43,537 nucleotides of DNA from Ktedonobacterales bacterium (GTDB lineage: Bacteria; Chloroflexota; Ktedonobacteria; Ktedonobacterales; JADMIN01): contig JANWHL010000104.1 of assembly GCA_025450405.1 (NCBI GenBank), positions 1-43,537 of the forward strand, in the 5' to 3' direction. A program made the position numbers and the translations under genes. Under the pieces are notes generated by a model. That model saw nothing but the letters and a program-made list of their open reading frames with translations. It was not told the DNA's origin and ran no database searches. Of the stretch, positions 1 through 43,537 are shown piece after piece. Every line of letters begins with the position of its first letter. The stretch's first letter is position 1.

Positions 1-1308
1 CAGGCGGCCGGCGACCAGCGCCGCGAGCGCCAGCGCCGCGGCGGCGAACCAGAGCTGCGAGCCCATCAGGTCGCCATATAGCACGTCGATCCACGAGAGT
101 GGGCTCAGCCACGCGGGGTAGGCATCCGACTGAGTCGCTGGGGTGACGACATAGACGACGAGAGACCACAGCATCAGGCAGATGGTGCCGCCGGTCGTGG
201 CGAGCGTTGCCAGCCCCAGTACCCGCGGCCATGAGCGATCCGCCGGGACCGCGGCAGCCGCGGCAGGCGCCATGAACGTAGCGTGTGCGCTGTCAGGCGT
301 GGCGATGTTGACCGTGGGCTCGCGCAGCCGCAGCAGCGCCGCCAGCAGGGTCAGGAACGGGAAAAGTGCCAACGCGGCGCAGATTATCCCGATGATCAGC
401 CACATGACGAGCGGGTTGTCTCCGCTCGCCGAATCCGGCGCTGGGAGGCCGTCGGTTGTCGCTACCCAGGCGTCCACCGCGCGCAGGGCCGTCGGATCGA
501 GGATGATGGTGATATGGTTTGCTCCCGGCACCACGCTATACCGTCGGCCGGTACCTTGCGACGGGTCGCCACACGCGCCAGTCGCCGGCAGACTGCCGCC
601 GCAGGCGGTGGAGGCCACCTGGGGCGCGAACTGCTTGACCTCAGCGAGGTCGTTCTGGCCGACAAGCACTAGCAGGTTCGCTGGCAGAGCCGCCGTGGGC
701 ACATACGCGAAGTCCGGCGAGATGAGGATCGTGGCGGTTAGGGCCGCGGGTGGCTGCGTCAGGGCATAGGTGCCCACGATATTGGTGCCAAATGAGTGCC
801 CGATGACCACCAGCCGCGGATTCGGCACGTCGGCGTGCGTGCGGGCAAAGGCTACCACTTCACCCAGGGCGGTCACCGCTCGCGCTGTCGCGTCCACCTG
901 GTCGCTTCCGATTGTGGCCGGAGATTCGCCAAAGCCAGGCAGGTCCATAAGGTAGCTTGGGACGCCGATGCGCGCCAGGGCGAGGCCCAGGCTGGTCATC
1001 GCTTCTTTATCCGCATCGAAGCCATGAACGAGCACGGCGACCGCGTCGCCCTGACGCCTAACGGGTGTGAAGCGCAGCACCGGTACGGGAATCGGACCAG
1101 CGACGGTGAACGCCTGGCGGCCGACTCCGGCTTGCGCCCGAAGGATCTCCAGAAGCGCGACACCGAAGCCGGCGAGCAGGACGACGAGCGCAACGCTATT
1201 GAGAAGCAACGCCAGGTTCCGGCGCGGCGGCGGTTGCGGAGGGGAGGCGGGCCGCGCTAGCTGGCCGGGGGTCGCCATCGCGGCCGATGGCGGCCGATCG
1301 TTCTTCAT
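1..1308 (-). CDS. alpha/beta-fold hydrolase with a C-terminal multi-pass membrane region (partial; 3' end runs off the left edge)
   Basis: Absent from the ORF track because no stop is reached inside the window. My own translation of the minus strand from ATG 1308 (SD GGAGGTG at 1314-1320) stays open to nt 1. It contains LVHGF, the nucleophile elbow V-I-G-H-S-F-G (reverse complement of 781-810) and GANH near the expected catalytic His. Hydrophobic helices follow (LVMWLIIGIICAALALFPFL, ICLMLWSLVVYVV, LWFAAAALALAALVAG). Confidence 0.7.
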   Translation of the reverse strand, partial: MKNDRPPSAAMATPGQLARPASPPQPPPRRNLALLLNSVALVVLLAGFGVALLEILRAQAGVGRQAFTVAGPIPVPVLRFTPVRRQGDAVAVLVHGFDADKEAMTSLGLALARIGVPSYLMDLPGFGESPATIGSDQVDATARAVTALGEVVAFARTHADVPNPRLVVIGHSFGTNIVGTYALTQPPAALTATILISPDFAYVPTAALPANLLVLVGQNDLAEVKQFAPQVASTACGGSLPATGACGDPSQGTGRRYSVVPGANHITIILDPTALRAVDAWVATTDGLPAPDSASGDNPLVMWLIIGIICAALALFPFLTLLAALLRLREPTVNIATPDSAHATFMAPAAAAAVPADRSWPRVLGLATLATTGGTICLMLWSLVVYVVTPATQSDAYPAWLSPLSWIDVLYGDLMGSQLWFAAAALALAALVAGRL

Positions 1309-1504
1309 CGGGGCACCTCCTGTACTGGGCAGCCATGCAGAGGGAGGGGCACTGGGAAGGTCGGACGCGGTTCGTGACGCTCGACTGACGGCGTCCGGCG
1401 TGAGGGTGGGCGAGGGAACGGCGACGGCGGCATCGTATCATGGTACGGGGAATGTGTCTAGCCCTTAGTTGCCCTCACTTGCCCTCGCTCCCTCTCGGCG
1501 GGGC

Positions 1505-1533
1505 TTGCCCTCGCGCCCGTTCGCTGGTACACT
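1505..1533 (+). promoter_or_regulatory. sigma-70-like promoter candidate, TTGCCC-17-TACACT with TGn extended -10, upstream of the MFS gene
   Basis: TTGCCC at 1505-1510, a 17-nt spacer, TACACT at 1528-1533 preceded by TGG. Lies about 90 nt upstream of ATG 1625. The motif CTTGCCCTCGC occurs twice (1476-1486, 1504-1514). Confidence 0.4.
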
Positions 1534-1624
1534 GCGCACAAGCTCGGATGCCCGCCGACTCCGGCCCGCGTGGCGGTCGTGGGGCGGCGGTGGGGCGGCG
1601 GTGCGTGAGAGAGGAGTGCGGGCC

Positions 1625-3007
1625 ATGATGGAAGAATCGGCGCGCGCATCGGAAGCCGGCACACCGCCGGCGAGCGCGCTGCCAGAGAGCGCGCCGCGCC
1701 TGCCCACGCGCACGGCGCCGCTCCACCAACCCCGGCTTTCGATTGGGCGGACGCTGCTCTATTCCAGCGGCAACTTTGGCGCCGGCATTTTCTACGCGTT
1801 CAACAACTTCATCCTCTCGCTGTATCTGCTCGGCCTGGGCGCGCCGCCCGTCCTGCTGGGGTTGCTCAGCAGCACGCGCTCGGCCGAGGGCGCGGTGATC
1901 CAGCCACTCGTCGGCGCCTGGAGCGACCGCACCTGGAACCGGCTCGGGCGGCGCCGGCCGTTCATCGTCGGCTTTCTCCCGATTAGCGCGCTCTTCCTCG
2001 TCGTGACGGCCTTTGTCCCCAGCTTCCAGAGCTACGGCGCGCGTTTCGGCCTCAGCCCCCAGCTCTTCACTCTGATCCTCGTGTCCGCCGGCATCTTCCT
2101 CTTCACCGTCACCTTCAACATCATGGTGGACCCGTACACCGCGCTGCTGGCGGACATCACCCCCCCACGCCAGCGCGGCAACGTCAACGGCATCTTCCAG
2201 GCGATCGGCGCGGCGGGCCAGATGGGTGTGCTCCTGTTCAGCGTCTTCCTCTTTCGCGCGGTCGCCACCGGCCAGAGCTACTTCACACTCTTCCTGCTGA
2301 CGGCCGGAGCGCTCATCCTCTGTTTCGTCCCCACGGTCCTCGGCGTGCGGGAGCCGCGCACGCTGGTGAACAAGGCGGTCCAGCGTCGCTACACGCTCCG
2401 CGACTACTGGCTGGCGCTGCGCGGCGAGCGCCAGGTCCAGCTCTATTTCGCGGTCCAGTTCTTCCTCTGGTTCGGCATCAGCGCCATCACGCCGTTCCTG
2501 ACGATCTATGCCAAGGTCGTGATCGGGCTCAATAATAGCGGCGCGCTGCTGCTCTCCTTCATCTTGCTGGCCAGCACGGCCCTCTTCAACTGGCCGGCGG
2601 GTGCCCTCGCCGACCGGCTGGGGCTGAAGCGCGTCTTCCTGGTCGGCATGATCCTGCTGGCGGGCGCCAGCATCGTCGGCATCTTCATTCGCGCGCCGCT
2701 ACTGCTCTACATTACGCTTGGCGTCGCTGGCATCGGCAACGCCGCACAGACCGGCAGCTCGTATCCGCTGCTGACACGCCTGGTGCGCCCGGACCGCATG
2801 GGCCTCTACACCGGGCTTAACAGCACGTTGACCTCCATCGCCGCGCCAGTCTCGGGCCTGATCGCCGGGCTGGTCATCACCGCCTACGGCTACACGTTCA
2901 TGTTCCCGTTCGTGGCGGCGATGTTCCTGCTCTCACTCATCCCCCTGGCGTTCCTGGACCTCGCGAAGGGCGAAGCGCACGTCCGAGCGGAGCTGGAGGC
3001 GGCATAA
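1625..3007 (+). CDS. MFS transporter, GPH/SLC45 (glycoside or sucrose-H+ symporter-like) type
   Basis: ORF 1469-3007. Start moved to in-frame ATG 1625 (SD GAGAGGAG upstream) because the 52 upstream codons are Arg/Gly-rich junk. Many hydrophobic helices and the family loop motif GAWSDRTWNRLGRRRPF. Confidence 0.8.
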   Translation: MMEESARASEAGTPPASALPESAPRLPTRTAPLHQPRLSIGRTLLYSSGNFGAGIFYAFNNFILSLYLLGLGAPPVLLGLLSSTRSAEGAVIQPLVGAWSDRTWNRLGRRRPFIVGFLPISALFLVVTAFVPSFQSYGARFGLSPQLFTLILVSAGIFLFTVTFNIMVDPYTALLADITPPRQRGNVNGIFQAIGAAGQMGVLLFSVFLFRAVATGQSYFTLFLLTAGALILCFVPTVLGVREPRTLVNKAVQRRYTLRDYWLALRGERQVQLYFAVQFFLWFGISAITPFLTIYAKVVIGLNNSGALLLSFILLASTALFNWPAGALADRLGLKRVFLVGMILLAGASIVGIFIRAPLLLYITLGVAGIGNAAQTGSSYPLLTRLVRPDRMGLYTGLNSTLTSIAAPVSGLIAGLVITAYGYTFMFPFVAAMFLLSLIPLAFLDLAKGEAHVRAELEAA

Positions 3008-3083
3008 CGACCGGAGCAAACCAAGCGCGAAGATGCCATCCCGACACCTCATCGAGAGGGCATCTACCGCGCTGCGAGAAGAA

Positions 3084-4976
3084 CTACTCTGCCGGGGAGG
3101 CATGGGCGACAGCCTCAGCCGCTTCACGCTCCATGCGCTCCGGCGCGTCCATCCCCAGCAGGTGAAGGGTGCGCGCCAAGCCAGCGCGGGCGGCGGCCAT
3201 CAGGCGCAGGCGCGCCATCTGGACGTCACGTGGCACGTCACTCCCCGCCTTCAGGATCGGGCAGGTGTCGTAGAAGAGGTGATATGCCTCCGCCAGCGCC
3301 ATCCCGTACGCCGTCAACAGGTGCGGCTCGTGCGTCGCGGCGGCGCGCTCGACCACCTCTTCCAGCCGCAGCAGCTCGCGCAGCAGGTTGAGCTCCGCCG
3401 CCAGTTCGTCGGGCCGGTCATTGGCCAGCGCCAGGGGGTCGGCCTCGGCGTACTGATCTGGCGCGATACCGCGCTCCTCCGCTTTGCGGAAGACCCCAGA
3501 CGCTCGGGCGTGGGCGTACTGCACCGAGAGGCCCGGGTTGTCGCTGGTCTGCTTGCGTGCGAGCTCCAGATCAAAATCGAGCGGGGTCTCATTGGCGCGC
3601 ATCAGGTAGAAGAAGCGCGTCACGTCCGCCCCGAGCTCATCGTCTAGCTCGTCCAACGTCACGGCATTCCCGAGCCGCTTGCCCATCCGCATTGTCCGTC
3701 CGCCGACCTTGAGCGCGACATTGCCGTAGATCAGGACGTGGACGCGCTCGGGGTCGTGGCCCAGCATGGCGGCCGTGGCCTTGAGCCGGCCAATATAGCC
3801 ATGGTGGTCCGGACCCAGGATGAAGATCAACTGGTCGAATCCGCGCTCGAATTTGTTGCGCATGTACGCGATGTCTGAGGTGATGTACGTCGGCTCACCG
3901 CTGGACTTGATGATCACTCGGTCCTGGTCATCGCCCAATTGCGACGACTTCATCCAGACCGCGCCCGCGCGCTCCTCCAGATAGCCACCATCACGCAGCG
4001 CCTTGATCCCGGCCTCGATCTCGCCACTGGGCGCCAACGACGCCTGATTGAACCAGACGTCAAACTCCACGTTCATCCGCCGCATAGTGTCCTGGATGTC
4101 GCGCATAATGATGTCCGCCGCGGCCTTGCCAAGCGCCGGTCCGCCCTCGGTCGCGGGCCCCTCGAGCAGGGCACCCCCATCCCGCATCAGCAGCCGCTCG
4201 GCCACGGATTCGTAGTAGGGATCGTAGTAGCCGCGCGGCTTGCGCGGCTTCGCGGCTGTCTGCGCCGGAGCGGAGTCTCCGCCGCCCTTGCCCTTCTGGA
4301 AGCGCGCGGAGGGCTTGACGACCTCAGGCGCGGCTTCGTTCTCGATGTCGTCGATCTGGCAGAAGACCGGCTCTCCGAGGATAAACCGGCAGTAGCGCTC
4401 CATCGAGAAGCCGAGTTGGTCGATCTGGCCGCCCGCGTCGTTGAAGTAATACTCCTTGGTGACGTCGTAGCCGGCGGCGTGCATCAAGTTGCCGAGCGCG
4501 TCGCCCAGGAAGGCGCCTCGGCCATTGGCGACCGTCACCGGCCCGGTGGGGTTGGCGCTCACGAATTCCAGATTGACGCGCGTGCCCCGACCAACGTCTA
4601 CGGCGCCCAGCCCGGCGCCCGCGGCGAGGACATCCGCGGTCTGGCGCAGCAGCCACCGCTCGCCGAGGCGCAGGTTGATGAAGCCGGGACCCGCCACCTC
4701 AACCGCAGTGACCAGATCATAGGCGGGCACAACCGCGACCATTTCCCTGATTTCAGTGGCTATGGTCTCGGCGAGCGCGCGCGGCGTGCCCGGGAGGCCC
4801 ACAGACCGCAGCGCCGCGGCCAGTTTCATAGCTACGTTCGTCGAGTAATCGCCGTGGGCGGCGACCTGGGGGCGCATGATCTCGACCGCGGGAATCTCCA
4901 CGTCTGGGAACGCGCCGTGTTCCGTCAGGGCGGCGACCGCCTTCGTGATAATGTCGCGGATCGTGTCTTGAAGCAT
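3084..4976 (-). CDS. argS: arginine--tRNA ligase (arginyl-tRNA synthetase)
   Basis: ORF 3084-5015. Start moved to ATG 4976 (SD GGAGGAGGAG). Diagnostic blocks: HGDYSTNVAMKLA, FVSANPTGP, EYYFNDAGGQ, GPDHHGYIGRL and a helical anticodon-binding C-terminus. The HIGH position is deviant (see findings). Confidence 0.93.
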   Translation of the reverse strand: MLQDTIRDIITKAVAALTEHGAFPDVEIPAVEIMRPQVAAHGDYSTNVAMKLAAALRSVGLPGTPRALAETIATEIREMVAVVPAYDLVTAVEVAGPGFINLRLGERWLLRQTADVLAAGAGLGAVDVGRGTRVNLEFVSANPTGPVTVANGRGAFLGDALGNLMHAAGYDVTKEYYFNDAGGQIDQLGFSMERYCRFILGEPVFCQIDDIENEAAPEVVKPSARFQKGKGGGDSAPAQTAAKPRKPRGYYDPYYESVAERLLMRDGGALLEGPATEGGPALGKAAADIIMRDIQDTMRRMNVEFDVWFNQASLAPSGEIEAGIKALRDGGYLEERAGAVWMKSSQLGDDQDRVIIKSSGEPTYITSDIAYMRNKFERGFDQLIFILGPDHHGYIGRLKATAAMLGHDPERVHVLIYGNVALKVGGRTMRMGKRLGNAVTLDELDDELGADVTRFFYLMRANETPLDFDLELARKQTSDNPGLSVQYAHARASGVFRKAEERGIAPDQYAEADPLALANDRPDELAAELNLLRELLRLEEVVERAAATHEPHLLTAYGMALAEAYHLFYDTCPILKAGSDVPRDVQMARLRLMAAARAGLARTLHLLGMDAPERMEREAAEAVAHASPAE

Positions 4977-5261
4977 GGACGAACTCCTCCTCCGACCAGG
5001 GGGGGTGAAAATCAATGGATGAGGTCAATGCGCGCGACGAGCACGGCGGCCTGCCAAGCGTCGCTAGCGCTCCACGCACGCCCGAGATGCCCGCGACCGC
5101 CGGACAGCGGCTCGGCGACCTGCAAGCCAGTCAGCGGCCGCCGGTACGACTCGGCGTTCCCGTCCGCACGATCTTTGCCGAGCGCCGATGTTTAGCGCAT
5201 CGTCGTGCGCTGGCGACCACCATGTGGATCGAGGAGAGCCGGCGGTCGGTCCGAGGGGCCG

Positions 5262-5912
5262 CTATTCGCCCTTAGCGTAGCCGAGCAGCACGTGCTCCAG
5301 CACCGGTAATTCGTCGAACGCGTTATCCTGGCTGACGACGACCTCGCGGTCATTGCAGGAATCCAGGAAGGCGAGCGACGGTTGGCCACGCGGCCGACGG
5401 AACGGGTCACCCATCACCACTCGGCTGAGCTGCACCTGTGGGCCCGGACGCAGCCGTTCCGGCTCGTCGGGCCGCTTTACGCCTTTGAGGGTGACAAACG
5501 AGACGCAACGCATCGGCACACGGGTCGTACGGCCGGGCTCGACCTTCACATAGTCGTCGGGGGTCATGATCAGGAGATACTGGTCGGCACGCGCCAAACG
5601 GACCAGGTCAGCGATCACCAATCCCAGGCCACCAAACGCCAGGGCGCCTGGGATGACAATCAGCAGCACGGTGAAGACGGCGAGCGTCGAGCTCTTCTGA
5701 AAATTAGATGGAATTGTAGCCAGAACCACGGGAACAAACAACACGAACCCGAGGAGAGAGGCGGCGGCCCACCCGAGCGCCATCTTGCGGACCTGGTCGC
5801 GCCGCAACGGCCAGACGAACCAGCCTGAGGGCGTGCTGCCTGACCGAGCCGTGTCGACGATCCGCCGCGTGTCTATATCCGAGTCAGCGGCCGAGCCGTG
5901 CGCCTCTTGCAT
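5262..5912 (-). CDS. hypothetical membrane protein (two TM helices followed by a possible bacterial PH-like domain)
   Basis: ORF 5262-6038. Start moved to ATG 5912 (SD GGGAGGG 6 nt upstream). Two clear hydrophobic helices (LGWAAASLLGFVLFVPVVLATI, LAVFTVLLIVIPGALAFGGLGLVIA) followed by a soluble beta-rich tail. I recognise no family with confidence. Confidence 0.55.
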   Translation of the reverse strand: MQEAHGSAADSDIDTRRIVDTARSGSTPSGWFVWPLRRDQVRKMALGWAAASLLGFVLFVPVVLATIPSNFQKSSTLAVFTVLLIVIPGALAFGGLGLVIADLVRLARADQYLLIMTPDDYVKVEPGRTTRVPMRCVSFVTLKGVKRPDEPERLRPGPQVQLSRVVMGDPFRRPRGQPSLAFLDSCNDREVVVSQDNAFDELPVLEHVLLGYAKGE

Positions 5913-6194
5913 ATGCTGCCCTCCCGTCCACAGCCCGAGGACGGTTTCTTCGCGAGTTCTCCGTAAGCGCGCCGCGCGCTCGCGACCACAGGCCGCGGTC
6001 CACCGCCGCCGGCGTGGCCGACGGACCGTCGTCCTCAATTATAGCATCAGCGCGAGATCAAGCTCTGCGGTGGCGCGGCATGGCACGGAAGGGGGCCGCG
6101 GGGGGCCGCTCGCGCGCCTGGGTGTATACTGTGCGTAGCGCCGCCCGTGCTCAACACAACTTACTCTCCCGCGGGGATGGCGCGGAGGTCCGCC

Positions 6195-6902
6195 ATGCGC
6201 CGCTGCGTTTGTGGGGCGTCGATCCGCTACGGGTCCGTCCGCTGCTATCAGTGCGGCCGAATCATACCGGCCGAGCCGGAAGCCGCGCCGCCGTCCGAGC
6301 CGGAGACGATGACGGCCAGCGTTGGACTCGCCGCCAATTCGGAGCGCTCCGGCGTGGGGTTCGCCAACGTGCCGGGCGGCACGGGTATGGCCGCGACGCA
6401 CCCTGCCACAGTGACCCTCGACGGCGGCGCCGCGACGGACGCGGAGAGCGTGGTGGATGGCACCGCCGCGACCGCTACCTGTCAACTATGCGGCGCGCCG
6501 CTCGCCACCGACGCGGCGTTCTGCCATCGCTGCGGCGCGCCGCGAATGATCGGTGGGGCATCACCGTTCTGGGCCGGGCGCCAGGCCGTGCCGTATCGTC
6601 AGGCGCTGGCGCGGGGCGTGACCAGGGCCGCCCTCAAACGCAAGTCTCCGCGGCTCGCGGGTTTCCTCGAGTTCCTGCTGGCGGGCGTTGGGCTCATCTA
6701 CGCCGGTGCCGTCTGGCAGGGTATCGCCGTCCTGATCGGCACCCTGCTCGTCGCGGCCCTCGCGAGCTCCTTGACCACCGACGCCGCGAATACGGAGCTC
6801 TTGCTCGGCGGCTTCGTCTGGGCTGTGGTGCGCATCTTCCTGGCAGTCAACGCCGCGCGGGCGCACAACGCGCGGTTGGAAGACGACTCGCCGCACCAGT
6901 AG
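6195..6902 (+). CDS. double zinc-ribbon protein with a C-terminal TM2-like membrane anchor
   Basis: ORF 6147-6902. Start moved to ATG 6195 (SD GGAGG 6 nt upstream). Two CxxC...CxxC ribbons (CVCG..CYQCG and CQLCG..CHRCG) separated by an Ala/Thr/Gly-rich linker. C-terminus has LAGFLEFLLAGVGLIYAG plus a second helix. Confidence 0.6.
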   Translation: MRRCVCGASIRYGSVRCYQCGRIIPAEPEAAPPSEPETMTASVGLAANSERSGVGFANVPGGTGMAATHPATVTLDGGAATDAESVVDGTAATATCQLCGAPLATDAAFCHRCGAPRMIGGASPFWAGRQAVPYRQALARGVTRAALKRKSPRLAGFLEFLLAGVGLIYAGAVWQGIAVLIGTLLVAALASSLTTDAANTELLLGGFVWAVVRIFLAVNAARAHNARLEDDSPHQ

Positions 6903-6945
6903 TGTCAGACGCCCAGTACGGGCAAGCGGCGAGCCCACCCGATGA

Positions 6946-7317
6946 TTATGGCCCTCCCGGCTCGTACGCTCCGTCCGTCCGCGCCGCCATGATGAAATCG
7001 TTGCGGTGCAGGCCCTTGACCGTATGGGTCCACCAGGTGACCGTTGTCTTGCCCCACTCGGTAAGTATCGCTGGATGATGCTGCGCGGCTTCGGCGAGTG
7101 CGCCGACCGCGTCCGTAAACGCCAGCGCCTGGGCGAAGTCGCGAAACGCGAAGGTCCGTTCAAGCTGGGCGACGCCGTCACGCTCGACAATGCGCCAATC
7201 CGGCACGTGCGCGCGCAGCGCCGCGACCATGGTGTCGTCCATTGCCGACTCACCACTCCGGAGTTCCGCGGGAGTCTCCCGCGCCAATTCTTGTGGGTCC
7301 CTTGGATTGGTCATCAT
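6946..7317 (-). CDS. 4a-hydroxytetrahydrobiopterin (pterin-4-alpha-carbinolamine) dehydratase
   Basis: ORF 6946-7542. Start moved to ATG 7317 (SD GAGGGAGG). Family pattern [50 protein letters not shown]. Confidence 0.85.
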
Positions 7318-7500
7318 ACACCTCCCTCGTATCCGCAATCTCCCGCGAGTCCGTCGGCGGGCACGCAAGGTATCCGCCCGCGCTTTGAGTGCGGATTGTC
7401 GCAGGAACACGGCCGCCGTCTCACGGACCGCGCGCGAGGGCAACGGAATCGGAGTCGCGCCGGAGCCGGGCACCGGAGGTCCTGAAATGAGTGCCGGCGA

Positions 7501-7529
7501 TTGTGACGGGGGGGCCGGTCTGCTAGAAT
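7501..7529 (+). promoter_or_regulatory. promoter candidate, TTGTGA-17-TAGAAT with TGc extended -10, upstream of the wecB block
   Basis: TTGTGA at 7501-7506, a 17-nt spacer, TGC then TAGAAT at 7524-7529. About 120 nt upstream of ATG 7651. Confidence 0.4.
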
Positions 7530-7650
7530 TGCTGCGGCACACCTATGTCCGCGCGCCAATCTGGATGGCGCGTGGCGCCCGATTCGGGTGCTAGTGGCCG
7601 CGTGTAAGCACGAGGCGCGAAGCCTGGCGCGAATGGTGGGAGAGCGAGTT

Positions 7651-8760
7651 ATGCGGTTTGCCGCGGTCGTGGGAGCACGGCCGGAATTCGTCCAGCTCAC
7701 CCCACTGAGCCTGGCGCTGCGTGAAGTCGGGCACGAACAGGTCATCATCCACACCGGGCAACATTACGACGATCGCATGTCGGCGACATTCTTCGAGGAA
7801 CTGCCACTGCCCAAGCCGGACTACCACCTGGGGGTGGGTTCCGGCCGGCACGGCGTCCAGACCGGGGCCATGCTCGAACAGCTTGAGCGGGTGTTGATGA
7901 GAGATCGTCCAGATGGTGTGATCGTCTTCGGCGACACTAATTCCACATTGGCTGCCGCACTGGCGGCGGTGAAGCTGCATATCCCCGTGGCGCACGTGGA
8001 GGCCGGCCTGCGGAGTTTCAATCGCACGATGCCCGAGGAGATCAACCGCGTGGTAACCGACCACGTCGCCACCCGGCTCTTCTCGCCAACCGAGACCGGC
8101 ATGCGCAATCTGGAACGCGAGGGCATCACGCGCGGTGTCGAGGTGACGGGCGATGTCATGTACGACATCCTGCGGCGCGTGCGCCCGCGGCTGGCGAAGC
8201 GCGCCCACCAACTGCTGCCCGCGCTCGGCCTGGAGCCCGGCGGGTACGTGTTGGCGACCATCCACCGGCCCGGGAACACCGACGATCCCGAGGCGATGCA
8301 ACGGATCGCGCGAGCCTTCACGCGGGCGGAGATGCCGGTCATGTTTTCCGTCCACCCGCGCACACGCAAGCTGCTCGACCAGTACGGGATCCCGTGGGGA
8401 GCCCACGTTTCGCTGATCGAGCCGGTTGGCTATCTCGACATGTTGACGCTCGAGGAATCGGCGCGCTGCGTGGCCACCGACTCGGGCGGCGTCCAGAAGG
8501 AAGCGTTTCTCCTCGGTGTGCCATGCGTGACCATGCGCGAGGACACCGAGTGGGTGGAAACCGTTGAGTACGGTTGGAACGTGTTGACCGGGAGTCGGAC
8601 GGAGGCCATCATCGCCGGGATCCAGCGGCCAAGGCCAGCGCCACCCGCGCGCAATCCATTCGGCGAGGGGGACGCGGCGCGGCGCATCGCGGAATCTTTG
8701 CGAACGTGGAGCGGGAACCTCCAGCCACGTGATGAGCGGGATGTGATCGAGTTACCGTGA
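7651..8760 (+). CDS. wecB: UDP-N-acetylglucosamine 2-epimerase (non-hydrolysing)
   Basis: ORF 7588-8760. Start moved to ATG 7651 (MRFAAVVGARPEF). Blocks HTGQHYD, VFGDTNSTLAAALAA, HVEAGLRSFNRTMPEEINR. Confidence 0.9.
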   Translation: MRFAAVVGARPEFVQLTPLSLALREVGHEQVIIHTGQHYDDRMSATFFEELPLPKPDYHLGVGSGRHGVQTGAMLEQLERVLMRDRPDGVIVFGDTNSTLAAALAAVKLHIPVAHVEAGLRSFNRTMPEEINRVVTDHVATRLFSPTETGMRNLEREGITRGVEVTGDVMYDILRRVRPRLAKRAHQLLPALGLEPGGYVLATIHRPGNTDDPEAMQRIARAFTRAEMPVMFSVHPRTRKLLDQYGIPWGAHVSLIEPVGYLDMLTLEESARCVATDSGGVQKEAFLLGVPCVTMREDTEWVETVEYGWNVLTGSRTEAIIAGIQRPRPAPPARNPFGEGDAARRIAESLRTWSGNLQPRDERDVIELP

Positions 8761-8852
8761 ATGGGCTCGCACGTCAATTTTACTGGTCGAGGATATCCTC
8801 GTGGCGTGACCTCACAGGGGCGCGACCGGCTCCATCGTCGGAGGCATCTCGG

Positions 8853-10151
8853 ATGGCGCGCATTCTCCTCGTCACGCAATATTATCCTCCCGAAATCGGC
8901 GCGATTCCGACCTACACGAGTGAAATGGCGGCACGGCTGGTCCATCGTGGGCACGAGGTGACCGTGCTTACCACGCTGCCGAACTACCCTACGGGCATTG
9001 TGCATCCCGACTATCGGCGCGGCGCGAACCGGCGCGAAGTGCGCGATGGGGTCACCGTCGTCCGCGTGTGGAGCGCCACCAGTCCAGGCAAGGGATTCAT
9101 CCACCGGCTGGCCGCATATCTCTCATTCACGTGCCTGGCGCCCTTTGCGGCCGCACGCTCGGTCGGCCACCCTGACATCATCATTGGGGTGGCGCCTCCG
9201 CTCTTCACGTCCATTGCCACGCGCCTTTTGGCGCGCCGCAAGCACTGCCCATTCATATTCAATGTCGGCGATCTCTGGCCGGAGTCCGCGATTCAGCTCG
9301 GCGTCCTCCAGAATCGTCTGCTCATCTGGCTCGCGGAGCGCCTCGAATGGTCCACCTATCGGCGGGCCGGCGCGATCTGGGCGTTGACCGAGGGGATCCG
9401 TGACACCCTGGTCCGGCGTGGCGTATCGGCGACGAAGGTCTTCATGTTGCCGCTGGGCGTGGACACGGCGCGCTTCAGTCCGTTGCCCCGCGCTGAGGCG
9501 CGCGCAATGCTCGGCATGGATGACCGCTTCACTCTCCTGTATGCGGGGAACATTGGTCTCGCTCAAGGGCTGAGCACGGTGATCGAGGCCGCGACGGAAC
9601 TGCGCGACCACCCCGATGTGCGCCTGCTGATGGTCGGCAACGGCACTGCCAAGGCCGACCTTGTCGCTGAAGCGCGACGCCGTGGGCTGGAGAATGTTGT
9701 GTTCGTTGACTCTCAGCCGCCTGAGCACATGCCAGCCATCATCGCGGCCGCGGACGCCTGCCTGGTGTCGTTGCGGAAGCTGCCGCTTTTCGATGGCGCG
9801 TTGCCGTCCAAGATGTTCGAATATATGGCGTGCGCGCGGCCCTTGGTGTTGTCCGTGGACGGCGAGGCGCGACGTGTGGCGGAACGCGACGCGGAGGCGG
9901 CCATTTTTGTCGAGCCTGAGAACGCCACGGCCCTCGCTAGCGCGGTGCGGGCGCTCCGCGACGATCCGCGCCTGGGTCCGCGCCTCGGTGCCAACGGCCG
10001 GGCTTATGTGCACGCGCACTACGACCGTGACCACCTCGTGACCATGCTGGAGGCGCGCATCGACGCACTGCTGAGGCGACACGAAAGTCCTTCAATGTTA
10101 CGCCAAACCACATCGGGCGCTGTAGCAAGTGGGAGGGGTTCCGCGGACTAG
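8853..10151 (+). CDS. glycosyltransferase family 4 (WcaI-like)
   Basis: ORF 8757-10151. Start moved to ATG 8853 (SD GGAGG; MARILLVTQYYPPEIG). C-terminal GT-B region with PSKMFEYMACARPLV. Confidence 0.85.
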   Translation: MARILLVTQYYPPEIGAIPTYTSEMAARLVHRGHEVTVLTTLPNYPTGIVHPDYRRGANRREVRDGVTVVRVWSATSPGKGFIHRLAAYLSFTCLAPFAAARSVGHPDIIIGVAPPLFTSIATRLLARRKHCPFIFNVGDLWPESAIQLGVLQNRLLIWLAERLEWSTYRRAGAIWALTEGIRDTLVRRGVSATKVFMLPLGVDTARFSPLPRAEARAMLGMDDRFTLLYAGNIGLAQGLSTVIEAATELRDHPDVRLLMVGNGTAKADLVAEARRRGLENVVFVDSQPPEHMPAIIAAADACLVSLRKLPLFDGALPSKMFEYMACARPLVLSVDGEARRVAERDAEAAIFVEPENATALASAVRALRDDPRLGPRLGANGRAYVHAHYDRDHLVTMLEARIDALLRRHESPSMLRQTTSGAVASGRGSAD

Positions 10152-10222
10152 GTTCGACACGCCATGTTGTCTGCCTGACACGTGTTTCGAGGTATCACGT
10201 GGAAGTTGGTGGGGGGCGAACG

Positions 10223-11038
10223 ATGAAACGCAGTCTGGACGTGGTCGTCGCCGCGATCACGCTGCTCGTTCTCTCCCCGATTTTGCTCTTCGTGGCCTGT
10301 GCCGTGTGGGTGAATGATCCCGGTCCAATCTTCTTTCGCCATCAGCGCATCGGTCGCGGATTCCGTCCCTTCCACGTCATCAAATTCCGTACGATGCGTC
10401 AGGCGCAGTCACTCAAGAGCGAGCTCACCTTTCGGAATGATCCGCGCGTGACTGCCGTGGGCCGCTTTCTCCGCTACACCAAACTGGACGAGATTCCGCA
10501 GCTCGTCAATGTGTTGCGCGGCGAGATGAGCCTGGTGGGTCCGCGACCGGAGTCGCCGCAGTACGTGGCGCATTACAATCCTGAGCAGCGCTTGATTCTG
10601 CTGGTGCGCCCTGGCCTGACGGGGCCGGCGTCTGTCCGTTATCGCCATCAGGAAAAGCTGCTCAGCGGACCGGATTATGAGCGCTTCTACGTGGACGTGA
10701 TCATGCCGGCGAAGCTGGCCATCAATCTGGAGTACGTACGACATCATCCGATCTGGGTCGACCTTGTCATACTATTGAAGACGGTCTGGGTCGTGCTCAC
10801 ACCGTTCGCGCCACCGCCCGTTTCGGAAGCCGCGGTTCGCGCGCATACCGCGCCGCGAGTACCCATCGCGCAAGACCCTGAGCGAGCCGTGGAGTGGCCC
10901 GGGGCAGAGCCCATCCCGTCGCCGATGATTGCCCCGGCCGCCACGCCAACACCAGTGGCCACGCCGAGTCAGGGCGTCGATCCACCGCCCGTCCCGGCGT
11001 TTCGCGAGGCGCGAGCGGGGAGCGGTATTCGGAAGTAG
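10223..11038 (+). CDS. polyprenyl-phosphate sugar phosphotransferase (bacterial sugar transferase, small PglC/WbaP-C type) with a Pro-rich C-terminal tail
   Basis: ORF 10199-11038. Start moved to ATG 10223 (MKRSLDVVVA). N-terminal re-entrant helix, then PIFFRHQRIG, KFRTM, DEIPQLVNVLRGEMSLVGPRPE. The last 80 or so residues are Pro/Ala-rich and low-complexity. Confidence 0.85.
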   Translation: MKRSLDVVVAAITLLVLSPILLFVACAVWVNDPGPIFFRHQRIGRGFRPFHVIKFRTMRQAQSLKSELTFRNDPRVTAVGRFLRYTKLDEIPQLVNVLRGEMSLVGPRPESPQYVAHYNPEQRLILLVRPGLTGPASVRYRHQEKLLSGPDYERFYVDVIMPAKLAINLEYVRHHPIWVDLVILLKTVWVVLTPFAPPPVSEAAVRAHTAPRVPIAQDPERAVEWPGAEPIPSPMIAPAATPTPVATPSQGVDPPPVPAFREARAGSGIRK

Positions 11039-11129
11039 CCGCACCACCCGCGATGGCAGCGCGTTACCCCCAGTTGGTGCTCCCGTGTGACACGGCAAGG
11101 ATGTCGCACACTTAGGAGGTCGCACGCTC

Positions 11130-12050
11130 ATGTATCTGGTGACCGGCGGCGCCGGGTTCATTGGCTCGCATATCGCCGCGGCGCTTCGTGGCCAGGGTGA
11201 GCGGGTCCGCATTTTTGACAATTTCTCCACAGGCAAGCTGGAGAATATTCAGGCGGTTGGTCCAGACGTCGAAATCGTGCGCGCCGACCTGCGCGACGTC
11301 GATGCCCTGCGCGGCGCCATGGCCGGGGTCACCGTTGTGTTTCATCAGGCGGCGCTTGCCTCGGTGCCGCGTTCAGTGGCTGACCCCGCCACTGCCCTCG
11401 ACGTCAATGTGGTCGGCACACATCACGTCTTGCTGGCCGCTCGCGATGCCGGACTTCGGCGCATGATCATGGCGTCGTCATGCGCCGTTTATGGGGACAA
11501 GCCCCATTTGCCGTCCAGCGAAGGCGCGCCTGTCGACCCGATCTCGCCGTATGCCGCGCACAAGCTGGCGGACGAATGCCTGTGCGCCGCGTTCTCCCAT
11601 ACCTATGGCCTCGAGACAGTCGCCCTGCGCTATTTCAATGTCTATGGACCACGCCAGGATCCCACGTCTGAATACGCGGCCGTGATTCCGAAGTTTCTCC
11701 ACGCGATGCTCGCGGGCGAGCGGCCAATCGTCTTTGGCGATGGCAATCAGACGCGCGATTTCGTGTACGTTGACGACGTGGTGAAAGCGAATCTGCTCGC
11801 GGCCACGTCGCAAGTGGCGGCTGGCCATGTGATGAATGTGGGGACCGGCGTGCGAACGTCGCTCAATGATCTGCTCCACACCGCTGGCCAGTTGCTTGGA
11901 GTGGACCCGACGGCGGACTATCGAGATTCACGTGCTGGTGACGTCCATGACAGTGTTGCCGAGATCGCGCTCGCGCGGCGCATCCTGGGTTACGAGCCAC
12001 GTGTGCCGTTCCGCGACGGCCTGGCACGCTTCATCGCCACGCTACGCTGA
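11130..12050 (+). CDS. NAD-dependent nucleotide-sugar epimerase/dehydratase (extended SDR)
   Basis: SD TAGGAGG upstream. Contains TGGAGFIGSH Rossmann motif and catalytic YAAHK (YxxxK). Confidence 0.85.
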   Translation: MYLVTGGAGFIGSHIAAALRGQGERVRIFDNFSTGKLENIQAVGPDVEIVRADLRDVDALRGAMAGVTVVFHQAALASVPRSVADPATALDVNVVGTHHVLLAARDAGLRRMIMASSCAVYGDKPHLPSSEGAPVDPISPYAAHKLADECLCAAFSHTYGLETVALRYFNVYGPRQDPTSEYAAVIPKFLHAMLAGERPIVFGDGNQTRDFVYVDDVVKANLLAATSQVAAGHVMNVGTGVRTSLNDLLHTAGQLLGVDPTADYRDSRAGDVHDSVAEIALARRILGYEPRVPFRDGLARFIATLR

Positions 12051-12111
12051 GAGGCCGTCCGCAGGCCGTTAAATCGCCGGGATCGATGCGCTATCCAGAC
12101 ACGACAGGCGC

Positions 12112-13284
12112 CTACAACAGGTACGACAGGATGTTCTCGGTGAAGCGTTCGAAGCCCGGCCGCGGCGTCAGCGCGAACGTGAGCGGCGAGGGATAGCGAT
12201 CGTACAACCTCGTGACCCAGTAGAACGTGCCCGCATCGAACACGCGCGCCCCATTGGTCCAGGTATAGATGGTCGTGTTGGCGGTGATCGCGGCTCCGGT
12301 CGGACAGATCACCGACGGCAGGCAGGACACTTGAGAGGCGGCGAGCGTCGTCAGCGCCGGGACTGATACCGGGGCGACAACGGCATCAACCTCGCCACCA
12401 ACCACGTTGGGGATCTGGATACCCACGGAGTAGCCAGTCTCCGCGAGCAGAGACTGCGCGCCGGCGCCAAGCACCAGGGGTGTCACGGTGTTGGACGCCG
12501 TTTCGTTCAGATACCTCTCGCCTAATAACGAGTCCTCGGAATTATTCAGCGGCGCGTCGCGCCAGCGCACGGTCGCCTCGGATGGCGTGCTTGCGGCCAG
12601 GGGATCCAGTGTGGTGTCCCGGTAGCAGATAACTAGGCGGCCGGGGCCTAGGGGGCTTGTGCCCAGACGCGCGTGCCAATAGACATCATTCGCCACGAAG
12701 AAGGCCAGCGAAACGCCCGCGTTGCGCGCATTCGTGACATTCTGCCGCATCGCCGTGCTCCAGTACTCATCGTGTCCGGCGAAAACGATCAGTTTGTGTC
12801 CAATGAGCAGACTCGGGTTCTGGTCGGTATCGATGTCGGTCAGGTAGCTCATGTTGTAGCCCCGCTTCTCGAGCCAGGGTACGAAGTTGAGCTCCCAGCG
12901 GGCTTGCGGGCCGAGCCCTGCGTAAACGTTGGCGGTGTGCGGCCGATCGAAACTCACCACGTACGCGCGATCCGCGTAGGTCATTGTGGGATTCCCCGTG
13001 CCAGGGTATTCAAGACCCGAATATAGGGAATAGCCACCAAATGCATTGTATGCTTGGTAGGCCATGATGGCCGCTTGAAAGATGAGCGGGGCGTGGTTGG
13101 CATCATTGCGTACGACAAACGATGCGTAGCGCACGTCGCCGTTCGACGCGAAGAGTTTCACCATGTAGATCACGCTCACCCAGGTCGCCGGGATTGCCAG
13201 AAGGATCGGGTTATGCCACTGGCAGCTTACCATGCGAGTGGTTTTGTCGACGGTCGCCGCCGGCTGGACAATACCTGGCTGCAT
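12112..13284 (-). CDS. N,N-dimethylformamidase beta-subunit-like / DUF6605-like protein (minimal ORF; probably the 3' part of a frameshifted gene reaching 13621)
   Basis: Block IVFAGHDEYWSTAMRQNVTNARNAGVSLAFFVANDVYWH is typical of this family. The same frame stays open 69 codons upstream of ATG 13284, and that stretch still looks coding (VNIYVSTTAPTYYFRVFRIGWYGGLGARLV). It contains no ATG, GTG or TTG (see findings). Confidence 0.7.
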   Translation of the reverse strand: MQPGIVQPAATVDKTTRMVSCQWHNPILLAIPATWVSVIYMVKLFASNGDVRYASFVVRNDANHAPLIFQAAIMAYQAYNAFGGYSLYSGLEYPGTGNPTMTYADRAYVVSFDRPHTANVYAGLGPQARWELNFVPWLEKRGYNMSYLTDIDTDQNPSLLIGHKLIVFAGHDEYWSTAMRQNVTNARNAGVSLAFFVANDVYWHARLGTSPLGPGRLVICYRDTTLDPLAASTPSEATVRWRDAPLNNSEDSLLGERYLNETASNTVTPLVLGAGAQSLLAETGYSVGIQIPNVVGGEVDAVVAPVSVPALTTLAASQVSCLPSVICPTGAAITANTTIYTWTNGARVFDAGTFYWVTRLYDRYPSPLTFALTPRPGFERFTENILSYLL

Positions 13285-13880
13285 CCGGGACGCATAGACT
13301 AGGCGCGCGCCGAGCCCGCCGTACCACCCGATCCGAAAGACACGGAAGTAATACGTGGGTGCAGTGGTCGAGACATAGATGTTGACACTTTGGCCGACGT
13401 TGACACTGGAAGGGGCCGTGACGGCCTCGATGGCTCCTGCGGTCCGGTGGGTTCGGTTTGTTGCCAGGCCAGCGTCCCCTGTCAGAGGTTTTCAGCGCGC
13501 CGGGTCCACGGAAATGGCCGCGCTCGCGCACGTGAGCGGGCGCCGGATGATCGCTGGAGATGCTGAGCGGGCCGGCGGCGACACCAATGAGCTCACGGAC
13601 GCGGTGAGCAAGACGAGACATAGCCCTCCAATAATCAGAGGTGTGGACGTCAGGTGCGCTCCGCGGAGGCGGGGTAAACGACCCAGCATGCCAGCAGTCC
13701 TTTCCGGGCGAGGACGAGAGCGAAAGGAGCGAATGGATAGCAATCGGCCTCTGGCAGCGAGAGAGCGGTGCATGATGTTTGCCGAGGAAGGTGTGAATCC
13801 CCGCTTTCCCACCGTCAGCCCGCCGCGAGGGCTGGTCAGCCCAGCGGGGGCCAAGGATCGGCAGGCCTCATGTCTTCGGC

Positions 13881-13928
13881 GGACCATGACGCTCGCGGGT
13901 ATACGGTCCATGACTAGTGCGGGTATGC
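13881..13928. repeat. imperfect 24-nt tandem duplication inside the 833-bp non-coding gap
   Basis: Unit 1 is ggaccatgacgctcgcgggtatac (13881-13904). Unit 2 is ggtccatgactagtgcgggtatgc (13905-13928). The core GCGGGTAT(A/G)CG recurs near 14215-14228. Confidence 0.7.
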
Positions 13929-14454
13929 GGAGCATCGGGCGCGTGTATTGGAATGTGATCGCGCGGGAAGCACCCTTCGCACCTGGCCGCCATAGTTCCA
14001 CGCGCCACGCCACAGCCCAGGCGTCCACGCGAGCGCCACTCGAGGGACATTGGTGATCAGGGACACGTGACCTTCCTTGTGGTCCGGCTTCGGCCAGGAC
14101 CGCATCCTTGCCGCCGCGTATGGCGCGTGATCGGCGGTCCGCGTGCGGGTCTTGGTTGGAACGTGTATACGCCGCTTACTAGGCAATGGGAGTGATCGCG
14201 TCGCCGCGGTGTGTCAGCGGGTATGCGCCGTTTATACACCGCCTCGCTGATTGTGAACACCCATCAGTCCAATGACCTCATCCGCATCGCCCAACGCGCT
14301 AAGCGATTGGACATGCCCGTGAGTGGCCAGTACGAGCGGCCCCTCCTCCTGGACGGTCGGCCCCAAGCCCATAGCCGCGCGGCTTGACAGTCCCTTCGTC
14401 ATACACTTCTCGCGTCGGAGTGTGCTACTATCGCCGCGAAGGGAGGTCTCGCGG

Positions 14455-15264
14455 ATGACTCCAGACGAGCTGGCTCGCGCAGAGCCAGACGCACCGCGCG
14501 CTCTGGCGGACGTGGCACGACGACTCATGATCTACGCGCACCGCGGCGCGCGCGCTCATGCGCCGGAGAATACGCTGCTCGCGTTCCGCCTCGCGATGGC
14601 CCTGGGCTCCGACGGGATCGAGTGCGATGTCCAGCGCAGCGCCGATGGCGGCCTGGTTGTCATCCACGATGCGACCTTGGACCGCACCACCACCGGCAAA
14701 GGCCGCGTCAGCGCACGCCCCCTGTCTGGCTTGGGCGTGCTTGATGCCGGGCGGGGCCAACGCATCCCGACGCTTGAGGAAGTTCTGGCCTTCGCCCGTG
14801 AATCCGCGTGCTGGCTCAACCTCGAGCTCAAAGCCGAGACTCCCGAGGAAGCGCGTGCCACCGGAGAGGCCATGGCACCCGCACTGGCGGCGCTCGCGGA
14901 GGCATGGCGTGTCCGTGTGCTCGTGTCGTCCTTCGACCTCGCGGCCCTGCTGATGCTCAAGCGCGCCCAGCCGTGGCTGCGGGTCGCCACCCTGCATGGC
15001 GTCCGTGAATGGCGCCGGCGCGATATCCTCGCGCCCGCCCTGGAGATGGGCGCGGAAGCCATTCACCCCGGCGTCAGCCTGGTGACGTCCGGGCTCGTCC
15101 GGCGCGCCCACGACCACGGTCTGCGCGTGAATGTGTGGACCGCCAACCGCACGAGCACCATTCTCGGCCTGATGGAGTTAGGCGTGGATGGTCTGTTCAC
15201 CGACAATCCCGAGCGTGTGGTCATCCTGCGCACCCTCGCCGCGTCTGGCTCCCAATTGCTCTGA
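14455..15264 (+). CDS. glycerophosphodiester phosphodiesterase (GDPD family)
   Basis: ORF 14323-15264. Start moved to ATG 14455 (SD GAAGGGAGG). Contains YAHRGARAHAPENT, IECDVQRSADGGLVVIHD, and FTDNPE near the C-terminus. Confidence 0.85.
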   Translation: MTPDELARAEPDAPRALADVARRLMIYAHRGARAHAPENTLLAFRLAMALGSDGIECDVQRSADGGLVVIHDATLDRTTTGKGRVSARPLSGLGVLDAGRGQRIPTLEEVLAFARESACWLNLELKAETPEEARATGEAMAPALAALAEAWRVRVLVSSFDLAALLMLKRAQPWLRVATLHGVREWRRRDILAPALEMGAEAIHPGVSLVTSGLVRRAHDHGLRVNVWTANRTSTILGLMELGVDGLFTDNPERVVILRTLAASGSQLL

Positions 15265-15294
15265 CTCCCATATGCTCGCCACTTCTCGTGTGCG

Positions 15295-16575
15295 TCACGT
15301 TCTCCCGCGCGGCAGGTCCAATTTAAGTGTGGACTCGACGACCACGCTCAAAGCACCCGTGCCATCTTCGCGAGCGATCGCGCCCGCCAACTCCCGCGCA
15401 CGCTCGCGGTACCCGGACTCGCCCAGCAGGGCGCCCAACGCCTTCGTGGCCCGTTCCGCCGTGAACCCGCGCCGCGAACGCCACACTCCCACCCCCAGTC
15501 TCGCCACGCGCGCGGCGTTGAAGGGCTGGTCCAAACCGCCTGGCACCACGAGTGCCGGCACTCCCGCCCGCAGGCACTGCGCCACCGTGCCGATGCCCGC
15601 GTGATGGATCACCGCCGCGCAGCGTGGGAACACCACGGAGTACGGTGCGAACGGCAGTGTCAACACCCCCTCGCCGCGCAGATCCGCCGCGATTGAGGGC
15701 GACACGCCAACGACCAGCGCCCGGCCGCCGTGTGCGCGAATGGCCGCCACACTGGCGTAGAAGTAAGGTGCGAACGCCTCCTCCACCTCCGGCGCGATGG
15801 AGCCCGCCGTCACGGCGACGATGGGATCGGTGGTATCGAGGAACGCGGTCAAATCGGGCGGCGCGTTCCAGCCCGTGGCCCCGTCCCAGAAGCAGAAGCC
15901 AGTCATGTGGACGTAGCGCGGCCAATCTGGCGGACGGGCCAGGAACGCCGGTGACACAGCCACCGCGGTCCCCGCCGGAGCGAGATTGCCTGTCCACATG
16001 AGATCGTGCCGCGGTGCCAGCCCGAAGCCGGCGCGAATGCGATTGACCGGCCGATCGACCATGCGCCGGAGCGCGGCGCCGCCGAGCGCCCACTCCAGCC
16101 GGTTGCTCGCCATCCGCATGGCCTGGGGCAGAGCAAAGGGCATAGGTTGCGCCTCGATGTGGGCCGAGGGTAGGGTGGATGGCCCGACGACAACGCTCGC
16201 CCAACGCACGCCGGTGAGATCGACGGCGGCCGACGCCGCCAATTGTGACGCGGCGGCAACCAGGAGATCGGCACCTTCGCAAGCCGCGCACAGCTCGGCG
16301 ATCTTTGCGGGTAGCGTGGGCAGTATGTAGTGTCGGAGCAAGAGACGCAATGACGCCAGCGCGTTGCCACTCGCGAACACGCGGCGCGCGTACGGCCCGA
16401 GCGCGGTGGCGCTGTCGCCACTGAGTGTGGTGACCGCGAACCCGAGCGCGCGCACCGCCGGCTGGAAATTCTCCTCGACCGCGAACACGACCTCGTGGCC
16501 GCGATCACGCAGCCGCAGCCCCAGAGCGACAAACGGATTGAGGTCGCCCGCAGAGCCGAAGGTGCTCAAGACCAT
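15295..16575 (-). CDS. UDP-glycosyltransferase, GT1 family (MGT/macrolide-glycosyltransferase-like)
   Basis: ORF 15295-16809. Start moved to ATG 16575 (MVLSTFGSAGDLNPFVALGLRLRDRGHEV). C-terminal donor-binding signature HHAGIGTVAQCLRAGVPALVVPGGLDQPFNA. Confidence 0.85.
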   Translation of the reverse strand: MVLSTFGSAGDLNPFVALGLRLRDRGHEVVFAVEENFQPAVRALGFAVTTLSGDSATALGPYARRVFASGNALASLRLLLRHYILPTLPAKIAELCAACEGADLLVAAASQLAASAAVDLTGVRWASVVVGPSTLPSAHIEAQPMPFALPQAMRMASNRLEWALGGAALRRMVDRPVNRIRAGFGLAPRHDLMWTGNLAPAGTAVAVSPAFLARPPDWPRYVHMTGFCFWDGATGWNAPPDLTAFLDTTDPIVAVTAGSIAPEVEEAFAPYFYASVAAIRAHGGRALVVGVSPSIAADLRGEGVLTLPFAPYSVVFPRCAAVIHHAGIGTVAQCLRAGVPALVVPGGLDQPFNAARVARLGVGVWRSRRGFTAERATKALGALLGESGYRERARELAGAIAREDGTGALSVVVESTLKLDLPRGRT

Positions 16576-16886
16576 GCGTGCCACGATCACCACTCCCCTG
16601 CCGTCCGCGCCGCGCGCCCGGCTCGTCGCCGATAGTGTACCAGATGGCATCGCGTGGGGTGGGCGGGTCAATATCGTCGTCGGATCCGTCGCGGTCGCGA
16701 AACGGTGCCAAGCCGGACGCGTTGGCATCCGTGCCGTGGTGTCCACTTCCGCACGCCCCGAACGCTGGCACATGTGGCATACTGGGTGGCGGCAACCAGA
16801 GTGGCTCACGCCGGAGTGGCTCGAAATTGCGCCCGCTCGCCAGACCCGGTGGCATGCCCCCCACGCCTGAACAGGAAAGACGCGCC

Positions 16887-18188
16887 ATGAGCACAGAGGT
16901 CCGCGACGACACCGCCGGGGGCGCGCTGGCCCCCAACTACTTCCGCCACACCCTGCCCAATGGCCTCCAGCTCGTTGGCCAGAGGATGCCGAGCCTGGCC
17001 TCGGTCACATTCGGGATACAGCTCGCCGCTGGAGTCAAAGAGGAGCCCGATGATCAACTGGGGCTCACCAACCTGCTGGCTGAGATGCTCTTCCAGGGCA
17101 CCGAACAGCGCGACGTGCGCCAGCTCACCGATGACTTTGAGGCGATTGGCGCGCGGCGCGGGGGTGAGTCGTCGACCGACGTCGCCCGCTACTCCGCGCA
17201 GATCGTCGGCAACCGCCTGGACCGCGCGCTCGAGCTCATGGCGGACGTGCTCCTCCACCCAACTATCCCCAATGCCGAGTTCGAGCAGATGCGCAATGTC
17301 CAACTTCAGGAAATTCGGCGCCGCGACGACGAGCCAATGCGCCGCATTTTCGATCATGTCCGCGAGCGGTTCTACGCGGGTACCCATCTGGGCCGCACGT
17401 CCCTTGGCACCCACGAGACGGTCGCGCACCTGGAGCCCGACCATCTCCGGGCGTTTTGGCGCGAACGCTATCGTCCGGAAGGCGCGCTGTTCGCCATCGC
17501 CGGCAACTTCGATTGGGACCACGTCGTCGAACGCGTGGGCGCGTTCCTCGGCGACTGGCGTGGGGCCGCGCCCCAGAGCCCCGCCAACCATCCGAATCCC
17601 CAGGCGGGCGTCACCATTGAGAGGCACGAGGGCAATCAAGAACACATCGGCATGGCTTTCCCGTTTCCCACATTTGGCGACCCCGATTACTACGCCGCGA
17701 CTGTGGCCAGCGAAATCTTTGGTGGCGGCATGACTTCGCGCTTGTTCCGCGAAGTCCGCGAGAAGCGCGGCCTCGTGTACTCGGTGATGGCGTCATTCGC
17801 GCCCATCGGCGGATATGGGGCCATGTTCCTCTACGGGGGGACCACCCCTGACAAGGCGCACGAGACGGTCCAGGTGCTGCTCGACGAATTGCGCAATCTG
17901 GGCACCAACGGCGTCACCCAGGACGAGCTGGACCGAGCGAAAGTTCAGCTCAAGAGCGAGATCGTCATGCGTGGCGAAAGCGCCTCGGCCCGCATGGGTG
18001 CCATTTCACGCTCCTGGTGGTACAAGCGTGAGTTGACCACGATCCAGCAGATCAAAGAGTCCATCGATGCGGTCAGCCGCGAGCAGATTACCGGACTCAT
18101 GCGTCGCTTCCCACCACTGGACAGGCTCGTCATCGCCGCCATTGGGCCACGCTCGCGCGAGGAGTTAGTGGGCAATGCACTGGGCTGA
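16887..18188 (+). CDS. M16-family (pitrilysin/insulinase-like) protein, non-catalytic variant
   Basis: ORF 16578-18188. Start moved to ATG 16887 (MSTEVRDD). M16 N- and C-domains are recognisable. The HxxEH zinc site reads L-L-A-E-M (GLTNLLAEMLFQGT). Confidence 0.85.
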   Translation: MSTEVRDDTAGGALAPNYFRHTLPNGLQLVGQRMPSLASVTFGIQLAAGVKEEPDDQLGLTNLLAEMLFQGTEQRDVRQLTDDFEAIGARRGGESSTDVARYSAQIVGNRLDRALELMADVLLHPTIPNAEFEQMRNVQLQEIRRRDDEPMRRIFDHVRERFYAGTHLGRTSLGTHETVAHLEPDHLRAFWRERYRPEGALFAIAGNFDWDHVVERVGAFLGDWRGAAPQSPANHPNPQAGVTIERHEGNQEHIGMAFPFPTFGDPDYYAATVASEIFGGGMTSRLFREVREKRGLVYSVMASFAPIGGYGAMFLYGGTTPDKAHETVQVLLDELRNLGTNGVTQDELDRAKVQLKSEIVMRGESASARMGAISRSWWYKRELTTIQQIKESIDAVSREQITGLMRRFPPLDRLVIAAIGPRSREELVGNALG

Positions 18189-18272
18189 TGAGGAGCCCGC
18201 GAATCGAAACGCGCGCACCCCGCAACCGCCGGCACGGTCGCGAGTGCCGCCGCGCAATCTAGTAGCGGCTCC

Positions 18273-19484
18273 GTGACGATGAGGGAGGAGCTCGTGCACA
18301 TTGTTGTGCTGGGCGGCGGTGGGGCGATGGGCCGGATCACCGTGCGCGCCCTGGTTGAGGACAAGCGTGTGACGCGCGTGACGGTCGCGGACGCGCGCCC
18401 AGCGGCCGCCGAGCGCGCGCTGGCCTGGCTCAACAAGGGGCGCGACAAAGCCGCGGCCGCCGCCTGTGACGTCCGCGATGCCGACGGGCTCGCGGCACTC
18501 CTGCATGGGTCGGACGCAGTCGTCAACGCGACCGACTATACGTTCAACCTGGAAGTCATGCGCGCCGCGCTGAGCGCACACGTGCCCTACGCCGACCTCG
18601 GTGGGCTCTTCCACATGACACGGCGTCAATACGAGCTCGATGCCGCGTTCCGTGCGGCTGGGCTCACCGCCGTTCTCGGCATCGGCAGCACGCCGGGTAT
18701 CACCAATCTGCTCGCGGCGATCGCCGTTGAGTCGCTCGATCGGGTGGAGCGGCTCGATGTGCGCATTGGCTGCTCGGATGGGAGCGTAGCCGGCGACACG
18801 TTTGTCGCTCCCTATTCCATTCGCACGATCTTCGACGAATGTACGCTGCAACCCATGGTGTATCGCGCCGGCCGCTGGAGTCCCGTGGCGCCGATGAGCG
18901 GCCAGGAAGAGGTTGATTTTCCCGCGCCAGTGGGCCGAGCCGTGGCCATGCACACCCTGCACTCCGAGGTGGCGCTCTTCCCGACATCGTACCGTGACCG
19001 TGGGCTGCGCCACGTGTCGTTCAAAATCGCCTTTCCCGAAGCGTTCCTGGCACAGTTGAAGCTGTTGGTCCATATAGGTCTCGCGAGCACCAATCCAGTG
19101 TCCGTCCGCGGGCCGGCCGGGGCTGTGGAAGTGGCGCCGCGCGAGCTGGCTGTCGCGCTGCTCGCCACTCAATCGGCGCCAGGCGCTGGTGAGCTCGCCG
19201 ACTGCGACGTGCTCCGCGTCGTCGCCCGCGGCACGCGCGACGAGCGCACGGTAGAGCTCGTCGAGGAAGTGGTCGCGCTGCCATACAAGCCCTGGGCCGC
19301 GGCGGCGGGCGATGTTGATACCGGCGTACCACTGGCCATCGCCGGGATTTTGCTGGCCAGTGGCGCCGTGCTGAGCACCGGAACGGTTGGGGCGGAGCTC
19401 GCCTTCGATCCCCACGTGTTTCTCGGCGAGCTCCAAGTGTTCGGTCTGCGAGCGCGCGAGACCGTCACCCGCTCACTGAGTTGA
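18273..19484 (+). CDS. saccharopine dehydrogenase-like NAD(P)-binding oxidoreductase
   Basis: Contains VVLGGGGAMGR Rossmann motif and NATDYTFNLEVMRAAL. The start is ambiguous: GTG 18273, ATG 18279, or the GTG just after GAGGGAGGAG. Confidence 0.8.
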   Translation: MTMREELVHIVVLGGGGAMGRITVRALVEDKRVTRVTVADARPAAAERALAWLNKGRDKAAAAACDVRDADGLAALLHGSDAVVNATDYTFNLEVMRAALSAHVPYADLGGLFHMTRRQYELDAAFRAAGLTAVLGIGSTPGITNLLAAIAVESLDRVERLDVRIGCSDGSVAGDTFVAPYSIRTIFDECTLQPMVYRAGRWSPVAPMSGQEEVDFPAPVGRAVAMHTLHSEVALFPTSYRDRGLRHVSFKIAFPEAFLAQLKLLVHIGLASTNPVSVRGPAGAVEVAPRELAVALLATQSAPGAGELADCDVLRVVARGTRDERTVELVEEVVALPYKPWAAAAGDVDTGVPLAIAGILLASGAVLSTGTVGAELAFDPHVFLGELQVFGLRARETVTRSLS

Positions 19485-19573
19485 TGCGGATCGGAGTCGC
19501 CACGCGCGATTGGTGCGGCCGCATGCTGTCAATGCCGGGCCACATAACCCACGATGCGCGATGGTTCAGCCAC

Positions 19574-19602
19574 TTGCCAGGATCGGGACTATGACGTAAA
19601 CT
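19574..19602 (+). promoter_or_regulatory. promoter candidate, TTGCCA-17-TAAACT, for tRNA-Ser
   Basis: TTGCCA at 19574-19579, a 17-nt spacer, TAAACT at 19597-19602. The tRNA 5' end lies 41 nt downstream. Confidence 0.5.
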
Positions 19603-19642
19603 GGCGAGTGGACGCGCGCCGTGGCGTCCCAGGCACTTCACT

Positions 19643-19725
19643 GGAGGGATGGCAGAGCGGTTTAATGCGGCGGTCTTGAAAACCGTTGACCGAAAGGTCC
19701 GGGGGTTCGAATCCCTCTCCCTCCG
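19643..19725 (+). tRNA. tRNA-Ser (anticodon UGA)
   Basis: Hand-folded. Acceptor GGAGGGA/UCCCUCC, 3-bp D stem, anticodon loop CUUGAAA, long variable arm GACC-GAAA-GGUC, T loop UUCGAAU, discriminator G. CCA is not encoded. A 9-bp GC hairpin (19733-19759) follows. Confidence 0.9.
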
Positions 19726-19929
19726 CCCGCGCGCCGGCCCGCTTCACCGCCGGGCCGGCGCTGTCGCGATGTCATGACACCGCTGCTGACGATTCTGGCG
19801 GTGCCGGATGTTCGCGTACGTGTCCGCGGTGGTTGCCCGAATACACAGCGCTGATTGCCTGCCCGGATATGGGGCATCGTGTCACGCGACCGTGCTTCAG
19901 GTGGCCGGGACGGCGATTGGGGGCCAAAC

Positions 19930-20676
19930 ATGATGGAGTTCGCCGGCAATCTGCGTGATTATGCGCTGCCCGACGTTTTGGACTCAATTGAGACCGGTCA
20001 GCGGACGGGGCGCTTGACACTAACCAATGGCGCGCTCCGGGCTTCCATCTATTGTTCAGTTGGGCAATGGTTATTGGCCGAGCGCAGCGGTCCCGGTCAG
20101 CTCCTCGCGCAGCAATTCGCCAAGGCGGGCATTGTCAGTCCGGAGCAAATCGAGGAGGCCACCGGCGTCTCCTTCGCCCAAGCGGGAGCCATCCCCGATG
20201 TCCAGCTCGTGCGCGCGCTTATGAGCGCGCGGATGCTCAACCAGGAGCAGTTGCGCGCCTGGGCGGTCAATGACGCACTGGCCCTGCTGACCGTGATACT
20301 CACGTGGGTCGATGGCGACTTCTACTTCGAGGACAATGTCGGACTGCCCGGGGGCAGGGTGGCCCTTCCGCTCCCGATCGGCCCGTTGGTGAACCAGGCG
20401 CTCCAGCACGCTCAGTACGCCGCGCCAATGCGCGAGAGCATCCCTGTGGCGCGCGACGCCATCGTGGACTTCGTCGACGTCGATCCGGACAGCGGAGTGG
20501 CCGTCCAGCTCACGCGCGACCAATGGCGCCTGCTGACGGCCGTGGATGGCATCAGCTCCGTGGGTGGCATCGCGGCGACTCTCCAGGCGCCTGAGGGGCA
20601 TATTCTACAACTTGCGGGCGAATTGGCGGCGACGGGCGTCCTCCAGGTAGTCGGCCGCGAGCCCAGTGTCAGGTAA
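19930..20676 (+). CDS. DUF4388 domain-containing protein
   Basis: ORF 19855-20676. Start moved to ATG 19930. The N-terminus GNLRDYALPDVLDSIETGQRTGRLTL..ASIYCSVGQWLLAE matches the DUF4388 pattern. Confidence 0.7.
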   Translation: MMEFAGNLRDYALPDVLDSIETGQRTGRLTLTNGALRASIYCSVGQWLLAERSGPGQLLAQQFAKAGIVSPEQIEEATGVSFAQAGAIPDVQLVRALMSARMLNQEQLRAWAVNDALALLTVILTWVDGDFYFEDNVGLPGGRVALPLPIGPLVNQALQHAQYAAPMRESIPVARDAIVDFVDVDPDSGVAVQLTRDQWRLLTAVDGISSVGGIAATLQAPEGHILQLAGELAATGVLQVVGREPSVR

Positions 20677-20688
20677 TCGCGGCACGCC

Positions 20689-20726
20689 AACGCGTCCACC
20701 GACGGCGTCCACCGACGGCGTCCACC
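20689..20726. repeat. 13-bp tandem repeat (GACGGCGTCCACC, about 2.8 copies) between two convergent stop codons
   Basis: Full units at 20701-20713 and 20714-20726, preceded by a degenerate copy at 20689-20700. It fills the gap between the stop at 20674-20676 and the moeA stop at 20726-20728. Confidence 0.8.
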
Positions 20727-21949
20727 TATGACGCTTCCCAATGTGCCTGGTCGAGCAGGAGTGCGGGGACGTGGTCACCTGGCCGCACGACACCAGAGCC
20801 CTCTGTGACCACGATGAGAGCGCTGGCGCCAACCAGGGACGTGATGATGTGCGAGCCCTGCGGGCCCGTGGGCGTGGCCACGAGCTGGCCCGCGCGTGAG
20901 GCGAGACGCGCCCGCACGAAATGCCGCCGGTCCGCCCGCTCCAAAGGCTCGCCAGCCAGTTCCACCTCAACCTCGGGCCGAAGGAGCTCGGAACACCCCA
21001 GCATGCGGCGAATGGCGGGACGGCCAAAGAGCTCGAACGTCACCGCGGTGGACACGGGATTGCCCGGCAGACCCAGCAGCGGGGTGTTGCCGAGCATACC
21101 AAACGCCAGCGGTTTGCCCGGCCGCATGCGCACACGCCAGAACTCGACGTTGCCCTGTTCGGCGAGGATGTCTTTGACCAGGTCATAGGTACCGACGGAG
21201 ACACCGCCCGTGGTCAGGATCAGGTCGGCCCCGGCCGCCGCGCGGAGGTGCGCGCGGAGGTCGTCGGCGCGGTCGCGTGCGATGCCAAGCGGCCATGGCT
21301 CCGCCCCAGCGAGCGCGACGGCGGCGTTGAGATGTGGCGCGTTGCTGTCGTGGATCTGACCCGGTAGCAGCGGATCGCTCGCCGGGACCAGCTCGTCGCC
21401 AGTGGCGAGCAGCGCGACTCTGGGACGGCGCGCCACGGACACCGGGTCGATACCAAGCGCGGCCAGCAAAGCGATCTCGGCGGGACCGATCTCGATGCCG
21501 GACCGAAGGACCACCGTGCCCTGCTGGACATCGCTTCCGGCCTCGCGGACGTTGGTGCCCGGTGTGACCTCGGCCTCGACCTCCACCCAATCGTCCGCGG
21601 ACCGTGTGAGCTCCTGCTGGATCACGGCATCCGCGCCCGCGGGCATTGGGGCGCCAGTCAGGATACGGATCGCCGCGCCAGCGTCGAGGGTGCCTAAATA
21701 CACGCTCCCCGCCGGCACCTCTCCGGACAGGCGGAGGCGCACGCGACGGTCCGCGGCGGCCCCATCGGTCGCACCTGCGCGCACGGCGTAGCCGTCCATG
21801 GCGGAGTTGGCGAACGGGGGCAGATCTTCGCGCGCGACGACCTCTTGGGCCAGAACGCGCCCGCTGGCGGCGAGAAGTGAGACTAGCTCACTGCCCAGTG
21901 GGGTGAAGCGCGCGAGAATAGTCGCGCGGGCCTCCTCGACGGACATCAT
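20726..21949 (-). CDS. moeA: molybdopterin molybdotransferase
   Basis: Contains EDLPPFANSAMDGYAVRA, TGDELV and TTGGVSVGTYD, all typical MoeA blocks. Confidence 0.9.
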   Translation of the reverse strand: MMSVEEARATILARFTPLGSELVSLLAASGRVLAQEVVAREDLPPFANSAMDGYAVRAGATDGAAADRRVRLRLSGEVPAGSVYLGTLDAGAAIRILTGAPMPAGADAVIQQELTRSADDWVEVEAEVTPGTNVREAGSDVQQGTVVLRSGIEIGPAEIALLAALGIDPVSVARRPRVALLATGDELVPASDPLLPGQIHDSNAPHLNAAVALAGAEPWPLGIARDRADDLRAHLRAAAGADLILTTGGVSVGTYDLVKDILAEQGNVEFWRVRMRPGKPLAFGMLGNTPLLGLPGNPVSTAVTFELFGRPAIRRMLGCSELLRPEVEVELAGEPLERADRRHFVRARLASRAGQLVATPTGPQGSHIITSLVGASALIVVTEGSGVVRPGDHVPALLLDQAHWEAS

Positions 21950-22078
21950 GGTGGCGCTCCCAGGGGCTGCCGCGGCCGTGCCAGTGTTCTGGCTGGCCGG
22001 GTGAGTTGGCGCGAAGAGGCGGGCCGCGCGGACTCGCGCTGGAGGTGACAGCGGCCGTGAATGCGTCGCGCCCGCAAT

Positions 22079-22975
22079 CTAGTACGGGTACATCGGTCGG
22101 ACGCGCGGCGGCCGCGGCGGAGCGAGCACCGGTGCCCAAGACTCGCTTACCGGGCGCGTCGTGCCCAGAACGCGCGCCGCGCTGATGCTCGCGACGAAGA
22201 TCACGAAGGCGCACGAGACCGTGAAGCAGAGCGCCATCTCCAGCCACGGCGTCAGCGCCGGCTGAAACACGGTCGCAAGGGTCGTGCCCGGGTAGACCAG
22301 GGCCAGAGCCGTGACGCCCATGAGCGAGATGCGCAGTGACCGGCCCAGCGCCCCGCCCAGATCGATAGACGGCCCAAGTCCGACGGTGAGCAGGCCCACG
22401 CAGAGGATCGCGCCATCCACGCCGACATTCCCGAGCGTGACCCCATTCTCGAGCTCGCGCATCGCGTCGGTGCCCCCCATCATGGCGTTCATGCCGCCTA
22501 TGCTTGCGCCCATCGGGGCGGGTGGTGCGCCAAGTACCGGTAGCGCGTGCCCAACGGCGGCAAGCCCAAGAAAGCAGATGGCGATGAACGGCAGCGTGGC
22601 CACCAGGAATGTGATGAAGTCCGTTCGCGCCGACTTGCCAATCGCTTGACGGACCCGCCAGAAACTGGCGCTGATGAGGGTCAGCGCCACAAAGGCGCCA
22701 CCATGATTCATCATGAAGAGTTCCCAGGACGGAAACGTAGGAACCGCCCACGAGGTGACGAACGCGGCGACGTGCCCGACGGCGAAACAGGCCATGCCGG
22801 CATAGAGCAGGGCGGCCCCTTCGCCAAGCGCCCCACCGACACGCCAGCGTGTACTCGCGATCCCAGCCAACAGCGCCAGGGCGATGACGCCCGCCTGCCC
22901 AACCATCTGCCAGAGTCCCCAGGGGATAGAGGTGCCGCTGCCCATCGTGTCGGCGAGGTTTTCGGACCATGCCAT
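22079..22975 (-). CDS. hypothetical polytopic membrane protein (about 7-8 TM)
   Basis: Continuous hydrophobic helices with a Gly/Met-rich central loop (APMGASIGGMNAMMGGTDAM) and a Pro-rich C-terminal tail. The antisense and other-frame ORFs here are Arg-rich shadows. No family recognised. Confidence 0.6.
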   Translation of the reverse strand: MAWSENLADTMGSGTSIPWGLWQMVGQAGVIALALLAGIASTRWRVGGALGEGAALLYAGMACFAVGHVAAFVTSWAVPTFPSWELFMMNHGGAFVALTLISASFWRVRQAIGKSARTDFITFLVATLPFIAICFLGLAAVGHALPVLGAPPAPMGASIGGMNAMMGGTDAMRELENGVTLGNVGVDGAILCVGLLTVGLGPSIDLGGALGRSLRISLMGVTALALVYPGTTLATVFQPALTPWLEMALCFTVSCAFVIFVASISAARVLGTTRPVSESWAPVLAPPRPPRVRPMYPY

Positions 22976-23117
22976 GGCGATCTCCCCTTCCGGTCCATTG
23001 CGCCAGGAAAACGCAATCGCGCCGGCGGGCTAATCCAACGCGGTCCCCATGCGGAAACGGTCAGGAAACGGACGAGCTCCGGCGCACTCCGCAATGATAC
23101 CAGGCTTGCGCAAGGGT

Positions 23118-23162
23118 GTGAAGACACGAGAAGTCCGCGCGCGACGCGTGTCGCGCGCGGAC
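23118..23162 (-). terminator. intrinsic terminator candidate after the 23208-24322 bicistron
   Basis: Perfect 13-bp stem GTCCGCGCGCGAC/GTCGCGCGCGGAC (23133-23145 and 23150-23162) with a 4-nt loop. On the minus strand it is followed by UUCUCGUGUCUUCAC. Confidence 0.5.
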
Positions 23163-23207
23163 CCCGAGTGATCGTGCTCGCACGGAGTGGGGAGAACGGG
23201 CCGGTCC

Positions 23208-23870
23208 CTAGTTGGTGAAGATCCGGAAGATGTTGCGGCGGCCATCACCGTCCGCGCCATCGGCCTGCGGCGCCGGGCGCCCAGCGGCCTGGCCATTGCC
23301 CCAGGCGGGGTCCCCTGGCTTCGGCGCCTGGGCAACACTCGGCACGGGTGCCGTGGGCCGCTCTTCCCCGCGCGAACCCTGCCGGCCAGCCAGCCAATCA
23401 GGAACCGCGGCGGGCTTCGGGCCGCCGGTCGGCGCCCCCCCCCGCGGCATGCCTCCCCCCGAGCCACCCAGGCGCTCGTGGTCAATCCAGTCATAGGCGC
23501 CGCTCAGAGCATGCTCGCACCAGGTGGAATAGTCCTTCGGCGCGAGACCGGTGCGCTCAAAGTGGTCAAGCCGGCGCATGCTGACCAGCAGCCAATCCTC
23601 GCCCTGCTCGACCATGCGGTCAAGCAGATCCACGCCGGTCACACCGCTCCGCTGCAACCGCTCGATGGACTCGAGCTCTTGTGGCGAGGGGCGATACGAC
23701 GCCTCTTTTTGGTCGTTATCGCGGAGCTCGGCGCGCAGATTGGACATGGTCTCGTCGAGCTGGCGAGTCACCCGGTCAACATACCAGGCCATGTAGCTGT
23801 CAGAGACCTGCTGCATGCCCTCGAGCGGGATTTGCTCGTAAATCTTCGTGACGATGGTCGAATCGGCCAT
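23208..23870 (-). CDS. hypothetical protein (acidic helical N-domain plus Pro/Gly-rich tail)
   Basis: ORF 23208-23927. Start moved to ATG 23870 (SD GGGGGAGGA 4 nt upstream). The first 140 or so residues look globular (MADSTIVTKIYEQIPLEGMQQV...DYSTWCEHALSGAYDWIDHE). The remainder is a P/G/A low-complexity tail ending RRNIFRIFTN. Confidence 0.6.
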   Translation of the reverse strand: MADSTIVTKIYEQIPLEGMQQVSDSYMAWYVDRVTRQLDETMSNLRAELRDNDQKEASYRPSPQELESIERLQRSGVTGVDLLDRMVEQGEDWLLVSMRRLDHFERTGLAPKDYSTWCEHALSGAYDWIDHERLGGSGGGMPRGGAPTGGPKPAAVPDWLAGRQGSRGEERPTAPVPSVAQAPKPGDPAWGNGQAAGRPAPQADGADGDGRRNIFRIFTN

Positions 23871-23893
23871 TGAGTCCTCCCCCTCCCCTTCCC

Positions 23894-24322
23894 CTATGCC
23901 TGGTCGTCGGGCTTGTAGCGCTGCCACCAGCCGCCGACGGTGTCGGAGCCATCCGCGCCTGGCGCGGGCGCGCCAGCGGCCGACGAATCGCCGGCGGGCA
24001 ACCCAGCCATAGCGGGCAGCCCAGCCATAGCGGGAAGGTCGGCGCCGCTCGCCGCGGCACTCAGCGGCGTGCTGATAGGCGCGCCGGAGCTTGAGCCAGC
24101 AAAAGTGGGCAGGGCGGAACTGGAGCTACCACCGAGCGGGTTGCCCTGGCGAGTGAACGCGAGCAAGGCGGCGATCAATGGATTATCCAGCTCGGGCAGT
24201 GTCGTCGGATGCGGTGGCGCCATCTTTTGGACACGCTCGCGCTCCTGTTCGAGGGTGGCAATCTGGTCGCGCAGACGCCGACCCACCTCCTGATGGTGCA
24301 GCCATTGCTTGTACTTACCCAT
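23894..24322 (-). CDS. hypothetical protein (N-terminal coiled-coil plus Ala/Ser/Gly/Pro-rich region)
   Basis: SD TAGGAG upstream of ATG 24322. Contains MGKYKQWLHHQEVGRRLRDQIATLEQERERVQK, then a low-complexity region with LPAMAG x2, ending GGWWQRYKPDDQA. Lies 23 nt upstream of the next gene. Confidence 0.6.
   Translation of the reverse strand: MGKYKQWLHHQEVGRRLRDQIATLEQERERVQKMAPPHPTTLPELDNPLIAALLAFTRQGNPLGGSSSSALPTFAGSSSGAPISTPLSAAASGADLPAMAGLPAMAGLPAGDSSAAGAPAPGADGSDTVGGWWQRYKPDDQA
24002..24037. repeat. 18-bp in-frame tandem duplication inside the 142-aa ORF
   Basis: Unit 1 is cccagccatagcgggcag (24002-24019). Unit 2 is cccagccatagcgggaag (24020-24037). On the minus strand this encodes LPAMAG-LPAMAG. 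Confidence 0.85.
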
Positions 24323-24463
24323 GAGCTCCTACCTGCTCTCACCACGGAGCGGCCGCGCCCGGCGCGGTCCGCGCGCGGGTCGCCGCTCTCGGCCCGGCGT
24401 CTCCACGACCCCGCGCCACCACCTCCACACCGACCGGACGATTCCGGGCTGGCTGGCCGCGCC

Positions 24464-24492
24464 AGTATAACACAGCGCATGCGTGGGGGCAA
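24464..24492 (-). promoter_or_regulatory. promoter candidate, TTGCCC-17-TATACT (TGt extended -10), for the 23208-24322 bicistron
   Basis: Minus strand reads TTGCCC (24492-24487), a 17-nt spacer, TGT then TATACT (24469-24464). This predicts a 5' leader of about 135 nt. Confidence 0.45.
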
Positions 24493-24704
24493 TCGTCATC
24501 CGCGAGTCGCGTTTTCCGACGGATCCCGCGCGAAATCACCATTCGTCGCCCATTGACCAACCGGGAGCACCGCTTGGTGGCCCACTGGCCTTGATGGACG
24601 ATCCCACCAATCTCCACAACGGAGCGGGGACACCATGTTCACGTGGGACATGCCAAATGGGGCCATGCGGCCCACAGCCTCGCGCGGGCGCGCTCAGAGC
24701 CCGC

Positions 24705-25040
24705 TCACGCCACCAGCAGGCCGACGATGTTCATGATCGAAGCGCGCGGCGTGGTCTCGCCCCGGCCCGGCGCGCGGAAGCCCATCGCGTGCGTGATCAC
24801 TGGCGCCTCCACCGCGCGCAGTGTTTCAGCAACATATACCAACAGATCGGCCACAGAGAGATCAAGCGCCTCGGCGATGCGCTCGAGAACGATACCGGAC
24901 GGGTATTTTTTCCCCCGCTCCAGCTCACCGAGGTAGACCACCGAGAGCGCGGAGCGGCTAGCAAGCTCCTTGAGCGTCATGCCCCGCGCGTGCCGCTCCT
25001 GCCGGATGACTGTGCCAATGGTCTCTTGCAGGTCTGCCAT
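24705..25040 (-). CDS. XRE-family helix-turn-helix transcriptional regulator (ClgR-like by context)
   Basis: ORF 24705-25196. Start moved to ATG 25040 (SD GGAGGAGG). The HTH is RGMTLKELASRSALSVVYLGELERGKKYPS. The C-terminus ends in NIVGLLVA. Confidence 0.8.
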   Translation of the reverse strand: MADLQETIGTVIRQERHARGMTLKELASRSALSVVYLGELERGKKYPSGIVLERIAEALDLSVADLLVYVAETLRAVEAPVITHAMGFRAPGRGETTPRASIMNIVGLLVA

Positions 25041-25060
25041 CTGGTGGCCCCTCCTCCGAC

Positions 25061-25107
25061 CGATGCTCTCGGCATACGCGACGCGCCCAGACATGCCGAG
25101 AGCATCG
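25061..25107. promoter_or_regulatory. perfect inverted repeat (15-bp arms, 17-nt spacer) in the divergent XRE / DUF4177-clpP control region
   Basis: Left arm CGATGCTCTCGGCAT (25061-25075), right arm ATGCCGAGAGCATCG (25093-25107). The repeat ends 4 nt from the SD of the XRE gene. On the plus strand it is followed by CTTTTGCGTT. Confidence 0.7.
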
Positions 25108-25247
25108 CTTTTGCGTTCAATCATACTGCCGCGACGGCTATCGTACAAGGTGTGAACAAGGTGTATCCCAGAGTGGACACGCCGAAACGAGTCCAACCAG
25201 GTCCTGGACCGCGAGCCGGCATCCGGGCAACGCCAAAGGAGTTTGCC

Positions 25248-25544
25248 ATGCTCATTCCACCTTATCCAAGACGCCTGAGAGACCAGGAGCCTCGGTCACC
25301 TGGACACGATCCCTATCCGCCCCTGCCGCTGCCGGTGGTCTTTGAACGCGTGCCCGCACCGCGCTGGGATTACCGCGTGGTGGTCGTCGATCCCCGTGAG
25401 GAGGAGCCGCCCACGGATGACCGATTGAATGCACTGGGCGCCGAAGGTTGGCTATTGGCCGCCGTGGTAGACGCGCCAACTGGCCGATCGAGCCCACGAC
25501 TCTACTACTATTTCGTCCGTGCTCGCGCGGACGACGCCGAGTGA
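25248..25544 (+). CDS. DUF4177-like small protein
   Basis: This is the C-terminal 98 codons of the otherwise junk ORF 24483-25544. ATG 25248 has SD AAAGGAG 6 nt upstream. Pattern WDYRVVVVD...[17 protein letters not shown]...RLYYYFVRA. Confidence 0.6.
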
Positions 25545-25564
25545 GCGCAGGAGGAGGCAAGACC

Positions 25565-26257
25565 ATGCGCGACGTGAATTTGTTGGTGCCGACCATCATC
25601 GAGAACAGCACGCGCGGTGAGCGTGCCTATGACTTGTTTTCGCGGCTGCTACGCGAGCACATCATTCTGATCAACGGCCCCATCGAGGAGCAGATGGCGG
25701 GGCTCATCGTGGCCGAATTGCTCTTTCTGGCCAGCGAAAGCTCGAACCGCGAGATCAGCATCTACATAAACTCGCCGGGCGGCGTGATCACGGCCGGCAT
25801 GGCGATCTACGATACCATGCGCTCCCTGCGCTGCCCGGTCGCGACCTACTGCGTGGGCCAGGCGGCGAGCTTTGGCACCATCCTCTTGATGGCAGGCGAC
25901 CCGGGCCGGCGCTTCGCGCTGCCCCATGCCCGCGTTCACCTGCACCAGCCGCTCATCCAGGGCCAAGGGGTCGCCGGCCAGGTGACCGACATCGACATCC
26001 ACGCCCGCGAAATGCTCCACACGCGCGATGTGCTCAACGACGTCATCGCCCTCCACACCGGCCAGCCGCTGGATCGCATCCGCCACGACACCGAGCGCGA
26101 CTTCTTCCTGAGCGCCGAGCAGGCGAAGGACTATGGTATCGTGGATGACGTGCTGGCGCTGGAAGATTGGAAAGCGCGCAGTGCGCTGGACAAGCCAGCC
26201 GGCCCCGAAGCGCTTGGGCGCGAAGGACGTAAAGAGGTGAGTGGGCTCTTGCGGTGA
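25565..26257 (+). CDS. clpP: ATP-dependent Clp protease proteolytic subunit
   Basis: ORF 25448-26257. Start moved to ATG 25565 (SD GGAGGAGG). The Ser-His-Asp triad context is intact ([30 protein letters not shown]). A C-terminal extension of about 35 aa is present. Confidence 0.9.
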
Positions 26258-26326
26258 TGTTCGTTCGCGCGTGGTGAGCATGCTGTGGGTGGCCTTGCTC
26301 ACCGCGCGCGATGAAGGAGGCAACGC

Positions 26327-27322
26327 GTGAAAATCCTCATCCTGGGCGGCACGGTCTTCCTGGGCCGGCATCTGGTAGACGCCGCTTGCGCACGCGGACA
26401 CGCGGTGACGATCTTCACACGCGGACAGCACGAGGCGGGTCCGGCGCCCGAGGTCGAGTGGCTCCGCGGCAATCGCGACGGCGACCTCGGCGCGCTCGTC
26501 GGTCGCCAGTGGGATGTGGCTATCGACACCAGTGGCTACGTGCCACGAGTTGTGCGGGACTCGGCGCGGCTCCTCGCCCCCGCGGTTGGACGATATCTCT
26601 TCGTCTCCAGCGTCTCGGCCTACGACGAAGCGCGCCTTCGGCCAGGATTCGACGAAGAGTACCCCTTGGCGACCCTGGGGGACCCGACGACCGAGGAGGT
26701 GACTGGCGCGACGTACGGCGCGCTCAAAGGACTCTGTGAACGCGCGGCGGAGGAGGCATTGCCCGGACGGGCCGTCATCATCCGGCCGGGGTTGATCGTC
26801 GGACCTTACGACCCCAGCGACCGGTTCACCTATTGGCCGCACCGGATTGCGCGCGGTGGCATGGTGCTCGCGCCAGGCCGACCCGAGGCACCCGTGCAGT
26901 TCATCGACGTTCGCGACCTGGCGGCGTGGATAGTGCGGCTGGCCGAGGCGGGAACAGTCGGCACGTTCAACGCGACGGGTCCTGCCAATCCGCTGACGAT
27001 GGCCATGGTGCTGGAGACGTGCCGCGCGGTGAGCGGGAGCGATGCCGAGCTGGTCTGGATGGACGAGGCATTCCTGCTTGGGCAAGGCGTCGGCCCGTGG
27101 ATCGAGGTGCCGCTCTGGGTGCCCGAGGCGGAGGGTGTGAACGTGAGCGCGGTCAGCATCTCCCGGGCGCTGGCGGCAGGCCTGACCTTCCGGCCGCTCG
27201 CGGAGACCGTGCGCGACACCCTGGCCTGGGATGCGACGCGTCCGGCGGACCAGGCATGGCGCGCGGGCCTCCCACCTGACCGGGAGCACGAGCTGCTCGC
27301 GGCATGGGCGAGCCAACACTGA
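26327..27322 (+). CDS. NAD(P)-dependent epimerase/reductase (atypical or extended SDR family)
   Basis: GTG start 26327 with SD GAAGGAGG 6 nt upstream. Contains the MKILILGGTVFLGRH Rossmann motif. The 556-aa antisense ORF 25649-27319 is a shadow frame. Confidence 0.8.
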   Translation: MKILILGGTVFLGRHLVDAACARGHAVTIFTRGQHEAGPAPEVEWLRGNRDGDLGALVGRQWDVAIDTSGYVPRVVRDSARLLAPAVGRYLFVSSVSAYDEARLRPGFDEEYPLATLGDPTTEEVTGATYGALKGLCERAAEEALPGRAVIIRPGLIVGPYDPSDRFTYWPHRIARGGMVLAPGRPEAPVQFIDVRDLAAWIVRLAEAGTVGTFNATGPANPLTMAMVLETCRAVSGSDAELVWMDEAFLLGQGVGPWIEVPLWVPEAEGVNVSAVSISRALAAGLTFRPLAETVRDTLAWDATRPADQAWRAGLPPDREHELLAAWASQH

Positions 27323-27384
27323 GTCTGAAGCCTAGCGCAAAGGCGCCGCGCGATTCGCGCGGCGCCTACGTTTCTGGGACGACG

Positions 27385-27460
27385 TGGCAGGTGGGACAGG
27401 ACTCGAACCTGCAACCGGTGGTTTTGGAGACCACTGCTCTACCTATTGAGCTACCCACCT
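27385..27460 (-). tRNA. tRNA-Trp (anticodon CCA)
   Basis: Hand-folded from the reverse complement. Acceptor AGGUGGG/CCCACCU, D loop AGCUCAAUAGGUAGAGC, anticodon loop CUCCAAA, T loop UUCGAGU, discriminator G, encoded CCA. Total 76 nt. Confidence 0.92.
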
Positions 27461-27484
27461 AAGGTACCCATCTGGGGCGCCCAC

Positions 27485-27513
27485 ATCATACCCCACCGCT
27501 GGGCCCGCGTCAA
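27485..27513 (-). promoter_or_regulatory. promoter candidate, TTGACG-17-TATGAT, for tRNA-Trp
   Basis: Minus strand reads TTGACG (27513-27508), a 17-nt spacer, TATGAT (27490-27485). Lies about 25 nt upstream of the tRNA 5' end. Confidence 0.5.
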
Positions 27514-27785
27514 GGCTGGCGGGCGGGCGGCGTGGCTACCAGCCCGCATTTCGCCACGCCAGCCAGGCACGCCAGGCGAGCTCAACACGACTATCGGGTA
27601 AGCGTTTGGCGTTTCCAATCTCGCACGGGGTACAATGCGCGAAGGTGCCGGCCCCGCGCCATCGGGCGCGCGGGCGCGTCCACGCCTGATGCGCCCTGCG
27701 CCACTCCGCTCGCGCGACCTCATGTGGCATGTGGCGACCGAACAGCACCCCCGCGGCGCCGCGGCAAGAAGGACGGTGTACTCCC

Positions 27786-28166
27786 ATGGCTCAACGCATC
27801 CTCATCGCCGACGACGATCCAGCCATCGCCGAGCTGTTGCACTCGGCGCTGGACCAGGAGGGCTACGACACCTCCAAGACGACGCAGAGTCTCCGCTTCT
27901 TCGACGCGGTCCGCGATCTCCACCCCGACCTGATCTTGCTCGACCTGATGATGCCCTACCTCGACGGGCGCGACGAGTTGCGCCTGATGAGCATGGACCC
28001 GTCCACGGCCAACATTCCGGTCATCATCGTGACCGCGCATCAGGACGCCAAGCGTGAAGAAGACGCGTTCCGCAAGCTGGGCGTCGTGGAGGTCGTGACC
28101 AAGCCGTTCGATCTCAATGCCCTCCTCAGCCTGGTGCGGCAGACGATCGGGGATCCGCGCCAGTAG
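27786..28166 (+). CDS. stand-alone response regulator receiver protein (CheY-like)
   Basis: ORF 27729-28166. Start moved to ATG 27786. Receiver residues are intact: acidic pocket IADDD, phospho-acceptor in LILLDLMMP, and VTKPF lysine. No output domain. Confidence 0.85.
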   Translation: MAQRILIADDDPAIAELLHSALDQEGYDTSKTTQSLRFFDAVRDLHPDLILLDLMMPYLDGRDELRLMSMDPSTANIPVIIVTAHQDAKREEDAFRKLGVVEVVTKPFDLNALLSLVRQTIGDPRQ

Positions 28167-28193
28167 GGTCGTGATCGCATAAGGGGGCGCGAC

Positions 28194-29264
28194 GTGAGCG
28201 AGGTGTCGGTGAGGGCGCGCGGGCGCCTGCCCGTGGCGCTGGACGCTATGGGCGGCGACAACGCACCAGGCGAGGTGGTGCTCGGTGCCGTCCAGGCGGC
28301 GCGCGAGCTGGGGCTAGGGATTATCCTCGTTGGCCCTGAGGCGACGGTGCGCACGGAGCTCGCGCGCCATAACATCACTGGCCTGAACCTCGAGGTGGCC
28401 AACGCTGACGAGGTCATCGGGATGGACGAACACCCCGCCGAGGCGGTGCGCGCGAAGCGCCGCAACTCGATGACCGTCGCCCTCGAACTGGTGCGTGATG
28501 GGCGCGCTGGAGCGGCTGTCACGGCCGGCAACAGTGGGGCCATGCTCGCCGCGTCACTCTTTACGTTGCGGCGGATCCCCGGGGTCGAGCGGCCGGCGTT
28601 GGGTGCGGTCTTCCCGTCCGCGAACGGGCGCCGCTGTCTGGTGGCGGATGTCGGCGCGAACACCGACTCGAAGCCGACCTATTTGGTGCAGTTTGCATTG
28701 ATGGGCGCCGTCTACATGGACAAGGTCTTCGGCGTGCCAAATCCGCGCGTGGGCCTCCTCTCGAATGGCGAGGAAGCAACGAAGGGCGACCAGCTCACCC
28801 AGGCCGCGCACCAACTGCTGAAGGCGGCGGCGGGTCCGGCGCGGATGAACTTCATCGGCAACGTCGAAGGCCGCAATGTCTTCGATGGGTCGGTGGACGT
28901 GGTGGCCTGCGACGGATTCGTGGGCAACGTCCTGCTGAAGACTAGCGAGGGCTTGTCAAGGCTGCTTCTCGGCGCCATCCGCGGCGCCATCACGTCGAAT
29001 CCGCTCACGATGGCGGGCGGGCTACTGGCACAGGGAGCCTTCGGCAAAGTGCGGCGCGAGTTTGACTACGAGGAATATGGCGGGGCGCCGCTGCTTGGCG
29101 TGAATGGGGTCTCCATCATCGCGCACGGGCGCTCGGGCGCCAAAGCGATCAAGAGCGCGCTGCGCACGGCCTCGCAGGCGTCGGCGGCGAAGGTGCCCGC
29201 CCTCATCCAGGACGGCATGGCCGCCATCGGCGCACGGGCGGGGATGGCGGACGCTGGCGACTAG
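28194..29264 (+). CDS. plsX: phosphate acyltransferase
   Basis: Contains VALDAMGGDNAP, VTAGNSGA, CDGFVGNVLLKTSEG and NGVSIIAHGRS blocks. Confidence 0.9.
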   Translation: MSEVSVRARGRLPVALDAMGGDNAPGEVVLGAVQAARELGLGIILVGPEATVRTELARHNITGLNLEVANADEVIGMDEHPAEAVRAKRRNSMTVALELVRDGRAGAAVTAGNSGAMLAASLFTLRRIPGVERPALGAVFPSANGRRCLVADVGANTDSKPTYLVQFALMGAVYMDKVFGVPNPRVGLLSNGEEATKGDQLTQAAHQLLKAAAGPARMNFIGNVEGRNVFDGSVDVVACDGFVGNVLLKTSEGLSRLLLGAIRGAITSNPLTMAGGLLAQGAFGKVRREFDYEEYGGAPLLGVNGVSIIAHGRSGAKAIKSALRTASQASAAKVPALIQDGMAAIGARAGMADAGD

Positions 29265-29282
29265 GCGCGGGTTGGTGGCGTG

Positions 29283-29621
29283 CTAGGGCGTTGGCGTCTT
29301 GCGGCGGCGCTTGGCGGCGCCGCCGAGCTTGCCAATGCGGCTGTAGAAGTCGGCCGGCTGGCGCCGTTTGGTGGAGTTCCCACCCTTCTTGCCCATCGCG
29401 GAGAAGTGCTCGGGGCCGTACTTATCCACATTCGCGCGGCCACCCTTTTTGGCGATCGCGCGGTAATAGTCGCTCCCACGCTTGTCCTTCAGCGCGGTGC
29501 CGCCGATTTTGCCGATGCGCCGATAGTAGTCCTCGCCATATTTATCGCGTACCGCGCTACCACCCTTACGCCCGGCCTCAGCGGTCGTCATCGGGGTGGT
29601 CTTCACTTCGCTCTCCGCCAT
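29283..29621 (-). CDS. KGG-repeat general stress protein (YciG/GsiB-like)
   Basis: SD GGGAGG 6 nt upstream of ATG 29621. Five or more repeats of the form (R/K)KGG...(D/K)KYG..(Y/F)Y..IG. Confidence 0.8.
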   Translation of the reverse strand: MAESEVKTTPMTTAEAGRKGGSAVRDKYGEDYYRRIGKIGGTALKDKRGSDYYRAIAKKGGRANVDKYGPEHFSAMGKKGGNSTKRRQPADFYSRIGKLGGAAKRRRKTPTP

Positions 29622-29684
29622 GCCGCACCTCCCGCGCCCCGTTGCGGTGGGGTCGCGCTACCAGGACGTCTGCCTGTCGTGGAG

Positions 29685-29713
29685 AGTATACGGCAGGCGG
29701 CGCGCTCCGTCAA
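29685..29713 (-). promoter_or_regulatory. promoter candidate, TTGACG-17-TATACT, for the KGG stress gene
   Basis: Minus strand reads TTGACG (29713-29708), a 17-nt spacer, TATACT (29690-29685). Predicted leader of about 55 nt. Confidence 0.5.
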
Positions 29714-30181
29714 GCGTGCGCCGCCCGCAATCTTGAGTCCTCGCTACAGTCCGGGTGCAATACCTGCCGAAAGGGAGCCTCGCCGGTGAACTCCGTCGCA
29801 GCCAGAGCCCACTCGCGTACACTCCCACTCGCGCGCCCCCGCCACGACTCTCGGGGCATCTCCTCGGTGGGCCACCATGCTTGCCCCTGGAGGGGACACT
29901 CGCCGCGCACCCCATCACTTGCGCACCCCGCTCGCCAGCCAGGATTAGTCGCGGAACTTCAATTCCGCAGGCGTCCCCAGCCAATCCGCCCGCCTTTGGC
30001 GGTCACGCACATCCGCGTGTCGTGCGGTCACCTACCGCTAATTCGCTCTTCAGTTGAAATCGAATGGGCGCACGGATGCGCGCCCGACGCGCGCGGCGCC
30101 CACCGGCGCCGCACGGTTGCGCGCCTTTCTCCCGCTCCATACCAGGCTGGCTAGCCCGACCACCCTTCATCCGGAGGGCGG

Positions 30182-30190
30182 TGGTATACT
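30182..30190 (+). promoter_or_regulatory. extended -10 promoter candidate (TGgTATACT) upstream of the HerA-family module
   Basis: TG at 30182-30183 and TATACT at 30185-30190. There is no good -35. Lies about 95 nt upstream of ATG 30284. Confidence 0.3.
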
Positions 30191-30283
30191 CAGTTGGAGG
30201 ACGCCAGGTTGCCGCCCGGCGGCGCGGAAAATGGCCGCGCGGGGCGTGACACGCGGTTGCGTGCGCGGGTTCGGGAGTGCGGC

Positions 30284-31141
30284 ATGAGCACGAGCGTTGA
30301 GCTGGGCAAGATCGTCAAGTCAGACTCGCACGTCCGCTACGTCTGCCAGATCTTTGGCGAAGGCGAGGTGGCCGCGCCACCGCGTCCGGTGGACTTCGCG
30401 TTTGGCAGCTTCGTTCGTGTGCCCCTGCGGGCCGACGAACTGGCGCCGTCGGCCACCTTGAGGGCGCCCGAGGCGGCGGACGTGGCGGCGCTGGAGCATG
30501 TCGGAGCGGGGATCGCGGACGCGCTCGCGCCCAAGGACGCCGACGCGCGTGCCTGGGCCATCGGCGTGATCTTTGATACCATCCTGGTCAATCCGGCGTT
30601 TGGCACGCTGGGCCCGAGACTTTCCAATGACACCCAGGTGGCACTCTTCTCGCCGGACTACCTATCTGAGCGCGCCGTGCTTGTTTCGATCATGCTCCTG
30701 GGCACGTTGTCGGCAACCAACCCCGCGTACGGAGTGAGCGGAGTGAATGGCACCGGCGGCGCGGGACCTCATGGGGGGCGCATTGATCCGGTCGCGCTGA
30801 CACGCCCGCGGCGCGGAGGCGGCGCGGCAACGCCGGCGTACGTGGTTCGCCACGGCGTACCGGAGGTAGCCCCTGATCTGGGGGCTGTGGTGTCAACACT
30901 CTCCGAAATTGATCTGCGCGCCTTCCATCACTTCGCCGATGGCGGCGCCCCGGGTGGCAGCGCGACGTACTTGCACATGGGCTATCTCCCGCACATCATC
31001 GCCCAGGACCACCCCCTGCTGCCGATTGTCGCCCTCCAGATCATCGAGCGGCTAGAGCGAGCGTTTCCGGCCAACACCGCGCTCCTCGCGATCGTCAAGC
31101 GGAATTTCGCCTGGCGGCTAAAGGTACAAACCGCCGGCTAA
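30284..31141 (+). CDS. hypothetical protein; possible HAS-barrel-like N-domain; partner of the downstream HerA-family ATPase
   Basis: ORF 30194-31141. Start moved to ATG 30284 (SD GGGAG 6 nt upstream). 285 aa. No P-loop, and I could not find a NurA-type DGS motif, a SIR2 GAGxS motif or an obvious PD-(D/E)xK. The N-terminus parallels the barrel of the next gene by eye. Confidence 0.6.
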   Translation: MSTSVELGKIVKSDSHVRYVCQIFGEGEVAAPPRPVDFAFGSFVRVPLRADELAPSATLRAPEAADVAALEHVGAGIADALAPKDADARAWAIGVIFDTILVNPAFGTLGPRLSNDTQVALFSPDYLSERAVLVSIMLLGTLSATNPAYGVSGVNGTGGAGPHGGRIDPVALTRPRRGGGAATPAYVVRHGVPEVAPDLGAVVSTLSEIDLRAFHHFADGGAPGGSATYLHMGYLPHIIAQDHPLLPIVALQIIERLERAFPANTALLAIVKRNFAWRLKVQTAG

Positions 31142-31174
31142 CCATCATGTTGCGGGAGAGAGCGAGCGCCATAC

Positions 31175-32956
31175 ATGGCTGACCCTGACTCGACACCGGT
31201 AGGCATCACCAAGGGACCTGGAGAGACGATCCACGAGTATACGTTCATCTCGCGGGATGAGCACCGCCTGCTGAAAAACGGCGAATACGTCTATTACCAT
31301 ATTGGCCAGATCGGCGCGCGCGACCAGGGCGCCGGTGATGGTGAGCCATCGAGATCCAATGGGGACGGCGGCCCGGCGCGGCAGGTCCTGGGGCGCATTC
31401 AGCGACGGGTTCCCGTCCAGCTGTACCCGGACACGTTTCTCTCCGAGCCAACGGTCCCGCCCAGCCAGGTGGCGGCGCTCGTCGGATACGACGAGCTGGC
31501 GAACGATCTCTTCGAGCTGCATGTGGCAATCCTGGGGTACTACGACGCGGACCTCGGAACGTTCGTCAATCCGTGGATCCCGCCAGAATCGGGGATGCCG
31601 ATCTATTTGGCCGAAGATGACGCGTTGGCGCGTGTGTTGGGCAAGAAGCGCGCCGGCGAGTTCGGCGGCGCCCACATCGGTTCGTTGCTGACGCGAGCCG
31701 AGGGCGCGGTGCCCGTGGTCCTCGATGTCAAGGAGCTAGTGAGCACGCACTTGGCCATTATCGCCAGCACGGGAGCGGGCAAGAGCTATCTGGCGAGCGT
31801 GATCATCGAGGAGCTGATGCGGCCGAACAACCGTGCGGCGGTGCTGATCGTGGACCCGCACGGCGAGTACGGGACGCTGCAGGATATGCCCAACCACCCG
31901 GCGTTCGCCGAGGAAGCCGGCGCGGCACCTGGCGCCGCCAATGGGCGCACGGCGCGTCCGCACGAGCGGTATCGCGCGCAGACACGGGTCTATCTGCACG
32001 ACCAGGTCAAAGTGCGCCTCTCAACCCTGGACCTGAGTGACCTGCGGTATCTCCTACCAGACCTGACAGAAAAGCAGCACTACTTCCTGGGTCGGGCCTT
32101 CAATAACCTGAAGAGCGCCAAGAAGGGGCAGCCGTGGTCGGCCGCGGAGCTCAAAGACGCGGTGCTCGCCCTCAAGCGCGAGGCCAATGAGGAGTACGGC
32201 GACGACAGCGGCAACAGTACGGCGGCCGCCCTGGGCTGGAAGATTGAGAGTCGGCTCGGGGACCGCAACAGCATGGTCTTCGACACACACCAGCACCTCG
32301 ACCTCCGCGAGATCTTCCGGCCCGGCCAGTGCACGGTCCTTCAGCTCAACGAGGTGGACGAGCGCGACCAGACGGTCATCGTGGCGACACTCCTTCGCCG
32401 ACTCTTCCACGCTCGGCTGGACACCGAGCGTGGCAAGGTGCGGGATGGCGACGAACAGTACCTGCCCTATCCCGCCTTCGTGCTCCTTGAAGAGGCGCAC
32501 CACTTCGCCCCACACGGGCAGGAGGTGGTGAGCACTCGCCAACTGAAGCAGGTGTTGGCCGAGGGCCGCAAGTTCGGCATCGGGGTCGGACTGATCAGCC
32601 AGCGCCCGGGCAAATTGGATCCAGATGTGCTCAGTCAATGCCTGACGCAGTGCATCATGCGCATCGTCAACGACGTGGACCAGAAGAGCGTGGCGACCGC
32701 CGTTGAAGGCGTTGGGCACGATCTGCTAGGCAACCTGCCTGCTCTCTCCAAGGGGCAGGCGATTGTGGCGGGCAGCGCCGTCAACACGCCGGTCATCTGC
32801 CGGGTGCGTCCCCGCATCACGCCGCACGGCGGCGAAAGCAAGGATGCCCCTGAGGAGTGGCGGCGCTTCTTTGGATCGGAGCAGGTGGCCGCGCGGGCGC
32901 GAGAGGCCGCGCCGCTGGCCCGCGATGACAAACCGTTCTCCATCTTCAAGCGCTGA
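31175..32956 (+). CDS. HerA/FtsK-superfamily ATPase (DUF87/HerA-like helicase)
   Basis: N-terminal barrel-like region, Walker A IIASTGAGKS (aa 195-204), Walker B FVLLEEAHHF, GLISQRPGKLD, and C-terminal GQAIVAGSAV. 593 aa. Starts 33 nt after the upstream gene. Confidence 0.88.
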   Translation: MADPDSTPVGITKGPGETIHEYTFISRDEHRLLKNGEYVYYHIGQIGARDQGAGDGEPSRSNGDGGPARQVLGRIQRRVPVQLYPDTFLSEPTVPPSQVAALVGYDELANDLFELHVAILGYYDADLGTFVNPWIPPESGMPIYLAEDDALARVLGKKRAGEFGGAHIGSLLTRAEGAVPVVLDVKELVSTHLAIIASTGAGKSYLASVIIEELMRPNNRAAVLIVDPHGEYGTLQDMPNHPAFAEEAGAAPGAANGRTARPHERYRAQTRVYLHDQVKVRLSTLDLSDLRYLLPDLTEKQHYFLGRAFNNLKSAKKGQPWSAAELKDAVLALKREANEEYGDDSGNSTAAALGWKIESRLGDRNSMVFDTHQHLDLREIFRPGQCTVLQLNEVDERDQTVIVATLLRRLFHARLDTERGKVRDGDEQYLPYPAFVLLEEAHHFAPHGQEVVSTRQLKQVLAEGRKFGIGVGLISQRPGKLDPDVLSQCLTQCIMRIVNDVDQKSVATAVEGVGHDLLGNLPALSKGQAIVAGSAVNTPVICRVRPRITPHGGESKDAPEEWRRFFGSEQVAARAREAAPLARDDKPFSIFKR

Positions 32957-32966
32957 CGGTTAGCCC

Positions 32967-33401
32967 GTGGCCCGCGCCAGAGTGAGGAGGCTCACGTTGC
33001 TGCGCCTGGCGGAAGTCGCGAGCCTGCTGGGGGCGCTCCCACGCGGCGCGCGGCGGCATCCTGCCCTGGTTCGCGCCGGGGCGGCCTGGGTTCCGCCGCT
33101 GGTATACGCCCATGCCGTCCCACCGCGCGGCTGGCTCGCCATCTCGATCGGCGGCGCGCTCCTCTTGGTGGCGCTCGTCTGGACGCTCGTCCCGTTGGTC
33201 CGCGCGCTGGGAGAGCGTCTATTATGGGAGCTGCCACGTGAACGCGAGCGGCGACTGGCGCGCCGCCAGGGCCTCATGCTGGCCGTGCTCGTGGTGGCGA
33301 ATCTGGCGCTGGCGGCCCTGCGTGTCTGGACACCATTGCTCGCCGCGGTGACGATCGCTTTCGTCGTGGCGGAGGCGGTGTGGGCCTGGCGGCGAGCTTA
33401 A
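32967..33401 (+). CDS. small hypothetical membrane protein (3 predicted TM helices)
   Basis: GC3-rich frame. GTG 32967 lies 10 nt after the HerA stop. A better start may be in-frame TTG 32997, which sits 6 nt after SD GAGGAGG (32984-32990). Helices are WLAISIGGALLLVALVWTLVPLV, LMLAVLVVANLALAALRVW and LLAAVTIAFVVAEAVWAW. Its TAA shares a palindromic TTAA (33398-33401) with the convergent gene's stop. Confidence 0.45.
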   Translation: MARARVRRLTLLRLAEVASLLGALPRGARRHPALVRAGAAWVPPLVYAHAVPPRGWLAISIGGALLLVALVWTLVPLVRALGERLLWELPRERERRLARRQGLMLAVLVVANLALAALRVWTPLLAAVTIAFVVAEAVWAWRRA

Positions 33402-33988
33402 TCGCCAGTGACGCAGAAGCCGGCCTGGCCGATAGGATCGTCGAATCCCCAGGACACGACCCAGTATCCCTGGTACTTATTGATGCCAAAGAGCACGATG
33501 TGCCCGTCACTCCCGTCAAAGCCGATGACCTGACTCGCCGGAGTATTTTCCGAGTAGCACGAGAGCACGGACATCTCGTAGTCGGAGCTTGCGGACCACG
33601 GCTCGCCCCGGCCATATTCATGTTGCAGGTTGGCCAACGAGGTCGGCATCAGCAGTTGTGAGCCGGCATACTCCGTCTGGAACGAGAACTGCGGACTCAG
33701 CAGCGGCGCGACGCGCGTCCAGTGATTGCCAGAATACGCGTTGACGAGGCGCGTACGGAACGCGTTCAGATCGGTGATGGCGACCGGAGTGGGCGCCAAA
33801 GTTGGTGTCGGACCGGCGGGGACGGTCGTGGGTGGCGCGGCGGCGGTTTTAGTCGCGACATGTGCGGTTGTCGGCGCCGAGGCGCAGGCGGCCAGGAGGG
33901 CGACCAACGCCACCAGTCCAACCGCGACCAGGCGCTCTCGCCTGCCCGGCTTACGGCCTCGCGCCGTGGCCACCCTCATCCGCCCCAT
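33398..33988 (-). CDS. hypothetical lipoprotein
   Basis: ORF 33398-34501. Start moved to ATG 33988 (SD GGGAGG 5 nt upstream). Basic N-terminus, hydrophobic helix and a lipobox (LLAAC). Then a Pro/Thr/Ala linker and a globular domain. Confidence 0.65.
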   Translation of the reverse strand: MGRMRVATARGRKPGRRERLVAVGLVALVALLAACASAPTTAHVATKTAAAPPTTVPAGPTPTLAPTPVAITDLNAFRTRLVNAYSGNHWTRVAPLLSPQFSFQTEYAGSQLLMPTSLANLQHEYGRGEPWSASSDYEMSVLSCYSENTPASQVIGFDGSDGHIVLFGINKYQGYWVVSWGFDDPIGQAGFCVTGD

Positions 33989-34255
33989 CCGTGCCTCCCG
34001 CCGCCACACCTGAAGCATTGTCGTCCGCTCCCTCGCACCCGCGCACATGGTGAATCCGCCAGTGGGCACGGCCAGAACCGCCCCGTCCTTGTTGCCGCGC
34101 TGGCGGGTGTCGCCAGCGGTCGGCGCGCCCCGCCATGAAGGCCCGTGCCCCCGCACCGAAGCACACGGCGCGACCGCTCTCGCAGTATACCGGTGATGGA
34201 CTTGTGGCGCAAGTGATAATTCGCTCGGCCGAGCGCGTGTCCCGGCGCATGCCAA

Positions 34256-34287
34256 TGAGAAACTCGGCACGTGAGAAATTCGGCACG
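34256..34287. repeat. 16-bp direct tandem repeat (TGAGAAA[C/T]TCGGCACG x2) just upstream of the rpsT promoter
   Basis: Units at 34256-34271 and 34272-34287 with one mismatch. The repeat ends 8 bp before the -35 hexamer. Confidence 0.85.
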
Positions 34288-34295
34288 ACAAACCC

Positions 34296-34324
34296 TTGCC
34301 TGTGAGCGGCGGGTTTTGTATACT
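34296..34324 (+). promoter_or_regulatory. promoter candidate, TTGCCT-17-TATACT, for rpsT
   Basis: TTGCCT at 34296-34301, a 17-nt spacer, TATACT at 34319-34324. This implies a leader of about 200 nt. Confidence 0.45.
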
Positions 34325-34533
34325 AATCTGGTGCCCTTGTGGTGAGCGCGGCCCGCGCACGCCTTCGTCGTCTCGACCGTCGTCACGACGCGATCGTTTG
34401 ACGTGATGTTTGACTTGACGCTGGGGCAAACCCACGCTATCGACCGCGTTGGCGGAGCGAACGCACGTCACCGCCAGCGTTCGCCACGCTCGGTCACACA
34501 CGATCCGCGCACGCGGAGGAGGAACCAGGGTCT

Positions 34534-34812
34534 ATGCCCAATCTCAGGTCGGCCAAGAAGCGCATGCGCATCGAGGCCAAGCGACGCGCCCGCAACAAGT
34601 CAGTCAAGTCGACGGTGCGCACTTTTGTCACCAAGGCGCGCAGTGCCATCGCCGCTGATCCCGCCGATCCCCAGACAGCCGAGGCGATTCGTGAGGCCAT
34701 CAGCAATCTCGATCGCGCGGTGAGCAAGGGCGTGCTGCATCGCAATAACGCGTCGCGCCGCAAGTCGCGCCTGATGCACCGCCTGCACACGGCCGAGCAA
34801 GGCGCCGAGTAG
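34534..34812 (+). CDS. rpsT: 30S ribosomal protein S20
   Basis: SD GGAGGAGG upstream. Contains MPNLRSAKKRMRIEAKRRARNKSVKS...AVSKGVLHRNNASRRKSRL. Confidence 0.92.
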   Translation: MPNLRSAKKRMRIEAKRRARNKSVKSTVRTFVTKARSAIAADPADPQTAEAIREAISNLDRAVSKGVLHRNNASRRKSRLMHRLHTAEQGAE

Positions 34813-34829
34813 AATCCCGCTCGCGATCA

Positions 34830-34862
34830 GGGTGCGCTCCGTGAGGAGTGGCGCCCTTTTGT
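34830..34862 (+). terminator. intrinsic terminator after rpsT
   Basis: Stem GGGUGCGCUCC / GGAGUGGCGCCC with one bulge and loop GUGA (34830-34856), followed by UUUUGU. Confidence 0.5.
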
Positions 34863-34904
34863 CGTGCTTGGCCGCGCCCGTCGTGTCCGGACCGCGCAGG
34901 CATA

Positions 34905-35846
34905 TCAGCCAAGAAAAATCCGTGCTCGGTCGAGCATGTCGAACGGATGCCAGAACGTGAGAAAGACGCGCTCGGCGCCGAGGCGCTCCCACCGGGCCAG
35001 CGATCCGGCGAGGTCGTCGGGCCAGTCCCAAACAAACACCGAGAGCGCGACCTGGCGTCCCGCGGCGGCGATGGCGTCTCGTGCTCGCCCGATGAGTTCG
35101 TCGTCGGCGTAGACGTTGATCTCGTCCGCGTAGGTCACGGCGTCGCGCAGCAGGCGCGGCGATCGCCCGACACCCACGACCACCCGCGGCGGAGCGGGCG
35201 GCGCGGGTACCGCGGCCGCCTCGACGAGGTGGAGATGCTCGCCGGCGAACGTGACACGCTCACCACTCCAGATGTGGCGCAGGACTTCCACGGTTTCGCG
35301 CAGGCCGGTTACGCGGGCCATGGCGTCCGGTACGGACTGGCCCCAGGCGCGGGCCTCTTCGAAGAAGTCCCCGGCACCGATGCCCAGCTCGAAACGACCG
35401 CCGCTGAGCCAGGACAGCGCCGCCGTTTCCTTGGCAAGCACGCCGGGCAGGTAATTCAGCCGGTCGATTACCATCGGCACGAGGTGGATGCGCGTCGTCG
35501 CCAGGGCGAGCGCGCCGTAGAGTGACCAGCCGCAGAGGTACGGCCATTCCAGCTTGTCCGCGTGGTAATGATCGAGGAAGCCGACGGCCTCGAAGCCCGC
35601 GGCGTCGGCCGCGCGGGCGGCCCCCAGGATGGCGACGCAGTCGCCCGTCGGCCCCAGATTGACCCCGATACGTATGGCGCGCCTCCGTTCCGGTGAGTCC
35701 CGATTCAGGATAGTCCCCGACGCGGGACTTCGCGGCCGTAGGCTTTGTAGGGGCGTTCGGTTGAACGTCCGTGTTCTTTCAACCGCCCGGGCCACCTTCT
35801 CACCACGATTTGGTATTAGACCTATGCGCTCGAACCCGCGATCCAT
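34905..35846 (-). CDS. LLM-class (luciferase-like) F420/flavin-dependent oxidoreductase; start uncertain
   Basis: Core is IRIGVNLG...FELGIGAGDFFEEARAWG...ERVFLTF. ATG 35846 would add 57 Arg-rich residues and overlap the upstream gene by 25 nt. A GGAGG (35686-35682) sits 6 nt before an ATA codon (35675-35673), exactly where family members usually start. Confidence 0.75.
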   Translation of the reverse strand: MDRGFERIGLIPNRGEKVARAVERTRTFNRTPLQSLRPRSPASGTILNRDSPERRRAIRIGVNLGPTGDCVAILGAARAADAAGFEAVGFLDHYHADKLEWPYLCGWSLYGALALATTRIHLVPMVIDRLNYLPGVLAKETAALSWLSGGRFELGIGAGDFFEEARAWGQSVPDAMARVTGLRETVEVLRHIWSGERVTFAGEHLHLVEAAAVPAPPAPPRVVVGVGRSPRLLRDAVTYADEINVYADDELIGRARDAIAAAGRQVALSVFVWDWPDDLAGSLARWERLGAERVFLTFWHPFDMLDRARIFLG

Positions 35847-36301
35847 GAGCGCAACGCCTCAACATGCTCGGGGTAGTGCCCATAGGTGTCCACCGCGATG
35901 GCTTCGATGATCGCATCGGATGCCAGCACGGAGTTTGGCAGGTCGGCGATCATCGCTAACACTTCCGCGTGCGCCGCGTGGAACTCGGCCCGGACCTCGG
36001 CCAGCGGCCGGTCGCGATTCTCGGCGTAGACCTCCGCGTTGACGTGATTCACCACCGGCTCCCAGTTCCCGTCGTCCGGCGCCAGATCGTCACGTCCCGT
36101 GCGCAGCCGCCGAACCGCGTGACGCTCCCACCATGCGATGTGCGCCAGCGTGTCCTTGGCGGTCCACTCGCCGTTCACTCCTGGGACGAGCATCCGCGCG
36201 TCGTCCAGCCCAGCCAGCATCTCGTCCAGCGGCCGATAGCTCTCGCGAATTCGCTCGGTGACTTCGGCCCCGCGATTTGTCGATTCCAACGCCGTCTCCA
36301 T
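35822..36301 (-). CDS. DinB-superfamily / ClbS-DfsB-like four-helix-bundle protein
   Basis: ORF 35822-36424. Start moved to ATG 36301 (METALEST). The upstream (IDARV)6 is just the 15-bp tandem array read in frame from a GTG inside the repeat. Contains GEWTAKDTLAHIAWWERHAV and DTYGHYPEH. Confidence 0.7.
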   Translation of the reverse strand: METALESTNRGAEVTERIRESYRPLDEMLAGLDDARMLVPGVNGEWTAKDTLAHIAWWERHAVRRLRTGRDDLAPDDGNWEPVVNHVNAEVYAENRDRPLAEVRAEFHAAHAEVLAMIADLPNSVLASDAIIEAIAVDTYGHYPEHVEALRSWIAGSSA

Positions 36302-36327
36302 TCGTGCTCGTCGAAGAGCGCTCGCCG

Positions 36328-36427
36328 CGATCACGCGAGCGTCGATCACGCGAGCGTCGATCACGCGAGCGTCGATCACGCGAGCGTCGATCACGCGAGC
36401 GTCGATCACGCGAGCGTCGATCACGCG
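36328..36427. repeat. perfect 15-bp tandem repeat (CGATCACGCGAGCGT), 6 full copies plus a 10-nt partial copy
   Basis: Units start at 36328, 36343, 36358, 36373, 36388 and 36403, with a partial copy at 36418-36427. All full copies are identical. Each carries a GATC site and the mini-palindrome ACGC-GA-GCGT. Confidence 0.97.
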
Positions 36428-36483
36428 CGGTTGGTCAGGATGCGGCAGCGCCGCGCGCGGCCGCCATGGGGTGCGCGAGCCCG

Positions 36484-36512
36484 CTGGCAGTGTACCCCGC
36501 GCGGCCTATAAT
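36484..36512 (+). promoter_or_regulatory. promoter candidate, CTGGCA-17-TATAAT, for the flavin reductase gene
   Basis: Consensus -10 TATAAT at 36507-36512 and a weak -35 CTGGCA at 36484-36489. Lies about 95 nt upstream of ATG 36607. Confidence 0.45.
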
Positions 36513-36606
36513 GGGGATTGACGCGGGCTCGCAATCGCCTCCACGCATCGCGGCGATGCCTCACAATTTCTCACTGAGCTCACGCGCAACGGAAAGGGAC
36601 TCTCGA

Positions 36607-37083
36607 ATGGATGACGCCGCCAAGAAGACGGCCCTCCGCCTCTTTACCTACGGGCTCTACGCCGTCACCGTCGGCACGGGCGACGACCTGAACGGCTTCA
36701 CCGCCAACTGGCTCTCGCAGGTTTCGTTTGATCCGCCATTAGTGGTGGTCTCGGTGCAGAACGACTCGTTCTCGCTTCCGGTGATCGAGCGGACCGGTCT
36801 CTTCGCGGTCAACGTCTTCAGCGCCGATCAGCGCGAGCTCTCCGGTCGCCTCGGCAAGCCGCGGGCTCGCGCGCCCGAAAAGCTCGCCGGGCTGGACGTC
36901 GAGACCGGTGAAACAGGCGTCCCCTTGCTGAAGGATGCTATCGCGTCGGTGGAATGTCGGGTCGAAGGGCAGATGCTCGCCGGCGATTCCACCCTGGTCC
37001 TGGGGCGCGTGGTCGGCGCCGTGGTGCGGGCGGAAGGCGACCCCCTGACGATGCGCGCCGCCGGCTTCAAGCACGCCGGCTAG
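36607..37083 (+). CDS. flavin reductase family protein (FMN-binding split barrel)
   Basis: ORF 36277-37083. Start moved to ATG 36607 because the upstream part is the repeat array read as (RERRS)n. Contains LFTYGLYAVTVG..NGFTANWLSQVSFDPPLVVVSV. Confidence 0.85.
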   Translation: MDDAAKKTALRLFTYGLYAVTVGTGDDLNGFTANWLSQVSFDPPLVVVSVQNDSFSLPVIERTGLFAVNVFSADQRELSGRLGKPRARAPEKLAGLDVETGETGVPLLKDAIASVECRVEGQMLAGDSTLVLGRVVGAVVRAEGDPLTMRAAGFKHAG

Positions 37084-37189
37084 TCCCTCGCGCCGCGATC
37101 AGGCAGTGGTCCGCTGGCAACTCCGCGCCCCGCCGCCGTTCCTCTACCCCTCGCCATCGCACTGGAGAGGGGGTGAGGGGTGAGGACGC

Positions 37190-38176
37190 CTACCGCGCAC
37201 TCGTCGGCGCGCCGCGCTGGCCCGCTAGACCCGCGCGCACGAGATCAAGGACCTCGTTTACGGGCACCGTCGCCACCGCCGAGACGCCATCGCCCGCGCC
37301 GTAATACAGGTAGAACCGGCCGTCGCGCTCCACCGCGCCGCACACGAACACGATATCGTTGACCGCGCCCGTGCGCTCGTAGGCAGCCTCCGGCCGCATG
37401 ATCGGCTCCGGATGGCGATACACCACGCGCTCGGGATGCTCGAGGTCGAGTAGCGCCAGGCCAATGCTGTAGCGCTTGGCGTTCCCCGCGCGCTGGAAGT
37501 ACTCGTTCGCGTGGTAAAAGAGCAGCCACCCCAGCTCGGTCTTGATCGGTGGGCTGCCCGCCCCCACGCGCTCGCCCTCCCACGTCCCTGGCCGTGGACT
37601 GAGGATCGTGTCGTGGCCCTCCCAATGGCGGAGATCTTCGCTAAAGGCGATCTGAACCGACGGCCAGACCCGATGCAGGAGCGTATAGCGCCCATTGACG
37701 CGCTCGGGGAAGAGCACGACATCTTTGGTGTCCAGGTCGGGCAGGATGTGGCCGAACTCCTCGAAATGCCGGAAGTCATCGGTGGCGAGCATGCCCGCCC
37801 GCACCCTCCACGGCGCCTGTTCATTCTGAATGCGCGGTGGCGCATTCACTTTGTAGAGCGATGCCAGGGTGTAGGTAATGTAGTAGCGGCCATCCAGCCA
37901 CGTGATACGTGGGTCCTCCACGCCCAGGCGCGCATACGGATCGTCGATGTCGCCCTCGTAAACGGGCAGGGTGGGCCGCTCGTCGATGTGAAACCCGTCA
38001 CGCGTCATCGCGTATCCCAGCCGCGAGAGGCCGTCGAAGCCAACCGCGCGGTAGAGCACGTGGACACGGCCCTGGTCATCCTGGATCGCCGCGGGATTGA
38101 GCGTCCCCTTTTGCTCCCACCAACATTCCGGACGCGGTGTCAGTATCGGATTGCCAGTAAAACGCTGGATGTCCAC
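37190..38176 (-). CDS. glycoside hydrolase family 130 protein (beta-mannoside phosphorylase-like, DUF377)
   Basis: ORF 37190-38311. Start moved to GTG 38176 (SD GAGGGAGG 6 nt upstream). Contains NPILTP, NPAAI, LYRAVG, GVEDPRITWLDGRYYITY and YYGAGD. Confidence 0.85.
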   Translation of the reverse strand: MDIQRFTGNPILTPRPECWWEQKGTLNPAAIQDDQGRVHVLYRAVGFDGLSRLGYAMTRDGFHIDERPTLPVYEGDIDDPYARLGVEDPRITWLDGRYYITYTLASLYKVNAPPRIQNEQAPWRVRAGMLATDDFRHFEEFGHILPDLDTKDVVLFPERVNGRYTLLHRVWPSVQIAFSEDLRHWEGHDTILSPRPGTWEGERVGAGSPPIKTELGWLLFYHANEYFQRAGNAKRYSIGLALLDLEHPERVVYRHPEPIMRPEAAYERTGAVNDIVFVCGAVERDGRFYLYYGAGDGVSAVATVPVNEVLDLVRAGLAGQRGAPTSAR

Positions 38177-38328
38177 AGGTTGCCTCCCTCGGCTCGCGGG
38201 TATGTGGTACGCCGCCCGCCTGGGGCTATCGGCGCGCCGCGGGCGAACCTCCGGCCGGCCGCAAGAGCCGGACCACCCGGCGGCAACGCGCCAGGTGCCA
38301 GGACCGGGCACACATCTGGCGCGTACGC

Positions 38329-39741
38329 TTAGATTTCGCGCAGTTCTCGCGACAACAGGCCCAGGACGATGCCGAGGAGGAGCACGCCGGCGCCCGCAAG
38401 GAAGGCGACACCCGGACCGTAGACCGCCGCGAGATAGCCAGCGCCAACCAGCGAGAGCGGCTGCGAGATCCCGCCAGCCACAAACTGGGCGCTGAACACA
38501 CGCGCCATGTATTCCGGCGCGATGCGCTGCTGCATCACCGTGATGAACATCGTGTCGCCCAGAGCGAGGATCAGTCCTACGACCCCAAGCAGCCCCGCCA
38601 CAAGGGCGATGTGCGCGTTCGTGCTGAGCGCCAGCTCCACGGGAAGGCGCCCCGCTGGACCCGCCGCAACGGGTACGAACGCCATCAAGATACCGCTCAC
38701 ACCAAAGAGCAGCAGACCCGCCACCCCCCGCCGGCGCAGGCGCCCGAGCAGTCCCGCGGCCAGTCCACCAACCACGCCGCCCACACCGGCGGCGGCGAGC
38801 AAGATACCAAGTGTCACGGCGCTGGGTGAGAGATTGCGCGACAGCACGATCAGCGCCACGCCCAGCGTTCCCGCGAATCCCAGATTGCCCAGCACCGTCA
38901 CCATCATGGTCGACCGAATGAGCGGATGTCCAAAGGTGTACGCTAGGCCGGTCCGAATCTCGCCAAACAGGCTCTTGCGCGCGTTGGTGGCTTCGCCGCC
39001 TGTCATCTGGTCAGCCCCGGTATTCGCAAGGAGTCCCGTGGGAGGCAACCGCATCGCGAACAAGGCGAGCGCCGACACGATGAACGAGCCGGCGTCGGCC
39101 AGGAACGCCAGAGTGGCCTGCGCCGCGGTGGCCACGCCGCCAAGCAGCGGTCCGATGGCGAGTGTCGAGTACTGCAACACCATGACCAGGCCGTTGCCCG
39201 CCGGCAACTCCTCCTCCGGAAGGATGCGCGGCAAGAGCGAAGGGATGCCGGGCCCAAATAGGCCGGAACCAGCACCCTCGAGCGCCGCTAGGGACGCCAC
39301 GATCCAGAGCGGCGGCAGGCCGAAGACGAGGATGATGGCAAGCGCGGCGACTACAACCGCCCTTCCAGCGTCGGCGACCAGCATCACGATGCGGGGATTG
39401 AGCCGGTCAGCGAGCGCGCCACCGATGAGGAGCAACAGGACGCGCGCGACGGCGCCGGCCGCGAGCACGATGGCCACCTGGCGGGGGTCATGCGTCACAA
39501 CGAGGATTGTCCAGGGCAGCGCGAGTCCGTAGACCTGGTCGCCAAGAACGGAGATCAACTGGCCCGAGAACAGCAGCGAGAAATTGCGCCGCCGGAGCGG
39601 CGCCAGCATACCGCCCGCACCATTTCGCGGCTTGGCGGCCGCCGCGCTCGCGGTGACGGCGGCGTTCGTCGCGTCCGTCGTCCCACTGGGAGTGACAAGC
39701 GGTGGTTGGCGGTCTGGCGAGGGCGCGTCCTGGACATCCAT
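38329..39741 (-). CDS. MFS transporter (MFS_3 / EntS-like)
   Basis: ORF 38329-39747 begins at a TTG only 2 nt from the SD. ATG 39741 lies 8 nt after GAAGGGG and is preferred. Contains RRRNFSLLFSGQLISVLGDQVYGLALPW and about 12 hydrophobic helices. Confidence 0.85.
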   Translation of the reverse strand: MDVQDAPSPDRQPPLVTPSGTTDATNAAVTASAAAAKPRNGAGGMLAPLRRRNFSLLFSGQLISVLGDQVYGLALPWTILVVTHDPRQVAIVLAAGAVARVLLLLIGGALADRLNPRIVMLVADAGRAVVVAALAIILVFGLPPLWIVASLAALEGAGSGLFGPGIPSLLPRILPEEELPAGNGLVMVLQYSTLAIGPLLGGVATAAQATLAFLADAGSFIVSALALFAMRLPPTGLLANTGADQMTGGEATNARKSLFGEIRTGLAYTFGHPLIRSTMMVTVLGNLGFAGTLGVALIVLSRNLSPSAVTLGILLAAAGVGGVVGGLAAGLLGRLRRRGVAGLLLFGVSGILMAFVPVAAGPAGRLPVELALSTNAHIALVAGLLGVVGLILALGDTMFITVMQQRIAPEYMARVFSAQFVAGGISQPLSLVGAGYLAAVYGPGVAFLAGAGVLLLGIVLGLLSRELREI

Positions 39742-39806
39742 GGGCAATGCCCCTTCACGGCCGATCTTAACAAAGCGGCCGAACCGACCGGCGCGCCGTA
39801 CCGGCG

Positions 39807-39835
39807 AGTATATGGCACCGACTTAATTTTGTCAA
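39807..39835 (-). promoter_or_regulatory. near-consensus promoter, TTGACA-17-TATACT, for the MFS / GH130 genes
   Basis: Minus strand reads TTGACA (39835-39830), a 17-nt spacer, TATACT (39812-39807), within a locally AT-rich patch. Predicted leader of about 55 nt. Confidence 0.55.
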
Positions 39836-40274
39836 TACTCTCCTTAATCAAATTCGCACGGCGCCGCGCATTGCGCAAGGGAGTTCGCCACTTGGACGCG
39901 CTCCATAGGCCAGCATTGTTAGATCTACCGACCACCGCGGCGACGATGAACCAAGTCACTTAGCCAGCGTAGCCTCAGCCCATAAGCGAGCGGAGAGGTC
40001 GTCCAACCGCACGCCCAGCTACGCTGGGCGCGGCCCTCCGGCGACCGCGCCAGTTGCCAACATCATCTCCGACCGCGGCTCGGTCGGGCAGAATGGTTCA
40101 GTGGAAGGATTGGTGCGTGGCGGGGTGCGACGGAGCCTCCCGAGGCGCGAGTGGTGAGTCCGCGGTGTCCCAACGGTGCCCCCGTGTCATGAAGACTCCC
40201 ATCGGTTCAGGGCACACTTGAATCGACGAGATGACCCCGCGGAGTCGGGGCGACGACGAGAGGAGACAACGGCC

Positions 40275-41483
40275 ATGCGACGACGCCAATCAGCGAGCCT
40301 CCAACCAATGCGCCTCCTTGGCGTGTTCGCGCATCCCGACGACGAGGTGTTCTGCGCCGGCGGAACGCTGGCCCAGTGGGCGAGTGCTGGCGGCGAGACG
40401 ATGATCGTCTCGGCGACGCGTGGCGAGGTCGGCCAGATTCATGACGTCCGCGCCTCCACGCGGTCCACCCTTGGCGCCGTACGTGAGCGCGAGCTCAGGT
40501 CCGCCTGCGCCCGACTCGGTGTCCACCACGTCGAATGCCTGGATTATCGAGACGGGACCCTTGCCGATGTCGGACTGGCGGAGGTTGCGGCCCGGGTGGC
40601 GGGCTATATCCGCGACTTCCGTTCCGACGTCGTGGTGACGTTTGGACCGGATGGCGGCTATGGGCATCCAGACCACATCGCCATAGGCGCCGCCACCACG
40701 GAGGCGTGCCGGCTGGTCGCGCGCGCGGATGGTTGGTCACCGAGGCTCTGTTACAGCGCGTTCCCGCAACGCCAAGAATCGCTGTGTCTAGAGCTCGCCC
40801 GATGGCTGACGACGCACACCGCGCCGTTTCACGGCTCCCCTGACTTCGTGCGGGCGTTCTCCTTGCTCGCCGACGAGCTCACCACGATGGGCTTTACCGA
40901 TGACGCCGTAGCGGTGCGGTGGTTCCCCGCGGATTTCGCGATCGCCGAGCGCGGCGAGCGGGCGACCAGCCTCTATCTGATTGTCTCCGGCCACGTCCGG
41001 ATCATCGGCGAAGACGCGCACGGCGCACGTCCAATGAGCGAGTGCCTCGGACCCGGGCAATTCTTCGGCGAGAAGGCTCTGGCCCTACGTGGGCAACACG
41101 ACGCGACCACGGTCGCTGAGGACACGGTCACCTGCCTGGTGCTCTCAAGTGAAGCGGTTACAGCCTTCGCCGGACGCGGCAAGAACGCGCGCCGTGGCGA
41201 TACCAGGGCGGCCCTGGCGGACGACTTGGCAACCGACCGCGATGACGTGGTGCGTATCGACGTCGCTTGCCACCTCGCCGAGAAGTCCGTGGCACTGGCG
41301 GAGCACCGCACGCAATTCGCCATCGGGCCAGAACTGCTTGCCCTTGCTCCCGTGTGGCGATTCCTCGACCAGGAATTTTTCTTGCCGGTGGCGCTTGACG
41401 CGGCGGGTACCGCGCGCCCCGCTGGCGACGCGGAGCGCGTGTTCTGGCCGCTCGGGTGCCCGGCGCTGGCGATGCCAGCCTAG
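40275..41483 (+). CDS. PIG-L/LmbE-family deacetylase with an inserted cyclic-nucleotide-binding-like domain
   Basis: ORF 40176-41483. Start moved to ATG 40275 (SD GAGAGGAG). PIG-L motifs AHPDDE and HPDH are present, plus the C-terminal ALAEHRTQF. A beta-barrel segment lies between them: AIAERGERATSLYLIVSGHVRII...GPGQFFGEKALAL...ATTVAEDTVTCLVL. Confidence 0.8.
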   Translation: MRRRQSASLQPMRLLGVFAHPDDEVFCAGGTLAQWASAGGETMIVSATRGEVGQIHDVRASTRSTLGAVRERELRSACARLGVHHVECLDYRDGTLADVGLAEVAARVAGYIRDFRSDVVVTFGPDGGYGHPDHIAIGAATTEACRLVARADGWSPRLCYSAFPQRQESLCLELARWLTTHTAPFHGSPDFVRAFSLLADELTTMGFTDDAVAVRWFPADFAIAERGERATSLYLIVSGHVRIIGEDAHGARPMSECLGPGQFFGEKALALRGQHDATTVAEDTVTCLVLSSEAVTAFAGRGKNARRGDTRAALADDLATDRDDVVRIDVACHLAEKSVALAEHRTQFAIGPELLALAPVWRFLDQEFFLPVALDAAGTARPAGDAERVFWPLGCPALAMPA

Positions 41484-41542
41484 CTCGGCGCGTGGCCCCG
41501 AAAAGATTTGCGCGCACGGCACACCCAGCGATAACAATTAGG

Positions 41543-41577
41543 AAGGGAACGCCCTGGGGCGTTCCCTTCACGATTTT
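41543..41577 (+). terminator. bidirectional intrinsic terminator (serves the PIG-L gene on + and tRNA-Asp on -)
   Basis: 11-bp stem AAGGGAACGCC/GGCGTTCCCTT with loop CTGG (41543-41568). Followed by CACGATTTT on the plus strand and CCTAATTGTT on the minus strand. Confidence 0.55.
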
Positions 41578-41599
41578 GGCGGTAGAAGCCAGCGCTGGG

Positions 41600-41673
41600 C
41601 GGACCCGACGAGATTCGAACTCGCGCTCTCCGGCGTGACAGGCCGGCGTGTTAGGCCGCTACACTACGGGTCC
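41600..41673 (-). tRNA. tRNA-Asp (anticodon GUC)
   Basis: Hand-folded from the reverse complement. Acceptor GGACCCG/CGGGUCC, D stem GUGU/ACAC, anticodon stem CCGGC/GCCGG with loop CUGUCAC, T loop UUCGAAU, discriminator G. CCA is not encoded. Confidence 0.9.
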
Positions 41674-41718
41674 CGATCGGCATTCGGCGCGCGGGGCGCG
41701 CCTTGGCCAGCGAGTGAG

Positions 41719-41748
41719 ATAATATCACAGGCCACGGCTGCCCGTCAA
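41719..41748 (-). promoter_or_regulatory. promoter candidate, TTGACG-18-TATTAT, for tRNA-Asp
   Basis: Minus strand reads TTGACG (41748-41743), an 18-nt spacer, TATTAT (41724-41719). Lies about 45 nt upstream of the tRNA 5' end. Confidence 0.45.
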
Positions 41749-41786
41749 CCGGCCGCGGCGCGGTTGCCACAGGGAGGGAACGCCTT

Positions 41787-42317
41787 ATGGGCGCACACGC
41801 GGCGCCAGCTCAGGACTGGGTCGAAGCGGTGATCGAGATCCCGCGCGGGAGCCGCAACAAATACGAGTTCGACCACGAGCGTGGCATCATACGCCTCGAC
41901 CGCGTGCTTTATAGCTCCGTGCACTATCCGACCGACTATGGGTTCATCGTCGACACCCTGGCCGGCGACGGCGACCCGCTGGATATCCTGGTCATCGTGG
42001 AAGAGCCGACGTTTCCAGGCTGCCACGTGCGGGCGCGGCCGATCGGCACCCTGGCAATGCGCGACGAGAAGGGCATGGACGAGAAAATCCTCGCGGTGCT
42101 CGTGGACGACCCGCGCTATGTTGGCATCACGGAACTGGAGCAGCTGCAACCGCATTGGACGCGCGAGGTCGCGGCCTTCTTCCGGACCTACAAAGAGCTC
42201 CAAGGTGTCGAGGTGGAGGTCGAAGGGTGGAGCGATGCCGCGGAGGCGTGGCGAGTCATCGGCGCCGCGCGCCAGGGCTTCGGCGGGCATGCTCCCAGAG
42301 TCAACGCTGGCGCGTGA
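41787..42317 (+). CDS. ppa: inorganic pyrophosphatase (family I)
   Basis: SD AGGGAGGG upstream. Contains VIEIPRGSRNKYEFD, YPTDYGFI, DGDPLDILV and DEKILAV. Confidence 0.92.
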   Translation: MGAHAAPAQDWVEAVIEIPRGSRNKYEFDHERGIIRLDRVLYSSVHYPTDYGFIVDTLAGDGDPLDILVIVEEPTFPGCHVRARPIGTLAMRDEKGMDEKILAVLVDDPRYVGITELEQLQPHWTREVAAFFRTYKELQGVEVEVEGWSDAAEAWRVIGAARQGFGGHAPRVNAGA

Positions 42318-42364
42318 ACCTGTGTGGGTGCCGACGGGCACCGCGGTGAACAAGGGGCAGGGGT

Positions 42365-43468
42365 GTGGATCGTGAACTGATCAACGTGTACGACTACGAG
42401 CGCTCGGCGCGCGCGCGCGTAGATCCGAGCGCCTGGGACTACTTCATGAGTGGCGCCTGGGACGAGATCACGTTGCGGGCGAATCGGACGGCCTTTGATC
42501 GCATACGGCTCTGGCCACGCGTGCTGATGGACGCGAGCGCCAGCGATCGGGCGACGACCGTCCTCGGCACACCAATCGCAGCGCCCATTCTGGTCGCCCC
42601 TATGGCCTATCAGATGCTGGCGCACCCCGAGGGCGAGCTGGCCATGGCTCGGGGGGCCGGTGCCGCCGGTACGGCCCTGGTCGTAAGCACGTTGGCCACG
42701 ACCAGCCTTGAAGATGTCGCCGCTGCCGCCGCCGGACCGCTCTGGTTCCAGCTCTATATCTTCAAAGAGCGCCAGGTTTCCGCGGCGCTGGTTCGCCGCG
42801 CGGAGGTCGCGGGATATCGAGCGCTCGTCCTAACGGTGGACGCGCCGCGCATCGGGCGGCGTGAGCGCGACGAGCACAATCACTTTGTCCTCCCGCCGCA
42901 CCTCCTGATGCGGAACTTCGTTGACGTCGGTCTCGAACACATGGACGTGTCAGTCGCCGGATCGGGGCTGGCCGCGCACGCGACCGCCCGGTTCGACGAC
43001 GCGCTCACCTGGGAGGCGCTGGAGTGGCTCCGCGGTCTGACGCGGCTCCCCGTCATCGTGAAAGGCATTCTGGCCCCTGAAGATGCCGCCCTCGCGGTGG
43101 AGCATGGGGCGGCCGCCGTCATCGTCTCGAATCACGGCGGCCGCCAGCTAGATGGGGTGCCGGCGACGATCGAGGCGCTGCCAGCGGTCGTCCGCGCCGT
43201 CGCGGGACGCTGTGACGTCTATCTTGACGGCGGCATCCGGCGGGGCACCGACGTGGTAAAGGCACTGGCCCTTGGTGCGCGCGCCGTACTGGTCGGTCGT
43301 CCGGCTCTGTGGGGCCTGGCGGTTGCGGGCGATGAGGGCGTGCTCCAGGTGCTGAACCTGCTGCGCGCTGAGCTGGATATGGCCATGGCTCTCTGCGGCC
43401 GCCCAACGCTCGCAAGTCTCGACGCGGAGTTGCTTCAGGATCCAGCGACGGTGCCCGCGCACGCATGA
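42365..43468 (+). CDS. FMN-dependent alpha-hydroxy-acid oxidase/dehydrogenase (glycolate oxidase / L-lactate dehydrogenase family)
   Basis: GTG start. Contains NRTAFDRIRLWPRVL, LTVDAPRIGRRERD, VKGIL, VSNHGGRQLD and GGIRRGTDVVKALALGA. Confidence 0.9.
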   Translation: MDRELINVYDYERSARARVDPSAWDYFMSGAWDEITLRANRTAFDRIRLWPRVLMDASASDRATTVLGTPIAAPILVAPMAYQMLAHPEGELAMARGAGAAGTALVVSTLATTSLEDVAAAAAGPLWFQLYIFKERQVSAALVRRAEVAGYRALVLTVDAPRIGRRERDEHNHFVLPPHLLMRNFVDVGLEHMDVSVAGSGLAAHATARFDDALTWEALEWLRGLTRLPVIVKGILAPEDAALAVEHGAAAVIVSNHGGRQLDGVPATIEALPAVVRAVAGRCDVYLDGGIRRGTDVVKALALGARAVLVGRPALWGLAVAGDEGVLQVLNLLRAELDMAMALCGRPTLASLDAELLQDPATVPAHA

Positions 43469-43537
43469 GGCGGTCGCCATGGCGAAGTCCACAGGCAAAC
43501 CAGCGAACCCGATCGGGATCGCGCGCTGGCACGGCAC

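Follow-up and report, generated by a model that had tools for sequence, protein, structure and literature searches.

A DUF8166-HerA gene pair in Ktedonobacterales as a probable motor half of a variant NurA-HerA end-resection system

Introduction

End-resection machines have an archaeal and bacterial counterpart in HerA-NurA. The complex is known from Sulfolobus, Thermococcus kodakarensis and Deinococcus radiodurans, and the characterised form, HerA6-NurA2, performs ATP-driven DNA end resection. To our knowledge, the complexes that have been characterised and solved contain HerA and NurA only, and we know of no DUF8166-like subunit described for any of them. NurA binds HerA on the face formed by the HAS-barrel ring (PMC9960219), and in thermophilic archaea the herA and nurA genes lie in a cluster with mre11 and rad50 (PMC7776575).

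Here we analysed a 43.5-kb stretch of DNA from a Ktedonobacterales bacterium (the window), which carries a HerA-type gene (B) with an upstream partner (A) and a small downstream gene (C). In a first-pass annotation, gene A had been read as a possible new HerA-docking effector or adaptor. We compared the three genes and their relatives at other loci with the described HerA systems.

Results

The A-B-C unit occupies the following positions in the window:

30182..30190, + strand: TGgTATACT, a possible extended -10 element read from the sequence, ~94 nt 5' of the gene A start
30284..31141, + strand: gene A, a 285-aa ORF whose homologues share the same Met start
31175..32956, + strand: gene B, a 593-aa ORF
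32997..33401, + strand: gene C, 134 aa from a TTG start (an alternative GTG at 32967 gives 144 aa)

The coordinates and lengths given for the three genes by the first-pass annotation matched the ORF list, and its 33-nt spacing from A to B was borne out. We also observed the stop overlap that it described between gene C and the convergent gene, in a shared TTAA at 33398-33401. Its claim that the unit has its own extended -10 element held in part: TGgTATACT is present, but a consensus scan of the + strand gave no -35 hexamer to pair with it. A promoter at 30182..30190 driving gene A is therefore only plausible.

The flanking genes encode PlsX, a response regulator, an epimerase, RpsT (rpsT) and a flavin reductase, and the GC content of A-B-C equals that of the flanks. 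Both observations agree with the earlier placement of the unit inside housekeeping DNA. There was no sign of a defence island around A-B-C (PADLOC, neighbours in the window), and no NurA gene or relic was found anywhere in the 43.5 kb. Besides the module itself, no secretion or conjugation genes were found near A-B-C.

Gene B matched Pfam DUF87 above the cut-off (9e-40). The three HerA motifs reported earlier were in place, with cores invariant in 46 family members:

31763..31786, + strand: Walker A, ASTGAGKS, residues 197-204; G, K, S core invariant
32483..32506, + strand: Walker B with the catalytic Glu, LLEEAHHF, residues 437-444; EEAH invariant
32594..32611, + strand: arginine-containing motif, ISQRPG, residues 474-479; QRPG invariant

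Outside the core residues these motifs were nearly invariant among the 46 B-family sequences. They aligned to the P-loop, VEEAHIF and VSQRPS of Thermococcus kodakarensis HerA, the best solved relative of B (4e-49), and the nearest solved structures were archaeal HerAs from NurA complexes. The phmmer alignment of B to solved HerA began at about residue 110. Because residues 1-172 gave no HAS-barrel match and nothing at E<=1 against Pfam, we only infer an N-terminal HAS-barrel in B, from its full-length homology to solved HerAs.

Against NCBIfam, B scored higher with the repair model helicase_HerA (1e-59, 202 bits) than with HerA_antiphage (3e-28, 99 bits), both below the equivalog cut-offs. B stayed below equivalog level for the DSB-repair HerA models NF040819 / NF040937, at 202.5 and 153.8 bits where 970 and 800 are required. 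Judged by these scores, B is a HerA family member and not an equivalog of the characterised DSB-repair HerA. The DNA-import ATPase CedD (2.3e-20) and coupling-protein models also scored, much lower than repair HerA. B matched many PADLOC HerA models (best 4.7e-45). B and the HerAs linked to DUF8166 span three phyla, and those encoded after DUF8166 in the Asgard and haloarchaeal loci were 36-41% identical to B over the full length. By these data B is a competent HerA/DUF87 ATPase of the hexameric-translocase type in a DUF8166-linked subfamily, and it is nearest to archaeal repair HerAs and not to anti-phage ones.

Gene A had no Pfam, NCBIfam or PADLOC match (the Pfam set searched lacked the DUF8166 model) and no PHROG match. 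A protein that is 99% identical to it over the full length (P0001) carries a precomputed PF26500 (DUF8166) tag, as do all 120 listed gene A homologues. By near-identity to P0001, we assign gene A to Pfam DUF8166 (PF26500). We found no literature on this family and no gene A homologues in phage genomes. As the first-pass annotation had supposed, gene A does not resemble NurA (PF09376; nothing at E<=1 in the Pfam search), and genuine NurA genes are separate ORFs 5' of gene A homologues. NurA, SIR2 and DUF4297 were rejected as identities for gene A, as it matched none of these family models.

We found neither an ATPase motif nor a catalytic cluster in gene A. In the homologue alignment the most conserved positions were G140, F214 and H215, followed by P124, D125, E129 and Y234. 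The His/Asp cluster suggested earlier (H231, H237, D242, H243) was not conserved among homologues. We next considered the predicted fold, using single-chain AlphaFold models (n = 2) of the window gene A (pLDDT 81, pTM 0.80) and of a compact 195-aa Helarchaeota (Asgard) homologue (pLDDT 93.5). In Foldseek searches of the PDB, the best 50 matches of the gene A model were all HerA chains (best E 1.4e-5). The best 50 matches of the Helarchaeota model were likewise all HerA chains; 66 of its matches had E<=1e-3, with alignments of 130-150 columns, rmsd down to 2.8 A and TMq of 0.42-0.50. Over both models the best E was 1.1e-6, the rmsd was 2.8-5 A and TMq reached 0.50; the solved HerA complexes that matched included SIR2-HerA and DUF4297-HerA. 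Since two independent models retrieved only HerA chains among their top 50 matches, gene A is predicted to be a HerA-type HAS-barrel with a short helical domain and no ATPase, arranged as follows:

Residues 6-144 and 186-205: HAS-barrel strands (predicted model)
Residues 208-284: C-terminal helical domain (predicted model)
Residues ~50-89 and 145-185: two disordered lineage-specific insertions (predicted model)

Residues 154-174 had pLDDT <50, and this Gly-rich stretch was missing from most homologues; what had been taken for a Gly-rich linker between domains is actually a disordered lineage-specific insertion inside the barrel. The idea that A is a paralogous HAS-barrel without an ATPase held at the level of fold but not of sequence. 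By eye, A residues 5-145 had been matched to B residues 8-125; BLASTP did not recover this pairing (best E 1.4, at other positions), and hhalign of the A and B family profiles gave a probability of only 0.4%. A profile search of PDB sequences with the gene A family returned no matches. Because A and B share no detectable sequence homology, a common origin of their barrels is supported by fold only.

We surveyed distinct loci with a search pattern that biased the sample towards Ktedonobacteria-like soil contigs. A B-type HerA lay directly behind the gene A homologue on the same strand in 67 of the 68 loci with room after A, which answers the neighbourhood check proposed for A-B. The median gap was 40 nt, and some pairs overlapped by 4-5 nt; Asgard and haloarchaeal junctions were 4-11 nt overlaps. 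With this near-universal adjacency, A and B form an obligate pair. Synteny of the locus was conserved in many Ktedonobacterales contigs, the pattern that vertical inheritance would produce.

NurA lay directly 5' of A in Asgard archaea, some Ktedonobacterales and one low-GC contig. The loci encoding NurA together with HerA were L005/6, L008/9, L012, L025/26, L098, L099 and L101. The order NurA-DUF8166-HerA was observed in a Helarchaeota MAG, in L005/L006 and in the Ktedonobacterales-type locus L025/L026, where NurA matched Pfam at 3.3e-29. A Rad50/SbcC-like gene preceded NurA, DUF8166 and HerA in L008. Three haloarchaeal megaplasmids carried a metallophosphoesterase, an SMC ATPase, NurA, DUF8166 and HerA, that is, Mre11-Rad50-NurA-DUF8166-HerA. 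These megaplasmid clusters adjoin helicase, PLD-family and transposase genes, neighbours also compatible with mobility or defence, and L005 adjoins transposition genes.

We found at least 780 NurA homologues, and among the 120 listed every taxon name given was Ktedonobacterales. Of the NurA loci examined, none (0/3) had HerA nearby and 2/3 had a Rad50-like ATPase upstream. In Ktedonobacterales, NurA commonly has a locus of its own that lacks an adjacent HerA. NurA-A-B and Mre11-Rad50-NurA-A-B clusters elsewhere, taken with the orphan NurA of Ktedonobacterales, make the split HerA half the most likely identity of A-B. We therefore consider it probable that the window holds the split-off motor half of a variant NurA-HerA end-resection system, together with a non-catalytic barrel subunit, A. 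A HerA system lacking NurA, with A as a new class of effector, was not supported, given the NurA genes that adjoin A elsewhere and the separate NurA of Ktedonobacterales.

The proposal that A is an effector or adaptor was thereby narrowed. 'Effector' is untenable because A has no conserved catalytic-looking cluster; 'adaptor' is tenable. Instead of an adaptor bridging to NurA, A could be a pseudo-subunit that is built into the HerA ring or caps it, its main effect being to hold HerA inactive, as an ATPase-less regulator or assembly chaperone. The same fold evidence would fit, and the short and often overlapping A-B junctions point to co-translation. A-B had no adjoining NurA in 52/55 Ktedonobacterales loci and in the Asgard-like locus L010, so the A-B relationship needs no NurA in cis. 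However, A lies between nurA and herA in complete clusters, which fits bridging at least as well, and we regard a mainly inhibitory role as unlikely.

Gene C was coding-like (GC3 0.83), with a GAGGAGG Shine-Dalgarno sequence at 32984-32990, 6 nt before the TTG at 32997; public gene calls also give 134 aa. Together with homologues directly after B, these data show that C is a real gene for a small multi-pass membrane protein, and the earlier reading of C as a gene stands. Three transmembrane helices had been described. The window copy has three strongly hydrophobic segments, but the family (~121 aa, with conserved motifs) shows four. C had no match in Pfam, NCBIfam, PADLOC or PHROG.

The B-C adjacency claimed earlier was only partly conserved. 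A C homologue lay directly 3' of B in 27/39 loci with room, in varied downstream contexts, but only in Ktedonobacteria-type loci, and it was missing in 12/39, about a third. As C was also missing from every NurA-linked, Asgard and haloarchaeal locus, it is an accessory of one lineage, outside the conserved core. A membrane protein is a poor fit to a purely soluble end-resection machine.

C could instead point to a membrane-anchored DNA translocation device that is independent of NurA, with C as anchor or channel and A as assembly adaptor. In mycelial Ktedonobacteria such a device might carry DNA from one hyphal compartment or spore to another, or it might be used for DNA import or export. C stays behind B even where genes further downstream differ, locus L001 has another small membrane protein (DUF2905) in its place, and the Rad50-like/NurA operon of L097 includes a protein with N-terminal hydrophobic helices. 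The CedD and coupling-protein scores of B point the same way, but they are far below its repair HerA scores. The loci lacking C and the lack of secretion or conjugation genes nearby also argue against such a device, and we consider it improbable.

Discussion

Our data favour the split motor half of a NurA-HerA variant that is elsewhere genetically linked to Mre11/Rad50. A and B would form a two-protein core, with B as the HerA-type ring ATPase that translocates DNA and A (DUF8166) as a non-catalytic partner in which a HerA-like HAS-barrel is joined to a small helical domain. A may bind HerA in roughly stoichiometric amounts. It may act at the barrel crown of HerA, because this crown is the face where NurA docks. 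As a stacked or intercalated barrel layer, A could adapt or regulate the docking of NurA or other partners and the entry of DNA. By analogy with related genomes, the operon would have been split in this Ktedonobacterales-type genome, with NurA at another locus, often with a Rad50-like ATPase. DUF8166 and HerA would have remained together and gained C, which may tether or localise the complex at the membrane in Ktedonobacteria.

We propose more tentatively that Asgard archaea, haloarchaeal megaplasmids and Chloroflexota could share a distinct Mre11-Rad50-NurA-HerA machine in which DUF8166 is a fifth subunit, physically integrated and so far unrecognised. As a 'pseudo-HerA' barrel ring standing alone between HerA motor and NurA nuclease, it would alter the feeding of DNA ends to the nuclease. 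In mycelial Ktedonobacteria, the operon would be split and the motor half coupled to the membrane via C.

An anti-phage HerA-plus-effector system in which A or C would be the new effector is very improbable: the PADLOC HerA matches of B, the SIR2-HerA and DUF4297-HerA structures matching the A barrel, and some relatives beside transposition genes or on megaplasmids with helicase and PLD-family genes would suit it, but A and C lack PADLOC and PHROG matches, A lacks conserved catalytic residues and phage homologues, the housekeeping context, uniform GC and conserved synteny fit vertical inheritance, and B is nearer repair HerA than anti-phage HerA.

An extra gene between nurA and herA is conserved in three distant lineages and encodes a copy of NurA's docking domain, so that the motor-nuclease machine must have an architecture or a layer of control not yet described. 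A Pfam domain of unknown function, DUF8166, gains a testable role. A lone 'HerA plus unknown partner' locus should prompt a search for NurA elsewhere in the genome before a new effector system is called.

Comparison with known systems

In CedD of the crenarchaeal Ced system and in Thermus TdtA, as in B-C, the gene for a HerA-like ATPase lies beside that of a small multi-pass membrane protein. However, the match of B to CedD is weak (2.3e-20), much weaker than to repair HerA, and C resembles no described family and is restricted to one lineage.

In SIR2-HerA (Nezha) and DUF4297-HerA, the HerA hexamer has a dedicated partner, encoded with it in a compact operon, that docks on the barrel face; by analogy, A-B may be organised in the same way. 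These systems have an effector partner, whereas gene A has no effector domain. The Pfam and PADLOC checks suggested for the three genes gave DUF87 and HerA models for B and nothing for A or C. No SIR2 or DUF4297 effector or PADLOC partner model was found beside B (A and C against Pfam and PADLOC; housekeeping neighbours). The context in the window is instead housekeeping and vertically inherited, and B scored lower with anti-phage than with repair HerA models.

All solved HerAs have an N-terminal part that the predicted fold of gene A matches (rmsd down to 2.8 A, ~130 columns). Gene A differs in encoding a separate polypeptide without the RecA-like ATPase domain, with its own C-terminal helical domain and no detectable sequence similarity to HerA barrels.

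The closest described system is HerA-NurA. The loci compared here differ from it by an extra DUF8166 gene before the B-type HerA (67/68 loci), placed between nurA and herA if both are present. The window differs further, with no adjoining NurA and with membrane protein C after herA, and B is far below the cut-off for repair HerA equivalogs (202 bits against 970). In common with the HerAs of this system, which include its nearest relatives of solved structure, B is full-length and retains the Walker A, Walker B and arginine motifs intact. As in the archaeal mre11-rad50-herA-nurA cluster, related loci combine genes for NurA, a Rad50-like ATPase and a phosphoesterase resembling Mre11 in one operon.

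Genes A, B and C form a co-directional unit in housekeeping DNA

The ORF listing returned A (a DUF8166 protein), B (a HerA/DUF87 ATPase) and C (a small multi-pass membrane protein) in a shared direction and at exactly the coordinates proposed in the first-pass annotation.

Features of the A-B-C locus (window positions; residue numbers are those of the B protein)
30284-31141, + strand: gene A (ORF listing)
31175-32956, + strand: gene B (ORF listing)
32967 or 32997 to 33401, + strand: gene C (ORF listing)
30182-30190: TGgTATACT, proposed promoter element of gene A (sequence reading)
33398-33401: TTAA stop overlap (sequence reading)
B residues 197-204: Walker A
B residues 437-444: EEAH Walker B
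B residues 474-479: ISQRPG

GC3 was 0.79, 0.82 and 0.83 for A, B and C, and this high third-position GC is that of real genes of this genome. The window has a GC content of ~67%, which stays flat throughout the A-B-C region, and its best named relatives are Ktedonobacterales MAGs. The flanking genes (PlsX, a response regulator, an epimerase, a KGG/LEA-like stress protein, rpsT, a luciferase-like oxidoreductase, a DinB-family protein and a flavin reductase) bear out the ordinary housekeeping surroundings described earlier, and the reported TTAA stop overlap was located at 33398-33401. The claim of an extended -10 element stood in part: TGgTATACT is present at 30182-30190, but a consensus scan found no matching -35 hexamer before A. 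The -10 hexamer TATACT is common to the promoter-like sites of the KGG gene and rpsT and to the element proposed for A.

The gap between the KGG/LEA-like gene and A (29622-30283) is unusually long, at ~660 nt. On the - strand it holds a GC-rich hairpin that runs into a T-rich tail (30085-30066). The gap has no Rfam match; the Rfam scan of the whole window returned three tRNAs only. A perfect 15-nt tandem repeat, CGATCACGCGAGCGT, occupies window 36328-36427 (6.7 copies, 100% matches), within the gap that precedes the flavin-reductase gene. Translated from the - strand, it gives MIDARVIDARV... where the DinB-family ORF (35822-36424) has its annotated 5' end.

A belongs to the DUF8166 family and is predicted to adopt a HerA barrel fold

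Searches with A against local Pfam, NCBIfam, PADLOC and PHROG libraries gave zero matches. The newer Pfam tag PF26500 (DUF8166) is carried by a 99%-identical database protein and by all 120 listed A homologues. Searched exhaustively, 1.84 billion cluster representatives yielded 211 homologous clusters at 50% identity, and most members are 190-250 aa long. In a 58-sequence alignment, G140, F214 and H215 were invariant and P124, D125, E129 and Y234 nearly so. The His/Asp cluster highlighted in the first-pass annotation (H231/H237/D242/H243) was not conserved, and the Gly-rich stretch proved to be one of two insertions restricted to the window's close relatives. With no library match and an unconserved His/Asp cluster, A was rejected as a NurA, SIR2, DUF4297 or other effector.

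We modelled window A with AlphaFold2 from the same alignment (pLDDT 81, pTM 0.80). The model predicts a beta-barrel built from strands on either side of the insertions, then a helical C-terminal domain. The top 50 Foldseek matches in the PDB were HerA chains only, including T. kodakarensis HerA-NurA, SIR2-HerA, Sulfolobus HerA, Deinococcus HerA and DUF4297-HerA. A compact 195-aa homologue from a Helarchaeota MAG (model pLDDT 93.5) again matched only HerA in its top 50, over 130-150 aligned columns with rmsd down to 2.8 Å and TMq 0.42-0.50 (66 matches at E ≤ 1e-3). The earlier proposal that A carries a HAS-barrel on its own, lacking an ATPase, is thus right at the level of fold, in both models. 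The by-eye alignment of A with B offered as its evidence failed: BLASTP found nothing, the profile-profile comparison (hhalign) gave a probability of 0.4%, and a profile search of PDB sequences with A was empty. We therefore rejected sequence homology between A and the B N-terminus; fold similarity alone holds. By these models, A is a separate copy of the HerA barrel.

B is a repair-type HerA that is paired with A across distant lineages

B matched DUF87 (9e-40), and its best NCBIfam model was the double-strand-break-repair HerA (1e-59, 202 bits), compared to 99 and 83 bits for two anti-phage HerA models and 73 bits for CedD; all of these scores were far under the equivalog cut-offs. Among solved structures, B is closest to the HerAs of the Thermococcus kodakarensis (4e-49) and Sulfolobus (1.5e-37) NurA-HerA systems. 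Walker A, Walker B and ISQRPG are present as first described, and their core residues were invariant in 46 relatives. Because residues 1-172 of B gave no Pfam barrel match, we infer rather than demonstrate that B has its own HAS-barrel.

We gathered 81 distinct A loci from individual homologue look-ups and one metagenome scan with a 17-sequence alignment as query. Among the 68 loci with at least 400 nt beyond A, a B-type HerA lay directly 3' of A on the same strand in 67. The median A-B gap was 40 nt, with overlaps of 4-5 nt at some junctions, and the pair persisted where A was as little as 20-30% identical. In Asgard, low-GC and haloarchaeal loci, the HerAs encoded after DUF8166 shared 36-41% identity with full-length B (E 1e-110 to 1e-151). 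They are much closer to B than any solved HerA is, and therefore form a coherent subfamily. We also sought A-B fusions as a proxy for interaction. A 448-aa database protein (P0193) was rejected, since it seems to be a chimera joining A to Isochorismatase and RapZ_C and not to HerA.

Several loci carry additional genes beside the pair. In a complete Ktedonobacterales genome (L001, CP126532.1), a 173-aa ORF with no family match (8837-9358) lies between DUF8166 and HerA. In an archaeal contig (L010, GCA_041890195.1, 3840-8470), the genes before DUF8166-HerA encode an Arf/Ras-type small GTPase and two V4R-domain proteins; no NurA is adjacent, and the surrounding genes (UQ_con, JAB, SAMP2, Arf/Roc GTPase) have an Asgard-like character. 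Many close relatives (loci L018-L024, L027, L028, L035, L040, L043 and L045) encode, directly 5' of A, a low-complexity protein in which a conserved RPxPRPxRFRR motif precedes a single hydrophobic helix and a tail rich in Pro and Thr. This protein matches no family and is missing from the window. The conserved upstream clusters c7 and c44 (low-complexity, single-pass, unmatched, absent from the window) were rejected as partners, as were the conserved downstream genes GT9, MoxR and DUF58, which reflect ordinary synteny.

C appears to be linked to B in Ktedonobacteria-type loci

C had no family match in the databases searched. Its likelier start is the TTG at 32997, which reads as preceded by GAGGAGG. 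Of the 39 loci with enough space beyond B, 27 had a homologue of ~121 aa directly 3' of it. These homologues show four hydrophobic segments and the conserved motifs AW, FVPP, RxALRQG, NLxLxALHSW and E..L.RK. The genes beyond C vary by locus (GT9-MoxR-DUF58 and others; a convergent lipoprotein-like gene in the window). C stays with B while these genes change, which argues for linkage and not mere synteny. C is restricted to Ktedonobacteria-type loci and absent from a third of them; CP126532.1 has a DUF2905 small membrane protein (11148-11384) in its place.

NurA accompanies DUF8166-HerA in some loci and stands without HerA in others

The order NurA-DUF8166-HerA was found in the Helarchaeota MAG, in L005/L006 and in the Ktedonobacterales-type locus L025/L026, where A is 59% identical to window A and NurA matches Pfam at 3.3e-29. 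The L005 genes (3269-6851, 61% GC) adjoin Tn7/Mu-like transposition genes (Mu-transpos_C, TniB/AAA_22). In L008, a 33%-GC contig, a Rad50/SbcC-like ORF precedes NurA-DUF8166-HerA. A protein search of plasmid records found A homologues on four haloarchaeal megaplasmids. The three with a readable upstream region (L098, CP002989.1; L099, NZ_CP119991.1; L101, NZ_CP084885.1) are annotated in the order metallophosphoesterase, SMC-family ATPase, NurA, hypothetical protein (DUF8166), DUF87/ATP-binding protein, and the stop codon of one gene mostly overlaps the start of the next. The family motifs recur in the haloarchaeal proteins. By annotation and gene order, the Mre11-Rad50-NurA-DUF8166-HerA cluster is complete on these plasmids. 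Its flanking genes encode DEAD/DEAH and UvrD/REP helicases, PLD-family proteins and transposases.

Neither tblastn with seven NurA sequences nor an HMM search of the six-frame translation detected a NurA gene or pseudogene anywhere in the window, the 660-nt stretch before A included; a Rad50-like gene was also searched for in the window and not found. The L025 NurA as query returned at least 780 proteins. The best 120 of these were 54-84% identical, apart from the query's own cluster, and every source-given taxon name among them was Ktedonobacterales. HerA was nearby in none of the three NurA loci opened: in two, the genes upstream of NurA encode a Rad50-like SMC_N ATPase plus a membrane protein, and the third had NurA alone amid ribosomal and tRNA-related genes. 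Across its C-terminal ATPase portion, the Rad50-like protein of one of these loci (L097) was 52% identical to the ORF that precedes NurA in L008, which ties the split and unsplit arrangements together.

In two Ktedonobacterales NurA operons (L097, 4531-5919; L096, 4293-5970) the order is Rad50-like SMC_N ATPase, a ~460-aa uncharacterised protein, NurA. The ~460-aa protein has N-terminal hydrophobic helices and is split into two ORFs in L096. No Mre11-type phosphoesterase was called near either NurA. The NurA half, as seen in L097 and L096, is thus another part of the system that comes with a membrane protein. Because the window has no NurA, NurA is common elsewhere in the lineage and L097 and L008 are tied by their Rad50-like proteins, we infer that the window holds the HerA half of a split operon.

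A candidate partner of the HerA-NurA machine

HerA is a hexameric DNA translocase, and the NurA dimer docks on its HAS-barrel ring (PMC9960219). A lies just 5' of the DUF8166-linked HerA subfamily and, in complete operons, between nurA and herA. On balance, we take A to partner a repair-type HerA without being catalytic itself, and NurA to act in trans. A may bind HerA on or close to the barrel crown, forming a stacked or intercalated layer, and could adapt or regulate NurA docking and DNA entry; this specific docking geometry is less certain. In Ktedonobacteria, C would place the complex at the membrane.

Two other readings of the same genes are unlikely. The window could encode a NurA-independent, membrane-anchored DNA translocase, or A could be an inhibitory pseudo-subunit; we give either little credence. 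Anti-phage defence is very improbable, as A and C have no defence-model matches, the surroundings are housekeeping, inheritance looks vertical and there are zero phage homologues.

The first-pass annotation had proposed that A could be a new class of HerA-docking effector or adaptor. The effector class was not borne out: Pfam already lists the family as a DUF and its system is of a known kind, and A is therefore not such a class. In the literature library searched, no paper mentions PF26500 or DUF8166, or a comparable third protein of HerA-NurA systems. Taking A as a non-catalytic HerA partner, our data predict an undescribed subunit of the end-resection machine in Asgard archaea, haloarchaea and Chloroflexota. 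According to a review (PMC7776575), Haloferax volcanii has neither HerA nor NurA, and the classical archaeal cluster is mre11-rad50-nurA-herA. Compared to that cluster, the haloarchaeal loci have the same genes plus one extra gene, DUF8166, between nurA and herA.
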